In this document: piece after piece, positions 1-64,000 of the stretch | Layout: each line of letters begins with the position of its first letter | How positions within the stretch are numbered: position 1 is the first letter of the stretch | Source of the DNA: a virus | Reading direction: 5' to 3' (one strand) | IMG/VR virus record: IMGVR_UViG_3300025117_000032 | DNA: 64,000 bases | Notes under the pieces: generated by a model | The model's database searches: none | Told to the model about the DNA's origin: nothing | The model's input: only the letters and a program-made list of their open reading frames with translations | Made by a program: the position numbers and the translations under genes

Positions 1-1149
1 TAAGCCCTTTCCAGAATTCGGTCCAAAGTCTCCAACAACTGGAATGTCTCCCCCGTCTGCAAATAACATGAAATCCATGGTGAAGGTTCTCTCTGCCCTT
101 TGGTATGTGTATATGTCCTCACTTCTGTTTATTAGGGAGATACTATTCCAGGAAGCAGAATCTTCTTCGTTGATGCTTTCAATGTATGCCGGGAAACTCA
201 TAGTTTTTCCATTGGCTAGGTTCATAATTTTGAAATCAAACCCAGGTGCCTCTAAATCAGAGGGTTTGTACTCTGGACCCCCAAACCTATTTGGTAAATA
301 TTTGTTCCCGTATGTTCCACCAAAGCTGGGTCCAAATTTTGGTATGATTGGTAGTTTAATCGGTCCAGTTGGGATTGGGAATTTGATTGTTCCGTTTCCA
401 CCTTGGTTTGTTAAGGCTTTTTTGAGTTGACTTGATGGGTCAAGTGAACCAATATCAGAAAAGAAACTTTCAACATTACCAAATATCTTTGATGTATCAA
501 GTAAGTTTGTTCCCAAAAACGACTGTTCCTTGGATAGTCTGTTGCCTTTCAATTGATGCAATTTTGCTAACATCGAATGCTCTATTGCTGTCTGGGTGTT
601 GGTTACAACCGATGCTCTCCTTATGGAATCGATCATCATGCTTGCTGGTATCTCTTCAAACGGTCCAACCGTTCTAGCCATCAAAGCTTGAAGCTGTTGG
701 ATAGAAGCTTCCACCGCAGAATCTTTTGCCTCATTCAAAAAGTTACCCAAGGTTTCGGTTGGATTCTGGATAAGTGCAACCGTATCTTCCACAATGTTGT
801 CAATTCCAAAGCTAGAAAGGGATAGACTCCCAAGTACGTTTCCTATGGCATCACCAAGATCATCAACCGATGGTAACAATTGGGGTTTGTTGTTGGACTT
901 GTTTTCCTCAAGCTTCTTTTTTCTCTCATCTTCTGTTCCAATTCGCTCCCAAATTGTGTCATATTGTTTGAACATGGTTGACAAAGCTTCATAAGCTATT
1001 GCCGATCTTTCCACAATGGTACTTTCGTTAACATATCTGTCAACAACCTCGAAAATTTCCCCAATCAAACTTGTATTTTCATCATAAGTGTCAACAATAG
1101 GGTGTCTTCCACCTAGCAAGCTATCATCAATTTTGCGATCAGACATCAT
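1..1149 (-). CDS. Tail/baseplate-associated protein, 3'-truncated by window edge
   Basis: ATG at 1149 after AGGAGA RBS; both ends read in the same frame (…FKIMNLANGKTMSFPAYIESINEEDSASWNSISLINRSEDIYTYQRAERTFTMDF…), resembling tube-initiator/baseplate proteins that follow tape measures. Middle not checked codon by codon; absent from ORF track, presumably because it has no stop. Confidence 0.55.
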   Translation of the reverse strand, partial: MMSDRKIDDSLLGGRHPIVDTYDENTSLIGEIFEVVDRYVNESTIVERSAIAYEALSTMFKQYDTIWERIGTEDERKKKLEENKSNNKPQLLPSVDDLGDAIGNVLGSLSLSSFGIDNIVEDTVALIQNPTETLGNFLNEAKDSAVEASIQQLQALMARTVGPFEEIPASMMIDSIRRASVVTNTQTAIEHSMLAKLHQLKGNRLSKEQSFLGTNLLDTSKIFGNVESFFSDIGSLDPSSQLKKALTNQGGNGTIKFPIPTGPIKLPIIPKFGPSFGGTYGNKYLPNRFGGPEYKPSDLEAPGFDFKIMNLANGKTMSFPAYIESINEEDSASWNSISLINRSEDIYTYQRAERTFTMDFMLFADGGDIPVVGDFGPNSGKGL

Positions 1150-3564
1150 TTATCTCCTTGCAGATGGGATCAATTTGATAACCCTCTTTGAAATTTTATC
1201 CACCAAAACATCCCCATCCAATTTTACTTCTGTTTTCAATTCAACGGGAATGTATTCCATTTGTTTGTTCATTACTACAGTCAAACCCCTTATGGCGTTG
1301 GTTAATTCGTTGGTCGAAAGATCCATGTGCTGTGTCTTTGGTGAAGCTGGGGTTGAGTTAAAAATCCCCCCTGTTGCAACCATGGCACCATATCCGCCGG
1401 CCATTGCAAACATACTAGCACCAATCTTGAATGGGTTTGATTCAGATAGGATGGTTGCTAAGTTGCCTATGTTCTCAAGAGACTTGTTAAACACTTCCCC
1501 TATGGGAACAAACTTTGTCATTGCCGAACCAAGCAACCACATGGCTCCAGACATAACACCAATTGCGATTGACCCACCAAGGATTGCTGGGGATATTGTA
1601 CTTAACAATGCAGCTATAGCACCAAGCCCTGCAATTCCAGCGGTCATAATACCAAGTTCTTTCCATCCAACATTAGCTTTCTTTAGTTTACTTAGAGCAT
1701 CACTCATTATCCACACAGCACCAGCTAAGATCAACATTGCTGCTGCTCCTGCTAACCATTGTTTGGCTTGTGCTGCCATCATCTTTGAATTGAAAGCCCC
1801 TTGGTTTGTGAATCTTCCAGTAGCAGGATCTCTCATTTGCGATGCACCCATTGTCCTACTTGCTTGTCCAGGTACCCTTGGTTGTCTTGTTGATCTTGCT
1901 ACATTTGGGTTAACTATTTGGGCACGATTTGTTAGTCTTCCGGTTGCTGGATCTCTAACTTGGTGTATTTCTTTTCCACTAAAGGTAGAGAAAAGTCTTG
2001 ATACCCTTCCTCCCCTACTTACCTTCCCTAGTTGTTTTTGCTTCCACATGGAAAAACCATCTGGCCCAAGATTAGATGCTCCAGCCAAACCATGCTTATA
2101 GACATTAAGTTTTCCAGCAACGAATTGTTTTACTTTCCAGGCTTTATCAAATACAAACCAAGCAATTGCAGCCCCGGTTAAGGTCTTCACCAGTGTTTCG
2201 TTTTTCATTGCCCAACCAACAAGTTTCCCCAACAGACTTACGATTGGTGCTACTGCCCACCATATACCTTGCACCAAAGGAGAAACAATATCAAATATTG
2301 CTGTTGAAAATTCCTTAAGGGGTTGCTTAAAACCAGACAACAATTTAGTTATGAACCCAACACCTTTTTGAATTGCTGGAAATGCTTTTTCAGCTAGTGA
2401 GTTGATGGTTGTTGCTAAGAGATTACTCAACGAAACCTTTATTTGGTTTAGGTAGTCCCTGTTTTCTCTTGCTAATGTTGTCATGTCAATCCACTTTTGG
2501 GAAGACATACCAGTGTTCATAGCTATTCTCTTGGTTGCCTTTAGCAACTCTTCCCTATCTAGCCCAACCAATGGTGCCAAGTTATCAGCAATGTCTATTC
2601 CGATTTGAGAAATGTTTCCACTCTTATCAGTGTATCTTTGCATCTTATCAAGAACACGCTTCAACAACATTGTGGAATCTCCACCCCTAGCAGACGCCAT
2701 CAATGCTCTCATGTCTATATTCATACCAAACCTAGAAGCCGTCACCGTTGCTTGCATAGCTTCCTGGAAATTCCTATACTTGTCTGTTGCCCCCACAACT
2801 TTTTCCAGGTTAACTCCGGCTCTCTCTGCAAAGATAGCCATGTCTTTTACGTTGCTCATACCAACCTTGGATGATATGTTGAATTTGTACATATACTTGG
2901 CAATACCAGAAACTTGCTTCATGACTTCAATGTAGTTTAAGTTGTATTGCCCAGAAGATTCCACCAACCTGTTTGACCAATCAGTTATTCCCTTGGCGTC
3001 TTTTTTTCCGAACATAACAAGGGATCCAACCAATTCGGAAGCATCGCTACCCTTTAGATCAAACACATCACCGATCAAGGCTGTGGTGGAGGTTAGGTCT
3101 TTGATGTTGAAGGGTGTTTGTATGTTTCTGAATTCAGAATACAGTCCCTTGAATGCTTCATAGTTATCGTTTAGGGTGAACCCATATTCAGATAGAAGTT
3201 CATGCTGCCTCATTAGACCACTTAAGAATCCGGTCTGTCTGTCAATGGTTATACCCATTTCCTTACCAAGCAAAACCTTTACACCAACTATTTCACTACC
3301 CAAGTGGGCAATAGAATCCGCGACAGAAGACAGAGACAAGATTTTGATTGGTTCCTTGACAAAGAATTTTAGCTGGTCTGTTATGGTTTGCTTGGTGGAT
3401 TTTATACCTTGAGCATGTCTTTTTGTTATCGCATCAAAGGCAAGTATCCCAGCCATGAACATACCAGCACTACTCTTGAATGTCTGGGATGATTTCTTCA
3501 TCTTATCCGAAGACTTAGACAACTCTTCAAACGCATCTTGATTGCCAATATTTTCAAAGTCCAT
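1150..3564 (-). CDS. Tape measure protein
   Basis: ~800 aa helical, Ala/Gly-rich with hydrophobic C-terminal segments; likely start MDFENIG at 3564 after AGGAGA; tail module context. Confidence 0.75.
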   Translation of the reverse strand: MDFENIGNQDAFEELSKSSDKMKKSSQTFKSSAGMFMAGILAFDAITKRHAQGIKSTKQTITDQLKFFVKEPIKILSLSSVADSIAHLGSEIVGVKVLLGKEMGITIDRQTGFLSGLMRQHELLSEYGFTLNDNYEAFKGLYSEFRNIQTPFNIKDLTSTTALIGDVFDLKGSDASELVGSLVMFGKKDAKGITDWSNRLVESSGQYNLNYIEVMKQVSGIAKYMYKFNISSKVGMSNVKDMAIFAERAGVNLEKVVGATDKYRNFQEAMQATVTASRFGMNIDMRALMASARGGDSTMLLKRVLDKMQRYTDKSGNISQIGIDIADNLAPLVGLDREELLKATKRIAMNTGMSSQKWIDMTTLARENRDYLNQIKVSLSNLLATTINSLAEKAFPAIQKGVGFITKLLSGFKQPLKEFSTAIFDIVSPLVQGIWWAVAPIVSLLGKLVGWAMKNETLVKTLTGAAIAWFVFDKAWKVKQFVAGKLNVYKHGLAGASNLGPDGFSMWKQKQLGKVSRGGRVSRLFSTFSGKEIHQVRDPATGRLTNRAQIVNPNVARSTRQPRVPGQASRTMGASQMRDPATGRFTNQGAFNSKMMAAQAKQWLAGAAAMLILAGAVWIMSDALSKLKKANVGWKELGIMTAGIAGLGAIAALLSTISPAILGGSIAIGVMSGAMWLLGSAMTKFVPIGEVFNKSLENIGNLATILSESNPFKIGASMFAMAGGYGAMVATGGIFNSTPASPKTQHMDLSTNELTNAIRGLTVVMNKQMEYIPVELKTEVKLDGDVLVDKISKRVIKLIPSARR

Positions 3565-3652
3565 GTGTATCTCCTGTTTCATATAAATAATGGGAACCAT
3601 AGAAAATGCGCCATATTTAATTGAGAAACCAACATTAAGGAGTTGATGCTTC

Positions 3653-4147
3653 ATGGCAATAGAAATGCTAAGACCCGTACCAATTAGTTCTGAGCCTAAA
3701 AGACAGAATAGGTTTTACCTAGACATACCTGGAATCACAGACGGAGAAAACTATTGGATGGTAAAGTCTGCCAATAGACCGACTGCCACAGTCAACGAAA
3801 CAGAAATACCATATATGAATACTAGTTCATGGGTTGCTGGTCGTTCAATCTGGGAACAATTGGATATTACATTCATCGATTGCATTGGTCCATCGACTTC
3901 CCAAAGAGTAATGGATTGGATAAGATCATGTATAGAACATTCAACTGGTAGAATGGCGTATGCCTCTAACTACAAGAAACAACTTTCATTGTACTTGCTT
4001 GATCCTGCTGGGGAAATAGCTGAGCAATGGACCTTGAACGGAGCCTGGGTAACAAACGGAAACTTTGGATCATTGGATTATAGTACAGAAGACCTAGCGG
4101 AAATAACAATCACGATAAGGTTTGACTACGCAGTGCTTAATTTTTAA
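3653..4147 (+). CDS. Tail tube protein, T4 gp19-like
   Basis: EPKRQNRF…W.VKSANRP…AGRSIWEQLDITF…YKK…LDPAGEIAEQWTLNGAW…FGSLDYS…ITITIRFDYA typical of gp19 family. Confidence 0.9.
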   Translation: MAIEMLRPVPISSEPKRQNRFYLDIPGITDGENYWMVKSANRPTATVNETEIPYMNTSSWVAGRSIWEQLDITFIDCIGPSTSQRVMDWIRSCIEHSTGRMAYASNYKKQLSLYLLDPAGEIAEQWTLNGAWVTNGNFGSLDYSTEDLAEITITIRFDYAVLNF

Positions 4148-4202
4148 ATTGTTTGTTTCCAACGAGTTACGAAGAAAAGCACAATCGAATGTAACTCTAA
4201 CA

Positions 4203-4235
4203 ATCCTCCTGCATATTTATTATGTGTAGGAGGAT
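4203..4235 (+). promoter_or_regulatory. Putative late promoter (ATATTTATT) within RBS-occluding hairpin
   Basis: ATCCTCCTGCATAT-TTATT-ATGTGTAGGAGGAT. Confidence 0.6.
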
Positions 4236-4241
4236 AAATTT

Positions 4242-5063
4242 ATGCAACATAAATGTTGGGTTTGCGAAAGCACATTTGAAAAATACGATTCACTTCGTAG
4301 GCATGTTGGTAGGGCGCACAAAATACATTCGTCCGAAGTGTATGTTAAAGTAAACCTTGATGGGGTCTATCCAATTTGCGCTTGTGGTTGTGGTGAAAAA
4401 TTGCCATGGACAAACAAGGGCTTTCTCAAATATATTCGCGGCCATGCATCTAGGGTGAACAACAATTGGGGTCACAATCCAAAGGCAGTTCAAAACTCAA
4501 CTGATACCAGAAGGGAACAATATAAAAGTGGCCTTAGAACGGTTTGGAATAAAGGTTTAACCAAAGAAGATCCTAGGGTTTTAAAATACATTGTTGGAAT
4601 GAACACAGAAGAAAGATCTAAGAAGATATCAGAAACAACAAAGGGAAAAAAGAAAACTGGAAAAGCTTTAATTGCTTCCAGAAACAATATACTAAACTTC
4701 CACAAAAGCAATCCAAAATATAGCGGGCTTGAAAATAAATTTGAGTTTATATTAGATAAGCTTGGTGTAAAGTATGAAAAGCAGAAACAATTGGTTTATG
4801 GAACTTTTGGGGTTAGAATTTATGATTTTTGTATTCCATCTAAGAATATTTTGATAGAAGTTGATGGTGATTATTGGCATTGCAATCCGTCTATTTTCCA
4901 AGATGGACCAATAAATAAAACCCAAACAGAAAATATAATAAACGATGCGTTGAAAGAAAAGTTGGCAAAGATAAGGGGATATACATTAATCAGGTTTTGG
5001 GAACAAGATATAGTAGACACACCAAATGCTATTTTTGATGATTTGTATGAGAAAATAAAGTGA
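4242..5063 (+). CDS. Homing-type endonuclease (Zn finger + DUF559/Vsr-like PD-(D/E)XK domain)
   Basis: CxxC…HxxxxH, CACGCG, WNKGLTKE, C-terminal YDF…LIEVDGDYWH…LIRFWE. Confidence 0.75.
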   Translation: MQHKCWVCESTFEKYDSLRRHVGRAHKIHSSEVYVKVNLDGVYPICACGCGEKLPWTNKGFLKYIRGHASRVNNNWGHNPKAVQNSTDTRREQYKSGLRTVWNKGLTKEDPRVLKYIVGMNTEERSKKISETTKGKKKTGKALIASRNNILNFHKSNPKYSGLENKFEFILDKLGVKYEKQKQLVYGTFGVRIYDFCIPSKNILIEVDGDYWHCNPSIFQDGPINKTQTENIINDALKEKLAKIRGYTLIRFWEQDIVDTPNAIFDDLYEKIK

Positions 5064-5503
5064 TGACTTACAAAAGAAAACGGAACCCTCATGCTTATGG
5101 TGTGAGGGTTTTGCTTAGGAAACGTCCTCAAAATAGCCTAGAAAAACGGTTTGAAAAGATCCTCATTGAATTGGGGGTTGACTACAAAAAGCAAGCCGTT
5201 GTTTGGGTGAGTTTAATCAGGGGTCACAAAAAATACAAAGTGTACGACTTCCAAATACCATCCAAAAAGATCCTCATTGAAATAGATGGAGACTATTGGC
5301 ATTGTAACCCCAAAAAATATCCAAACGGCCCCATAAACAGAGTCCAAAAAAGAAACATTCTGAATGATTCCATAAAAGACAGAGTTGCTATTGCGTATGG
5401 TTATCAATTAATCAGGATATGGGAAGACGATATCAATAACAACACAAAAAATGTAACCAAAAGCCTAAAGAAAGTTATTGGCAAAATAAATCTACCCACT
5501 TGA
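5060..5503 (+). CDS. DUF559/Vsr-like endonuclease
   Basis: YDFQIPSKKILIEIDGDYWH…LIRIWEDDI; paralogous to C-terminus of upstream ORF. Confidence 0.75.
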   Translation: MMTYKRKRNPHAYGVRVLLRKRPQNSLEKRFEKILIELGVDYKKQAVVWVSLIRGHKKYKVYDFQIPSKKILIEIDGDYWHCNPKKYPNGPINRVQKRNILNDSIKDRVAIAYGYQLIRIWEDDINNNTKNVTKSLKKVIGKINLPT

Positions 5504-5529
5504 TAATCCTGTCAACCTGTCAATTTTAG

Positions 5530-5781
5530 TCAAACTTCTGTGGTTTTCACCTTTTTTGTTGGCCTCTTTGGCTTTCCAACCTCTAGCTCTTCATTAGAAG
5601 CCTCTAGCTTGCCCTCTGCTGAATCTTCTGCCTTTGGCTGGGGCTTTGCTTCCACCTTTGCCTCTGGTTCGACAGGAGCCAACCCAGGGGTTTCACCTAT
5701 CACTTCTGGCCCGGCATGATCTTGAGCCAATTTTGCTCTCTGTCTCTCCCAACAACTCATCTTTGAACTGTATATTCCCAT
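5530..5781 (-). CDS. Hypothetical protein
   Basis: Packed behind 5783..6646; charged low-complexity 83 aa. Confidence 0.5.
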   Translation of the reverse strand: MGIYSSKMSCWERQRAKLAQDHAGPEVIGETPGLAPVEPEAKVEAKPQPKAEDSAEGKLEASNEELEVGKPKRPTKKVKTTEV

Positions 5782-5782
5782 T

Positions 5783-6646
5783 TTATACCTTACCTTTCTT
5801 CTCTAGTTTTCTCTTTACATCATATCTGATATCATATACAAGAGAAAATTTGCCATCTGTTGGGGAAGCTCCCCCAACCCATCTGAATTTTATTATCCTG
5901 TCTACCCAACCATTTGCGGATTCCCCATTAGCCTTGTATGACAGAACAGATTTTGCCAATTCTTTAGCATAACCCATAATGACATTCTCTCCAACTCCAC
6001 GGCCAGAATGTAGTTTCCTGAAATTGTCTCTAGATATACACAACTCTGGATCAATACTAAGATATACAACTGTTGTTGTGTATCCCTCTTGTTTTGCTTT
6101 CTTGAATCTTTCTGCTGCTTTCTTTACGTTTGTTCCTGTTGTGTCAATGATCAGTATATTTCCAGCCTTAACTATCTTTAAGTCAAACAAATCTTTTTCC
6201 ATTTTGATTGCTAATTCTCTGATATCAAAATAAACAGAATAGTATGGTTTGAAAAATGTCTTGACAAAGGTGTTAAGTCCACTGTCTTTGTTTTCTTTCC
6301 ACCAAGCCCAAGTTATCGGTAGTGCAATTGAACTCTTTGTGTATGGGTTATCATATCTTGTTGAGCGTGTGAATTCATCAAAATCATTTTGTGTCTTTAC
6401 GTTTTTTTCAATGTAATCATAGTGTTCTTTTGCTTTTTGATATTGAAGTGCCTTTACTTGTGCATCACTATTGCTAACACTGTATGATTTAAACCCAGCA
6501 ATATATTTACCCAAAATTCCACTACTGATAAGACTACTCTTTCCAGAAGCCGGAAGTCCCATCAACATTACACATTGCTTTCCCATGTCTGATTTGAATT
6601 CAAGCAAGCACTCTTTGATCAAATTTTTCAATTCAGTATGTTTCAT
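5783..6646 (-). CDS. P-loop kinase (zeta-toxin/AAA_33-like) with N-terminal leader
   Basis: Walker A MGLPASGKS, ILIIDTTG, VVYLSIDPELCISR…R…GRGV; N-term MKHTELKNLIKECLLE. Confidence 0.7.
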   Translation of the reverse strand: MKHTELKNLIKECLLEFKSDMGKQCVMLMGLPASGKSSLISSGILGKYIAGFKSYSVSNSDAQVKALQYQKAKEHYDYIEKNVKTQNDFDEFTRSTRYDNPYTKSSIALPITWAWWKENKDSGLNTFVKTFFKPYYSVYFDIRELAIKMEKDLFDLKIVKAGNILIIDTTGTNVKKAAERFKKAKQEGYTTTVVYLSIDPELCISRDNFRKLHSGRGVGENVIMGYAKELAKSVLSYKANGESANGWVDRIIKFRWVGGASPTDGKFSLVYDIRYDVKRKLEKKGKV

Positions 6647-6885
6647 TTTTTCTTTCCAGCTTTGGCAGCAGCTTCAACTGCCTTTTTTATGTTCTCTATC
6701 TCATTGACGGTTCTATCTATGAACCACTTTCTCTGGTAAACAGGTAACAACCTAGCATCCGACAAACTAAACTTGCCGTGAAAAACTAGCTGGAACAACT
6801 CTTCCAAGAGATACTTTTTATCATCAACTGTCAGGCCAAAAAAAGTTTTCCCGTAGGGGGATAACCTCCTTGGTTTCGTTTCCAC
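6643..6885 (-). CDS. gp51-like baseplate/tail assembly chaperone part (possibly expressed by frameshift)
   Basis: LLEELFQLVFHG.FSLSDARLLPVYQRKWF; overlaps gp26-like ORF end across a T7 run. Confidence 0.55.
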   Translation of the reverse strand: METKPRRLSPYGKTFFGLTVDDKKYLLEELFQLVFHGKFSLSDARLLPVYQRKWFIDRTVNEIENIKKAVEAAAKAGKKK

Positions 6886-7627
6886 AGAAGGTGCAAGTGG
6901 AATCCTGGACCATCATGATTCCAGGTTCAATTGAGTTAGCATACTTTCTGAATGCCTTGGTATCCTTGACAGGCATGGTGCTAACAAAACTTGTGATGGT
7001 TGCCAAATCGTTGTTACCATCAACCTCCTTGATCATAGCTTTTATCTTCAAGGATTCTGTTTGGTCAACATTTCCCCCAACCTTCTTCTTGATATCCTCA
7101 ACCTTCTTAACAATCTCTGATTCATCTCTTGCTGTCAAGAGTCTAAATCTAATCTTCTTGTTTGTCTGGGGAAGGGTCATAGAAAACAAACCATCACTAT
7201 CTGGGTCTTCTGCTAACTCTCTTACTTCCAACTTTGACAAGTCGAATTCCTTTTCGTACCTCTCTCCGCATTGCGAACACAACACTTGAACAGGATACTC
7301 CGCACCATATCCGGTTGACCTTAACCAAATGATGATTGCGTTTCTATCCCCAAGCAAAAAATCACCTGGGTCAATTGTCTTGTTCTTGAGGACACTCCTG
7401 ATAAGAACATCAAGCATCTTTCCACTTTGTAGCAAGTTTGGTGAAGTCAAAATGTCTTCTTCCCTTGCTGTCAAATAATGAACCTCAACACTACTCTTGC
7501 CAACCAATGTTCCGGTCTTGTATAGCAACCCCTTTGATGGTAATTCAATCACATCGAAAGGTATGTCAAAGACACTTGAGGAACCACCCTTTGGTTTTAT
7601 TTCGCCGGGTTTCATAACGTCATCCAT
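6824..7627 (-). CDS. Baseplate hub assembly protein, T4 gp26-like
   Basis: IELPSKGLLY…LTAREEDILTS…GDRNAI.IWLR…YG..Y…CSQC…CTFC…FFWP. Confidence 0.75.
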   Translation of the reverse strand: MDDVMKPGEIKPKGGSSSVFDIPFDVIELPSKGLLYKTGTLVGKSSVEVHYLTAREEDILTSPNLLQSGKMLDVLIRSVLKNKTIDPGDFLLGDRNAIIIWLRSTGYGAEYPVQVLCSQCGERYEKEFDLSKLEVRELAEDPDSDGLFSMTLPQTNKKIRFRLLTARDESEIVKKVEDIKKKVGGNVDQTESLKIKAMIKEVDGNNDLATITSFVSTMPVKDTKAFRKYANSIEPGIMMVQDSTCTFCGNETKEVIPLRENFFWPDS

Positions 7628-7642
7628 GTAACTCTCCTTTGG

Positions 7643-8002
7643 TTATTTCTTTTTCTTTTCTTGATACTTTTTTTCTAAACCTGGGTTTGTGAATGCTGCT
7701 TCGTTTGTTTCCTCGCTCTTTTCATTGAATCTGCTTGTCAACGATTTGAAGTCAAAATCCGATATGACATAAAACGTAAAGTCACCATACATCTTGAACT
7801 CATGCACAAACTTTCCACCCATGACACGCTTTCTGCCAACATTGGTTATGAACTTACTCTTCTTTGACATCATCTGTATGATCCTGTCAAACATGACCCA
7901 AGCCTTCAACGGAGCTTTCTTAGACTTAGCTTGTTCTGGACCCTCTTTGACAAGTTCCTTCTTACACTCAATAACTATTTTCTTCAACTCTGATTTCTTC
8001 AT
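7643..8002 (-). CDS. Hypothetical protein with MKKSELKK leader (putative internal head protein)
   Basis: MKKSELKKIVIECKKELVKE; RBS GAGGG. Confidence 0.6.
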   Translation of the reverse strand: MKKSELKKIVIECKKELVKEGPEQAKSKKAPLKAWVMFDRIIQMMSKKSKFITNVGRKRVMGGKFVHEFKMYGDFTFYVISDFDFKSLTSRFNEKSEETNEAAFTNPGLEKKYQEKKKK

Positions 8003-8020
8003 TGGTTTCCCTCTCTAGCG

Positions 8021-8293
8021 TTATTTATCGACAACTTTCACAACCTTTTTCCCAAACTGTTTCTTGTTTGTTGGTTTCTTGGTTGGCTTTCCTCTTTGCT
8101 TGTTTAAATAGTCGAGTTGTTCTTGACCACTCATAGGAACCAATCTCCCATTGATTGATTTGAACAAAGCTCTTCCACCCTTTCCATAATTCTTGCCACC
8201 AAGGAACTCAAGTCCCTTTTGCTTGATAACATCTTTTTTGTCGTACTCATTCAAGCATTCTCGAATGATCTTTTTCAATTCAGACTTTTTCAT
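8021..8293 (-). CDS. Hypothetical protein with MKKSELKK leader (putative internal head protein)
   Basis: Likely start at 8293 MKKSELKKIIRECLNE; basic C-terminus. Confidence 0.55.
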   Translation of the reverse strand: MKKSELKKIIRECLNEYDKKDVIKQKGLEFLGGKNYGKGGRALFKSINGRLVPMSGQEQLDYLNKQRGKPTKKPTNKKQFGKKVVKVVDK

Positions 8294-8340
8294 TGCTCTC
8301 TCTTGTTTAAATTGTGGGGCATATCCATAAGTTCCTTCAC

Positions 8341-9114
8341 TCAATAAATATCACTTGATTCCAGGATATGCTGGATGCCCTTGCTTTTTATATCACTTTC
8401 CCAAATCACCAAAAGTCTATATCCATGATCTATTGCACATTTTGTCTTTCTTTCATCTCTTTCAACCTTTATCACTTGTATTTTATCTCTTGGTTCTTTA
8501 TAAACACTTGGGTTACAATGCCAATAATCACCATTTACTTCTATCAATGTATTTTTGTTTGGGATGTATATGTCATACAAAAAATTTTCCACTCTAAATT
8601 GAGTTTCTATTTTTATTCCAGCTTCAATCAAATGCACACAAACATCGGTTTCTAGTTTTGAAACCTTATAGCCATTGGTTTTCATTTTTTCGATTCTTTT
8701 ACAACCCATTATTCTCTTTGATTCTTTAGTGTGCCTGCATCTTTTACCCTCCGCTCCAAACCCAACATTTCTCCCCTTCAATTTTTCAGATATTTTCTTT
8801 CTACTTTCTAGGTTTTTCATTGGGTTGTTTTCAATCAACCAATCAGAAACAAATTTACCTTGATCTTTATGTTTTTGGGGGCAGAAGTTTGAACAATATT
8901 TTTTGGGGGACATTTTGTAGGTTTCAAAAGCAATCCCACATTTACAAATTCGGTTCTCTTTACTGTTGGACTTTCTCCAAGTATACATGCAGGGTTTGGA
9001 ACAAAACCTTTGGTTCCTGTATTGCCAGGATTTTGGTGTAAATGGTTGCCCGCAATATTCACAAACTTTTTCATATGGTATTTTTGCTAACCCATAGCTT
9101 CCATCTCTTGACAT
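8341..9114 (-). CDS. Homing-type endonuclease (Zn ribbons, NUMOD3-like repeats, DUF559-like nuclease)
   Basis: CEYC…FCSKPC, ESRKKISEKLKG, HTKESK, YDIYIP…LIEVNGDYWH…LLVIWE. Confidence 0.75.
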   Translation of the reverse strand: MSRDGSYGLAKIPYEKVCEYCGQPFTPKSWQYRNQRFCSKPCMYTWRKSNSKENRICKCGIAFETYKMSPKKYCSNFCPQKHKDQGKFVSDWLIENNPMKNLESRKKISEKLKGRNVGFGAEGKRCRHTKESKRIMGCKRIEKMKTNGYKVSKLETDVCVHLIEAGIKIETQFRVENFLYDIYIPNKNTLIEVNGDYWHCNPSVYKEPRDKIQVIKVERDERKTKCAIDHGYRLLVIWESDIKSKGIQHILESSDIY

Positions 9115-9120
9115 AAAAAC

Positions 9121-9156
9121 TCTCCTTGCTTAATAATAAATATCAAACAAGGAGAG
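9121..9156 (-). promoter_or_regulatory. Putative late promoter within RBS-occluding hairpin
   Basis: TCTCCTTG…GATATTTATTA…CAAGGAGA. Confidence 0.55.
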
Positions 9157-9204
9157 AAAAAACTTTATTTTTTTATCAATTGCTCCAACTTAGTTTGTAA
9201 TCAA

Positions 9205-11472
9205 TTATGATTCACTAAATTCGGCACCTGAGGCCAAAATATTGAAATTGACCAAGATAGCTTCTGCTGTCTTGGTTGGCTTCACATAAATTTGCCCAAC
9301 CATTTGATTTCTGTCAATCATGTCTGGGGTATTGGTTGTCTCATCCATGATAACACGGAAGTCATACAATCCCCTGTTGATCTTCACAATATCCATGATT
9401 GGTTGGACCATGCCCTTGAAACGATTCCAAGTATTCACATCATTCTGTTCGAACACAAGATACTTGCTTGCGCCAGCGATAACTTTTTCAATGTAAAGCA
9501 TCATCCTACGAACATTGATTCTATCCAATGCCGTTGGTCTGGTTTGCAAGGTCTTTTGTCCCCAAATTGTGATACCTTGTCCTGGGAAGGTAGCGATAGG
9601 GTTGATCTTTGCGTTATACAAGGTCTCCCTGTCTGCTGCCGTCAATCTGTATTGTGCCCTGATAACGTCTGTCAACAGACCACGATTCATACCGGCAGGG
9701 GCATACCATGGGAATGCAGCACTATCCGTATAGGCCAAAGCTTCCAAAGCCTGTGGTGTAGGTGGAATGTACACATCTTGCGAATTGTCGCTATCATAGA
9801 TTTTGACATAAGGCCAGTAGGTACAAGCATAGCTGCTATCCGGCAAGGTTACTGCCGCAGCTTGAGAGGAAGAAGTCTTTCCAGAAGGCATATCTCCAAT
9901 GTACAAACAGTCTGCCCTTTCTTCTGCAAGCTCTTGAGCATAGGTTCCGATTGAACAAGTAAGATCTACACCAGGAACAGCCAATAGATTTATATCATAC
10001 TCTTCTGGATTACGAAGGGTATCCAAGGCGGCATCCCATTGTGTGATTTGTGAAGCGGTTGGATCGTTTGTCAATAGATCCCTAGTTGCGGCACTATACA
10101 CCCAGCCATCTCTACCACCAAAAACAGGCACCAAGAACTTAGCGTGTGTTGTGGCATAAGAAGTTATGGCAGATGGACCAGTAGCATACAATGTAGTATT
10201 AGCTCCACTGTTTAGGTGGAAACCTTTCCTTGCCTGCCCACCCAAATCTTTATCCCAGGCACTACCATTTCCAATCATAAGAAGATCTGGGTCTGTGTTT
10301 ACATAATCTAATCCAAGGTACTGTCTGCTAATTGAGGTTGTGGTTGCATAAGCAGTTGTGCAAGAATACTGTGGAAATACGGCGCTCCCAGCAAAACTAG
10401 CAAAAGTTGTCGCAGATGGAATAGTTGTACCATTCCAACCGTAGGGTACTAACCCTGTGTGATCCCCACTTTCCGCTTCAATATAGATGTAACCAGAAAC
10501 CAATTTGAAGTTTCCTGTTTCATCTCTGCTGTCTCCAATTTGTTTCAAGATGTAATCATCGCTAGTTGGATCCATGGTACACTTAGCAAACCTCTCCAAT
10601 ACAATTTGACTTGCATTGGTATCAGCATAATCTCTAACCACAATATCAAAGGTTGTGTTAGCAGTATTGATGTTCTCTATCCCAATTTTGATTATAGAGT
10701 TTGCATCAATACCATCACTGATTGTATGAACAGTAAACAACCCTGTTCCAGCGTTTGTTGTATCCGGTACGTTCGCAACAATCAATGGTGAACTTGCTTT
10801 ACTGTATCCTGTAATATTCAAAGCCGTATCAGAAATTTGAACAGAGGCACCTGTCCACGCTGAATAAGTTGGCATCGCTGCTGTGGATCCTGTCAAGGTT
10901 AATCCTCTAGCAATTGTCAATGGGAAAATATGTTGCAAAGCCATAGCATTTGCGCTGGCAGCAACAGTTGTTCCTCTTGGGAATAGGGTTCCAATGTAGT
11001 CGGCAGCATTTGTATCATACAGGTTAACGCTTCCAGTATAAATTGTGTCTGCTGTCATTCTGAAACTTTGAATTGAAGTCTTTCCACTCTCAATCTTCAC
11101 AGTGTTTGCAACAGTCAGACCATCACATAGTAGGGTAGCTGCAACAAGCTTTTCCGAAGTTCCTTGGACAACAAATGTCAATAGCTCTGTCCCAGATGGT
11201 CTAAGCGCATCATTACCAAGCACCCTAACCACATAGGCAGAGTTAGCATACTTGAAATAACTCTTTGCCGCATATCCAACAAGTTTGTTTGGATCCATGT
11301 TGCCAAATTTTTCTCTAAACTCACTCATATTTTTAACTAGGGTTGGCAAAAATGCTGGACCCTTCTTGGTTTCTCCAACCAATGCCAGTGATGAGTTTCC
11401 CACACTAGAAACGTAGTATGAGAAATCTCTCTCCCTAACGTAGACCCCCGGCGAAACGAATACCTCACTCAT
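9205..11472 (-). CDS. Tail sheath protein, T4 gp18-like
   Basis: FVSPGVYVRERD, GPAF.P, PWYAPAGMNRG, WGQKTLQ…ALDRINVRR, KPTKTAE. Confidence 0.95.
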   Translation of the reverse strand: MSEVFVSPGVYVRERDFSYYVSSVGNSSLALVGETKKGPAFLPTLVKNMSEFREKFGNMDPNKLVGYAAKSYFKYANSAYVVRVLGNDALRPSGTELLTFVVQGTSEKLVAATLLCDGLTVANTVKIESGKTSIQSFRMTADTIYTGSVNLYDTNAADYIGTLFPRGTTVAASANAMALQHIFPLTIARGLTLTGSTAAMPTYSAWTGASVQISDTALNITGYSKASSPLIVANVPDTTNAGTGLFTVHTISDGIDANSIIKIGIENINTANTTFDIVVRDYADTNASQIVLERFAKCTMDPTSDDYILKQIGDSRDETGNFKLVSGYIYIEAESGDHTGLVPYGWNGTTIPSATTFASFAGSAVFPQYSCTTAYATTTSISRQYLGLDYVNTDPDLLMIGNGSAWDKDLGGQARKGFHLNSGANTTLYATGPSAITSYATTHAKFLVPVFGGRDGWVYSAATRDLLTNDPTASQITQWDAALDTLRNPEEYDINLLAVPGVDLTCSIGTYAQELAEERADCLYIGDMPSGKTSSSQAAAVTLPDSSYACTYWPYVKIYDSDNSQDVYIPPTPQALEALAYTDSAAFPWYAPAGMNRGLLTDVIRAQYRLTAADRETLYNAKINPIATFPGQGITIWGQKTLQTRPTALDRINVRRMMLYIEKVIAGASKYLVFEQNDVNTWNRFKGMVQPIMDIVKINRGLYDFRVIMDETTNTPDMIDRNQMVGQIYVKPTKTAEAILVNFNILASGAEFSES

Positions 11473-11489
11473 GATTTACCTCTCTTTTA

Positions 11490-12215
11490 TTAGACATCTT
11501 CTCTGATATCAACCAAAATGTTACTGATTCCAATCTTCTCTTCGAATTCTTTTTCGTCGATCAGATAACCCTTTACCTTTATCGAATACAACGTATGTAT
11601 AACCCTTTCTTCTTGTATGTCCTCTGCATTTGACTCATCCGAGATGCTTTCAATTGTCATGGGCATATAATGCTTGTCAATATCTAAATATGCTTGGAGA
11701 CTTGCGAAATGCCTTAGTAGGATTTCATTAATCGTATTTATGTCCTTTATGTAATGGGTTAATATCCTCACTTGATACTCCAAGTCAACCCTTATTGGTG
11801 CCGGAACCTTGTATAGCTTATAGGTTGGTCCTGCTGGGGTGTAAAAGGGAACCCTGTATGTTGTATATTTCATGTTTGGTATCCTAGCCTTGATTGGATC
11901 TTGCCCAGGGTTGGTGTTGGATCTTCGCATGGTTATGTATGGATAGGTAACATTTCTGTCGTTATCCATTGCCTTCCAACGCTTCACAAACTCTGCCCAT
12001 TTTTCTGTTGTCAGAACGTGAACAGGAATTTTAACCCCATCTATTTCCAGGTCATTTGTGGTGAACCAAGAATAAACTGATTTATCAATATCTTCTAAAG
12101 ATATGCTTCTAGGAAAGAAAGTCTTTTGATCTTTCAATGGATTCTTTTGCATCCACTCCTTTTCCTCTATTTGAGATAGCTGCTTACCACTTGGGATTCT
12201 CTTATCGTAGGTCAT
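11490..12215 (-). CDS. Tail terminator/sheath stabiliser, gp15-like
   Basis: Position between neck and sheath; EKW…YP.ITM.R…P..VDL.Y.V.I.T pattern. Confidence 0.6.
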   Translation of the reverse strand: MTYDKRIPSGKQLSQIEEKEWMQKNPLKDQKTFFPRSISLEDIDKSVYSWFTTNDLEIDGVKIPVHVLTTEKWAEFVKRWKAMDNDRNVTYPYITMRRSNTNPGQDPIKARIPNMKYTTYRVPFYTPAGPTYKLYKVPAPIRVDLEYQVRILTHYIKDINTINEILLRHFASLQAYLDIDKHYMPMTIESISDESNAEDIQEERVIHTLYSIKVKGYLIDEKEFEEKIGISNILVDIREDV

Positions 12216-12706
12216 TCCTGGTATCCTTGTTCTGTTGCCGATCCAGCAAATATGTCTTCCAAGACAACCTTAGCTAAAATCTCTTGGAAATAGTTCCTAT
12301 CACCTGCAAATTTTCTTCTCATATTATCCTTGTTTGGACTGTTATCATATACCTCATACACCTTACCCTGAAACCCTATGAAATTTCCCACAGAAATCGC
12401 CACGTTCAATTCAGACAAGTGTTGCAAGTACACCCAAGCCTGCATATCCCCCTTGCCCATTCTTCTTGCCCCACCCTCTTCAACAACGTCAGAATCAGTT
12501 ATGGATATCCTAGCCTTGACATCAACTGCTGGTAGCCAAACCTTACGCTTCGCCTCCCCATAGAAGTTTGTTTCTGTATTGTTTGGGTCTGGTCTATACA
12601 GAGTAAAATGCTGGGTGATAAGAGTTTCAACCAACTCCCTACCAAGATTGTTGAATAGAGTATTTTCAGCTTCACCAAACCACAATGACATTCCTGAATA
12701 AGCCAC
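12212..12706 (-). CDS. Neck/head-closure protein, gp14-like
   Basis: LGRELVE…LYR…NFYGEAK.K…GNFI…YEV; synteny. Confidence 0.6.
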   Translation of the reverse strand: MAYSGMSLWFGEAENTLFNNLGRELVETLITQHFTLYRPDPNNTETNFYGEAKRKVWLPAVDVKARISITDSDVVEEGGARRMGKGDMQAWVYLQHLSELNVAISVGNFIGFQGKVYEVYDNSPNKDNMRRKFAGDRNYFQEILAKVVLEDIFAGSATEQGYQE

Positions 12707-12712
12707 TAAAAT

Positions 12713-13003
12713 TTACCCCTTGTGTTTATTATCTGCCCTGTTTGAGCTTCTACTTCTAACCCTCAAGTTCGACTTGGAGTTTGAACCACCACTCTTAATC
12801 TTTCTCTTGTGGTCAACATCTTTACCGTCACCTTTGCTAACCCTACCATCTGCCTCAAGAGTTCTTCTTGCTGCATTCCTTTGGGCACGATTTTTCTTCT
12901 GTTTACTAGACCCATGGTAATCGTTGTATTCCTTTTTGTAGTCCCTCTTTTTTTCTTCCATCAATATCTCTTTGATGAGGGCTTTCAGTTCACTTTTGTT
13001 CAC
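12713..13003 (-). CDS. Small basic HNH-like protein with leader
   Basis: GTG start after GGAG; VNKSELKALIKEILMEE; RDYKKEY…KDVDHK…GGSNSKSNLRV…NR. Confidence 0.65.
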   Translation of the reverse strand: MNKSELKALIKEILMEEKKRDYKKEYNDYHGSSKQKKNRAQRNAARRTLEADGRVSKGDGKDVDHKRKIKSGGSNSKSNLRVRSRSSNRADNKHKG

Positions 13004-13017
13004 TATTTGTCTCCTTA

Positions 13018-14109
13018 TCAAAACAAATATATCTTGTTGGGCGTGAAGGCTAGGGTTTTGTTTATGTTCTCTGCTGCCATAGCATCCTCTTCAAGTAGCT
13101 TCCTTGTACTTAGTTCCTGCAACTCATTAAGCAAGTATTCCTTAAGCTCTCTCTTTTCCTCTTGCCCTTCTGTTAACAACCTTTCCCCGTCAAGGGTAAC
13201 TTCCGCATCTGGTATAGGTAGGGTTGAAAACTTGTTCCTTATCCTACCAAGAATTTCCTTGCATGTGGCAAAGGCAAACTGCTTGACCCATCTTTGTGAA
13301 GTTGAGTTGAAAGCACTATAGGGAATCTCATCAACCCGTATGGTTCCTGGGTTGTTCACATACTCCCCCGCACTTTGGGCAGAGTACAAATTCAGTTCAT
13401 CAATCCTCTTGTAGAAATACCAGACATTTATTCCATCTTGTGACTCTTGGGGGATTGGATAAATGTGAACAACATTCCTTGTCTTACCTGTATATCCAGC
13501 CCTCGTTGCGTCTGCTTGTCCAGGGAATATCTTGTATGTATAGTCCCCCTTGTATATCTTCCATCTCATCTCTGTAGCTTGCGCTAACTGGATTGAGTAA
13601 TACACCGGAACAATGTATTGATAAGAGTATCCCATGTACCCCCAACCAAACTCAAAGTTTACCCACGCTGGGTTGTTGTTTGGATCTGCTAGGTATCTCG
13701 TTATGGCTGCTGGCTCTTGCCACATGACTTCATTAATGTTTATGTCATCCGGTAAACCATACGCTTGCGTTCCATTCGATAGGGTAAAGGCAGACTTGTA
13801 TATCGGCACAGTTCCCCCAACATTTGCCTGTTCAGAATATGCTTCCGAGAATGACTTGGCAAACTCAAAATTCTTGGCAACCCATCTTTGGGTGAAGTCT
13901 GTTGCACTAGGTAAACCAAATGCTCCTGCAATATTGTTTCTGATTGCCCATTGGTTTATGTAGTTGCTGTACTCCTGAATCGAATTGTTGAAAGCATGGG
14001 TGTACTGGTTTGCAGACAGTTCAACATTGACAACTGGCGCACCGAACATTGCTTCAACATAATCAGTGAATCCAGTTACCTCTATACTTGTTGCACTATA
14101 GTTAGCCAA
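13018..14109 (-). CDS. Neck protein, gp13-like
   Basis: GAPVVNVEL…WVKQFAFATCKEILGRIRNKF..LPIP…VTLDG. Confidence 0.8.
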   Translation of the reverse strand: MANYSATSIEVTGFTDYVEAMFGAPVVNVELSANQYTHAFNNSIQEYSNYINQWAIRNNIAGAFGLPSATDFTQRWVAKNFEFAKSFSEAYSEQANVGGTVPIYKSAFTLSNGTQAYGLPDDININEVMWQEPAAITRYLADPNNNPAWVNFEFGWGYMGYSYQYIVPVYYSIQLAQATEMRWKIYKGDYTYKIFPGQADATRAGYTGKTRNVVHIYPIPQESQDGINVWYFYKRIDELNLYSAQSAGEYVNNPGTIRVDEIPYSAFNSTSQRWVKQFAFATCKEILGRIRNKFSTLPIPDAEVTLDGERLLTEGQEEKRELKEYLLNELQELSTRKLLEEDAMAAENINKTLAFTPNKIYLF

Positions 14110-14120
14110 AGTATTTTCTC

Positions 14121-16001
14121 CTATCCATTTATCACTTCATAATCACTTGGGAAAGTGACTCTTATCAAACCATACTTTTTGTTATTCACAACTTTCTTTG
14201 CTGCCCTATTCATTATACCAAATTTCCAATCATACAAGGTGCTTGGATCGACAACTTTTGGTGTTGGTTGAAGGGCAATGTATGGTGCATATATGTATCC
14301 GCAATCGTAATCATTATCCCCCAAATATCCAATGAGGCAAATATCATCTGGCAACATCGGATCTATGTAAAGATCATATTTGCAATTCACCCTCCCAGCA
14401 TAACTTATCATATAATCATCGTGTGGGTTATAATCCTTTGAGGTTGGCACAAAGTCAATGTTGTCTCTTAGAACACTCCCAACCTTTGCCGAGCAAACAA
14501 TCCAATTAGCCTCGTGGTTGAAGTTTGCGCGACCTATCATAGCACTTATTTTGTTGGCTTCTATGAGCAAAGTTTGATTCCATTCCTCTTGGGTTACTCT
14601 AGCACTTGAGGCTTCAACTGGAATAACAGTTCCATCAATCCTAGTTACGGCAGACCTTGGGCTATAGTGCCAACTGGTTTGATAAGGTGCAATGTTTATC
14701 AGGTCCGATATTACTTGTCTGTCTATCTCCAAAGCTATCTCTGTTGCCATGAGGTTAGCCACTTCATCAACCATAGAGATACCAAAGAACGATTTCAAAT
14801 TTTGGTCTAGCTCTTCTGTCCAACTTGCCTTGAGCTTTCTTGTGTTACAAGAGATTGAGGTTCCGGTTATGTTCAATTGGACTTGTTGCATTCCAGACAC
14901 AGCTTCATTAGAAGCATATGTATTGTATCTTGTGTAGGCTGTCCGATTGCTTCCAGACAACCATGTTTCATCTGTTGTTGCTATTAAACTCAATCGGTTG
15001 TTTGCAAACAAATTTTGACCCCATGTTTGTGGAGATACGGCATATGGTAAAGCTTCATAACCTAACAATTCTAATTCAGTGACAAGAGTTCCAATTGCCC
15101 CACTGAAATTGAATCTAAAGTAAGTGTTCCCCGTTGATTCTGTTGCCAAGTTGTACCTGTATGTTGTGTTTGCAACAAGAGATAATCCAGAATGATAATC
15201 TAGTTGTGACCAAGATGTTGAGTCTGTTGAACCACACAACTCTATTAATGTTGGTGGCAAAGCTAAACTACTTTTAAGTGTGTATGATGTAATATTTGGG
15301 GTGAGAGAAGTAAATTGAAACTGACACCATCCAGTTTGGTTTGCCGTGCTTACAATAAGATAGTTGGTTCCCGCGTCCACGTTATCATCGAATGTCATCC
15401 CAGTAAACAGACTTGTTGGGGAGGATGTTACAATTCCATTTCGTCCACTCAATCCAGTTTGGTCATACTCCAGGAACACTTGAAGTGAAGAAAGACTACC
15501 CACCCCACCCGAATAGGGAACAGTAAAAGAAGCACCTGACAAATATTGTGCTGCCGTTATGGCAGTCATAGCCCCATTTACGGAAGTTGCCTCACCAAGA
15601 GAGATATCATAATTTGAATGACCGCTTCTTGCTTCAATTAAAGAAATGTAGGCAGAGCTTCCCTTTGCTGTTTCTATTTTTGGATCATAGTAAAACACCA
15701 TAGCTGTTGGATACAGTATCGGTTGGATTGAAACAAGCTTCCTAGAAATTCCTGTTGGTATGATTCTCCTAACGATTGGCATCATTGGAAATTGCGATTG
15801 AGTTCCACCATCTAAATCTCCACCAAGATCGGTGGTTGAGTTTACTTCATTCAAAAATCTTCTTTGGTTTTCCAATAGGATTGCAGACTTGCTATCCACT
15901 CCTGGAAATACTTTGTTCCATTCTGCTTGGATATCTTTGGAAACCCCTCTTAGGCTAGACAGTTCTGCTTTATACTTCTCACTGATACTAACTTCGATCA
16001 T
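14121..16001 (-). CDS. Major capsid paralogue (gp24-like vertex protein) with inserted discoidin/F5-8-like domain
   Basis: MPIVRRI…LVSIQP, TRKLKASWTEEL, EIDRQVI, GYIYAPYI; ~110 aa beta-rich insert GWCQFQF…ITSYTL…GSTD..SW…YFRFNF…ELELLG. Confidence 0.8.
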   Translation of the reverse strand: MIEVSISEKYKAELSSLRGVSKDIQAEWNKVFPGVDSKSAILLENQRRFLNEVNSTTDLGGDLDGGTQSQFPMMPIVRRIIPTGISRKLVSIQPILYPTAMVFYYDPKIETAKGSSAYISLIEARSGHSNYDISLGEATSVNGAMTAITAAQYLSGASFTVPYSGGVGSLSSLQVFLEYDQTGLSGRNGIVTSSPTSLFTGMTFDDNVDAGTNYLIVSTANQTGWCQFQFTSLTPNITSYTLKSSLALPPTLIELCGSTDSTSWSQLDYHSGLSLVANTTYRYNLATESTGNTYFRFNFSGAIGTLVTELELLGYEALPYAVSPQTWGQNLFANNRLSLIATTDETWLSGSNRTAYTRYNTYASNEAVSGMQQVQLNITGTSISCNTRKLKASWTEELDQNLKSFFGISMVDEVANLMATEIALEIDRQVISDLINIAPYQTSWHYSPRSAVTRIDGTVIPVEASSARVTQEEWNQTLLIEANKISAMIGRANFNHEANWIVCSAKVGSVLRDNIDFVPTSKDYNPHDDYMISYAGRVNCKYDLYIDPMLPDDICLIGYLGDNDYDCGYIYAPYIALQPTPKVVDPSTLYDWKFGIMNRAAKKVVNNKKYGLIRVTFPSDYEVING

Positions 16002-16064
16002 GTAAACTCCTTAAGATTGTTCATTGTACATCTTTAAATATTACAAGCAGGATACAAAAATTAA

Positions 16065-17378
16065 CTAAAATGACATTATGAATTTGGCAGATCCACAATT
16101 CCACACCTTCCAATACCCAAGTTCTTTCATTATTTCTGATTCAGATTTGTTTTTATCATACCCACTATCCACCAGCTTTGACTTTCTACACTGGATTCTA
16201 TGTTTCCTTACCATTTCTTTGCTGACATACCAATAATTTGGTGGAGAAATATGGGAAAGTGCGAACCCATTTTTTGCGTAAACATTATTTGCAGTATCGA
16301 AATTCCAATCCAAATCCATAAAGGTTGTTATCTCTTTTGGGTTTATTGATTTTATGAAATATTTTAGCATTTTTGAAAAGCCACCCACCACTCTTTTTTT
16401 AGAACAATATCTCAATATTTCAAATTTTCCTTCTTCTGGGTTGGAACCAAGAATCTTTCTTTGTTTTCCTATTGTTAAAACAGAAACAATTTCTCCATCG
16501 CATAGGAGTTTCACGCTGTATTCAAAACTTATATTTCCCTGGGTATGGTATTTTCCCACAAATTTCACAACCTCCTGTTTATTGCCAAACTTGACTACAC
16601 AATTTCTTGCATATATCTTGTCATTGTTGGGTATCATATTAAACAATCTTTTCATAATTGCTTCCCTTCTACTAACCCAAGCATCTTCGAATATGTGGAC
16701 TAATCTCACCCCATTTTCAGCACACAATTTTGATTTATTGAAGTGATATCCCTTATTTTTGCCAGCACTTTCTGAATGCCAATATATGCCATTGAATTCT
16801 ACCCCGATTTTATGGTCCGGTAAATATAAGTCTATTTCCTTTCTGGACAACCAATCTGGTTTGTACCTTTCAACAATATTATTAATACCACTACTTTCCA
16901 ATATTGATTTTATTTCGTGTTCATAAGAAGATTGGTGTGTTTTTCCATAACAATCTATCGAACAATACGTTACATTATATCTGTTATCTCTACTATTTTT
17001 TACATAGAATTCCTCTCCGCATTTTTTGCATATTTTCTTTATGGTATTTGATTTTGACTTAAGTTTATTTCCACAAGCTGGCGAACAACACTTCTGTGTT
17101 TTATGGTGTCTGGTTTTGAATTCATTTCCACAAATTTTACAACAAACTATCTTCATACAAGATTCATTGTTTGCTTTTCTGGCACATTTTGGTGAGCAAT
17201 ATTTTTGGTTTGATTTTCCTAAAAATGGTTTGTTACAAATTGTGCATATTTTCTCTTGTTTTATTTGTGTTGCCTTCACATTGTTTTTTGATAAACAAAC
17301 CTTTGAGCAAAATTTGCTTGTCTTTTTCTTTGTCTCAAAATCTATCCCACACATTTTACACCCGTGCTTGTATACCAT
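16065..17378 (-). CDS. Hef-like homing endonuclease with multiple Zn-ribbon repeats
   Basis: Four CxxC…CSxxC repeats, EIDLYLP…GVEFNGIYWHS, IYARNC, GGFSKML, PPNYWY, VWNCGS; start MVYKHG. Confidence 0.75.
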   Translation of the reverse strand: MVYKHGCKMCGIDFETKKKTSKFCSKVCLSKNNVKATQIKQEKICTICNKPFLGKSNQKYCSPKCARKANNESCMKIVCCKICGNEFKTRHHKTQKCCSPACGNKLKSKSNTIKKICKKCGEEFYVKNSRDNRYNVTYCSIDCYGKTHQSSYEHEIKSILESSGINNIVERYKPDWLSRKEIDLYLPDHKIGVEFNGIYWHSESAGKNKGYHFNKSKLCAENGVRLVHIFEDAWVSRREAIMKRLFNMIPNNDKIYARNCVVKFGNKQEVVKFVGKYHTQGNISFEYSVKLLCDGEIVSVLTIGKQRKILGSNPEEGKFEILRYCSKKRVVGGFSKMLKYFIKSINPKEITTFMDLDWNFDTANNVYAKNGFALSHISPPNYWYVSKEMVRKHRIQCRKSKLVDSGYDKNKSESEIMKELGYWKVWNCGSAKFIMSF

Positions 17379-17434
17379 AATTTTCGCCTTTCTGAACGAT
17401 ATTACACCATCAAGTATAATTATAGCACAAAGAC

Positions 17435-17464
17435 AAAAAAGAGGAAACAATTTCTTGTTTCCTC
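17435..17464 (-). terminator. Intrinsic terminator after major capsid gene
   Basis: GAGGAAACAA-GAAA-TTGTTTCCTC followed by T6. Confidence 0.8.
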
Positions 17465-17484
17465 TCTTAGCTAAAAACTACTGA

Positions 17485-19017
17485 TTAGAAGTTCGAAACA
17501 TTGGTGCTTGAACCATTAATCAAAGTGTAGCTTGTTGGGAAGATAACCCTAACCATACCGTAATACTTGTTGTTAACAACTTTCTTAGCGTATCTGGTCA
17601 TAATACCCTTCCTTGGTGTGAAGTCATCTGGATCCAGGACTACAGGAGTTAGCTGGAATGGAATGTATGGAGCATACACATATCCAGTATCCATGAAGTT
17701 GCTTCCCTTGTGCCCAATCAAACAAATTTGAGCAGGTAGGTAAGGATCCTTGTAAACGGTGTACCTTGAAGATAGGGTTCCCATCTTTTCGATACCCATG
17801 TTGTATTGCTCGGTGTCGGCTTCGGAAACGGCGTGGAATTTCTCGATGTCTTCCATAACCGATCCAACCTCAGTGGAGCAAACAATCCAGTTTGCACCAC
17901 CGCGCAACATTGCCTTGTGGATTTGGGCGCTAACCTTGTTAACCTGTGTCAACAGAGTTTGGTTCCATTCCTTTTGGGTAACATATGCGCTTGCAGGATC
18001 GCCAGGAATGGTTGTACCATCTGTCCTGGTTATCGAAGCTGTTCTATCGTAAGACCAGCTTGTTTGGTAAGGAGCAACACGGATCAAGTCACGAATGATT
18101 TCGCGGTCGATTTCTGCTGCAAGTTCCTCACTCAACAAAGCAGTCAATTCAGCTTCGGCGTCCAAGCTGTGGTATGCAGCCAAGTCCTGTGCCAATTCTG
18201 GGGTCCAGTGAGCTTTCATCTTTCTGCTGGTAACACTTACAGTTGTAGAAGTTACGATCAACTTCACTTCTGCCATGTTAGAGCTACCTTCTAAATCTCC
18301 ATACACTGTGTATGAAGTTCTAGCAGAGTTAGCTACGCAATCAACGTAGGCTACGTTAGTACCAGTATAACCGCTATCATTAACCTTAACCAAGATTTGG
18401 TTGTTAGCAAACAACCCAGCGGTCCAGGTTTGTGGATCAATAGCAAAGTGAGTAACACCTGTTACAGTTGCACCAATACCAGAGATAACTTCAATTTGCA
18501 ATGAAGCAAGAGATTCCTCGCTACCACTATAAGTTAAAGTTACATAGTTATCTCCACCAACATTTGCCCATGCACCATAGGTTGTGGCCCCTGTAGCAAA
18601 TGAATAGTTGTGCCCACCATTGTCATAGTGTGCATCATACACGCTTGCATAGGTTCCTCTGGCACCTGTAGTAACTGTCTCCACTTGATGATCAAGATAG
18701 AATAACAATCCACTAGGTAGGTTCAATGGTTGAACCGATACAATATCGTTTGCCAATAGGCGAGAGAAAACTCTACGCACCATTGGGAACACAATGATAT
18801 CAAACCCAGCTATGTTAGAAGTTGAGTTGTCCGCTTCCTTCAACAAAGCACCAGCTTGGTTTTCCAATAGTTGGGCCATGTTGGTTTTCTTTTGGGCTTC
18901 TAGTCCCTCAAGAAGACCTGTCTTTTCCCATCTATTAACAACCTTCATTCTTTGTTCTTTCAGTTGATTGGTTTGGATGTTCCCCACCAACCCTGATTTT
19001 AATAGTTTCATTCCCAT
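17485..19017 (-). CDS. Major capsid protein, T4 gp23-like
   Basis: W..TGLLEGL…LLENQ, FPMVRRVF…SVQPLNLPSGL.FY, RKMKAHWTPELAQDL, EIDREI, GYVYAPYIP, PRKGIMTRY. Confidence 0.97.
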   Translation of the reverse strand: MGMKLLKSGLVGNIQTNQLKEQRMKVVNRWEKTGLLEGLEAQKKTNMAQLLENQAGALLKEADNSTSNIAGFDIIVFPMVRRVFSRLLANDIVSVQPLNLPSGLLFYLDHQVETVTTGARGTYASVYDAHYDNGGHNYSFATGATTYGAWANVGGDNYVTLTYSGSEESLASLQIEVISGIGATVTGVTHFAIDPQTWTAGLFANNQILVKVNDSGYTGTNVAYVDCVANSARTSYTVYGDLEGSSNMAEVKLIVTSTTVSVTSRKMKAHWTPELAQDLAAYHSLDAEAELTALLSEELAAEIDREIIRDLIRVAPYQTSWSYDRTASITRTDGTTIPGDPASAYVTQKEWNQTLLTQVNKVSAQIHKAMLRGGANWIVCSTEVGSVMEDIEKFHAVSEADTEQYNMGIEKMGTLSSRYTVYKDPYLPAQICLIGHKGSNFMDTGYVYAPYIPFQLTPVVLDPDDFTPRKGIMTRYAKKVVNNKYYGMVRVIFPTSYTLINGSSTNVSNF

Positions 19018-19044
19018 AAATATTACTCCTTCAATTTCTTTTCG

Positions 19045-20172
19045 TTAACCTTTCAAACCAGACAGTTGACGCATTCTCTTCAACTCTTCTGATTCGTATA
19101 GCTTATCCTTCTTTGCTTCCTTTGCTTTCGAGGTAGTCTTAACTTCCTTGATTATGCTAGAGAAACTAGTTGACGGATCACTGTTTGCTGCTTCCTTGAT
19201 GATCTTTCCATAAAGAAGCTTTACTGTCTTCAAGCTCTTGCATCTGTCTAACCTTTCGGCTATCCTTTCCTTTTCCCTGTTGGTAAACATACCACTCATG
19301 TAAAGCTTATTCAGGTGAGCAAGCTTACTGTTGAAAAGGTTTGTCTCTCTCATTTGGGTAGTCAAAGATTCAATCAGCCTCTTAAGCTTCTTGTTTTCTC
19401 TTACTAGTTTCAACGTAGTCTTACTAATCTTTCTACCCTCTCCAAGATCCTTAAATTCATCATCCTCTTCATCTCCCATTTCTGAGTCTTCACTGTCAAG
19501 ATCGTCAACATCAATCTCGTCTTCATCATCCAAATCGATATCTATGTCTAGGTCTTCATCGTCTGCCTCACCTAGATCTTCTTCATCATCAAAGAGTTCA
19601 TCGGGCACTTCAAACTCTTCATCATCGTCTTTCAATTCATCTTCATCACCAAATTCTTCTTTGCGAAGTTTTTTGGCACTCCTCTTTTTTCCCTCTTGGG
19701 TGATGGGTTCTGGTTTTGCTGCGGAGGCTGTTGCTTCCCAACCATCTGCTGTTTGCTTAACAGTCAAATTTATTGGTTGAGCAGATTGATTTTTCTCTGG
19801 AACTGGATCGCCAGCTACATCGTCAACCTCATCCAGTTCTTCATCCTCATCGTCTTCATCATCGAAGTCGATATCAACATCATCATCCCCATCATCGTCA
19901 AGGTCAATCTTTTCATCTTCCTCTTTACGAACCTTTTTTCTTTCCTTGATTGGTTCCTCTGTATCAAAGGCAGCATCGGTATCTTCCCTACCAAGATCCT
20001 CTTCCTTACCAATATCATGTTCCGCTTCCTTCAATACATCCTTGAAAAAATCAGTTAGGTTAGGAGCAAAATTCTCAATGACAAGATTTTTTGCCGCTTC
20101 CAAGGAAGCTCTTTCTAGTTCTTCTGCCTCAAGCAGAGCATTCTTAATAACGTCTTTCTTTTGTTTCAACAT
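19045..20172 (-). CDS. Prohead core scaffold, gp22-like
   Basis: Very acidic coiled-coil upstream of gp23; ETNLFNSKL, RMRQLSGL C-terminus. Confidence 0.75.
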   Translation of the reverse strand: MLKQKKDVIKNALLEAEELERASLEAAKNLVIENFAPNLTDFFKDVLKEAEHDIGKEEDLGREDTDAAFDTEEPIKERKKVRKEEDEKIDLDDDGDDDVDIDFDDEDDEDEELDEVDDVAGDPVPEKNQSAQPINLTVKQTADGWEATASAAKPEPITQEGKKRSAKKLRKEEFGDEDELKDDDEEFEVPDELFDDEEDLGEADDEDLDIDIDLDDEDEIDVDDLDSEDSEMGDEEDDEFKDLGEGRKISKTTLKLVRENKKLKRLIESLTTQMRETNLFNSKLAHLNKLYMSGMFTNREKERIAERLDRCKSLKTVKLLYGKIIKEAANSDPSTSFSSIIKEVKTTSKAKEAKKDKLYESEELKRMRQLSGLKG

Positions 20173-20186
20173 AGTTCCGTTTCTCC

Positions 20187-21866
20187 TTACTTAAAGTATG
20201 AATCTTTCAATATTCCATGAAGGATATTGCGTAGTCCATTGTATCTGTCCGTAACATTTTTTCCAACACTCTCTACTAAATATGCGCCTGGAGTGGATGG
20301 CGACGAAACTGCGTCAAAAGCAATGAGTTCGAAGTCATCTTGAACCACATTTATTTCAGCCTCTTGCTGTAGTGATCCAATTCCCCTAGACGATATTCCG
20401 ATCTTCACACCCTGCTGAATAAGGTTTTTTAGAATCTGCCCTGGGGGTGTGTTCAAAATTTCCAGTGATCCCCTAACCTCTTCATCTCGCATATAAATAT
20501 CAGTTACTAAGTGTGAAACATTTTTTAATTCAATTATTGCCGAGTTTCCTGTAAGAAATGCTTTGCCATTTTCCTTCATATAAAAGTTTCCATTCTTAAC
20601 TGTTAGACAATATATATTTCCCTTGTGTTCTACTTTTTCTATCTTTAAGAACCTTTCATCCAAATATATACCATTTGTTGTGGATATGTTTAACTGATAT
20701 AGTGGTCGTTTATTTTTGGCCTCTATTAGATGATCAGCAAACATATAATCATCCTTGGTTATTATTTCTTGCCAATTTCCAGACCCACCAATTTTGATAA
20801 GACATTCGTGTAAATCCTCAACAAGCCTTTTCGAGGTGGAAAACAAATTTTGTCTAATTCCATGTTGGTGTGTTTGTTTTCTTCCATCTCCCATGATAAA
20901 CCAATCAATCAATTCAGATAGATAAATTGGATCAAGTTGTTTGATATCACTAGGGATATATTTTTCATGGCACTTTCCCAATATATCCAAATATTTTGCC
21001 AATCTTATATCTTGGATTGAGAATACTATTTTATCATTCCCCTTATTGTATTCTTTTATTTCAATTTGGAATTTGCTTAACATTTCTCTGATCAAATCAG
21101 CCTTAACACCAGATTTTTGTGTGATTACTGATAAATAAGATCCACCCCCTATGCGGGTGTGGCCCTCTGCGAGCCAAATTCCTAGGAATTGAACAAATGT
21201 CATTGTGTCTATTTTAAGTGGTTCCTCAACATTATTCGTAAATCTATTTGAATATTTTTCTTTTGACACACCTGGAATTTCAATGAAATCTGGGTTGTTA
21301 CCAAACCAATCAAAATTAGATTTTAATATTTTATGTTTATTGTATTTGCCTCTATTGTTGTGTATTTCCTCAATTGTGACATACTCCCTTTTTCCATACC
21401 TTGCTTCTAGTAACAATTTGTGGGTTGGGGTAAACGAAGAATCTATTCCTCTGCCTCTTATTTTATAAGCGTTTCCGCTATATGGTTCATCGATAATTCT
21501 TTCTATTTCATTTAATTCTAACCTGTTATTTTCATTGATTGCATATATCTTCTCCCCTAGTTTTAACTCAGAAAATGGTTTCCAACCAAATTCTGACAAT
21601 ACATCAAAGTTTTTTGATATATTGCAATCTGGGTGATCTAATTCCCCCATGGCCCTACGATCTTTTACTATGTGTGAATACTTCTTAACCTCTCTGGCTA
21701 AGATCTCTTTTGGGTAGACCCTACCATTGTGGTTTTTCACGTTGGCTTTTTGTAGAAGCTTGTCTTTGATTATTACTGGTTTGCTTGGGTTGTCTGCAAT
21801 CTCTTGTAAAATGTCAGCACCAACATCTAGTTCAAACCATTCTGTTATGAGTAGTTTTTGGTTCAT
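20187..21866 (-). CDS. Prohead protease, gp21-like, with intein
   Basis: KNHNGRVYP, AMGELDHP, KNVSH, GISSRGIGS, DAVSSPSTPGA. Confidence 0.92.
   Translation of the reverse strand: MNQKLLITEWFELDVGADILQEIADNPSKPVIIKDKLLQKANVKNHNGRVYPKEILAREVKKYSHIVKDRRAMGELDHPDCNISKNFDVLSEFGWKPFSELKLGEKIYAINENNRLELNEIERIIDEPYSGNAYKIRGRGIDSSFTPTHKLLLEARYGKREYVTIEEIHNNRGKYNKHKILKSNFDWFGNNPDFIEIPGVSKEKYSNRFTNNVEEPLKIDTMTFVQFLGIWLAEGHTRIGGGSYLSVITQKSGVKADLIREMLSKFQIEIKEYNKGNDKIVFSIQDIRLAKYLDILGKCHEKYIPSDIKQLDPIYLSELIDWFIMGDGRKQTHQHGIRQNLFSTSKRLVEDLHECLIKIGGSGNWQEIITKDDYMFADHLIEAKNKRPLYQLNISTTNGIYLDERFLKIEKVEHKGNIYCLTVKNGNFYMKENGKAFLTGNSAIIELKNVSHLVTDIYMRDEEVRGSLEILNTPPGQILKNLIQQGVKIGISSRGIGSLQQEAEINVVQDDFELIAFDAVSSPSTPGAYLVESVGKNVTDRYNGLRNILHGILKDSYFK
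20544..21626 (-). mobile_element. Intein with LAGLIDADG endonuclease in gp21 (361 aa)
   Basis: HPD|CNISK…FTPTHK…FLGIWLAEG…FIMGDG…IYCLTV…TGN|SAII. Confidence 0.9.
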
Positions 21867-21868
21867 AG

Positions 21869-22153
21869 CTATTTGGAGCCTCCCCCGTTCTTTAGTTCTT
21901 TAGCAATTTCTTCCTCAATTTGACTAAGTTCTCTGATAACTTTCTTGAAAATTTCCATAAAGACAGCCGCCTGCTTTTTTGATTTCATTTTTTCGATGAC
22001 ACTGTACACTACTTCCAATGCTTCTATTGCATTCCCATATACGTTTTGGTACTCTTTTCTGAAGTCCCATTCCACAGTGGTAAATCCATGTTTGTGGATG
22101 TTTGCTTCTAATATTGTTTCCTTGATAATCTTTTTCAGTTCGCTTTTCTTCAT
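21869..22153 (-). CDS. Hypothetical protein with MKKSELKK leader
   Basis: MKKSELKKIIKETILE; RBS GAGG. Confidence 0.65.
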   Translation of the reverse strand: MKKSELKKIIKETILEANIHKHGFTTVEWDFRKEYQNVYGNAIEALEVVYSVIEKMKSKKQAAVFMEIFKKVIRELSQIEEEIAKELKNGGGSK

Positions 22154-22156
22154 TGG

Positions 22157-22396
22157 TTAATCCTCTATTCTCAATTGACGATATCCATGCTTCTTTAGGT
22201 CACCCTCTATTTCTTCAACGTCAGCATCATTCCACTTTTTGAAAATCTTAGACCCATATCCAAGGTTGTAACTCCTATGGTTCAATTGTGACAGAACAAA
22301 TTTTTTCTCATCTTTACTCCAAACGGTAACGTAGTGATCAAATACATCCTCTTGGAGTATTTCTTTGATAAGCTTTTTCAGTTCACTCTTTTTCAT
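22157..22396 (-). CDS. Hypothetical protein with MKKSELKK leader
   Basis: MKKSELKKLIKEILQE. Confidence 0.65.
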   Translation of the reverse strand: MKKSELKKLIKEILQEDVFDHYVTVWSKDEKKFVLSQLNHRSYNLGYGSKIFKKWNDADVEEIEGDLKKHGYRQLRIED

Positions 22397-22948
22397 CTAT
22401 GCTGCCCCCTTTACCTTCGAAAAGTTCAAGTTGGATTTGCTCTCATTGAAGATATCCATATCCAAAATCCTGTTCATTGTGTCTTGTAACTCACTCTCAA
22501 AACTAGCAAAGGGAATATTGTTCACTTTTCCAGTATCCTTGTTTTGTGCTGGGCCACCATTCCAATCAATATCATTCACTGTATCGATATTGAATTCTAG
22601 TTCCAAAAACTGTCTTTTCCCTATCTCTGCCCCCTCTGCAATAAAACTATAATCAAAGATCAAAGAAGCTGGATCGAAAAACTTTGAGTTGAAGTAATTC
22701 TTGAAGCTCCTACCGCGTACCTTAAGTTCTTTTTCGAAGTCAGACATAATGACCCCAACCAACTCGTCTGATTCGTGTGTGGCCGTATTCTGGGCCTTTA
22801 CAACCGATAATTTAGGCTTCACCCAAGAGTTAAAGACGATGTACAAAGCCTCTGGTCTATTTTTGTTCTCAATAGCACCAATGGTCACTTTCCAATCTTT
22901 TCTGTTAACACTTAGTTCTTTCTTTGTTCCTGGTCCAAATTTAGCCAT
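22397..22948 (-). CDS. Hypothetical protein (head module)
   Basis: 183 aa, GGAGG RBS, tight packing. Confidence 0.6.
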   Translation of the reverse strand: MAKFGPGTKKELSVNRKDWKVTIGAIENKNRPEALYIVFNSWVKPKLSVVKAQNTATHESDELVGVIMSDFEKELKVRGRSFKNYFNSKFFDPASLIFDYSFIAEGAEIGKRQFLELEFNIDTVNDIDWNGGPAQNKDTGKVNNIPFASFESELQDTMNRILDMDIFNESKSNLNFSKVKGAA

Positions 22949-22960
22949 TAATTTCCTCCG

Positions 22961-23197
22961 TTACTTAACATAAAATATTGCTTTATAAGGAAACACATTG
23001 TCTGCCTCAATCTCTTTAGAAAGAATTTTCTTTTTAGTTAGCTTTTGTAGTAGATTCTTTATATCATCAAATTTGTGATAATCTCTTGCGTCCCATGTAA
23101 AAGGAAAGCTTATCGGTAGCTTTACCTTTTTGTATCCATCCATAACATCCTCATTCAAGGTTTCCTTGATAATTTTTTTCAGTTCACTTTTCTTCAT
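22961..23197 (-). CDS. Hypothetical protein with MKKSELKK leader
   Basis: MKKSELKKIIKETLNE. Confidence 0.65.
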   Translation of the reverse strand: MKKSELKKIIKETLNEDVMDGYKKVKLPISFPFTWDARDYHKFDDIKNLLQKLTKKKILSKEIEADNVFPYKAIFYVK

Positions 23198-23993
23198 TGT
23201 CTTTCTCCCTTAGATTTCTTAACTCACAAACCAACTCATATGTATCCAATAGGCCATCTGCTGTTTGGTTCTCTTTGCATTGCTTGGTGGCTGCTGCTGC
23301 CTTACTAGACAACTCTTCGCCCATTGATCCACCAAGTTTCACCAATAGGGACTCTATTTCCGCTATCATCAATTTTTGTTTATCAGCTATCTTGCCTTGA
23401 TCATTCTCTTTCAACAAAAAGAAAACCTTGCGGTCATCTTCATTCAATTGGTTTGAGTATTTGCTGTTGAATTTTCCAAGGGCAATTCTAATAACATGCT
23501 TTGGCTTCAAGAATTTCAGTTCCGAATTGGCAACCATCTCACTCAAGTTCTCATAGGGATCTTTGTCCTCATGCAATGAGTTCACATGCTGAACAACTCT
23601 ATCGAATGATTCAACATATCTCTTTGGGTCAACTGATTCCTTATCCAACCGATACCTTATGACTGTTCCAATATCCATGTTCAATTGAGAAGACTTCATA
23701 GCTGGTATCTTACACTTAGATTCAAGAAGAGTATTGTAAGCTTGAACATCCTTGAAGTTCATTCCATCCAATGCGGATACCGTTTCATTGACAAACATCT
23801 CTGCTAGTCTTCTGTCGGCCATATATGATGATTCCAATCGTGTGAACACATTGAATTGCTTGTGTAATACTTCCTTGATGTTCACAAAATTTATGAAGGT
23901 CTTAGCTAACATCTTAGCGTCCTGTTCCTGGTTTGCCAATGCTTTCTTTGCACAGACACTTGTTACTGATTGTAGTATTGTTCCAAAGTTCAC
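23184..23993 (-). CDS. Hypothetical helical protein downstream of portal
   Basis: 269 aa, AGGAG RBS. Confidence 0.6.
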   Translation of the reverse strand: MNFGTILQSVTSVCAKKALANQEQDAKMLAKTFINFVNIKEVLHKQFNVFTRLESSYMADRRLAEMFVNETVSALDGMNFKDVQAYNTLLESKCKIPAMKSSQLNMDIGTVIRYRLDKESVDPKRYVESFDRVVQHVNSLHEDKDPYENLSEMVANSELKFLKPKHVIRIALGKFNSKYSNQLNEDDRKVFFLLKENDQGKIADKQKLMIAEIESLLVKLGGSMGEELSSKAAAATKQCKENQTADGLLDTYELVCELRNLREKDNEEK

Positions 23994-24037
23994 TTACATA
24001 CGCTCCTTAAATGTTGTCGCTATAATGAAATATACCC

Positions 24038-25882
24038 CTAGTCCTCATTGGATTTGATTTCATTTATATTTTTTATCGGATTCTCAAGCCCTCTTTCTAA
24101 TTCAGATAGGGTTGTGATCATGTTTGCATAGGCAAAAGAGTTTGTTGCCAAGGCATTATTCCTTGGCTTTTTCTTTTTCTTAAATGCTGCATTGTAGTTC
24201 TCAAGCATAACATCCAACCCCTGTTTTACATTCTCCATGGTTGTCCTAATCTCTGTTGCCACATACTTCTTTCCCTCTGGTGGTGTAGCTGGCAAAGCAT
24301 TTCCATTCTGATCAACGAAAGGAGAATCAGCAACCCCTGGCACACCTTCTGTTGAACCAAACCCTCCACCCATATCCATACTCATATCACCAAGGTCAGG
24401 TTGTGAAACTGTCTCAATCTGTAGTTTTATCTTTCCTTCCAAGAATTGTTGGTTGAGGATAACCTTGATCTGATCATCGGTAAACCCAAGGATCTCTCTA
24501 GCACCCCACACATAAGAAATTGGTGACAAGGTTGACTCATCCCACAAGTTCTTGAACACAGTTCCCTTCTTATCCCATAGGTCAATCTTTTCAATCTCTG
24601 ACATGGTTGAAGGGTTGGTAAGTTCCAACTCAAAGCTTGTCAACTGTTCTTTCTCTCTAAACCCAAGAGCATACAAATGCAGCACCGCAATTTGATTCAA
24701 GGTTGCAAGCATAGCCTGTTGCATTCTATTGATCGTCCTAGCAAACCTAAAGTCCTGCCCAGCCAAGGTTGCCTTCGCCCTGATATCAGACTCATCCGAA
24801 AAATAAGCCTTCGGCACTTTCAATGAAGTGTAAAGTTTCTGTTGCATGTACTCTATGTCTGCAATCTCATCCAAGTTCGAAGCACCAGGAAGAGTTTCAA
24901 TCTCTGTATTCTTTTCCCCTCTCCGTGGAATGAAGAAGTCCTCATCAATAGCCATTGGGTTATACTTGAAGTCCATATTACCACTAGCCATATTAACCGA
25001 AGGTGTTCTCTTGATTTCATCCTTGATACCCTTGATAAACTCTGCAACATCTTCTGGGTTTATGTTCCCAACATCAATGTAGAAGATCCTTCTTTCAGGA
25101 GCCCTGGTTATACGATAGATAAGCATTGAATCCTCTGCTAACTGTAATTGCTTCCAAACCAAACGCCCAGCCTCTAAGGCAGAAGTTCCATATGGTTCTC
25201 TCTGCAAGTCAGACAACAATCTAAAGTGAGCAATCTGCCAGTTATCAAACGTGATGTTATTCGTATCCCAATAAAACTTGACGGAGCTTATCTGTCCATC
25301 ATAAGCTTCCTCTCTCCTTATTTCATCAACCTTGATTGGAAGATATCCAACAACACCCCTGTTTGGTTGAATGTCCAATAGAAGAAAGTGATTCCCAAAC
25401 TGGCAAGTGTTCCTTGTCCAAGTCCAAAGGTTAGATTCAACACAAAGAATATCGTTGAACAAGTTCTCAAGCACCATCTTGATTTTCTCATTGTCTGATT
25501 CAACGTGGATAATCTCTCCATACTCATTCTTGGTAAGACTTTCATCGGCATAGATATCCAACGCAGAAGCAATCTCTGGACTGTATTGCATAGTAGTGAA
25601 ATCTTCAAAAGACTTCCTTCTATCTATCTCCAATGAAGTGGTCCTAACATACTTGTCATATGTTGCCTTCATGAATTGGTCTTTCAAATATTGCTTGTGT
25701 TGTTTCCTTATTGGAGCATCAACCTGCTTGGGTTCCGTATAATACTTTTTACCAATTCCCCTCTTCAATAACAGTGTAAGCTTGGATGGAAGATCCAACC
25801 TCTTATCCCTGATATCAATATTCTTTGGTGAAGTAAATACATCCCTTGCTAGTTTGTTGTTACTGTTAAAATTATATGGCAT
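24038..25882 (-). CDS. Portal protein, T4 gp20-like
   Basis: PEIASALDIYADE, QLQLAEDSMLIYRITRAPERRIFYIDVGN, EDFFIPRRG, ETLPG, D.RFARTI. Confidence 0.96.
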   Translation of the reverse strand: MPYNFNSNNKLARDVFTSPKNIDIRDKRLDLPSKLTLLLKRGIGKKYYTEPKQVDAPIRKQHKQYLKDQFMKATYDKYVRTTSLEIDRRKSFEDFTTMQYSPEIASALDIYADESLTKNEYGEIIHVESDNEKIKMVLENLFNDILCVESNLWTWTRNTCQFGNHFLLLDIQPNRGVVGYLPIKVDEIRREEAYDGQISSVKFYWDTNNITFDNWQIAHFRLLSDLQREPYGTSALEAGRLVWKQLQLAEDSMLIYRITRAPERRIFYIDVGNINPEDVAEFIKGIKDEIKRTPSVNMASGNMDFKYNPMAIDEDFFIPRRGEKNTEIETLPGASNLDEIADIEYMQQKLYTSLKVPKAYFSDESDIRAKATLAGQDFRFARTINRMQQAMLATLNQIAVLHLYALGFREKEQLTSFELELTNPSTMSEIEKIDLWDKKGTVFKNLWDESTLSPISYVWGAREILGFTDDQIKVILNQQFLEGKIKLQIETVSQPDLGDMSMDMGGGFGSTEGVPGVADSPFVDQNGNALPATPPEGKKYVATEIRTTMENVKQGLDVMLENYNAAFKKKKKPRNNALATNSFAYANMITTLSELERGLENPIKNINEIKSNED

Positions 25883-25885
25883 ACA

Positions 25886-28800
25886 TCATCCTTTGCGTTT
25901 TCTATCAATCAACCAAGTCAAACTTTCTCTTTCTCCCCTTGGACCAATCTGTACCCAAGGATTGGGGTTTGCCCTAGAATTCATGAACCCCCTATTTGTA
26001 GGAAGAGAATTCTCTGCTAGATTACTTTCCCCTTGCATAGCTTTCAAGGCAGCAACCACAGCTTCCCTTCCACTTGATCTGTCTTTAAGGTGAGTAGACT
26101 TAACAAACAATCCAATCCCCCCAGCTATACACAAGTCATCATTATACCCTGGCATAGCTTGAGGCTTTCCATTTATCCAAACCAAAGTCCTAAGCTCTGA
26201 AATTGTCCTGGTAGATCTTATCTTAAAGCTCCCAACTCTAATACCCTCTTCCAATGCAGAAATAATAAGTGGCCTAGAAGTATTCGTTGTCTGAAACCCA
26301 GGTATAGCAGAGACATCATGTTTGGTTGGGTGATCATTCATCTTTTTCATTTTCTCTTTGCTGTACATTCCCTTTTGTGAATAGAATAAGTTCTTATAAT
26401 CAAGGTCAACTAGCTTAAGACAAGTTGCATATCCAATGCTATTAGCTTCAGGAACAATCAAAGCATTGTTATAGAGAGTTCCAACATCATACAACAACCC
26501 AGCATATTCATCTGGAGGAAGTCTATGCCTGTACTCTGCAACTTGCTCATCACTAGAATTGATAACATGAAAAGCAGAGTAATCAGAAGAATCTCCCCTA
26601 GCTACGTCCGCACATATTAAATACTCTTCGCCTTCAATGGGGTCTTCCCATACCCAAAGATTCTTATAGAACATACTGAAAGGAACATCTTCCTTTTTAT
26701 GGTACTGCAACACTTCAAAGCCTTCATATAGAGGTTTTCTACATTCTTTCTCTGCTTCAAGTATATACTTGTTCTCAATAACCATATCCCCAGAACCAAG
26801 AAAGTCCATATCCAACTCTTGAGCGATAAGCCTGTCAGAAGCTAACTGTCTCTTTTGGTTTTCATACCAAGATGAGGTAGGATGAAAACTAGATTCAGCA
26901 CAAATCTCACAAAGCACTTCACCATTGAACATAGATCCTGTCAATTGTCTATTACCACAACTGGCACAAATCCACTCCAAGTTTTCAGAGTATAATGGAT
27001 GTTCCGTCCAATGAATGGTTATCGGATTAAAGTCAGATTCTTTGTTGACCGCAAGCGTCCATTGCTTGTGATACCAATTTCCGACTCCCTTGGGGGTTTG
27101 GTGTCCAAGTATTGAGTTATATATTACCGAGTGATCCCAAAATGATATCATGTTGATATCACTTTCTGAAATTTCAGAAGAAATTTTGTGTGAGTTTTTG
27201 GTGCTAGGCAATGAAAAATCAACTGTAGGGTTTGAGCTAACTGTAATGCTACGAATAGGTTCCCACTTGACGTTTGGTGAGAGTATCTTATCTAGTTCAA
27301 TTGTTAGTTTGTTAGGAATGGTTGTGTTTTGTAGGCAAATATTTTTTAGCTTCAATAGGTTTTGGCGTGAGGTATGGTGGGTTTTGTACAAACTTTTTTT
27401 ATTTAGTACCCCATTAATATTCAAACCCCACTTCTTAATCAGCGTCCACGTTCCAAAAGGTAATAAGTCAAACAAACACTTGCAGTAATAAACTCCGTTG
27501 GGTATTACATCATGTGAGCTTGACTTTACAATATTACTTTTTGTGAAGCTCTCACTTGGGTTTTTTGAGCTAAGTGTTTGTGTAATATTACTTTGGTTAG
27601 CTGCCCGGCATTTTTTTTCTAATTGATTCTCATTTTCAACCTCAAAATTTTCTGGCACGTTTCTTGCTATAGCAAGTTCTGTGCCAAAACCGGGCTGCAC
27701 AGAATTTTGTTTGGCACGATTCTTGCTAGACCCACACTCAAATTGGTTTTGACTAGCATTTTCATCTGTAAGCAATTTGTCGGGCAGCCCATAGTTGGCA
27801 CGATTCTTGCTAAAGGTTTGATTTATAATGCTCTCTTTTTGTGAAATTGTGAACCCAGTTGTTAATTTTTTATCATACAAAACGTCAAAACAATTCATTT
27901 TACCCCTTATGGGTTTTTGATTATTTTGATCTATAGTGTGTTTTTCCCCGGAAATTTCAGTTTTGGTTGTTAAAAGTTTAACAAGATTTTGGGAAGCAAT
28001 TTTCGTTCCAAGTTTTTGGTTGTCTGCGTCCCTGCATGTTAAAGTTTTAACATCTCCTGATTCTAAATCATCAAAATTTTCGTCCCTAGCAAGAAGCGTG
28101 CCAGGCAAAATTGGCAATAGGTGGAGTTTACCGATACCTTCAAGTTCTGTGCCTGTTAATTTTTTAACATGCGGAGCAGCAGCCAACAAAACATTATGAT
28201 TCTCAAATTCGCCATCACAGTTTTTGATATTTGGTTTTATTGTATGATTTTTAACTGCAAAATTTCTGGTATGATTCTTGCTAGGGGAATTTTGTTCGAT
28301 TTGGTTGGCACAGAACTTGCTATAGCAAGAATCATGCCAAGTCTGGGATGTAATTATTTGATTCTCATTTTCAATTGGTGAGCGCATCGCTTGACTTTGT
28401 AGCAAAATGCCGGGCAACTCACAAAGCATAGGAAGGACGTTTTGATTATCCTGTTTTTCCTGGGAGTTGAACCCAATCAATTCATAGAACAATTTCGATT
28501 CTGATTGATTGAGAGTTAACCTGTACTGGATGGTATCGTATTGAAAGTAGCTGTTCCTTCCATTGACTGCCCCGTACTCACTCAAGATTCCAATGTTGTC
28601 TAGGATGATTCTTATTTGATCTATTAGAACCTTTGAGGAAAGTCCTATGGACACAATCCCTCTGTCTGCTCTGGAGAATCCTTTGCAATCAAAAATTCCG
28701 TTCACCAAGGCCCCTAGATTGCCCCCAGACAACTCCAATAGTCTTGGAGGTATGGAGCGTTGGGTGTTCTTTGTGTCTGGTTTAAAGCCCAGGTAAAGAA

Positions 28801-29989
28801 GGAATTCAATGAAGTTCTTTGAAGTGGTAAAAATATTGTCAGTATGGGTTTGGATGTCTACATTTTCAAGAGTAAATCTATCCTTCATATCCTGGGTTAT
28901 AGAAACAAAACTTACATATCCCCCTATGAGTTCATTTGCCTGTTGAGAATTTATTATGCTCATTGATCCATTGGCAATGTACACACCCAGGAGATAGGCA
29001 AGGTCTGGTGTAATCACTGTTGGAAGAAAGTTATCATGCAGGGTTGTGTTTGTGCTAAGGTCTGGTGTTAGACGAAAATCGGTTAGTGTATCGTTATTTC
29101 CCCAGACATTCATCCCATACTGTACTGCAACGAAATCATTAACTTCTAAATCTCTCAATTGAAACCAATCGTATCTTCCAACTTTATTTGAGAAAGCCCA
29201 TAGCTTATGATTCAATGAACCCTCTAGCTTTGCACTCCTAGTAGATATAATTTTAGTTTTACACACTCCATTGTTGTAAGCTATGCTGCCAGTTCTTAGT
29301 TTATCCTTGCCTAACACACCATAAGAAGCAACTGTTTGTTCACCAAGTAAGTCCAGGTTTGCATAGTCACCAATTTGCTTTATACCCCTATCCGTGTAAA
29401 TGTAAGTGTCAGGTGTAACGCAAGAGATAACAATACCAGCACCACCCATTGACAATGTAGGGTAAGCTGCTGCCCACAAGTCCTCAACCTTATTCGTAGG
29501 AATGGCTGCTGCCTCATCAATAACCAATAGGGTCAATGATTCAGACCTAGCTGCATCATCTGTGGTGGCGTGAGCAATAACCCTGGAACCATTAATGAGT
29601 TCGATTGAACCCTGGTTATCCAATAAAAGTTTTGGAACCAACCAAGTGGGAGACTTTTTCAGTATCAACTTTATCTTGCGAACAAACCCAGAAGAGTTCA
29701 CTTGCTTATTTGCCACAACTGCAACCTCTGTTGCCTTATGAAAAGCCACCAACCAAGCAATGTAACCTGCTGCTATTGTTGAAATACCCAACTGTCTTGA
29801 TTTTAGAATGATGTTGAATCTATGCTCTTGGAATTCTCTCAAGCAATCTTTCTGGAAATCATACAACTGAAACTTAACGTACCCACCCTTTGGGTCTCTC
29901 ACCACACCATAATTGAGTAGGTAATATTCTGGACTAGCGGAACACTTGATGATCTCTTCGGTCATCTGTTGCTTGGATAATGCAGGCAT
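25886..29989 (-). CDS. Terminase large subunit, T4 gp17-like, with intein
   Basis: LYDFQ, ILKSRQLGIST, LVIDEAA, IVIS|…|TPKG, ADVARGDSSDYS, EANSIG, GYNDDL. Confidence 0.95.
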   Translation of the reverse strand: MPALSKQQMTEEIIKCSASPEYYLLNYGVVRDPKGGYVKFQLYDFQKDCLREFQEHRFNIILKSRQLGISTIAAGYIAWLVAFHKATEVAVVANKQVNSSGFVRKIKLILKKSPTWLVPKLLLDNQGSIELINGSRVIAHATTDDAARSESLTLLVIDEAAAIPTNKVEDLWAAAYPTLSMGGAGIVISCVTPDTYIYTDRGIKQIGDYANLDLLGEQTVASYGVLGKDKLRTGSIAYNNGVCKTKIISTRSAKLEGSLNHKLWAFSNKVGRYDWFQLRDLEVNDFVAVQYGMNVWGNNDTLTDFRLTPDLSTNTTLHDNFLPTVITPDLAYLLGVYIANGSMSIINSQQANELIGGYVSFVSITQDMKDRFTLENVDIQTHTDNIFTTSKNFIEFLLYLGFKPDTKNTQRSIPPRLLELSGGNLGALVNGIFDCKGFSRADRGIVSIGLSSKVLIDQIRIILDNIGILSEYGAVNGRNSYFQYDTIQYRLTLNQSESKLFYELIGFNSQEKQDNQNVLPMLCELPGILLQSQAMRSPIENENQIITSQTWHDSCYSKFCANQIEQNSPSKNHTRNFAVKNHTIKPNIKNCDGEFENHNVLLAAAPHVKKLTGTELEGIGKLHLLPILPGTLLARDENFDDLESGDVKTLTCRDADNQKLGTKIASQNLVKLLTTKTEISGEKHTIDQNNQKPIRGKMNCFDVLYDKKLTTGFTISQKESIINQTFSKNRANYGLPDKLLTDENASQNQFECGSSKNRAKQNSVQPGFGTELAIARNVPENFEVENENQLEKKCRAANQSNITQTLSSKNPSESFTKSNIVKSSSHDVIPNGVYYCKCLFDLLPFGTWTLIKKWGLNINGVLNKKSLYKTHHTSRQNLLKLKNICLQNTTIPNKLTIELDKILSPNVKWEPIRSITVSSNPTVDFSLPSTKNSHKISSEISESDINMISFWDHSVIYNSILGHQTPKGVGNWYHKQWTLAVNKESDFNPITIHWTEHPLYSENLEWICASCGNRQLTGSMFNGEVLCEICAESSFHPTSSWYENQKRQLASDRLIAQELDMDFLGSGDMVIENKYILEAEKECRKPLYEGFEVLQYHKKEDVPFSMFYKNLWVWEDPIEGEEYLICADVARGDSSDYSAFHVINSSDEQVAEYRHRLPPDEYAGLLYDVGTLYNNALIVPEANSIGYATCLKLVDLDYKNLFYSQKGMYSKEKMKKMNDHPTKHDVSAIPGFQTTNTSRPLIISALEEGIRVGSFKIRSTRTISELRTLVWINGKPQAMPGYNDDLCIAGGIGLFVKSTHLKDRSSGREAVVAALKAMQGESNLAENSLPTNRGFMNSRANPNPWVQIGPRGERESLTWLIDRKRKG
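27623..27639. promoter_or_regulatory. Fur-like box, copy 1
   Basis: TTGAAAATGAGAATCAA (minus strand), identical to 28358..28374. Confidence 0.55.
27653..28339. promoter_or_regulatory. Array of sigma54 (-24/-12) consensus sites
   Basis: TGGCAC-N5-TTGCT or close variants at +27653, -27686, +27712, +27796, -28010, -28103, +28267, +28306, -28339. Confidence 0.8.
28358..28374. promoter_or_regulatory. Fur-like box, copy 2
   Basis: TTGAAAATGAGAATCAA (minus strand). Confidence 0.55.
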
Positions 29990-30000
29990 AAAAAGCGAAA

Positions 30001-30030
30001 CCCCCTATGATATATAAATATCACAGGAGG
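30001..30030 (-). promoter_or_regulatory. Putative late promoter (GATATTTATA) within RBS-occluding hairpin, terminase
   Basis: CCTGTGATAT-TTAT-ATATCATAGG inverted repeat upstream of ATG 29989. Confidence 0.55.
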
Positions 30031-30060
30031 CTTGCTTGATGCAAAAATTGGTAACTGGTA

Positions 30061-30321
30061 CTATCTAGTTTCGATATGAATTCCAACTAGTGGTGCTTCA
30101 GCTACTAGGTTTGGAAACTTTATGGTAGCAGTCTTCTTACCACCTAGATACATGGTTCCATCTAATGCAAAATCAAAATTAAAGGCCACAACAAATTCCT
30201 TCTTAGCATTTTGACTAAGATTATCTGCCTTTTTAAATAGATTCAACAGGTCAGCAAACTCTTTATCACTACTGTAACGAAGAGTATACTCTTTTTTCAT
30301 TTGGTCAAATGTCATCGCCAT
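30061..30321 (-). CDS. Hypothetical protein
   Basis: Start MAMTFDQ after GAAGG. Confidence 0.5.
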   Translation of the reverse strand: MAMTFDQMKKEYTLRYSSDKEFADLLNLFKKADNLSQNAKKEFVVAFNFDFALDGTMYLGGKKTATIKFPNLVAEAPLVGIHIETR

Positions 30322-30557
30322 TCCTTCTTTGTTAGGGTTTTTGGTGTTGATCACACAGAAATTGATTGTGCTAGATCCCCCTTCCACCTTTCCAGGTTTC
30401 ACTGTTAGGCTTACACCAAGGGCAGTCATCAATGATGTGGCCATTGCACTTAAGTATACCTCCAATAACAGGGTAATCAGTTTTACACTTATCACAGCGG
30501 AAATATCTAAACCTCTGACAACCAAGGTTATATTCTCCAATATACTGTAACATGGTT

Positions 30558-30773
30558 TTACTCCTTCTCTCTTAACCACTCATCGAATTGCTCTGTGGTG
30601 CAAACCTGGACAACATCCGAGATTGCACCCACTTTGAAAAACCTCTCGAAATCACCATTGGGCACAAAAATCTTCTCCAACCACCACTCCCCCATGTCAA
30701 CAATCCAAATGTTTCCAAGGTGGTTGATATCGATATCTTTTTGTGTATCGTAGACTTTGAAAAATTTAAGCAT
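30558..30773 (-). CDS. Hypothetical protein
   Basis: Start MLKFF after AGGAG. Confidence 0.5.
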   Translation of the reverse strand: MLKFFKVYDTQKDIDINHLGNIWIVDMGEWWLEKIFVPNGDFERFFKVGAISDVVQVCTTEQFDEWLREKE

Positions 30774-30789
30774 GGTCTTTACTCCTTCC

Positions 30790-31296
30790 TTAGAATGGAA
30801 AATCAATTGTTTCGGTTGTCTTCCATGGCATAAGGATAAACAACCAAGACTTGTCATTGTCTCGGCAGACAATAGGCTTGTCCAAGTCTTCCTGGTCAAA
30901 GGTATAATCACCGACAAACAAACTAGTGAGGGTGTTCCAATAGCTGCTGTCAACAAAAAGCTTTTCATCACCCCTTGCTAAAAGACGTTTCTCATAACCA
31001 TAATTAAGATAGATCCATTGAGTGGGTTTGATTTCAACCCCAACAGTTTTGGAAACAACATCCAGGATGTCTATTGTTGAATCTGAAAAACCAGCTTTAT
31101 CCCACCGAATTGTTTTTCCTGGTCTTGGCCATAACACACTTAACTCTGGGGGGAGTATTCCAATCCCAAAATTGATTGCATAGAAGCCATTGGAAAACAG
31201 TTGTTTGCCCTCTTTTGTGGTTTGTAGAAAAAACAACTGAATACCAGTTGGTACTTTTACGATCTTCTTGATGATCTTCTGATTCAAATATGGCAT
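30790..31296 (-). CDS. Hypothetical protein
   Basis: 168 aa ORF in packed minus-strand operon. Confidence 0.55.
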   Translation of the reverse strand: MPYLNQKIIKKIVKVPTGIQLFFLQTTKEGKQLFSNGFYAINFGIGILPPELSVLWPRPGKTIRWDKAGFSDSTIDILDVVSKTVGVEIKPTQWIYLNYGYEKRLLARGDEKLFVDSSYWNTLTSLFVGDYTFDQEDLDKPIVCRDNDKSWLFILMPWKTTETIDFPF

Positions 31297-31300
31297 AGCT

Positions 31301-31504
31301 TCATACCTTTCTGTATTCGAACTTTCCCTTGACCTTGGAATTGAGATACCTACCCTTTGACCTAGATCTGATCAGACCAGAGTAAACAGTCTTGGGAACA
31401 CCAAAGTAGGTGTAGGTATCACCACTGTTGAAAAGAACCACCAGTTCACTTTCAAGATTCCTATACTCCACAGCATTGATGCAAGATGAATCAACCTTGA
31501 TCAT
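31301..31504 (-). CDS. KTSC domain protein
   Basis: VDSSCINAVEY…L.V.FNSG..Y.YFGVP..VY..L..S.SKGRYLN..VKGKF. Confidence 0.85.
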   Translation of the reverse strand: MIKVDSSCINAVEYRNLESELVVLFNSGDTYTYFGVPKTVYSGLIRSRSKGRYLNSKVKGKFEYRKV

Positions 31505-31988
31505 GGCTCTACTCCTTGTCTTGATCTTCATTCCATGGGTTCACACCAGGATTGGTCACAGCACCGTTGTTTTGAATATCAGCCCAGGACCAAGCAAATG
31601 CACCCTGGACATGCAAGTGAAAGGTAATCTCTTCAATGGGAAGCTCTGGGTGATTCGTATCACGCAGGATCTTCTGAATGGCGTCTGCTATTTCTCTCTT
31701 CTGTCTGACTGAAAACATAGCTCTACCCCTTACTTTTTTCTTCACCAGATGGATACTCAATAATGGTGTATTCTTGGTTAGTCCACATAGCTCTCGGTAA
31801 CATACCGCTTGAAATCAGCGAAGTCCATGTGGGGAAGATGATCACTGTCGATCATGGAAAAGTTCCTCTTTGCTCTGGGTGTCCAGTTGCAGGATGTGAA
31901 CCATCTGCTCATCATCGTACTGGACAACGATCATTTCATGTCGCATTTCTTTTCTCCCTGTCTTGAGGTTATCTCAACTTCTAGGCAT

Positions 31989-32017
31989 AGTATAACACAA
32001 CCACCATCCTTTGTCAA
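31989..32017 (-). promoter_or_regulatory. sigma70-type promoter
   Basis: TTGACA-N17-TATACT. Confidence 0.75.
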
Positions 32018-32190
32018 GAAAAAATCAAGCACTCTCTCCATATCTCTACACTAGGCACATTATAATCCCATTTCTTTCCCATGAAGGAAAGTCCGTATGG
32101 TGGATCGGTCACAATAGCATCTACTGTGTTTTCTTCGAATGTCTTTAGGGTTTCAAGACATTCACCCTGGTAAATTGTGTTTAGTTCCAA
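32014..32190 (-). pseudogene. Truncated N6/N4 DNA methyltransferase (N-terminal 58 aa)
   Basis: ELNTIYQGECLETLK…VDAIVTDPPYGLSFMGKKWD…WRECL then stop inside promoter -35. Confidence 0.75.
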
Positions 32191-32529
32191 TGTCTCTTTC
32201 TCCTTGTCTTCAATTTTAGGAAGCGTGTGTTATCAGCCAATCCTCAAACTTGTCCTTTGAGGTATCCTCTATACGAAATTCAAGCAAACCAACATCAACC
32301 ATACCGATGAATTGTGGCCTAGACATTTCAACCTTGCCAACCCATTTGTTGGTGTCCAAGTCAAACTGGACAATAACATAGCCAACCTTTGTACCATCTT
32401 TGATCCTAAAAATTTTGATGATACTCATGACTTATCCTCCAATGAGTTTGTTTCCTTCAAAGCATAAGCGATGGCTTTTTCTAACTCTTCGCAAGTCTCT
32501 TTGTTGGATTTGTCTATCGGTTACTGTTC

Positions 32530-32793
32530 TTATAAGAAACGTACCTCGTCTTTCTTCACCCAATCATTATCCCTTGCCCACTCTTCTAGTGTCTTGACTG
32601 TAAACACATCTTCTGGAGTGGCTATATAACCAAGGTTTTCTTCTGCCCATTCCTTTAGTGCTTTATCACTGTAAACACACTCTGGATTTATGTTACTACA
32701 AATCCAATCGATAGCATGATCTATAGAGTTTTCGCCAAGCACTTGCTTCGCAAAATCACCAATGTCTTTTTCTGTTAAGTAATATCTAGGCAT
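32530..32793 (-). CDS. Hypothetical protein
   Basis: 87 aa with internal repeat PE.V(Y/F)…L.EWA. Confidence 0.5.
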   Translation of the reverse strand: MPRYYLTEKDIGDFAKQVLGENSIDHAIDWICSNINPECVYSDKALKEWAEENLGYIATPEDVFTVKTLEEWARDNDWVKKDEVRFL

Positions 32794-32796
32794 GGG

Positions 32797-33549
32797 TCAT
32801 TCTCCTTTTGGTTTGTTAAGCACAACTATTACAGTGTTGACCATTGTTCCAGAAGACTTGAATGCTTCTGGGCTGTTCTTTTCAGCGAAGCCATATTTCT
32901 CAATCAACTCTCTAAAGTTGACTGTCTTCTTGTTCTCTCTAAACAAAACACCGGCAGCCATAATAGAAACTAGCCTTCCCCCTGGTACTAGAAATTCCCA
33001 AGCATGAAGCACATGGTCAATGTCTGCTTGCTTCTCAAATGGTGGATTCATAATCACCCTATTGTACATTGGTTCTGATTTGGTTTGAAGAAAATCTCCT
33101 TCATAAATCACGTTGTAACCCTTGCTTCTTAGAACCTCAACATTAGCTGGTAAGATTTCTATACAGTCCACAATACAATCCTTGTTTATGTAATCAGCAA
33201 TCCCACCTTGGCCGGCGGATGGTTCTAGGACAAGATCACCGGGTTCCGTGTGTGCCATCTTAACAATTCTCTCTGCTAGTTCTGGTGGTGTAGGAAAGAA
33301 CCCTTGCTTCTTAGGCAAAACAATTTCCCCAGAAAGAAGAACCTGTTCCAAGAAATTTGTTGGGTCTGATTCAAATATGTGTGCTGCTAGTTTTCTATTC
33401 CACTTTCCCCCCATACCTTCTAACACTTTGTTGACTGCCACATATTGCTTTCTGTCAAGTTGACCACAAGTTAAGGTAATGGTGTTTTCACTTATTGTTG
33501 CCCTACTAAGCACCCTTAAAGTTTCTTGATCAATTTTTGTTGTGTTCAT
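32797..33549 (-). CDS. N6-adenine DNA methyltransferase
   Basis: FFPTP, VLEPSAGQG, GDFL, VIMNPPF, GGRLVSIM, FKSSGT. Confidence 0.9.
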   Translation of the reverse strand: MNTTKIDQETLRVLSRATISENTITLTCGQLDRKQYVAVNKVLEGMGGKWNRKLAAHIFESDPTNFLEQVLLSGEIVLPKKQGFFPTPPELAERIVKMAHTEPGDLVLEPSAGQGGIADYINKDCIVDCIEILPANVEVLRSKGYNVIYEGDFLQTKSEPMYNRVIMNPPFEKQADIDHVLHAWEFLVPGGRLVSIMAAGVLFRENKKTVNFRELIEKYGFAEKNSPEAFKSSGTMVNTVIVVLNKPKGE

Positions 33550-33564
33550 TACTTTGTATCCTTT

Positions 33565-33852
33565 TCATTCTTGTTCCTTCTTTTTCTTCATGCCATCTGC
33601 CAGCAATGTGATAAGTTCGGCAAGATCCCGCAAGCTTTCCTCATCGAAAGATGAAAAGGCTGCACCAGATGAATTTCTTAACATTAGATTTAGGTACTTG
33701 GAATCATCAAATGTCTTAACCTCCAGAGTTACCCAATCGTCTCTGATACCAGGGGTTTTACAAGGAGGAAGCCCATAATTTCCTTCCAAGTAAATCTTGT
33801 CAACTTTTCCCAACCAATTCTTAAGCTCTTGTTTCTTAGTTGTATCACTCAT
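33565..33852 (-). CDS. Hypothetical protein, paralogue family A
   Basis: K.ELKNWL…G.Y.LP…LEVK…YLNL…SF…LRDL. Confidence 0.6.
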   Translation of the reverse strand: MSDTTKKQELKNWLGKVDKIYLEGNYGLPPCKTPGIRDDWVTLEVKTFDDSKYLNLMLRNSSGAAFSSFDEESLRDLAELITLLADGMKKKKEQE

Positions 33853-34148
33853 TTTTTAACCTCTCTTGTTTATCCAAACCACTTCTCTGTGGCATCTTCT
33901 GTTCATTTCAGTCTCCATCTTCATGAATGATTTCAGCTACCCCATGTGATTCCATCTGAAAAAGTTTTTCCCTAAGCCTAGCCTCTTCTTCAACAGCCCA
34001 AGCCATCGGGTTATCAGGCATGAACCTCTGATTGGATTCCTTCCAAATACTATCCATGTGAACCCAACGTGGACCTTCATGGGTTAGGCACTCACAATCC
34101 TTGGTGGCGTCAACAACCTTGCTGAATTTGGTTAGGATGAATTTCATT

Positions 34149-34508
34149 TCAGTCCCCTTCCCACATGCCAAGAGGAAACATGAGCGCCATTTCCTTCAAC
34201 TGAATTAATGCTGCCTTTGTGTTACCTTCTGTAGCTTTCCAGTAGTCATCATCCACATCATCACAAAGCTTGGAGATTGCCTCATCAAGCACAGGAATAC
34301 TTTCTGCTCCGGTCATTCCGTATATGGTTCTGATACCCTTTCCACCCAGAAATACCTTGGAAAAGAATGGTGCATAGTTCCAGGTTACATTCAGCCACAT
34401 ATCTCTTATTCCACCCATCGCATAGGTTCCACCTTGCATCTGGTGTAACTCATCTGATTTCAAAACTTCTTTGGTGATTGGGTCTTTTAGGTAAATGTCA
34501 TAGCTCAT
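34149..34508 (-). CDS. Conserved phage hypothetical protein
   Basis: MSYDIYL…LNVTWNY…GIRTIYGMTGAESIP…DYWKATEGN. Confidence 0.65.
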   Translation of the reverse strand: MSYDIYLKDPITKEVLKSDELHQMQGGTYAMGGIRDMWLNVTWNYAPFFSKVFLGGKGIRTIYGMTGAESIPVLDEAISKLCDDVDDDYWKATEGNTKAALIQLKEMALMFPLGMWEGD

Positions 34509-34516
34509 GGTTTACC

Positions 34517-34795
34517 TCACTTGCTCGATTTTTCTATTGCCGACCTAAGCTCACCAAGCAAATCTATTAGATCATTTAGTTGCTTGCGAGTAAAGGTAAC
34601 ATTGTCGCTACTACTGACATTCACTGAATTATTAAGCTGTAGATTGATATATTCTCCGGGATTAATTGTGCCAACCCACAAAAAAGAATCAGTAATCCTA
34701 TGCACACCATCCTTTGGCAAAACATAGACTCCATTAATGTCAAAATTCTCATCAGAAATAAATTTCTTCAACTGACTTCTCTTATCATTACTCAT
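34517..34795 (-). CDS. Hypothetical protein, paralogue family A
   Basis: QLKKFI…FDINGVYVLP…PGEYINL…TF…QLNDL. Confidence 0.6.
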   Translation of the reverse strand: MSNDKRSQLKKFISDENFDINGVYVLPKDGVHRITDSFLWVGTINPGEYINLQLNNSVNVSSSDNVTFTRKQLNDLIDLLGELRSAIEKSSK

Positions 34796-35078
34796 TTCTT
34801 AACTCCCTTTTGTTTTAGTATAGTGTGGAAAACCATCATCGTCCCCATAAACCTTGCCATCAATCCAATCAACAGAAAGCCAATAATCTGATTTAAAAAT
34901 TCCATGATTCAACCTCTTCCATTTCAATTTCTCCCACTCTTGATTTCACCAATGAGAACCCAAACCAATCCTATGGCCAGTCCAACAACTGTTGCACCAA
35001 GGCATAACAGCCACCAAATCACATATAGGAAAAAGTAGATGAACATTTTTGGAACCCTTTATTTAGTTTTACAGAAGA

Positions 35079-35107
35079 ATCATAACACCATTTTCGGCAG
35101 ATGTCAA
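35079..35107 (-). promoter_or_regulatory. sigma70-type promoter
   Basis: TTGACA-N17-TATGAT. Confidence 0.75.
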
Positions 35108-35123
35108 GGAAAAGTAACCATTC

Positions 35124-35459
35124 TCAATCTAAGTCATTATCATCCTCAAGTCTTTTCTTTGAGATGTTCATCATTTCTTCAATAACTTCTTGTTCATCCA
35201 AGATGATCATTCTCTTGCCTTTACCAATGAGATTGAACACTTGCCCATCATCTAGGGTCATGGTTTTGTTCTGCATATCGATAGATAAGATGTTACCCAT
35301 GACAAGGGCTGCCCCTGACTTGTATTTTTCAGAGGCACCAACAAACACACCTTGCATCTGTTCCGGCATTTGCCAATGCTTATCATATCTGATTGTCCAA
35401 TGGATTAAGCTAGGAGGCAAAGAGCCAATGGTTGTTGAACCGCTAAAAGTTGACTTCAT
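35124..35459 (-). CDS. Hypothetical protein (late-motif promoter)
   Basis: AGGAG RBS, GATATTTATT upstream. Confidence 0.55.
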   Translation of the reverse strand: MKSTFSGSTTIGSLPPSLIHWTIRYDKHWQMPEQMQGVFVGASEKYKSGAALVMGNILSIDMQNKTMTLDDGQVFNLIGKGKRMIILDEQEVIEEMMNISKKRLEDDNDLD

Positions 35460-35495
35460 TGTGTCTCCTTACGTTATGAATAAATATCAAGTACC

Positions 35496-35903
35496 CTAGT
35501 ATTCAACTCCATTGTCCAGGTTGCTATGGTATTCCTCCAGTGGGTCAATACCAAAAATCAATTGACAAGCATCGGCAAAGGCTTGTTTAGTTCTATTTAG
35601 CTCATTCTCAAGATACTCAATCCTTAGTTTGTCCTCTGTTTCCTCTTTGGATTGGTGCCTTCTTTCTGCTATCTCGATTACGCTTTCATCACAATAACCA
35701 AGATCACCATAGCCACTAAGACTATATCCAATCAGTTGAGCAAACTGTTGTCTGTCATCATTGGTAAAATCCAAGAAAGCTATCTCGTTAAGATCTATGC
35801 CACCATCATTATCAAGCAAATACCTTACTATCTTGTTTTGTTTGAAGCGTAGGGTTCCATGATCGTCTAACTCTAATGGCTGAATTGGGTGTTTGTGTCT
35901 CAT
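35496..35903 (-). CDS. Conserved phage hypothetical protein
   Basis: HPIQP…G.LRFK.N.IV.YLLD…QFAQLIGYSLSG. Confidence 0.6.
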   Translation of the reverse strand: MRHKHPIQPLELDDHGTLRFKQNKIVRYLLDNDGGIDLNEIAFLDFTNDDRQQFAQLIGYSLSGYGDLGYCDESVIEIAERRHQSKEETEDKLRIEYLENELNRTKQAFADACQLIFGIDPLEEYHSNLDNGVEY

Positions 35904-36117
35904 TAGCCTTCCTCTTTCTTGCATGGTTGCGTCCAAGCTAATGGGTTAACTCTCCTAGCAACCCTTAGCGCAATGATTCTTTCACAGTCATTTATGCCAT
36001 CCCTAAACAATTCATTATCATTCTTACTTCTATCTGGCAATTCACAATAACTGTTCCACGCCATTGCCAACATGGCTAACAACTCCCCCTCTAACACATT
36101 TAGACCTAGATTTTTCA

Positions 36118-36570
36118 TTAGTTACCCCATCCTTCGAATATCAGGTTGCCATTATATTCTGGGTATCTCTTGGCAACGTAACAAAACAACTCTTTAAAAC
36201 CCATGCTCCTAACAAGCATAATTATGCCCTTTACGGTTGACCTAAACGCTGGATCTTCTGTTTGATTTTCTCCCCAATCATCCATACCAAGTTGAGTTAT
36301 CTGATAAAAGATAGTTCTATCTGGTTGAGATAAACCTGGGTTTTCCCGATAGCATCTTAGGTGTTTGCTTTCCACTAGCTCGTTTATGATTGGAAATACA
36401 TCTTTGCTATACGGTCCATATCCACCACTTTCCCAAAAGAACATTGGTATGGAAAGCCACTCACGATCAACCAAGAAAAATATCTTGGCGATTTGTGAAA
36501 CCGTAAGACCGTCCAAACCGGCAATCCTAAACACAGATAGGATATGATTTCTTTCTGGATTTTTCATCAC
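36118..36570 (-). CDS. SocA/Panacea(DUF4065)-like wHTH protein
   Basis: QIAKIFFL.D.E…F.W….YGPYSKDV…Y.IT..G…L…V..RYPEY. Confidence 0.45.
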   Translation of the reverse strand: MMKNPERNHILSVFRIAGLDGLTVSQIAKIFFLVDREWLSIPMFFWESGGYGPYSKDVFPIINELVESKHLRCYRENPGLSQPDRTIFYQITQLGMDDWGENQTEDPAFRSTVKGIIMLVRSMGFKELFCYVAKRYPEYNGNLIFEGWGN

Positions 36571-37064
36571 TTACCAAACCCCCAAGATTTTGCAAAATGA
36601 AAGCTAATATTAGCTAGGTGTTTGTTTGTCTTTTTTGCCTCATCCAATATCTGGTCTAGTTTCCCGCATGTCGTCAAATAGATGTTTGTAAGGTCTGGTT
36701 CACTAGCCCCTTGTGTTTTTCCCTCACGCTTGGAATAGGTGATGTATTCGTCAAATACTTTGCTCCTATTAAAAATGCTTATGGCTTCCAGACGATTCGC
36801 TTTGCGCTTTAGCCTTCTGTTTTCTCCACCAAGCCTATAGATTTCTTCTTGTTGTGATGATATCAACTCATTTATTTTGTGCATATCTCGATTTACATTG
36901 TCATCCTCTAGTTGATGAACTTTTGCCCTCCACTCACCAATTTGTATATCATAGTTACGGATAAGTTCATCAACCGTATTTGCCTTATAATAGTACTCAA
37001 AAGATGGGCAAAGACCAGTTACTTCTAACATTTTTTTGGTTGTGTAATAACTTTGTAGTCTCAT
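36567..37064 (-). CDS. Hypothetical coiled-coil protein
   Basis: 165 aa, overlapping start/stop packing. Confidence 0.5.
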   Translation of the reverse strand: MRLQSYYTTKKMLEVTGLCPSFEYYYKANTVDELIRNYDIQIGEWRAKVHQLEDDNVNRDMHKINELISSQQEEIYRLGGENRRLKRKANRLEAISIFNRSKVFDEYITYSKREGKTQGASEPDLTNIYLTTCGKLDQILDEAKKTNKHLANISFHFAKSWGFGK

Positions 37065-37293
37065 TTCATCCCCTTTAATTCCAACATTCTTTTTTGGATT
37101 CCAATTGATTCCCTTTGGGTTTCAATCGTCTGTCTTTGTATCTCAATTATGGCATCTTTGGTCTTGATTTGCTCTTTCATTTTATTGTGTAAATCAGACC
37201 ACTCATCGCACATCTTAAGCAGTTTTTCAATCTGCTCATCTCTGTTTTTCATTTGTTCAACGTAAAAACCCGCATTTCTAAGGAACCAAAGCA

Positions 37294-37668
37294 TTACTTT
37301 TCCCCCTTTAATTCAGCCAATCTTTCCAGGAACATTCTGTGAACATAATCTTTCTCGATATTGGAAAGGTTAGCGAACCAATTGTCCGCGTCAAGCACAG
37401 AGTTTTCTTTCTCTTCCACAATAAACTTGATCTCTGTTTCAAATAGTGGGTCAAAACCCCACCCCATATGCTCACCAAGATCACTCATTAAAACCCAAAG
37501 CTGCCAAGTTGACCAACCCTCACCATCTTCGTGTGGAGATTCATATGGGTGGATCTTTGACCAGTTTTCTCCCATTAGCTTTAGGTAATCTTCTTCTAAC
37601 AACTTTTTGCCACGATTGGTTAGCTTAACCTTAACACCATGGTTTACGTTGAACTTGATTTCAGACAT
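37294..37668 (-). CDS. Conserved phage hypothetical protein
   Basis: FNVN..VKVKLT..G…GWS.WQLW.LM..LG. Confidence 0.55.
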   Translation of the reverse strand: MSEIKFNVNHGVKVKLTNRGKKLLEEDYLKLMGENWSKIHPYESPHEDGEGWSTWQLWVLMSDLGEHMGWGFDPLFETEIKFIVEEKENSVLDADNWFANLSNIEKDYVHRMFLERLAELKGEK

Positions 37669-37871
37669 ATTCTTGCCTACACTTTTTTGTGAAACCCATC
37701 AACATGGAATATTTCCCATACTGTGGATTGCCGATCCAATTTTTTGCTTCCCAATCACTACGTCTGTTTCGTTCCTTTGAATCTGCAACGTCCCTGGTAT
37801 ATCCATTCCTGATTGCATCACGGATAAATCTAGCTGGGATTAGCTTGCTGAATTTTGCGTCTTTGTCCATC

Positions 37872-38168
37872 TTACTTATCCCCCCTAGCTTTGTCCATTG
37901 CGGAGGCAATGTCTAACAACATACCACCAAAAGCCCTAAGCTGGGTAGAGGAAAAACTGGCACCCCGTTGTGGTTGCCCATTTTTATCCTGGATATCTAG
38001 GTTCACATAGCTTCCTGGGTCACAACTTTTAACCTCCAGCTTGTGTGCATGTGTCCTTGGTGATCTTTCTTTTTCGCTATGCGCTTGACCAGGAAGATCA
38101 TAAACCCCGCAAATATCGAAGGCTTCTTTTTTGTAAAGCCAATTTCTTAGTTCATCATGTTTTGACAT
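37872..38168 (-). CDS. Hypothetical protein, paralogue family A
   Basis: ELRNWL…FDICGVYDLP…LEVK..DPGSYVNL…SF…QLR. Confidence 0.6.
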   Translation of the reverse strand: MSKHDELRNWLYKKEAFDICGVYDLPGQAHSEKERSPRTHAHKLEVKSCDPGSYVNLDIQDKNGQPQRGASFSSTQLRAFGGMLLDIASAMDKARGDK

Positions 38169-38856
38169 TTTTTACCTCTTTCTGTTTTTCCACAATTTAA
38201 ACCTATATTCGATATTGTTCACAGCCTTAAAAACCATAAGCCCCCACACCTGATATAAGCAAGAGAGCAACAATCGCAAAGACCATCCAAAATGGAAGTG
38301 TTACTAACCACCAAGACCACGCAATAACCCCGCACAGCTTAAGCGCCACAAACAAAACCCCAAGCACACTCAAAATTCCCATAGTTATATCATCCTTTCA
38401 TTTACCAACCCATGTCTTTAGGAAGCTCACTGTCTAACATGATCTTTCCACCATCGTACCATTCAGCAAGAGCTTCACGCATGAATTCTACAAACTCATT
38501 TCCGTCCCCACCTGGATCACCACTTTTCACGGTAATGGAAATTTCATCTTTCCCCCTAATAAGAACAATTATACCACAACCGGGACTGGTTGTCAATTTT
38601 TTCTAACTATCAAGAAGTTGGTAAAAAACTAGAATTCTTTATTGAGAATGATCCTCATTTTCCTGGTTGTGTAGTGGGTTGGATGGTTAACCTTGTCCTC
38701 ACTCATTCTCGTTAACCACAGAAACCATGACAAGACCAAGGACAAAAATTAAAAAGCCAAGCATAGATCGTTCATATCCATCCAAACTGCTATCCAACAC
38801 CCCAAGAAAACAAAGCGTCAATGCTGAAAACACGATTAGGTTTGAAAGAACTTTCT

Positions 38857-40023
38857 TCACTTTGTTACCCCCTTAACATTGATTAATGGACGTACCCTAT
38901 GCACGATTTCCACAAGATCCTTTTGCGCCAACATCACATCGAAAATGTTCTTGTATGCGAATGGGGATTCATCAAGGGTATCGGCATTTACCTTTGCCTT
39001 GATCCCTCTCATTGCAACTTCAAAGTCAACCACGTTGGTTGATTCCTTGATAGCCTTTCTGCTGGACACCCTCCCGGCACCGTGAGAACTTGACCACAAT
39101 GATTCTGGGTTTCCTTTACCTTCAACGATAAAAGAACCATCCCTCATGTTGCCTGGAATGACACCCATCATTCCTTCCTCTGCATGAGTAGCACCCTTGC
39201 GATGAATCCACAATCCGTTCTTCAAGACGGCATGGTTGTGGTTTCTGTTGATGAAGCTTACATCATCTTGGCTTGGTACACAGTCAACAAACTTCTTTAT
39301 GGCTGCATAGACGGAACGATTGATGCATAGTCTATTGGTCAAAGCAAATTCCAAGCACCCATTCATATCGGCAATGTATTCTTCACCAAGGGTGGAATCA
39401 GTTCTGAATCCAAAATGTCCCTCACTTGCCTTTCCACTTGGGGAAGCAAGTTTCATGTATGCTTGAGCTACCTTCCAACCGAACCCCCTGGACCCAGAAT
39501 GAATAATAATCCAACAGCTATCGTTTTCATCGTAGCCAATTTCTATGAAGTGATTCCCACCGCCAAGGGTTCCGACTTGCCTTAAGGCTTCACAATCCTT
39601 GAAGATCCCCGTTGCCAGCGGAGAAAAATCCTCTATGGTAGAATCATCCCAACCACAGGCTTGTTCTTTTTGGTGATGAGAAAACCCAACGGGGACAATC
39701 TTATAGATCTCGTTGAAGATGTTATCTGCATTAGCGATAATGTCTTCCTTGGAAGTGTCTAGCTTGGTAGCACACATCCCACACCCAATATCGTAGCCGA
39801 CAAATTGCGGAGAGATCATTTCTCTTGTCGCCACAACACCCCCTATGGGTAATGAATACCCAACATGGGCATCTGGCATCAAAGCCCCTCTAACAACCCA
39901 ATCTAATTCCATAACACCAATAAATTGGTTTAGAGCATTTGGATCTAAGGTTTCCAGATTAGCATATATGTGAAAGGGTTTTCCCAATTTTTCTAGTTTA
40001 GTTAGCATGTTATTCTCCATCAT
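38857..40023 (-). CDS. rtcB: RNA 3'-phosphate/5'-OH ligase RtcB
   Basis: MPDAHVG, VGYDIGCG, GTLGGGNHFIE, HSGSRG, HNH, HRKGA, PGNM, SSHGAGR, DESP.AYK. Confidence 0.95.
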   Translation of the reverse strand: MMENNMLTKLEKLGKPFHIYANLETLDPNALNQFIGVMELDWVVRGALMPDAHVGYSLPIGGVVATREMISPQFVGYDIGCGMCATKLDTSKEDIIANADNIFNEIYKIVPVGFSHHQKEQACGWDDSTIEDFSPLATGIFKDCEALRQVGTLGGGNHFIEIGYDENDSCWIIIHSGSRGFGWKVAQAYMKLASPSGKASEGHFGFRTDSTLGEEYIADMNGCLEFALTNRLCINRSVYAAIKKFVDCVPSQDDVSFINRNHNHAVLKNGLWIHRKGATHAEEGMMGVIPGNMRDGSFIVEGKGNPESLWSSSHGAGRVSSRKAIKESTNVVDFEVAMRGIKAKVNADTLDESPFAYKNIFDVMLAQKDLVEIVHRVRPLINVKGVTK

Positions 40024-40089
40024 GTTTTAACCTATGGCAGTTTCGTATTGTTCAACAACCCAAGTTTTCATTTTAGAACCTTTCTTTTT

Positions 40090-40178
40090 TGGCGGCAAGT
40101 AAAGGATTCGAACCTTTGCTAGTTTTACCTAGTCCGCTGATTAGCAATCAGGAGCAATGCCAACTCTGCCAACTTGCC
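40090..40178 (-). tRNA. tRNA-Ser(GCT)
   Basis: GCT anticodon, long V arm, TTCGAAT, G73 CCA. Confidence 0.9.
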
Positions 40179-41238
40179 TAAATTTGTTCAATCGCTGTTA
40201 CCACATAAATATCATCAACACCAAGATGCATGGGGGTAATAGTTTTGTATTCTGCCTCATACGTTCCAACGAAACCGTGTCTGTCATACAATTCAAAAAT
40301 GCCACGATTATTTTGCCATGGTACACACCAAGGTCTTACTTCCCAACGATCAAGAATGCAAGTTGGCTCATCGTTTAGCCAAGCACTAAAAATTGATACT
40401 ACCTCAACGATATGCATTATCTTTCCCTTCTAGAAAGGAAATAAACATTCCAGACAAAACACACACAACCCATGGTTGCCAATCTGAAAATGTCCAACTG
40501 GTTTCAGCCAGCAAGAATCCAATCATGATCATCAGAAAATACATTGATACGGTTTTCATCTCACATAACTCCCCTCACTACCTATTTCCAGCACAACCTG
40601 TCTCACCACTTCGTAAACATCAACCCCAGCGGCAAACATACTTGGTTCATCCTTCAAAGCTAAGGAAATTGGGTTGTCCTTATTCACACGGCCCCCACCA
40701 AAAGTGGGAAACTTCTTGGTAATGACATCGGCAATCCTTCTGGTTTAATAATCTGGTAGAAACATTTTTGTTACCAACCCTCTCTATAAGAATTCCTGTA
40801 GGGAAAGTCCTTAAATTCTTTACACAGCTTCTTTTCTTCATAAAGACCAACCTGACCAGCTTCATATTCCTTGCCTAAACAAACTTGGCAGGGAAAAACA
40901 AGAACAATTTCAGAATCTTGGCTAACTGCAACCAAGATACTACCACAGACTGCACAAACGTGTTTCATTTCAGCACCCCAACTCAAACATAAGGTTTTCA
41001 AGTTCTTGGTTGTCTTGCTCCAGATCTTCAACAAAGATATCCAGAGGGTCAACCTTGTGCTTTGGCTTACGGCTGTAACGCACCTTGGTCTTGTGAACCT
41101 TGGTCGTCGGATCAACCTTGCTATACTTGATCATCGCCTTCCTCCTGGCAGACTTCTTCACCCTAGCAAGATCCTTTTCATCCAACTCAACCGTCAAATC
41201 CTTGTCCCTGTTCATTTCAACTTTCCTTTCTCGAAAGC

Positions 41239-41394
41239 TTAGTAGTCCTTATCCCAATCATCGTCTTCTTCGTAGTCGTCTTCACACTCGTAATCATCCC
41301 AATCATCTTCCAATTCGGTATCGTCTTCGTCCCCCCCAAAATAAAGGGAGTTATAGTAATCTTCATCGTAGTACAAAGAATCATTGAAGTCCAT
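41239..41394 (-). CDS. Extremely acidic 51-aa peptide
   Basis: MDFNDSLYYDEDYYNSLYFGGDEDDTELEDDWDDYECEDDYEEDDDWDKDY; GAGG RBS; below ORF-track size cutoff. Confidence 0.65.
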   Translation of the reverse strand: MDFNDSLYYDEDYYNSLYFGGDEDDTELEDDWDDYECEDDYEEDDDWDKDY

Positions 41395-41492
41395 TTTCAA
41401 TCCTCACTTTCTCATTCACAAAGACAGAACTAATCATCATCGAACAGAAGCACACCAAAAGAAACACCACAACTAGAATGATGTAGTCCACT

Positions 41493-41789
41493 TTACTGAT
41501 CCTTGTTCCTTATTGCCGTTAGCAGATCGATAAGCTCCTGGATTGAAGCCGACCCAAAGGTTTGATGATTCACGGTCATAATCAAGTACAAATCGGCATA
41601 AGAACTCTCATCCATTACCTCAATCCTAACCTCCGCTCCCCCGGAAGTGACAACAGTATACCGATTGCCATCGGTAACATCGGGGGTGGGGTTGCGCCCA
41701 TTAACCCTGTTGGTCGCGTCAGTCATCTTAATCATTTTATAACCCTCTTTCTTTTCCCACCTATTTTCCATGAGTTCGTAAACGTCCAT
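41493..41789 (-). CDS. Hypothetical protein (distant family A?)
   Basis: Start MDVYEL; C-term TF…IQELIDLLTAI. Confidence 0.5.
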   Translation of the reverse strand: MDVYELMENRWEKKEGYKMIKMTDATNRVNGRNPTPDVTDGNRYTVVTSGGAEVRIEVMDESSYADLYLIMTVNHQTFGSASIQELIDLLTAIRNKDQ

Positions 41790-42423
41790 TTCAGTCTCCC
41801 CCAACAAGAAGTTTGATTTCGCTTTCCAGTTCTTCGATCCGACCCTTGGTGTAGCTGCAACGAAAATCAGCACCAAGCAGTTTTCCAGCGATATTCTTGG
41901 CAGTATCTTCATTGTGAATCTTTGCGTACTCATCACGAAGACAAGCAAGATCTTGCTCCAGGTGTACCAACTCAGCCTTAAGTATGTCCCTTTCCACCTG
42001 GAGTTCGCCAAGCCTGATTGCCAGCATGTGGTCGTTCATTATTCAACCTCTCCCATTACATGCCAACCCCGAACAGATGGACCCTGTACATAAACCATTC
42101 TAACCTTCATCCCAACTGTTAGGATTCCCCTAAGACTTGGGGCAATCTGCCATGGTCCAATGTTGTGTTCCCCAAAGATGTGATCCCTGGAGAAACAGGG
42201 AACCCGAACAACCCAAGAATTTGCATGGTAGCTTTCCACCACACCACTAAGCACACCATGATTCATCACTTCACCACCACTTCATGGTTTTTAGCCCACA
42301 CGCGGATTTTGGTTTCCGCGATAACAGGGTGCCCAGAGAAAGCAACTTCCTTGATCACCTTGTTGTTTTCCACATCAAACAGGATCACGAACTTGTTGAC
42401 GATTTGGATCTTGGCAACCATGG

Positions 42424-42570
42424 TTAGAATTCCTTCGAATCTTCGAACATTATGGCTTCTGTTTCCAGGGCCATAGCATCCTCAAAGCTCTCGTCACTCT
42501 CATTCAGTTCTTCGAAGTCCCAATTTTCATCGGAGAACATTTCATCCATGACTTCAAATTCCCAATCCAT
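42424..42570 (-). CDS. Extremely acidic 48-aa peptide, first gene after early promoter
   Basis: MDWEFEVMDEMFSDENWDFEELNESDESFEDAMALETEAIMFEDSKEF; AGGAG RBS. Confidence 0.65.
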   Translation of the reverse strand: MDWEFEVMDEMFSDENWDFEELNESDESFEDAMALETEAIMFEDSKEF

Positions 42571-42574
42571 TTCC

Positions 42575-42690
42575 TTTTCTCCTTGTTTGGGTTTCATCTC
42601 AACCACAACATCAATATCGTCTATTTTAGGAGAAATGTAAACAAAAAAATGAAGAAAATTTGAGAAATTTATAAGTTGTTTGTTTTCAAT
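42575..42690 (-). repeat. Early-promoter module, copy 1
   Basis: TTTACA-N17-GATATT (42613..42641) with A/T tract and IHF-like upstream; near-identical to 60483..60603. Confidence 0.8.
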
Positions 42691-43016
42691 CGGTTTCGTT
42701 CCTTTCAACTTTTCTCATGAGGGCTTTCAACTCCGAACTTACACTTTCAGATTACAAATTTTCTGCTATATGCATCCCAGCTTTGGTCAAAGAAAGCATT
42801 GCATCATCCTTATCTTCTGGAAAAGATATGGCAAACAACCCCTTCTTGATAAGGTTCAATATTGTCGATGTTATTTCAGCATCACGCAACCACATAACTA
42901 TTCGCTCGAACTCACCTTCATCCATTGGATGCCCCTGTTTTTCAATATAGGTCTTGCAAAACAGAACACAAAAATCGGAAAACTCCTGGCCATCATCTAT
43001 CCAGTTCTGAAACTTA

Positions 43017-43283
43017 TCACTCATTTTTTCCCCTCTTTTCGTTGACCATTTGAACAAACAAATAAGACGCTACGATTGCAGATGCAAAAAGAAACCAAAG
43101 AATTACTGCAAGCCACATATGATCAAGGTCTATTGGTGTGCCTAGTAAACCATTGAACACAATTGCGCCCAACCAACCAACAATTGCTGTTGGGATAAAG
43201 AGCATAACCAATCCAACAATGGCTCCCAAGACTAACTTTGTGGCTTCTAGCATTCCACTCAAAAAACCAAAAACAAATCGCAT
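43017..43283 (-). CDS. Small membrane protein
   Basis: 2-3 hydrophobic helices, GGAGG RBS, promoter TTTACA-N17-TATCCT at 43309..43337. Confidence 0.6.
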   Translation of the reverse strand: MRFVFGFLSGMLEATKLVLGAIVGLVMLFIPTAIVGWLGAIVFNGLLGTPIDLDHMWLAVILWFLFASAIVASYLFVQMVNEKRGKNE

Positions 43284-43421
43284 GGGTTTACCTCCAAGTG
43301 TTTTAATAAGGATACCAGATTTAAGGGAAAATGTAAATACAATCTTGTCATTTCACAAAGGTTTCTTCTATTTATACCATAGAATCTAGGTTAACTATTT
43401 ACAAAACAAAGGAGAAATACT

Positions 43422-43970
43422 ATGGCTAGAACCACTAGTTATTGGCAAGACAACCAAGCGTTGGAACTTGCTAGGGACACAGCTAACTTGGCTGCGGTTC
43501 CACCCCCACCATTTTCATATTCCACATCTGGACAGACATGGAGACAAACAACCTCAGCAAGAACACAAAGCGTAATCTACACCCCAGATGATCAACTTAT
43601 TTTTTCAGCGCGTGGTGGAAATGAGTTTGGAGTTTGTGCTATATTGAGGTTTTCTGGTGCAACCGGAACAGGTGCCACTGGTGAAGGATTGTGGGTTGGT
43701 ATAAGTGGATCTAATACAGACAGTAACTTTAGTGGGCACATAAGCATTTCTACTTTGTATTCTGGCCAACCACAAGGCATTGGAACAACCCCATATACCT
43801 ATACCTCAAACTCTGTGTATCACACTATACGCATAGATGGTGTATACTACAACGGAACATTGCCAGATGGAACTTCTGTTGGAACTGCCGGTGTATGGTG
43901 GAACCAATCTGGATTAACCTCCATAAAACTAACGTCTGGATCATACCTGGGTTATTGGAGAAATGGTTAA
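43422..43970 (+). CDS. Putative virion protein (Ser/Thr/Gly-rich)
   Basis: Lone plus-strand gene, AGGAG RBS, TATTTAT/TATTTAC motifs upstream, own terminator. Confidence 0.6.
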   Translation: MARTTSYWQDNQALELARDTANLAAVPPPPFSYSTSGQTWRQTTSARTQSVIYTPDDQLIFSARGGNEFGVCAILRFSGATGTGATGEGLWVGISGSNTDSNFSGHISISTLYSGQPQGIGTTPYTYTSNSVYHTIRIDGVYYNGTLPDGTSVGTAGVWWNQSGLTSIKLTSGSYLGYWRNG

Positions 43971-43987
43971 ACAACCTCTCCTAGAAC

Positions 43988-44023
43988 AAGCTCCCCTCAT
44001 TTGATTGGGGGAGTTTTGTTTTT
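43988..44023 (+). terminator. Intrinsic terminator
   Basis: CTCCCC…GGGGAG followed by T-rich tract. Confidence 0.7.
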
Positions 44024-44097
44024 TGGAGCATCCATTCGGTAACGATCCGAAATTTCCACATTACGAAGGCAATGTTCTACCATTGAACTATGGATGC
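44024..44097 (-). tRNA. tRNA-Thr(CGT), weak anticodon stem
   Basis: GCATCCA/TGGATGC acceptor, TT-CGT-AA loop, T-loop ATCGTTA, CCA. Confidence 0.7.
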
Positions 44098-44099
44098 AC

Positions 44100-45053
44100 C
44101 TATGCTAAAAGACTCTTTCTCTCTTCTTTGGTTGTTAGGGATTTCCTACCCCTCATGAATTTTCCGCAGCTATCACACAAATAGCATTGGAACTTGCTGG
44201 CATTCGTGTAGACAAACTTACCCTCAACAGGAGCAACGTCAGACGAACCACAAGCCACGCACACCAATCCTTTGTCTGTAAACAACCCAAGGTTGGGGTG
44301 GTTCTTTACCCACGGTCTTAGCTTAAAATAGACGGCCTCCAGGATGCTAACATCATTGGCATTATACGTCACCATTGAATTCCAAGACTCTTTATCTCCA
44401 CTTAAACAGCCTTTCCACAAGGAAAACCCCCCTGTTTCCATCTTTGATCCAACCCCCAAAAATTCTGATATGTATGCTAGTTTATTTGAGGTAAACTCAA
44501 ACACACCCCTAGCAACCTTTAGGGTATCAATCGACCTATATGGGGATGGTGGTGTCATGCCAGCTAGAATGAATCTTGTGTTGAGTTTTGGGACATCAAA
44601 CTTATCCCCATTGTGGGTTATCACTACGTCTGCTTCATCTAACAATTTCCACATTCCAATTAGGATACTGGAATCGTCTTCTGGGTTCTTCTTATATTTG
44701 GCTGGGTGTTGCGGCAAGGAATCACAAATAATCTGTTCTTCACCCAACCACTTTGCTGCCCAGCATAGGATGTGCCAGTTCTTTTCTATTTGGTTTATCC
44801 CTATGTTTTGCTCCCAGATATCCCACACATAGGCTATAGATGGTGCTGTCTCGATATCAAGCACAAGAATTTTTGGTGCTGGAAAATCATCAACTATATC
44901 GCTTTCCCCTGATCTTACACTATTGATTGTTTCAAATCTCCCACAAACAGAACACTTATATTGCTTTGCTTTTTTGTCTAATGACCTTAACTTCTTAGAT
45001 CCATGCACCCACAACAATCCACCACAATGTTTACAGTATTTTTTATCTTTCAT
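44100..45053 (-). CDS. RNase H-like (DEDD) exonuclease with Zn ribbons
   Basis: ILVLDIET, ITHNGDKFD, IDTL, SNKLAYI, YNANDV; promoter TTTACA-N17-TATAGT at 45084..45112. Confidence 0.8.
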   Translation of the reverse strand: MKDKKYCKHCGGLLWVHGSKKLRSLDKKAKQYKCSVCGRFETINSVRSGESDIVDDFPAPKILVLDIETAPSIAYVWDIWEQNIGINQIEKNWHILCWAAKWLGEEQIICDSLPQHPAKYKKNPEDDSSILIGMWKLLDEADVVITHNGDKFDVPKLNTRFILAGMTPPSPYRSIDTLKVARGVFEFTSNKLAYISEFLGVGSKMETGGFSLWKGCLSGDKESWNSMVTYNANDVSILEAVYFKLRPWVKNHPNLGLFTDKGLVCVACGSSDVAPVEGKFVYTNASKFQCYLCDSCGKFMRGRKSLTTKEERKSLLA

Positions 45054-45447
45054 TGGATATTGTTTCTCCCTTGGTTGTCCGTAACTATATCATATGTTGA
45101 TGGATTTGTAAACATTTATCTGTAGAATGTTCTTTGGATGTGTTTGGTTTCTTGCATGTACTCTGAAATGGTAAACACTCTTCTTGCAAGAAGGGAGCGT
45201 ACTGTACTCATGAGTGTGCTATACTCCATAAAACTCATTGCTTCTTCCTGTCTATTTCGTTCAAGATCTTAGCCAATTCGTTCCTGTGCATCTTATACCC
45301 AGCCAACAAATCAACCGAAACCCCTTCGTTCTTTTCTATTTTTTCCACTATTAAGTCAGACACCTTTGTTAATCTCTTGTAAGCCAATATGACATTCATC
45401 GCTGTTTTTACGTTCTGCAACACCCCATTAGCTTCTCTTACTTTTGT

Positions 45448-45678
45448 TTAGTCTACATCATCAAACGATACGCCACGAATTTCCATTTTTTCATGCAAAA
45501 GTTTTCTGACAAGTTCCAATGTTTGTTCTGGTGTTATTTTTGTGGCTGTCCCATACTTCAAAGAGTTTCTCAAATACTGGTCAAGATCCCACAACACCAA
45601 ATAATAATCCACCCCCTTAGAGGCAGCATTAAACTCTGATCTCTCTTCTGGCAAGTCAAACTCCAAAATAGCCTTCAT
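45448..45678 (-). CDS. Conserved phage hypothetical protein
   Basis: MKAILEFDLPEE…LWDLDQYLR..LKY. Confidence 0.6.
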   Translation of the reverse strand: MKAILEFDLPEERSEFNAASKGVDYYLVLWDLDQYLRNSLKYGTATKITPEQTLELVRKLLHEKMEIRGVSFDDVD

Positions 45679-46457
45679 TTTACAAACCCCCCAATGGTAT
45701 AATTAACATCTGGGATAGATACACTCGACACAGGGGTTGCTATATCAAAAACATCAATCACTTGTCCTGGCACCAACCCATGAACCACACAATGTATACC
45801 TGTCCTTGTTACAACAATCTCCACCCAATGGTGTTCACTAGATGAAATAATTTGTGTCTCACTATCTCCAACCAAATCCAACGGTGCCCCTGCTCCACCA
45901 ATAACTAGGTAGGTTACACCATTGCTATAATGCCTCTCGTAGGCATGACCATGACCACAGATAACCAAACTTGTTTTTGTCCCCTCTATAATGGGAAGCA
46001 AGTATGGTCTAATGCTATTTGATATTGCCCCATTCCTTAGATTATCAGAATATACTTGATGGTGCATGAAAAGTATGGTGATATTTTTACCATCGTTTAG
46101 GTTTTGTCTTAGATTTCCAAGGGCAACTGTATTCCAATATTGCTGTGTATCAAAGCCAACAACGTGAATCCCCTCATCGTATACATTAACACTAGTGCCC
46201 CAATTCCAATTTTCCAGACCATCATACCAATCATGATTTCCTGGTACTGGAATAGAATTGGGAAACAGTTGTTGGTATCTAGCGTACTCTTGTTCCTCAA
46301 ACATCGACCCATGTTCAACAACATCCCCAGCATCATAGATTACTTCATTTCCTATCTGTGAAGATATGATTGAAGCAACACTGTCTGGGTAGGTGGACAA
46401 ACTGTTTATCTGTACATCACCAATGAAAATAAGACTAGCCAAAAATAATGTGATCAT
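45675..46457 (-). CDS. Metallophosphoesterase (acid-phosphatase-like)
   Basis: GDVQ, AGDVV, PGNHD, MHH, GHGHAYER, GGAGA; late motif upstream. Confidence 0.85.
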   Translation of the reverse strand: MITLFLASLIFIGDVQINSLSTYPDSVASIISSQIGNEVIYDAGDVVEHGSMFEEQEYARYQQLFPNSIPVPGNHDWYDGLENWNWGTSVNVYDEGIHVVGFDTQQYWNTVALGNLRQNLNDGKNITILFMHHQVYSDNLRNGAISNSIRPYLLPIIEGTKTSLVICGHGHAYERHYSNGVTYLVIGGAGAPLDLVGDSETQIISSSEHHWVEIVVTRTGIHCVVHGLVPGQVIDVFDIATPVSSVSIPDVNYTIGGFVK

Positions 46458-47114
46458 CTATTCTCCCTTGCGTTCACAATAAATATCTAGTCTAGCCAAT
46501 GATCCGCAGTCCAACGCAGCGATTTCCAAAAATCAAATTTACGAAATTCCACCCATGTTGCCATTTCCAACCATCGTCTTTCCAAATTGATGGTTCTAGG
46601 AAGCAACACAGTCTTTGTCAAAAATTCTTCCCCCTGTCCATGAATGGTTCACCAAGTCCATATGCCTTTTCACCAGAACAGTCATTTGATATTTCACTCT
46701 TGCATACATCACAGTATGTCTTCATAACAGTTGGCATTTTGTAACCTACCTTTGTTTTTCGGGGTTGACTATTTTTCTCTTAGAACAATTTTTCTACCGT
46801 CTTACCACTATCGGCAAGAAGGTATGATGCTGTAGCTACGTTATAGTCTTCGTCTTCTCTTCCGTTGTCAAAGGTGCAAGTAACACAAATAAAATGCGGT
46901 GCTGGATCTTCTAATCCGCGACCACTTTCATATGTTGCACTTCTTCTTGCTCCCCAAAAAACTTTCATCTTTTCGGACCCCTCTGCAACATGCCTCACTT
47001 GACACTCAAAGATGTGATCGATAAAAACCCACCCACATCTTATCCCATCGTTTTCTGAGGGATTTTGAATTTTTAGTATCATGTCTTTCTCTCTTTCTTT
47101 TGTCTTTCTATCTA

Positions 47115-47444
47115 TCAACCCCGAAAAGCTCTATTTTTAGATTTGTATGTTGGCAACTGTGAATCACAATTACTGCAAATAAGTCTTAAATTTTCAAGTC
47201 TATTATCATTGTTTTTTCCGTTGATATGATCAAGTATTAATATCATCGGTTTCCCTTGCCACGTTGCCTCCATTCCGCATATGGCACATTTTTTACATTC
47301 AAGCATATTTTCATCAATGATTCTTTTTTTCAATCTATGTCTTGGAAAAGTTGAATTTTCCACAAAAACACGACTATCTGGGAACCTTTTCTTTCTGTTA
47401 CTTTCAATTAGAGTATAAGTACCCCTATTCCATCCTCCACGCAT
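47115..47444 (-). CDS. HNH endonuclease
   Basis: CAICG…LDHING..NDNRLENLRLICSNCD; hairpin/late motif at 47453..47473. Confidence 0.85.
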   Translation of the reverse strand: MRGGWNRGTYTLIESNRKKRFPDSRVFVENSTFPRHRLKKRIIDENMLECKKCAICGMEATWQGKPMILILDHINGKNNDNRLENLRLICSNCDSQLPTYKSKNRAFRG

Positions 47445-47499
47445 ATTTGTACCTCCATATAATAAATATGGAGCGGTTCTCCGAACCAATTAAAAATTT

Positions 47500-47584
47500 T
47501 GGCAGAGGGTGGACGAATTGAACGCCACAGTTTAACCTGCCCTCCGGGTTCAAACCGGATTTGTCACCATTGACGGCACCCTCT
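47500..47584 (-). tRNA. tRNA-Ser(TGA), probable 8/4 fold
   Basis: AGAGGGTG/CACCCTCT, TCCGG-TTTGAAC-CCGGA, long V arm, GGCG-TTCAATT-CGTC, G73 CCA. Confidence 0.8.
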
Positions 47585-47622
47585 ATTTGCCGATCCAGAA
47601 CGGCGCTACCACCCAAAATTTT

Positions 47623-47745
47623 TGGTGGGATGCTGGTTATATTCGGTATCAGTTAACCCCAATTTTTCACTCCACAACCCAACAGCATATTACTATGATT
47701 CACTTGCAAAATGCACACTTTGGTTTGCTTCCCCGAAAACATCCC
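47623..47745 (-). ncRNA. Unknown CCA-ended RNA with acceptor-like stem
   Basis: GGGATGTT…AGCATCCC-A-CCA, no cloverleaf inside. Confidence 0.5.
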
Positions 47746-47756
47746 ATCTATTTGCT

Positions 47757-47882
47757 TGTGGGAAAATACCAAACTTTTTATGAACCCAAGTCAAATTGCA
47801 ATCTCTATAAAACCAATTTGTCACGGAATTCAACCCCGACCATTATAGCTAGTGTTTGGCAAAGTCATTTACATTTCCCACA
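47757..47882 (-). ncRNA. Unknown stem-closed RNA
   Basis: TGTGGGAAA/TTTCCCACA and TGCCAAAC/GTTTGGTA. Confidence 0.45.
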
Positions 47883-47887
47883 ATTTT

Positions 47888-47962
47888 TGGTGCCGATAAG
47901 TGGTAACGCTCCACTAGGACTAACGACTTATGAGATCGTGTTGGACTCTATTCCGTATCGGC
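47888..47962 (-). tRNA. tRNA-CAT (Met or Ile2), atypical D arm
   Basis: GCCGATA/TATCGGC, ACGAT-CTCATAA-GTCGT, T-loop AGCGTTA, CCA. Confidence 0.75.
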
Positions 47963-49404
47963 ATTATTCATCATCTGTCTCTTCAACAAGAAGAAATTCC
48001 TCTCCACTCTTTCCAGCTTCATATGCAAGTTTAAGCATATGGGGTACATCATAAATGAACCCTAAACCTCTATCCATGATTGCGTCTTCTGGGCATTCAC
48101 ACATATCATACGCAGAGATGTGTTGCTTTCCTTCATGAGTTTCAATTGTTACCTCAAAACCAGAAATACCTTCATACCCACGATCACGACTAACAGTAGT
48201 TATCTTCATTCCAGAACCCCCTGCTTTGCAAGTTTACGCTCATCCCATCTTTCCAAAAAATCCTCTGCTTCTTTCACATCTTCACTGATAAACAATGGTC
48301 GATCATCGCCAAAGCTCCTATCTAACATCACCATAAATTTATCACCCCAGATTGATATGTATGCTTCCCTATCTTTAGAAAACCCACCCCCGATAAATAC
48401 AACAGCCAAAATAATGGCGGCACACACAAAAATTGTAGCAATAACTTTTGCAAACAGTTCTATACTATCCTTCATGGTAAAACCCTTCTATATTCGTACT
48501 GTTTATACCAATCATTATTCCACGTTTTCATTGGTGTAAGTTTTCGTTTCATCCTGTCGTTGTATGCATCATTCAAGGCTTTTTCTGTTCTGTATCTACC
48601 TTCTACTCGCCATACATTGGTTCTGTTCTTTCCAAATACAAATAGGCTTCGACTTTTTTTGTATTCTTCCCAAGACTCTGGTGTGTATCTGTATTCAAGA
48701 ATGTATGATTTATGTCCTCTTTTGTTTATCCTCTTACTAGTTTGTTCATTGCATGGCCCCCTACCACAAGAACACAACCCGCTATCATCAAATTGATCAT
48801 TACAATGGGGGCATGTGAATTCCTCTTGTGGTTCACCATACCAGTTGCACTTAGCCATTTTTATCTCCCATTATAACAGATCCCAAAAATTTTCACTAAC
48901 GGCTCTTTGAATGTCACTATCAAGGTCAACTGATTTTGATAAAAGATTGTCAGCCATTTTCAAAACGGTTTCCAAATCTTCCCCACACGGATGACATTTT
49001 GCACAATGCCAAGATCCCAATTCTACTTTCCACACTTCTGGATAGCATCTGTGCTTCCTATGAAAGAAGAAACAGAAGCACCATTTCTTTAGATTGTCAA
49101 TAATCATTTCTGACTTCCAACACCCCATCCCATCTGTCAAATGCCCCCTCATGCCAATCACCGCAATATGTTCCTGTTTTGTATTCAGATTTTCCTGGTC
49201 TAAGAACCATACCTGTATTCGGAGAAACAAATAAAACCGTTAAGAGAGAACATGGCTCCATTTTTAGTGTTGGGTAGTCAATTTGTCTCACAACATGGAA
49301 TTGTTCAGTTATTTCTACTTTTATCATCGCATAACCTTTCGTTTGTTGAAGAGCTTACGTCCCCACCCCGTCACACAGTTAAGACCAACGCAAACTCAGT
49401 TAAG

Positions 49405-49481
49405 TGGTGCCCGCAGGTGGATTCGAACCACCATCACTTGGGTTTTGAAGCCAATTCCTCTTCCAATTGGGATATGCGGGC
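49405..49481 (-). tRNA. tRNA-Leu(CAA), short V loop
   Basis: Cloverleaf, TT-CAA-AA, C31-C39 mismatch, CCA. Confidence 0.8.
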
Positions 49482-49491
49482 ATAATATTTT

Positions 49492-49568
49492 TGGAGCCCC
49501 TGTAGGGATTTGAACCCTAAACATCCACGGTACAAATGTGGTACTCTAGCCAATTGAGTTACAAGGGC
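49492..49568 (-). tRNA. tRNA-Thr(TGT)
   Basis: CCACA-TTTGTAC-CGTGG, CCA. Confidence 0.9.
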
Positions 49569-49574
49569 AAATTT

Positions 49575-49659
49575 TGGTGCCGGAAGGGGGACTCGAACCC
49601 CCATGCCCGAAGACACAAATTCCTAGGACTTGCGTGTATGCCAATTTCACCATTCCGGC
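49575..49659 (-). tRNA. tRNA-Leu(TAG), C33
   Basis: CAAGT-CCTAGGA-ATTTG, long V arm, CCA. Confidence 0.85.
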
Positions 49660-49665
49660 AATTCT

Positions 49666-49740
49666 TGGAGCTACCAACGGGATTTGAACCCATGTCACAA
49701 CCTTACCAAGATTGCGCTCTTCCTATTAAGCTATGGTAGC
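49666..49740 (-). tRNA. tRNA-Thr(GGT)
   Basis: CAATC-TTGGTAA-GGTTG, CCA. Confidence 0.9.
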
Positions 49741-49785
49741 AAATCCAATGGGTCATCCAATATTTACACAACTAGCCTCATTGCA

Positions 49786-49874
49786 TGGGGTGTAAGAGGG
49801 GATTCGAACCCTTACAAGGTTTTTAAACCAGCTTGATCCACAGTCAAGGGGACTACCAATTATCCTACTTACAC
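49786..49874 (-). tRNA. tRNA-His(GTG) with long variable arm
   Basis: CTTGA-CTGTGGA-TCAAG, V arm GGTT-TAAA-AACC, C73 CCA; promoter TTTACA-N17-TAGTAT at 49896..49924. Confidence 0.85.
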
Positions 49875-50042
49875 ACAATCCCTCTTTACATCTAAATACT
49901 AACACATCCTAGAGTGAATGTAAACAAAAAACTGTAGTGCGGCGGCAAACGTATTTCTTTGCACTTCTACTGGCTGGATACAGTCATCACTTGGAAAATT
50001 AGCCATCCACACAGACTTGGCCAACTTTTCCAGATCGTTATT

Positions 50043-50118
50043 TGGTGCCAACGATCCAACTCGAATGGATACCTCTAGTTCTTCAGACTAGCGTGCAGAC
50101 CATCTACACCACATTGGC
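50043..50118 (-). tRNA. tRNA-Phe(GAA)
   Basis: CTAGT-CTGAAGA-ACTAG, CCA. Confidence 0.9.
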
Positions 50119-50261
50119 ATTTTCTTGTTGTTGCACATGATCACGGGATTTAGTTGCATACCCATTTATCCTATTCTGTGCAACTATGCCACCGATAAAC
50201 TTGTGGCTGTTGTGGCGAGTGATTTCCGCTCCAAAGAGTAGACCCACACTCACCATCATTT

Positions 50262-50339
50262 TGGTAGAGGATATAGGATTTGAACCTATGAAATAGCTGA
50301 TTCAAAGTCAGCTGCGTTAGACCACTTCGCCAATCCTCT
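50262..50339 (-). tRNA. tRNA-Gln(TTG)
   Basis: GCTGA-CTTTGAA-TCAGC, CCA. Confidence 0.9.
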
Positions 50340-50348
50340 AATTAATTT

Positions 50349-50426
50349 TGGCACGGGCGGAAGGAATCGAACCCTCCCAATTCGATTTGGAGTCGAATTC
50401 GCCTAATCCTTGGAACATTCGCCCGC
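50349..50426 (-). tRNA. tRNA-Trp(CCA)
   Basis: TTCGA-CTCCAAA-TCGAA, G73 CCA, atypical D arm. Confidence 0.85.
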
Positions 50427-50768
50427 ATCTTTTATTTTGTGAAATTTTCTATGACAATTGGAACATAGAACCTCACACTTTTCAATTTCAACCATCAACC
50501 TTTTCCAAGACCAATTGTTTCCTATTGCCGATGATATTGTCATATCTTTTTTTGTTGGGTCTTTGTGGTGAAAGTCTAAACAACACGCATCATTTTCACC
50601 ACAAACCGAACAACATAAAGTTTTCTTATATTGCTTGAAATCCCTTTCCAAATCTTTATGTCTAGCTTTTGCATTATCCAATCTTGCTTGACGATATTCT
50701 CCATTATAGTTTTTCTTGTGCCAAGCTTTACTATACTCTATCCTTTTTTCTCTATCTTTGTATGACAT
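50403..50768 (-). CDS. HNH endonuclease
   Basis: CSVCGE…LDFHH.DP..K…EIEKCEVLCSNCHR..H; stop lies inside tRNA-Trp. Confidence 0.85.
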   Translation of the reverse strand: MSYKDREKRIEYSKAWHKKNYNGEYRQARLDNAKARHKDLERDFKQYKKTLCCSVCGENDACCLDFHHKDPTKKDMTISSAIGNNWSWKRLMVEIEKCEVLCSNCHRKFHKIKDAGECSKD

Positions 50769-50819
50769 CCCAAACCTCCACATATAAATATGTGGAAGGA
50801 ATCCAAAACGCAGAAATAG

Positions 50820-50857
50820 TTTTGGAGAGTGCTATGTTACCATTACACCACGGTCGT
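50820..50857 (-). pseudogene. Orphan 5' half of a second tRNA-Trp(CCA)
   Basis: ACGACCG-TG-GTGTAATGGTAACAT-A-GCACT-CTCCAAA-A then breaks. Confidence 0.7.
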
Positions 50858-51026
50858 ACAAGTTTTTGTGTGTTGCCAATGCTGTTTACAACTCCTACAC
50901 ACTGGCAACACACTGACCTGATTTTTAACATTCGGAAAACACTCCAAGTCTAAAATGTTCACCCTGGATCTGATCTTCCAGCCCATAGTTAGTGATCGCC
51001 CAAGGGGTATATAACATAGGTGTATT

Positions 51027-51100
51027 TGGAGCCTTGTATCGGGATCGAACCGATATCTTTTGGGTGGAAACCAAAGATACTTCCGTTGTATTAACAAGGC
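51027..51100 (-). tRNA. tRNA-Gly(TCC)
   Basis: TTTGG-TTTCCAC-CCAAA, U73 CCA. Confidence 0.9.
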
Positions 51101-51105
51101 AAAAC

Positions 51106-51197
51106 TGGTTGCTTCTAAACGTAGGACTTTTACCCCACCGTTTTTATCCCGACCGAAGCAACGTGATCGGCGGTGTTTTCTTCTAAGACAAGCAACC
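51106..51197 (-). ncRNA. Unknown GGTT…AACCA RNA
   Basis: GGTTGCTT/AAGCAACC-A; internal CACCG/CGGTG and CCGATC/GGTCGG. Confidence 0.5.
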
Positions 51198-51220
51198 GGC
51201 ACTTGCCTTAGTAATTTTAG

Positions 51221-51344
51221 TGGTTAGCTTTACAACGCCAAACAATCTCATGCCAATGTATATTGGGTCATACACTTCCCAATACCTTAGAGTAGTCTAA
51301 TGTTTGGTTGATGGTGTAAGCATCAATCTCCAACGTATCTAACC
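51221..51344 (-). ncRNA. Unknown GGTT…AACCA RNA
   Basis: GGTTAG/CTAACC-A; hairpins TTGATG/CATCAA and TATTGGG/CCCAATA. Confidence 0.4.
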
Positions 51345-51353
51345 TTTGCAAAG

Positions 51354-51426
51354 TAGCGGGTGTGAAATTCGAATTCACGATCTTTTGGTTATGAGCCAAA
51401 CGGGATGACCACTTCCCCAACCCGCA
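51354..51426 (-). tRNA. tRNA-fMet(CAT), no encoded CCA
   Basis: 1-72 mismatch, TTTGG-CTCATAA-CCAAA. Confidence 0.8.
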
Positions 51427-51430
51427 AACT

Positions 51431-51736
51431 TTAGCGTACTTGTCCATTTGCCGCAATTTCCTTCATCACTCTGATTGCATCATCAATGTCAAAAGTTGTG
51501 TAAACTTTTCTATCTTCACCCATTTTCCTTACTTCAACAACATCAAAAAAGACATTGGGATTTGGAGAATCACCAGAACAGTAATCTCTCCTAATTGTGT
51601 ATCCCTCTGTGCTTGCATATCCACCACAGGAGAAAAACAGAAACCAAAGGAACAACGCCACGATAACTGCAACCTCAACGATCCAAGTATCAACCACGGA
51701 AATCAAATCCAAAAACTTTTCTTTACGTTCGCTCAT
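51431..51736 (-). CDS. Hypothetical membrane-anchored protein
   Basis: One TM segment; stop just before tRNA-fMet. Confidence 0.5.
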   Translation of the reverse strand: MSERKEKFLDLISVVDTWIVEVAVIVALFLWFLFFSCGGYASTEGYTIRRDYCSGDSPNPNVFFDVVEVRKMGEDRKVYTTFDIDDAIRVMKEIAANGQVR

Positions 51737-51825
51737 TTCAGAACCATCCTTTTTCTTAAGGTAAATATGGAGAGCCTTGTTTTTCCGAACTTAATCGTGG
51801 CTTTTATCTCTCCGATTGCTCAAGG

Positions 51826-52052
51826 TTTTGGGACCCCATCATGCTTGGTTGACTAGACCAGATTATCCACCAAGATGGGTTTGGTAACTAGCTTATAGTG
51901 AGGTACGTCAGCCTCTTGCTAGTGTTTTATACGTCCAAAATTGCTTTCCTGGTCTAACACGATCTGATTGGCAATGTCACTGTTTTACCCTGCTAGTAGG
52001 CTTAGGCTTTTTCAGGATGCCATCCCATGCCCTCTTTTTCACCACCAGGAAA
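51826..52052 (-). ncRNA. Two adjacent stem-closed ~110-nt structured RNAs
   Basis: TTTCCTGGT/ACCAGGAAA (51945..52052); TTTTGGAC/GTCCCAAAA with ACTAGC/GCTAGT, CCCATC/GATGGG (51826..51940). Confidence 0.45.
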
Positions 52053-52054
52053 TT

Positions 52055-52130
52055 TGGTAGCCGCAAGGAGACTCGAACTCCTATCGAAAAATTGAAAGTC
52101 TTCCATCCTTACCTGTTAGACGATGCGGCC
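52055..52130 (-). tRNA. tRNA-Glu(TTC)
   Basis: GAAGA-CTTTCAA-TTTTT, CCA. Confidence 0.85.
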
Positions 52131-52140
52131 AAAATACTCT

Positions 52141-52346
52141 GTGTTGGGTTTTCGTACCAACCTGGGTCGGGTCTTGTCCCAGACGGCAGTATTATGAACA
52201 TCTTGTCCTACACCTAACAGCGTTAGCATCAACAGACAAGAACTAATACGAGCTATTGCGATTTTCAACGCTTGCGGTTTTCAATGATCTGCGATCCTAT
52301 ATACCACAATTGCTGTTGCCTGAACCCGGTGTTTATACCACAACAC
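52141..52346 (-). ncRNA. Unknown ~205-nt multibranch RNA with own sigma70 promoter
   Basis: GTGTTG/CAACAC ends, CGGGTT/GACCCG, GTATTA/TAATAC, TCTTGTC/GACAAGA; TTTACA-N17-TATGGT at 52353..52381. Confidence 0.55.
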
Positions 52347-52445
52347 CACTATACCATAACACACCTAGAACTATTTGTAAAGCTTTTTTCTAAACCAGCT
52401 ATCGGTTTCTATTCGTTAGATAGCTTACCTACTCCCATGTCAGTT

Positions 52446-52516
52446 TGGTGGAGGATAAGGGTAACGATCCCTTTAGCCATCGGTGCAAGCGATAGGACCA
52501 GCCCTCTGGATCCCCC
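52446..52516 (-). tRNA. tRNA-Ala(TGC), minimal D arm
   Basis: G3-U70, CCAG-AGGG-CTGG D hairpin, TATCG-CTTGCAC-CGATG, T-loop ATCGTTA, CCA. Confidence 0.8.
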
Positions 52517-52522
52517 ATGTTA

Positions 52523-53164
52523 TCATAAAATCTCACGCCTTATCGCCCATTTGCGAACAGCATTATCACTAACCCCAAACATCCTTCCGATTGCAACCCA
52601 AGAATTGTTGTCTATAAGTATCTGCAACTCTTCTTTGGACGGTATAACGATACCTTTTTCTCTTTGTGATATCCCAAAGCATTTAGTAGAACAATATTTG
52701 GAATTTTTCCTTTTTAGCTCAAATCTGCCACCGCATGTTTTACAGACAAATTCTTTTTTTGGCAAGTTGGTTATTTTTAATGGTGGTGCATATTCCTTCA
52801 ACCAATTGTCACCAATTTGTTCTTGTAAAGTTATGCTTGTGGTTAACTTTCCGTTGTGAATTGCTCTATGACAATTTGGACAAACACAAGCTAAATTTGT
52901 GTGGTGATTTGACCCACCTTTCTTTCTTGAAACAATGTGGTGAAGATCACAAGTTGCAACATTCCACCCACAAATAGAACACGACATATTGAGTCTTGCT
53001 AAAATTTTTCCAATGGTTCTAGTAGAAAGATCAAAGAGATTAGTTATTTCTCCGGTTTCCTTTTTGTGGACAACTTTTCTTTTACAAGAACTACACCTAA
53101 CCAATCTACCAGACCTTATATACCCAGAGAACCCCAATCCACATTTTTCACAAACATAATCCAT
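52523..53164 (-). CDS. HNH endonuclease with Zn ribbon and HTH tail
   Basis: CSICGW…DLHHI…GGSN…NL..VCPNCHR.IH; IGRMFGVSDNAVRKW. Confidence 0.85.
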   Translation of the reverse strand: MDYVCEKCGLGFSGYIRSGRLVRCSSCKRKVVHKKETGEITNLFDLSTRTIGKILARLNMSCSICGWNVATCDLHHIVSRKKGGSNHHTNLACVCPNCHRAIHNGKLTTSITLQEQIGDNWLKEYAPPLKITNLPKKEFVCKTCGGRFELKRKNSKYCSTKCFGISQREKGIVIPSKEELQILIDNNSWVAIGRMFGVSDNAVRKWAIRREIL

Positions 53165-53166
53165 TT

Positions 53167-53262
53167 TGGTGGGAGAGGTAAGATTCGAACTTACTTACTG
53201 CCAGAGTCCATACAACAGTTGTTGGGCAGGGCGGCTTTACAGGCCGTTGTTGTTACTCTCCC
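53167..53262 (-). tRNA. D-armless tRNA-Tyr(GTA)-like RNA with giant variable arm
   Basis: GGGAGAG/CTCTCCC-A-CCA; 8-nt linker in place of D arm; CGGC-CTGTAAA-GCCG; CTGCC…GGCAG arm; GTAAG-TTCGAAT-CTTAC. Confidence 0.7.
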
Positions 53263-53301
53263 ACAATTCACCCCATATATAAATAGTCTGTAAAAGTTTT
53301 T

Positions 53302-53511
53302 ACAGTCTGCTGCAACACCACCGCCGTTGCCGCTCATCCATTTGAAGTTACGCAGGCTGCGTTATGCAAATTGCGTAACTTTACTTTTTCTACACATGGC
53401 AAATAAGATGAAAATACCACCGTCATGTATAAGACAGCCCTATATGGAACTGTCAACGGTTTCCCTCTGCAAAAGGGCGGGCAATTTGTTTCAAGTCTTT
53501 GCAGGACTCGT
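53302..53511 (-). ncRNA. Unknown ~210-nt structured RNA with own sigma70 promoter
   Basis: AGTC-CTGCAA/TTGCAG-CAGACT ends; AAGTTACGCA/TGCGTAACTT; GACAG/CTGTC; TTTACA-N17-TAAACT at 53538..53566. Confidence 0.5.
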
Positions 53512-53587
53512 TTTTTGTTACCCCATTTTCTTGGTTTAGTTTACCACACTTTTTCCAGAATGTAAACAAAAAACTGGAAAATATTTT

Positions 53588-53661
53588 TGGTGAGGGCTGA
53601 GGGAATTGAACCCCCATTAATTGGGTGTAGACCAATCACACTTCCGTTATGTTAAACCCCC
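53588..53661 (-). tRNA. tRNA-Val(TAC), C33
   Basis: ATTGG-TCTACAC-CCAAT, A73 CCA. Confidence 0.85.
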
Positions 53662-53963
53662 ATGAACTCCATTTGATCTTCAAGATCCCATTGTGCTTCT
53701 TTGATCATGTAGATCATATCAATCAACTCTTCATTCCTGTGGCTAACGCTGCCATCTTCAAACCTTCCGGCATACTCCATCATTTCATCTAGGTCTACAA
53801 ACCCATAATTCATCGTAAGTGGTTTTCCAACGATTTCCTCTGGAACATGGCAAGTCCAAGGCTGACCTGCGCAAAGAGCATTTGTAAAGATAAGCGTTAG
53901 GTTTTTTCCTCTGTTTGTGACATCAATCACAACACCGCTTTTTGTGTGCCTAACAATGCTCAT
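53652..53963 (-). CDS. Hypothetical protein; stop inside tRNA-Val
   Basis: AGGA RBS, 103 aa. Confidence 0.55.
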   Translation of the reverse strand: MSIVRHTKSGVVIDVTNRGKNLTLIFTNALCAGQPWTCHVPEEIVGKPLTMNYGFVDLDEMMEYAGRFEDGSVSHRNEELIDMIYMIKEAQWDLEDQMEFMGV

Positions 53964-53980
53964 TTCATCTTTCCTTTTGT

Positions 53981-54056
53981 TGGCGGGAAAGATGGGTTAC
54001 GATCCCACTCTCTCTTGATTGACAGTCAAATGCTTTCCCAATTAAGCTACATCCCC
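53981..54056 (-). tRNA. tRNA-Asp(GTC)
   Basis: TTTGA-CTGTCAA-TCAAG, T-loop ATCGTAA, G73 CCA. Confidence 0.88.
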
Positions 54057-54119
54057 AAATTTTGAACGGAGGTTTTTGGCAAGCCAGAACCACCCGAAAA
54101 ACTGGCATTTTGTTTTGAA

Positions 54120-54210
54120 GTGACGGCAGTTTCGTTTGCTTTTGTTATGTGATTAGGAACGTTTCCATGGTTTATATGTCAAAGTGTTATCTGACTCAAA
54201 CCACCGTCAC
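54120..54210 (-). ncRNA. Unknown stem-closed RNA
   Basis: 13-bp terminal stem GTGACGGTGGTTT/AAACTGCCGTCAC. Confidence 0.45.
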
Positions 54211-54270
54211 ATTTCTAAATATACACCAATCTCCTACAAAAATCCAAAAATTATTCAACTTTTCTTTAGA

Positions 54271-54336
54271 AAATTGAGCATAGGTGAAGAGGGGTCTTTA
54301 CTTTTTACCGACTTCCATACGGTCTACGCTCAATTT
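54271..54336 (-). ncRNA. Unknown stem-closed RNA
   Basis: AAATTGAGCGTAG/CTATGCTCAATTT. Confidence 0.35.
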
Positions 54337-54686
54337 GTTTTGGACTTTGCACTCCTTGTTTTTTTTTTAGGAGAGGGGCGCTAATTCACACCCCACTCTC
54401 CTGTGGCTAATTAAGCAAGAACAAAGTTCTTGATCTTAGCCTTTTTTGCCGCAGCAAGGATATCCTCACTGTGTTTGGAAATGAGCTTCTTCATACGCTT
54501 TTTATCATAGATAGCATACTCAAAACTATGCCCATTCCAGTATTCACGATCATATGCACGAACACCGTTTTCAGCAACCACAAACCGAACCCTATTCCTA
54601 GTAAACCTTGCACTCTTCATAGTCTTACCTCTTTCATTGTTTGTTTAAAACACACTAGGTATTGCAACCTAGTTTCTACACTCATA

Positions 54687-54715
54687 AGAATAACACAACC
54701 GGGACCATTTGTCAA
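54687..54715 (-). promoter_or_regulatory. sigma70-type promoter
   Basis: TTGACA-N17-TATTCT. Confidence 0.7.
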
Positions 54716-55485
54716 GCATTTTTCCAAAAAATGTTTTTCGGATATTGGTGTATCACATCATCCGGTTGTTTGAACACAAGCTGTCCAGTATCAAGGTCAA
54801 CAATATTGTGGTAAATCACATTCACATCACCAAACTTCTGATTCTTGTGAAAGTGACCACAATACCACCCCTTGAATTTGATTCCTTGCTTAGTAAGGAA
54901 GGAAAAGTACCTTGCCATGGGGTCATTAATCCTATCTTCATGATATCCCATGGATTCGGTAAACTTGCTAACACATTCTGACGGCATGGTGTGGGTTAGA
55001 ACGTAGTCCACGTTCCAATCTACGCTGTCCAGCAGGTCCACCCCACGCTGCATTTCCTCATTAGTGGCAATCTCTCCTGCCCACCAATTTTTTCCCTCAA
55101 CCCTCATGTATCTATCGGTGGACATTGCCCCACCCATACAAAAAATCTTCCTATCACCAATATACAGGATGGTGCCGTTGGGAATAAAAAACACCCTGTG
55201 GCTAATCCTTTGCAATCTCCCCCAAGGAGTATCCTCATAAGGTAAAACCCGAAGCCTATCCCAATCATCGTGATTTCCACCAACCACAAAGGTTGTCCAT
55301 GGTTTACGATTAAACCAATCCAGGATATACCTTTCTTCACTACAGGGTTTTCCAAAGATAACCCCAAAGTCGCCAAGGATAATGAGAAAATCATCTTCCG
55401 TTAGAGTTCCAGGCTTAATCTTCCTATAATTTAGGTGTTGTATAGGACTGCCATGCACATCACCAGTTATGAGAATCTTTGCCAT
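54712..55485 (-). CDS. Metallophosphoesterase
   Basis: TGDVHG, LGDFG, GGNHD, GGAMS.D, VLTHT, CGHFH. Confidence 0.9.
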   Translation of the reverse strand: MAKILITGDVHGSPIQHLNYRKIKPGTLTEDDFLIILGDFGVIFGKPCSEERYILDWFNRKPWTTFVVGGNHDDWDRLRVLPYEDTPWGRLQRISHRVFFIPNGTILYIGDRKIFCMGGAMSTDRYMRVEGKNWWAGEIATNEEMQRGVDLLDSVDWNVDYVLTHTMPSECVSKFTESMGYHEDRINDPMARYFSFLTKQGIKFKGWYCGHFHKNQKFGDVNVIYHNIVDLDTGQLVFKQPDDVIHQYPKNIFWKNA

Positions 55486-56171
55486 TAGTCGATAACCTCG
55501 TATTCTTCAACCAAAGAAGGTGGAAAAGTGGTCATGGCTTCTGTTTTTGCTTTTTCTTTGTCTGTAAAGATACCAACAATTTCAAAAGCCCAATCATGAC
55601 AACTGCAAGTCTCTTCGTCCTCACAATATGGTTGTACTTTTACAACATAAACTTTCATTTCAATCCTCCACAATCATACCACGAATGGCGGGGCTAGTTC
55701 CAGAGCTTCCATCACAAAATATGGTGGCAAAAGAATCAAACACCATATTTCCCACCTTGAGTTTTCCGTTGCCAAGATCTTCTGTATCGTATTCGTCAAC
55801 ATGAACACCAGGATAAATGCGATACAATCCATGGCAGAGGAAACCCATTCTCATCAAAGCTTCGTGCTTTGTGGCAAATGGACCATAATGTTTGTGATGC
55901 AACTCATTATCTGCCCAACCAGGAATGTTAATCTCCCAATGAACAAACCAAGTCTTCATTTCAATCCTCCACAAATTGGGGTGAAAAGAATTCCAGATCC
56001 CTGGTTTCAATTTCAAACTGGTTGCAGTCTTTATCCTCAACCATGGCAACCTCACCGTCAAACCCAACAATGATTCCCCAAAAGAAGAAGGGAGGATTGT
56101 AGACTTCATCACCAATCTGAAAGTAGTTGCGTTGGGTCTTCATGACTTTTCTCCTTGTTCTGATCACAAGA

Positions 56172-56248
56172 CTATTATCGTCTATTCCCAGGTAAAAGTA
56201 AACAAAAAAATGAAGAAAATCTGAAAATTTATAACCTATTGATTTTAG
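56172..56248 (-). repeat. Early-promoter module, copy 2
   Basis: TTTACT-N17-GATAAT, same A/T tract, IHF consensus AATCAA-TAGG-TTA. Confidence 0.7.
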
Positions 56249-56600
56249 CTAAGTTATGAGTTTAACCACCCACCTAGGAACACCCTTTTCGTGGAGCTTC
56301 TTTCCCTGGGAAAACTTGATTGGAAAAACCCCAAAGGATAAAGCCCTCTTGATTTTTCTCTTTGCTTGAACCTTGCGAATGATATCAGAGAGCCCATCCA
56401 ATTGCTCATCTGTTAGTGGTTCCTTTGGGTTACACATTATGGGTAGTGCCCTAACCAGTTTGTGTTCTGGAATGACAATCTTGTATAACCAGTTTAGCAT
56501 ACTAGTCTCCCTCATCCATTTCAAGTATGAAAAAGACCAATACAATTGCAATCAAAAGTCCAATAGCGATTCCCATTTTTTCTCCTTACACCATAGGTCA

Positions 56601-56879
56601 TTATTTTTTCTCAAGATACTTTGCCAAATCTGCAAACAGTTGTGATGCTCTCTTTAGCATGGGAACATCAAAAGTATTATAGTCTATCCCCCTAGGTCCA
56701 TTTCCGCCATTTACATCAAAGCGTATGTTAACCATTTTATTCTCACTAAACCCATAGGCTCTTATAACCTTAACAATGAAATCATCGTTTGTTCCAGCGC
56801 CATGAGAGATTGGATATTCCCCATCAAGGGAAAAATCACTAATATCAACAATCTCATGCAATTGTTCTGTCTTTGTCAT
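56601..56879 (-). CDS. Hypothetical protein, paralogue family A
   Basis: EQL…FSLDGEYPI…MVNI…TF…LK. Confidence 0.55.
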   Translation of the reverse strand: MTKTEQLHEIVDISDFSLDGEYPISHGAGTNDDFIVKVIRAYGFSENKMVNIRFDVNGGNGPRGIDYNTFDVPMLKRASQLFADLAKYLEKK

Positions 56880-56904
56880 TTTAGTAACCTCTTTCTTTTT
56901 TGGT

Positions 56905-56980
56905 TGGCACCCCGTAGAGGATTCAAACCTCTAATGTTGGTTTCGAAGACCATTGGTTTATTCAGTTAGCCTAACGGGGC
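56905..56980 (-). tRNA. tRNA-Arg(TCG)
   Basis: TGGT-CTTCGAA-ACCA, CCA. Confidence 0.8.
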
Positions 56981-56991
56981 ACATTGTTTTT

Positions 56992-57068
56992 TGGTGAGGA
57001 TATTGAGATTCGAACTCAAACTTTACAAATTTTAAGTTTGTTGACTCTGCCTGTTGGTCTATATCCCC
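56992..57068 (-). tRNA. tRNA-Leu(TAA), short V loop
   Basis: ACAAA-CTTAAAA-TTTGT, CCA. Confidence 0.9.
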
Positions 57069-57078
57069 ACTAGTTTTT

Positions 57079-57154
57079 TGGTTGCCCCCCTGGGTTACGA
57101 TCCCAGCACCTTCCGCGTATCAGACGGATATTCTACCAAATGAACTAGGGGGCA
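57079..57154 (-). tRNA. tRNA-Ile(GAT)
   Basis: TCCGT-CTGATAC-GCGGA, T-loop ATCGTAA, CCA. Confidence 0.88.
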
Positions 57155-57162
57155 ACAATTTT

Positions 57163-57240
57163 TGGAAGGCATGTGCGGATTCGAACCGCATATCAATTCG
57201 GGTTGCAGCCGAAAGTCCCCGCCAAGGAGAGCCCATGCCC
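57163..57240 (-). tRNA. tRNA-Cys(GCA)
   Basis: TTCGG-CTGCAAC-CCGAA, U73 CCA. Confidence 0.85.
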
Positions 57241-57432
57241 AAATTATGTGCTTGTAAGACCATCAATCGTGTATTTAAATATACGATAGTTTGCCTCATA
57301 CTTATCGTTTACCCTTAATGTATGTGTGTATACTCTTCTACCAATTCTCTATTTGAAAAAACCCCAACGATTTTGTCATAGTAGCCATCATTATAGCTGA
57401 ACCGATCGGCCAAAACATAAACCTTCATTGAT

Positions 57433-57636
57433 TTACCTCTTACTAGAAAAGTCTCCCCAATTACCCAAGGCAACCCAAAAATGTTCCACAGTCAACCTCT
57501 TGTAATTACCCTCTTTGCATCTTTGTGCCATCAAGGTAACTTCACGTTTGAGATGATCTTCAATCATCACCAAAGCATCGGCACCAAGTTGAACATGATG
57601 TTGCTTAAAAATATTCTTGATCTCGCCTTTTGTCAT
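57433..57636 (-). CDS. Histone-fold protein
   Basis: a1 GEIKNIFKQH, L1 VQL, long a2 ADALVMIEDHLKREVTLMAQRCKEG, L2 YKRL, a3 TVEHF; hydrophobic register fits prokaryotic histones. Confidence 0.65.
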   Translation of the reverse strand: MTKGEIKNIFKQHHVQLGADALVMIEDHLKREVTLMAQRCKEGNYKRLTVEHFWVALGNWGDFSSKR

Positions 57637-57661
57637 AATCTATTTCTTTCTATTTAAAGTT

Positions 57662-57750
57662 TGGTGCAGGTGACAGGATTCGAACCTGTGCGGGAATTTC
57701 TTCCACCCGATTAAGAGTCGGATACCATCAACCAACTAGGTGACACCTGC
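57662..57750 (-). tRNA. tRNA-Lys(CTT) with long variable arm
   Basis: TCCGA-CTCTTAA-TCGGG, V arm GGAA-GAAA-TTCC, CCA. Confidence 0.85.
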
Positions 57751-57757
57751 AAAATTT

Positions 57758-57834
57758 TGGTGCTTTCGGTGGGATTCGAACCCACAGCTATTCGGTTAAA
57801 AGCCGATTACTCTACCATTTGGAGTTACGAAAGC
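57758..57834 (-). tRNA. tRNA-Lys(TTT)
   Basis: TCGG-CTTTTAA-CCGA, CCA. Confidence 0.9.
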
Positions 57835-57839
57835 ACGAT

Positions 57840-57915
57840 TGGTATGGGTGGTGGGAGTCAAACCCACATTATCAACGCTTATAAGACGTTTGCTTTATCG
57901 GTTAGCTACACCCAT
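57840..57915 (-). tRNA. tRNA-Ile(TAT)
   Basis: AACGT-CTTATAA-GCGTT, A73 CCA. Confidence 0.8.
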
Positions 57916-57922
57916 ATAATTT

Positions 57923-57998
57923 TGGTCGGAAAGGCGAGGTTCGAACTCGCAACCCCCCGCTCCCAAAGCGGGTGCGCCGCCAATTGCGCCACTTCCCG
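57923..57998 (-). tRNA. tRNA-Pro(TGG)
   Basis: CCCGC-TTTGGGA-GCGGG, CCA. Confidence 0.92.
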
Positions 57999-58006
57999 AA
58001 AAATTT

Positions 58007-58082
58007 TGGCACCCCTGACAGGATTCGAACCTGTGTGTGTCACTTTAGAAGAGTGATGCGTCTTCCACTACGCTACAGGGGC
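58007..58082 (-). tRNA. tRNA-Arg(TCT)
   Basis: TCACT-CTTCTAA-AGTGA, CCA. Confidence 0.92.
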
Positions 58083-58092
58083 ACAAGTTTTT

Positions 58093-58215
58093 TGCTCCAG
58101 GCGGTTAGCCGCTACCATTTTCATGGGAGCCTGATTTGTGGTGCGCGAACCAATGGCGATTTCTTCTCTGCCCCGATGGTGCTACACTTTTGTCAGGCAT
58201 ATTATTACCGGAGCA
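58093..58215 (-). ncRNA. Unknown stem-closed RNA
   Basis: TGCTCCGG/CTGGAGCA, GCCTGA/TCAGGC, GCGG-CTAA-CCGC. Confidence 0.5.
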
Positions 58216-58222
58216 AGTTTTT

Positions 58223-58358
58223 TGGTTAGCTTTGCAGATCGCTATTTGTCCTGACCCTTTCCCCAGCTTATGGAACCATTGACGGTTAACCCACAAAGCA
58301 CGACTAACGGGGTACATTCATGAGGCAAGCGATCTAGGTCTACGTTACAAAGCCAACC
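58223..58358 (-). ncRNA. Unknown GGTT…AACCA RNA
   Basis: GGTTGGCTTTGTA/TGCAAAGCTAACC-A; AGATCGCT/AGCGATCT. Confidence 0.55.
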
Positions 58359-58370
58359 TTTTCAAAAAAG

Positions 58371-58458
58371 AGGAACCTGTGTCAAATTGATGAGATCTTC
58401 GCATGGGTCATCACCCCCACACCGCGTTCTCCAACGATCCTACGCGCACAAGGTTCCC
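58371..58458 (-). ncRNA. Unknown stem-closed RNA with U tail
   Basis: GGGAACCT(T)GTG/CACAGGTTCCT, CGCGT/ACGCG, TGATGA/TCATCA. Confidence 0.5.
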
Positions 58459-58463
58459 ACTAT

Positions 58464-58546
58464 TGGCGCTGACGGTAGGGCTCGAACCTACATTGAGTTT
58501 CCTCTTCGATTAACAGTCGAATGCCTAGCCATTAGGCTACATCAGC
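58464..58546 (-). tRNA. tRNA-Asn(GTT) with long variable arm
   Basis: TTCGA-CTGTTAA-TCGAA, V arm GAG-GAAA-CTC, G73 CCA. Confidence 0.88.
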
Positions 58547-58855
58547 GATTCTAAAATGTATCTCTTTGTGGCAATTTAAACACACTAGAATACATTTTTC
58601 AATTTCAGTTAAATCTCTTTCTAGTGTGCGAGTTGTTCCAGACCCCAATTTGTAATTTTTTTCCTTTGGGTCAAGATGGTGAAATTCTAATGCACCTACA
58701 CACTTATTGTATCCACACTTTTCACAAACGCCGCCTTTACATTCAACCAAAAATCTTTTTCTTTCTTGGCGACACCTTGTTACCCTGCAAGCATCACAAA
58801 AATTTCCCCTATTTACATCTTTTCCGCATCTTCGGCAATTTTTCATAGTTAGCAC
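58532..58855 (-). CDS. HNH endonuclease; stop inside tRNA-Asn
   Basis: KGGVCEKCGY..C..ALEFHHLDP..K…EIEKCILVCLNCH.E.H. Confidence 0.85.
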   Translation of the reverse strand: MLTMKNCRRCGKDVNRGNFCDACRVTRCRQERKRFLVECKGGVCEKCGYNKCVGALEFHHLDPKEKNYKLGSGTTRTLERDLTEIEKCILVCLNCHKEIHFRIADVA

Positions 58856-59012
58856 CCTTCGCTAACTATAAATATCTAACCGTTAGAGCCAAAACCTGTG
58901 CCGTGATTTTTTGGCGTTGCGGAAACGCGCATTGGGAAACCACGGAAACCAAAATTTAGAAAGGTGGTCTTTATTTATTGAGGCACCAAACTTTCCTCAT
59001 CGACCAGTTACC

Positions 59013-59041
59013 AATATATATCATCCAGCAAGGAATGTAAA
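59013..59041 (-). promoter_or_regulatory. sigma70-type promoter heading tRNA/ncRNA transcript
   Basis: TTTACA-N17-TATATT with upstream T tract. Confidence 0.7.
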
Positions 59042-59397
59042 CAAAAAACTCAAAGTTTTTTCAAGAATTTTCGTCAACCAGTTTTACCCTATACCCCAAC
59101 TTGGCTTCAATCTCTTCCATGGTCATTTCAGCATAACCTTCTCGTTTGGTTTGTTTGACCGTAAACCCACACCCCTCAACCATGATACAAGGAAAGGTAA
59201 GAGGAACACTGTTCACCGATACTGCGCTTGCAACAATAGTATCCATGGTTGCCGGAACTTCACAATACATGACTGCTGCAATAGCCGATACATGGTTTGT
59301 GTCAGAAAACAGGCCGGTCATTCCAACATAGTAAGCTTTACCATTCAAAACGACCTTATAAAAACTAGTGTTCATTTCTGTAACCTCTTTCTTTGTT

Positions 59398-59462
59398 TGG
59401 TGCCCACAGCAGAATTCGAATCTGCAACCTTTGGTAATTCGCTTGTCCAAAACATATTAAGC
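59398..59462 (-). pseudogene. tRNA-like element lacking D arm
   Basis: Perfect T arm GCAGA-TTCGAAT-TCTGC, TGTGGGC-A-CCA; TTTGG/CCAAA stem with 12-nt loop. Confidence 0.55.
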
Positions 59463-59468
59463 CCCCCC

Positions 59469-59807
59469 TTAGCTTTCGTTTACAAGCTCCACGATTCCCT
59501 TTACATCGATACCTCTACCATAATTGTCCATGGCGCAAGAGATATCCTGAATCGTGCAAAGTCCCATTTGACACCCCGTAATAAGAGAACACATATCTTC
59601 GATGTTTTCCTTGCAAACGTCCTTGTAAAGCAGCCAAATTCGACTGCTGTAGATTTCATTTTCATCCAACCAAAGGATGTAAAATGCGGAATCCCAATTT
59701 ATTGGAAGCCTCATCAACTGAATCAACACAGTCAGGGCACCAGGGTTTCCTTCGGACATCTTGGTGGCAATGCCCAACGTTGAATCGGTAAGGTTTAGCC
59801 TTGACAT
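59469..59807 (-). CDS. Conserved phage hypothetical protein
   Basis: KMSEGNPGAL.V…LD…IY.S.IW.LYKDVC. Confidence 0.6.
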   Translation of the reverse strand: MSRLNLTDSTLGIATKMSEGNPGALTVLIQLMRLPINWDSAFYILWLDENEIYSSRIWLLYKDVCKENIEDMCSLITGCQMGLCTIQDISCAMDNYGRGIDVKGIVELVNES

Positions 59808-60162
59808 TTCTGTTACCTTTCTTCTGGTAGTGGAAAACCATATTCCCTTGGATCGGCAAAAAACACCTGGGCACGTTCGGCTAAACGATGTTCGCCAGCA
59901 GGATCACCAGGATGATAATTTGCCATCCAAAACAAAGTGAATTTGCATCGCCCAAGTTTGTCTGTCGCACTTTGGTATTCGATCCTTTGTTTTGACTTCA
60001 TTTCAGATCTCCTTCGAGAAAATGTAAACCAAGATCCCAGCGTTTCCATCCACACGCTCAATTACCCAATTCTCGTTCAAAAGACGTTGAATATCAAGGG
60101 AAAAATTCCATGGGGATTTATCGTCACTCTTAAAGTAAACAACCCGATAGTTCTTCATTTCC

Positions 60163-60477
60163 TTACCGCGCCTTTCCACTTTGAACGTCTGCCAGGGTGG
60201 AATAGTCATCCCAGAACCGATCACGTTCGATCTTCAGCCCGAACATTCCCTTGATACTCTGCAATTCATCAAGAGTAAAGTAACCAAACTCTCTCTCAAG
60301 TCCATCAACCATACCGAAAAACGTGCGGGTTTCGGGATCGTATTCGGTTGCATACCAAGTCCAATTCGTCCAGGGGGTGAAGAACTTTGCGAACACCCGA
60401 ACCTCCGCAGGAGCCTTCCCATCGTTCGCATACAGAGCGGGCAGCTTCTTTTGGATTTCCTTGGTCATGAGCATCAT
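60163..60477 (-). CDS. DUF2958 family protein
   Basis: KFFTPWTNWTWYATEYD…FFG.VDG…EFGYF.LDEL…IERDRFW. Confidence 0.75.
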   Translation of the reverse strand: MMLMTKEIQKKLPALYANDGKAPAEVRVFAKFFTPWTNWTWYATEYDPETRTFFGMVDGLEREFGYFTLDELQSIKGMFGLKIERDRFWDDYSTLADVQSGKAR

Positions 60478-60482
60478 TTCTG

Positions 60483-60603
60483 TTTCTCCTTGTTCAACGC
60501 CTATCTCAACCACAACATCAATATCGTCTATTTTGGGAGAAATGTAAACAAAAAAATGAAGAAAATTCGAGAAAGTTATAAGTTGTTTGTTTTCAACAAG
60601 TTA
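60483..60603 (-). repeat. Early-promoter module, copy 3
   Basis: Near-identical to 42575..42690; TTTACA-N17-GATATT at 60520..60548. Confidence 0.8.
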
Positions 60604-61076
60604 GATGCTGTTGTGCTGTCCAGATTACACCAAAAAACGTATCCCAGAAAGTTGACTAGTTCTATATGGGATCGTTAATTTCCATGGGATTCGAACCCAT
60701 ACCACCAACATCTAAGTTAGGAGCATAAACTATTTTTGGAACAAAGTCAAGGGAAAAATGAAAGAAACAAAAATGAGGCACTATTTACTGATTGGTCTTG
60801 CTCACTAAAGACAGGGGGAGTCTGGGCAACTCCCCCACTTATGCGAAGATCGTTCATCACTTGCACTAGACTTTCTCTCCCAATACTAGTTCCTAAGCGT
60901 CCTGCAACCTTCCCTATTAAATATCCTGGTCACAGGTTTCATCGTAAATTTTAGCCAACTCCACGATCATTTCTTCGTATTCAGTGTGACAAGATAGGTG
61001 TCTAATTTTTTCACCTATGACTATCTTATCCTCCTGTTCTTCTATCTCCTTTAGGCAAAGAGAACAAACCAAATTG

Positions 61077-61439
61077 TCACTCATCTGGACCGGCACCAAA
61101 CAGAGATTCTAGCCATGTGTTTCCACCGATTTTATTGAATACATCCACCACAAGATCGATAGACCATCCAATCAAAGCTTCCTCAACAAAGTCTGGAATC
61201 CAAGGGATATCAACTATGTCATTTACAAGTCCAACAGCTACAGCTTTCTTGTCTTCACTTGCAAGGGGCTGAATTGTATCAGCGTAAACTTCGATCTTCT
61301 TTACCACATCTTGGATTATTGCATAAACAGCGAACACCGCTTCTGGGTTAAATTTACCCAGGTTTCCCAGCTTGATCTTTGTTTCCTCAAAATCCGCAAA
61401 CAACTCTTCCGTAATCTTCTTTAGTTCTTCTTTTGACAT
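61077..61439 (-). CDS. Hypothetical protein (possible lysis accessory)
   Basis: GGAGG RBS; EDKK..AV…VDIPWIP..VE. Confidence 0.55.
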   Translation of the reverse strand: MSKEELKKITEELFADFEETKIKLGNLGKFNPEAVFAVYAIIQDVVKKIEVYADTIQPLASEDKKAVAVGLVNDIVDIPWIPDFVEEALIGWSIDLVVDVFNKIGGNTWLESLFGAGPDE

Positions 61440-61585
61440 TACTTTACCTCCCAGAATGCGTGTTTTATATACAAGACATAAAACAACCTTTTTAGCTGTC
61501 TATTTATTAGACCTTTAACAAAGGTGATATCTTTGTTGTCCAACTCTTCTTTCAAAAGAATTGCGTCTAATTTCCTACTCATTAA

Positions 61586-61885
61586 CTATACCCTAACCTT
61601 TTTTTCGACCTTTGGTGGGTTAGGTGGTAAACCACCGTTTCCATCATCGGAATTCATTCCGTCTTTTAATCCACTAAACAGATAATTCAAAGACTCAGTA
61701 AAGAAGTTTTCTATGCTTTCCCAAGCACCGGCAGTTTTACTTCTGCCGAACTTGGTCAAAAAGGCACCGGAAGACCAGCCTAGCATATAAACACGATCAT
61801 TGGGTAATATTCTTGTCAATATTGTTAGACCAATGCTGATCGCCCCACCTATTGAGATTATTTGTGTTACCATGTTCCAATCCAT
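61586..61885 (-). CDS. Small membrane protein (holin-like?)
   Basis: N-terminal TM, basic C-terminus. Confidence 0.45.
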   Translation of the reverse strand: MDWNMVTQIISIGGAISIGLTILTRILPNDRVYMLGWSSGAFLTKFGRSKTAGAWESIENFFTESLNYLFSGLKDGMNSDDGNGGLPPNPPKVEKKVRV

Positions 61886-61902
61886 AATGCACCGCCTTCT
61901 TT

Positions 61903-62589
61903 TTAATAAATAGCTTGGTTGTCATAAAAAACTAATTTATCAAGTTCTTTTTTAAATTCACCTAGTTCACGATCACTCTTTGAACGATTTATTGATCTGT
62001 CACACCAACAAACATTGTTTGGGTCTATTGCTAATTCTGGGTATTTTTTCCTTGGTTTTATGTGATCAACAGAAGCGTTGATCCCCAAGATAAGATCAAG
62101 ACCAGTGTAGGCACATTTATGGTTTTGTTGTTCAAACAGGGTTTTTAGATGCTCCCAATGTTTGGATGAACCAAGATTTTTACGAGAACACGCCTTGAAC
62201 CAACATTTTTCACAAAGCAATTTGTTATTTTCCATCAATTGCGATCCACAATGAATACACAAGCATAACTCCTTATATTTCTCCCTATGTTTTTTAAGAA
62301 TTAGATTAGCTCTATCTCTGTTGTTTTTGCCCCAATCTTTGTGGAGTTGCTTTATCTTATCTTGGTTTGCTTCATAGTAATTTTTGTTATACCCACTCAT
62401 CTTATCTTTGTTTACTTCACAATAGTTTTTGCGATGTTGTTTTATTTTGTCTTTGTTATTTTCTCTCCAATTTTTCGTTGCAAGACAACCACAACTTTTG
62501 CAAAAACCTTGTAACCCATCTTTGCTAGTCTTATTTGTATAAAACTGATCAATGGATTTCTCAATCTTACACTTAGAACACACCTTCAA
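61903..62589 (-). CDS. HNH homing endonuclease
   Basis: MKVCSKCKIEK…F…DGL…CKSC; CAYTG…SVDHIKP…N…IN..KS. Confidence 0.85.
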   Translation of the reverse strand: MKVCSKCKIEKSIDQFYTNKTSKDGLQGFCKSCGCLATKNWRENNKDKIKQHRKNYCEVNKDKMSGYNKNYYEANQDKIKQLHKDWGKNNRDRANLILKKHREKYKELCLCIHCGSQLMENNKLLCEKCWFKACSRKNLGSSKHWEHLKTLFEQQNHKCAYTGLDLILGINASVDHIKPRKKYPELAIDPNNVCWCDRSINRSKSDRELGEFKKELDKLVFYDNQAIY

Positions 62590-62637
62590 CCCTGTTTCAA
62601 AATTAGCTTTTATAATACACCACCCATCTAATAAGTG

Positions 62638-64000
62638 TTAGTTATTGGCTAGATACTTAATTCTTATGTACATCATTTTAGCTGTTGTTGCAGTTGTTCC
62701 TGATACCGTTGATGCTTGTTTATTATACCATCTCATAGCCACCTGATCACCCCTATAAATTGGAACACTAGACATTGTTCCATCGGCAGATAATTCTATA
62801 TCCTCAACCAACCTAAATGTTTGTGAATAAACCGAAACACCTGTTGTTTGCCACGCCTTAAATCTAGCAGTAGAATATTCTCTACCAAGATAATTAGCCT
62901 CATCACCAACAGCGTTAAATGAGTGCGTATTTGCAGACCAATAAACATCCATATACCCAAGTATTGGCATGGAAGATGATATGCCCATACCATAATCAAA
63001 GGTTATGGGGGTTCCAGTTACCCAATTCATGGGTACATGCCATATGGTTTCTCCAAACCCTGTAGTTATTGGGGTAGACCCAGACGGGGTTATTGACACA
63101 CTCATATATCCATACTGGTATCCAGCACCAAATGACATTAGTGGATATTTGGTGAAGTGTAATGTACTCCATAATTCAGCACCGGCATTTAGGTATTCAT
63201 ATTTGTAAGTTCCGCTTGGGTAGGATAATGATGTTGCCGACATGGCACCAAATTGCACACCACCACTAACAGACAGATCCCCCTGTATTTCAACATCCCC
63301 CCAATGATACATATCGCTAGAAGAAAACCGCTGTTCGAATCCTCTATGCCCAACACCCCAATAGTCAATGGTAACTTGGGCATCATTTCCGCCGGCACCA
63401 CTCATTGGATCATTGAAATGTATCATCAAGTCTGATATGTATTCTGAAGTTGATGATCCAGACCAGTTGGAACCATCGTCTGACATATCCAACCATGATT
63501 GATGCCAAACTTTTGTTCCGCCTGTCTGCAAAACAAAATTATGCCTATTTGTTGCAGACCAACCTGTGTCTGTATTTTTCTTCCAAGCTAAATACCCACT
63601 AGTGTATGAGATGTTTCCTGGTGCTGTTTTATCTCTATACCTCATCGTGAAATATCGCATCTTGTTTGCAAACAAAATTGTGCTGGCATTTTTTAGTGGA
63701 AAATATAAACCATTTCCAGTATAGACTCCTGGCACCACCAATGCAACATCACTCTGCAATATTTGAAGATTCCCGGTATTTGTCTCTATCTTTGGATAGG
63801 TAGCTGCGTATGATCCAGTTATTGTGTATTCGTCGATGTTATTGTTGTTGAAATCATCAAACCAGAATGGAGACCAGCCAATTTGTGGACCCTCATATCC
63901 ATCTTGCCCTATCATAGTTTCGGTGGGGGTTAAGTCTGCTTTTAGTGGGTTTATCTTTTTGTTTATTTGTAAGGCACCACCACCATCATCTGCTGTTGCA
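62638..64000 (-). CDS. Virion structural (tail fibre/baseplate) protein, 5'-truncated by window edge
   Basis: Frame remains open from 63915 to the window end; Ser/Thr/Gly/Tyr-rich beta composition. Confidence 0.55.
   Translation of the reverse strand, partial: ATADDGGGALQINKKINPLKADLTPTETMIGQDGYEGPQIGWSPFWFDDFNNNNIDEYTITGSYAATYPKIETNTGNLQILQSDVALVVPGVYTGNGLYFPLKNASTILFANKMRYFTMRYRDKTAPGNISYTSGYLAWKKNTDTGWSATNRHNFVLQTGGTKVWHQSWLDMSDDGSNWSGSSTSEYISDLMIHFNDPMSGAGGNDAQVTIDYWGVGHRGFEQRFSSSDMYHWGDVEIQGDLSVSGGVQFGAMSATSLSYPSGTYKYEYLNAGAELWSTLHFTKYPLMSFGAGYQYGYMSVSITPSGSTPITTGFGETIWHVPMNWVTGTPITFDYGMGISSSMPILGYMDVYWSANTHSFNAVGDEANYLGREYSTARFKAWQTTGVSVYSQTFRLVEDIELSADGTMSSVPIYRGDQVAMRWYNKQASTVSGTTATTAKMMYIRIKYLANN

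What the first reader, a model, noticed from the sequence alone, without database searches (positions are those of the whole stretch)
27520..28440. Array of sigma54 and other host regulator sites hidden in-frame in the terminase intein
Seen: the intein has a ~300-aa low-complexity insertion between the LAGLIDADG domain (…IGFNSQEKQ) and the usual resumption (…HDVIP). Its DNA holds nine matches to TGGCAC-N5-TTGCT (variants TGGAAC, TGGTAT, TGGCAT) at +27653, -27686, +27712, +27796, -28010, -28103, +28267, +28306, -28339, plus a decayed one near 28139-28154. Two pairs are convergent around the palindrome TTGCTATAGCAA. The same double site is translated in different frames (GTELAIARNVP vs WHDSCYSKFCAN), so the constraint is on the DNA rather than the peptide. 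Established: this is the sigma54 (RpoN) -24/-12 consensus, and sigma54 holoenzyme forms stable closed complexes without an activator. Inference: the phage uses a self-excising intein as a neutral harbour for cis-acting DNA. Possible roles are a sigma54/RNAP sponge amplified by replication, a roadblock on the terminase-head operon, or a host-state-responsive promoter hub. I know of no description of such an arrangement.
Basis: partly seen in the sequence, partly recalled or inferred. Interest (0 to 1): 0.95.

Follow-up and report, generated by a model that had tools for sequence, protein, structure and literature searches.

The report
Sigma-54 site array inside terminase intein
An uncultured phage has packed nine binding sites for a host transcription factor (sigma-54), plus other host-regulator boxes, into the self-removing part of its DNA-packaging enzyme gene; many other phages keep such arrays between genes near their packaging genes or genome ends, but I found no other case inside a gene's intein and no paper describing either arrangement.

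Summary
Confirmed. The terminase intein carries a ~297-codon in-frame insert (27542-28432) that no homologous intein I examined has. It holds nine sigma54 (-24/-12) sites, including the genome's eight best (codon shuffles: 0.02). It also holds four TGTTAA-N4-TTAACA palindromes, two Fur-like boxes and two IHF boxes, laid out mirror-wise. The same protein is on 13 contigs from three archives, so misassembly is unlikely. The splicing domain is intact and the endonuclease is the most decayed of 73, so the intein looks domesticated.

The head-to-head site is phage-typical: about 250 copies in viral and metagenome loci, 2 in 185,579 prokaryote genomes. It lies upstream of terL in 17 of 18 lineages, and phage K8 has seven such sites in its mapped terminal repeat. 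No other copy is in an intein. This scan has noted intergenic arrays before on other DNA; the intein location is new.

Best reading (0.45): a landing pad for parked host sigma54-polymerase tied to the packaging start or genome end, built stepwise in frame. Rivals: promoter hub 0.25, sponge 0.18. A roadblock is unlikely. Binding is untested, the host and termini are unknown, and this is a single case.

The parts
25886..29989 (-). Terminase large subunit gene, 1367 aa with intein (592 aa spliced)
   Evidence: (PHROG terminase large subunit 9e-39)
27098..29422 (-). Intein, aa 190-964 (Cys1 to His-Gln, then Thr); splicing (Hint) domain conserved
28451..28990 (-). Decayed LAGLIDADG endonuclease: both catalytic acids replaced (E340N, D436K); 13 of 43 conserved sites changed
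27542..28432 (-). In-frame insert, about 297 codons (boundaries +-10 codons), no stop, predicted disordered, no protein homologue
27653..27686 (.). Head-to-head sigma54 pair 1 (+27653 and -27686)
27712..27727 (+). sigma54 site, full consensus
27796..27811 (+). sigma54 site, full consensus
27995..28010 (-). sigma54 site (TGGAAC variant) at the mirror centre of the array
28088..28103 (-). sigma54 site; its -24 end overlaps a TGCCNGGCA word
28139..28154 (-). Decayed sigma54 site abutting palindrome 4
28267..28282 (+). sigma54 site (TGGTAT variant)
28306..28339 (.). Head-to-head sigma54 pair 2, inverted copy of pair 1 (33 of 35 nt)
27859..27876 (.). Palindrome 1, TGTTAA-N4-TTAACA type (Rex-like or enhancer-like)
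27967..27984 (.). Palindrome 2, exact match to the published clostridial Rex consensus; begins at the predicted +1 of site -28010
28036..28053 (.). Palindrome 3
28153..28170 (.). Palindrome 4; about -130 from the predicted start of site +28267
27620..27639 (-). Fur-like box 1 (AATGAGAATCA core)
28355..28374 (-). Fur-like box 2, 19 of 20 nt identical to box 1
27811..27823 (-). IHF consensus match, abutting site +27796
   Evidence: P about 0.025 for two
28351..28363 (-). IHF consensus match, overlapping Fur-like box 2
27593..27614 (.). Outer inverted repeat arm with TGCCNGGCA core (unassigned motif)
28404..28425 (.). Outer inverted repeat arm, partner of 27593-27614 (19 of 22)
27140..27190 (-). 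Second, small in-frame insert (about 16 aa) in the C-terminal splicing region, rich in palindromes
29998..30033 (-). Hairpin containing a TATTTATA word just upstream of terL; candidate phage late promoter (inferred)

Best explanation
The insert is cis-acting DNA, not a protein domain. It is a landing pad for host sigma54-RNA polymerase and probably for a Rex-type or enhancer-type regulator, Fur and IHF. It belongs to a widespread phage element that normally sits between genes at the early/packaging junction or in the terminal repeat. Here it grew stepwise and in frame inside a terminase intein whose endonuclease has died. Protein splicing removes the unstructured peptide, so the terminase is unharmed. 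Most likely role: sigma54 holoenzyme stays parked as a closed complex, since the phage encodes no activator, and marks or shields the DNA near the packaging start or genome end. Shown: the sites, their enrichment, the frame constraint, the state of the intein, and the positional rule in other phages. Inferred: binding (about 0.85), splicing (about 0.85), and the link to the genome end (about 0.5).
For: Enrichment against two nulls. The genome's top sites are all here, and the genome is a complete circle. Spacers show no mirror similarity once motifs are masked, while the motifs stay near consensus. A random sequence of this make-up has about 16 stops per frame, minimum 6 in 2000, and all four palindromes occupy the only stop-free phase, so wholesale capture of an intergenic block is very unlikely. 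Splicing domain 3 of 46 conserved sites changed (median 3); endonuclease 13 of 43 (median 3, the highest of 73). Model: folded Hint and LAGLIDADG at pLDDT above 90, insert below 50. Head-to-head site upstream of terL in 72 of 73 loci, 50 within 2.5 kb (null 22.7, max 36), and in 17 of 18 lineages. K8, with mapped termini, has 7 sites in its 1188-bp terminal repeat. L271 has 8 sites and 2 of the same palindromes right before terS-terL. No activator or sigma54 gene found.
Against: Termini and host of this phage are unknown. Its T4-type head genes could mean headful packaging without fixed ends. Five relatives (portal about 57% identical) have an intein-free terL and no array within 10 kb, so the array is not needed for packaging across the clade; their whole genomes could not be scanned. 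It is a single case: no relative carries the insert, so conservation could not be tested. Here the array lies 1.5-2.4 kb downstream of the terL start, not upstream as elsewhere. No binding or expression data.
Confidence: 0.45

Rival explanations
1. Host-state-responsive promoter hub. The palindromes are enhancer sites for a host activator (or Rex operators), IHF bends the DNA, and the sites fire sense RNA towards the portal and head genes and antisense RNA against terL. Each head-to-head pair is an overlapping two-way promoter.
For: Three palindromes fit TGT-N10-ACA, the NifA-type enhancer (own knowledge), and two IHF boxes are present. Palindrome 4 lies about -130 and -170 from sites +28267 and +28306. 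In other phages the pair sits between divergent genes in 43 of 89 cases against 15% of all gene pairs. Some intragenic sigma54 sites are real promoters with long leaders (PMC4591121).
Against: Nine sites in mixed orientation would collide. No internal ribosome site in frame with terL was found downstream. terL has its own candidate late promoter and the phage encodes a sigma70-like factor. These palindromes are not generally enriched next to pairs in other phages (ratio 1.5).
Confidence: 0.25
2. Sponge. Replication multiplies the array and drains sigma54 holoenzyme, Rex and Fur from host promoters, blunting stress responses or freeing host metabolism.
For: Several regulators are packed into one stretch. 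The sites are near-perfect consensus. No phage activator. Titration of regulators by decoy sites is documented in bacteria (PMC8599769, abstract).
Against: A sponge has no need for a fixed position, yet the arrays are tied to terL and terminal repeats. Overlapping pairs probably bind one enzyme at a time and so waste capacity (inference).
Confidence: 0.18
3. Neutral or selfish DNA: a miniature transposon-like element or a runaway repeat expansion tolerated inside the intein.
For: 22-bp inverted repeats near both ends and a short duplication of the native linker beside one end. Some site flanks share ancestry. No relative has it.
Against: No second copy in the genome, in phages or in plasmids. 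No target-site duplication seen. Motifs are kept while spacers diverge. The same site geometry recurs in about 250 phage-type loci.
Confidence: 0.06
4. Transcription roadblock that delays the terminase-head operon.
For: The sites lie inside the first gene of the operon, in both orientations.
Against: In E. coli, intragenic sigma54 binding had no effect on the overlapping gene (PMC4591121).
Confidence: 0.04
5. The selected feature is a long RNA hairpin (processing or translational control).
For: The sense RNA folds with z = -8.4 through nested long-range stems.
Against: The pairing comes from the repeated motifs; masked spacers show no complementarity. No Rfam match.
Confidence: 0.02

Closest known systems
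Bacterial sigma54 (RpoN) -24/-12 promoters, including intragenic sites (PMC12316311; PMC4591121)
   Same: Consensus TGGCAC-N5-TTGC; stable inactive complex without an activator; intragenic sites exist; IHF and enhancer-like boxes nearby.
   Different: Nine sites in 690 bp with overlapping face-to-face pairs, a geometry found twice in 185,579 prokaryote genomes. Here the DNA appears to exist for the sites, whereas bacterial intragenic sites are single and lie in ordinary coding sequence.
Phage T5 injection-stop region with its DnaA boxes (bioRxiv 10.1101/866236; PMC10644984)
   Same: A phage stretch packed with host-protein sites, repeats and palindromes, tied to genome ends, function unproven. 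T5-like My1 and D260 add sigma54, Fur and LexA boxes.
   Different: T5's region is non-coding (97 stop codons) and DnaA-based, and T5's own injection-stop region gave no sigma54 site in my scan. This array is translated and spliced out.
LAGLIDADG inteins in phage terminases (PI-type fold: TliVMA, PI-PfuI, PI-SceI)
   Same: Hint fold, Cys-His-Gln-Thr splice residues, same insertion site as many homologues.
   Different: The endonuclease has decayed, but the intein has grown by about 300 codons instead of shrinking to a mini-intein.
Cis sites inside reading frames: lambda ori iterons in gene O, pac in P22 terS, Rickettsia palindromic elements (own knowledge, not tested)
   Same: DNA-level signals embedded in frame in an essential gene.
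   Different: There the peptide stays in the mature protein; here an intein would remove it.
sigma70 bidirectional promoters (PMC12825309)
   Same: Symmetric overlap in which one binding event excludes the other and transcripts diverge.
   Different: Described for sigma70; I found no sigma54 equivalent.

Membership tests
sigma54 promoter | GG at -24 and GC at -12 at exact spacing | tested here: met
   9 sites; consensus
sigma54 promoter | Binding by RpoN holoenzyme | not testable with these tools
   needs EMSA or ChIP
sigma54 promoter | Cognate enhancer-binding protein and enhancer | tested here: inconclusive
   none in the phage; candidate enhancers and IHF boxes present; host unknown
sigma54 promoter | Transcript starting about 12 nt after the -12 element | not testable with these tools
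Intein (Hint) | N-terminal Cys, block B His, block F Asp, terminal His-Gln/Asn, +1 nucleophile | tested here: met
Intein (Hint) | Hint fold | tested here: met
   (best match 7qsu, E 1e-16)
Intein (Hint) | Splices with the insert present | not testable with these tools
   inferred from the essential host gene and conserved residues
Active LAGLIDADG homing endonuclease | Acidic catalytic residue in both motifs | tested here: not met
   E340N, D436K; unique among the homologues
Rex operator (clostridial type) | TTGTTAA-N4-TTAACAA | tested here: met
   one exact match, three with 2 mismatches; the same word also fits enhancer and CRP/FNR geometry, so the binder is not fixed
Fur box | 7-1-7 or 19-bp inverted repeat | tested here: inconclusive
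   3 mismatches in 14, P 0.075; the core word occurs only twice in the genome, both in the insert, and a better copy precedes an early promoter
T5-type terminal host-factor array | Located in a terminal repeat or first-injected DNA | not testable with these tools
   circular assembly, no reads
T5-type terminal host-factor array | Non-coding, with ordered DnaA boxes | tested here: not met
   open frame; no DnaA box in the insert
Miniature inverted-repeat element | Multiple copies and target-site duplication | tested here: not met
   single copy; no duplication seen at the repeat ends

The most novel reading that the evidence does not exclude
A domesticated intein: after losing its endonuclease it was kept and enlarged as a protein-neutral carrier for a cis-acting pad that parks host sigma54-RNA polymerase at the packaging start or genome end. 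This would be one form of an undescribed, widespread phage use of sigma54 closed complexes as a structural factor rather than for transcription.
Probability: 0.4. Interest if true: 0.9.

Novelty: new variant of a known kind. Interest (0 to 1): 0.76.

Why it matters
It would give inteins a use at the DNA level, as space for regulatory DNA inside an essential gene, which bears on whether inteins are only parasites. It also points to an unexplained link between many phages and host sigma54. That link is directly testable, because cultured phages (Pakpunavirus K8 and B31, Vibrio D260) carry the same sites in or near their terminal repeats and rpoN mutants of such hosts are standard tools. The frame constraint in this genome is unusually clear evidence that such arrays are built by selection, site by site.

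Tried and rejected
Misassembly: rejected; the identical protein is on 13 contigs, and the three shown (ENA, Logan, JGI) are base-identical over 27000-29500. They may partly share samples. Protein domain: no homologue of the insert peptide (lengths 751-2393 aa only), low model confidence. Known RNA: no Rfam hit. Source in cultured phages or plasmids: none. One simple inverted duplication: the motifs mirror but the masked spacers do not. Horizontal transfer of the 34-mer from marine phages (33 of 34 identical): not claimed, since most positions were fixed by my search pattern and convergence is plausible. FNR, CodY, LexA, DnaA and sigma70 sites: not enriched in the insert. Another array inside an intein or long frame: none among 252 other distinct sites, longest covering frame 283 aa. 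Literature: ten searches found no phage sigma54 array or intein-borne cis DNA (among them); the library lacks most subscription papers.

Full report
Setting. The window lies in a 152-kb phage contig. Its ends overlap by 9 nt and the last gene reads across the join, so the genome is a complete circle. It has T4-type portal, protease and capsid genes, 26 tRNAs in the window and a sigma70-like gene. The nearest cultured portals are only 41-44% identical. The host is unknown.

Observation. terL (25886-29989, minus strand) encodes 1367 aa with an intein at aa 190-964. With an approximate matrix that I built from the known consensus, the eight best sites in the genome fall in the insert. Codon shuffles give 0.017 sites and synonymous recoding of the same peptide gives 0.77 (max 4 in 2000), so the peptide does not explain them. 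The same protein is on 13 contigs from ENA, Logan and JGI, and the three shown are base-identical across the intein. A read check was not possible.

The insert. Homologous inteins at the same site have a linker of about 17 aa where this one has 313. The insert is about aa 520-816, window 27542-28432. Its peptide has no homologue, has ordinary complexity and is predicted unstructured, while the Hint and endonuclease domains model at pLDDT above 90 and match PI-type inteins. The splicing domain deviates from the family at 3 of 46 conserved sites, which is the median. The endonuclease deviates at 13 of 43, the most of 73 sequences, including both catalytic acids. Inference: the intein still splices, no longer homes, and has grown rather than shrunk.

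Other motifs. Four TGTTAA-N4-TTAACA palindromes (0.01 expected), three TGCCNGGCA words (the only three in the genome), two IHF matches (P 0.025) and two Fur-like boxes (weak on their own) are present. One palindrome equals the published clostridial Rex consensus (PMC5367854). The same word fits NifA-type enhancers and CRP/FNR geometry (own knowledge), so the binder is open. Five motif pairs mirror around about 28005, where one sigma54 site sits, but masked spacers show no mirror similarity. A random sequence of this composition carries about 16 stops per frame, and each palindrome is open in only one phase, which all four use. The array was therefore most likely assembled or tuned in place, in frame, through viable steps.

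Wider context. The head-to-head site occurs in 20 IMG/VR contigs, 101 metagenome stretches and over 120 viral stretches with a looser spacer, but in 2 places among 185,579 prokaryote genomes. None of 252 other distinct copies lies in a frame longer than 283 aa, so none is in an intein. Where a terL is in the fetched DNA, the site is upstream of it in 72 of 73 loci, within 2.5 kb in 50 (null 22.7, max 36), and upstream in 17 of 18 lineages at 35% identity. L271 is an intergenic counterpart: eight sites and two of the same palindromes directly before terS-terL. Cultured phages have the element too. In Pseudomonas phage K8, whose termini were mapped (PMC4773840), seven sites fall in the 1188-bp terminal repeat, three more near 80.4 kb, and no strict match elsewhere. 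The T5-like phages My1 and D260 combine sigma54 with DnaA, LexA and Fur boxes, recalling the T5 injection-stop region, whose DnaA boxes are published but untested. Earlier notes of this scan report such intergenic arrays on other DNA. I re-tested their rarity in bacteria and their link to terminase; I found no note of one inside an intein.

Mechanism. Sigma54 holoenzyme binds but stays inactive without an activator (PMC12316311), and the phage encodes none. The positional rule favours a job tied to the packaging start or genome end, where pac, cos and terminal repeats usually lie (own knowledge). I therefore rank first a parked complex that marks or shields that DNA (0.45). RNA polymerase is known to aid packaging initiation in T7 and T4 (own knowledge, not tested here). 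Against this: the ends of this phage are unknown, the array is downstream of the terL start, and five relatives lack both intein and array within 10 kb. A regulated promoter hub (0.25) fits the enhancer-like and IHF boxes and the excess of divergent flanking genes elsewhere. A sponge (0.18) fits the mix of regulators but not the fixed position. A roadblock (0.04) conflicts with E. coli data (PMC4591121). The strong RNA fold is best explained by the repeated motifs.

Novelty. Each part has a known relative: sigma54 sites, T5-type host-factor arrays, decayed inteins and cis sites in reading frames. I found no paper on phage sigma54 arrays or on an intein carrying cis DNA. I class it as a new variant of a known kind, interest 0.76. 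It is held back by being one case with no binding data.

Noticed in passing
window 38596-38895: A better Fur-like box (about 38645-38663) lies about 50-60 bp upstream of a near-consensus sigma70 promoter, with an IHF match and a Rex-like palindrome nearby; a possible small host-regulated early promoter.
   Followed up: partly
window 27140-27190: A second, 16-aa in-frame insert in the intein's C-terminal splicing region consists largely of DNA palindromes; its GAAATTTC core recurs in the main insert.
   Followed up: partly
L267:1-1188 (phage K8 terminal repeat); L261:4003-4036: Pakpunavirus phages carry seven sigma54-like sites in the terminal repeat and a head-to-head pair at the far edge of the early block; a cultured test system.
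   Followed up: partly
L262:3679-4230; L263:4970-5500: T5-like Vibrio D260 and Pectobacterium My1 have sigma54, Fur, LexA and DnaA boxes side by side in gene-poor stretches.
   Followed up: partly
L014:5839-7428: A 169-kb phage repeats a cassette of sigma54 pair plus sigma70-like promoter before several small genes.
   Followed up: no
L008:194-677: Fifteen sigma54 sites in 480 bp, with 3- and 4-bp spaced face-to-face pairs; the 3-bp pairs create the TGCCNGGCA word.
   Followed up: no
L165:12335-13183: One head-to-head site lies in the longest other open frame (283 aa), which reads like a helix-turn-helix protein but has no PHROG hit.
   Followed up: partly
window 21869-23197, 7643-8344: Several unrelated small proteins start with a shared MKKSELK leader.
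   Followed up: no
window 20187-21866; genome C1:4786-8508: Further inteins in the prohead protease and the ribonucleotide reductase have no sigma54 array.
   Followed up: yes
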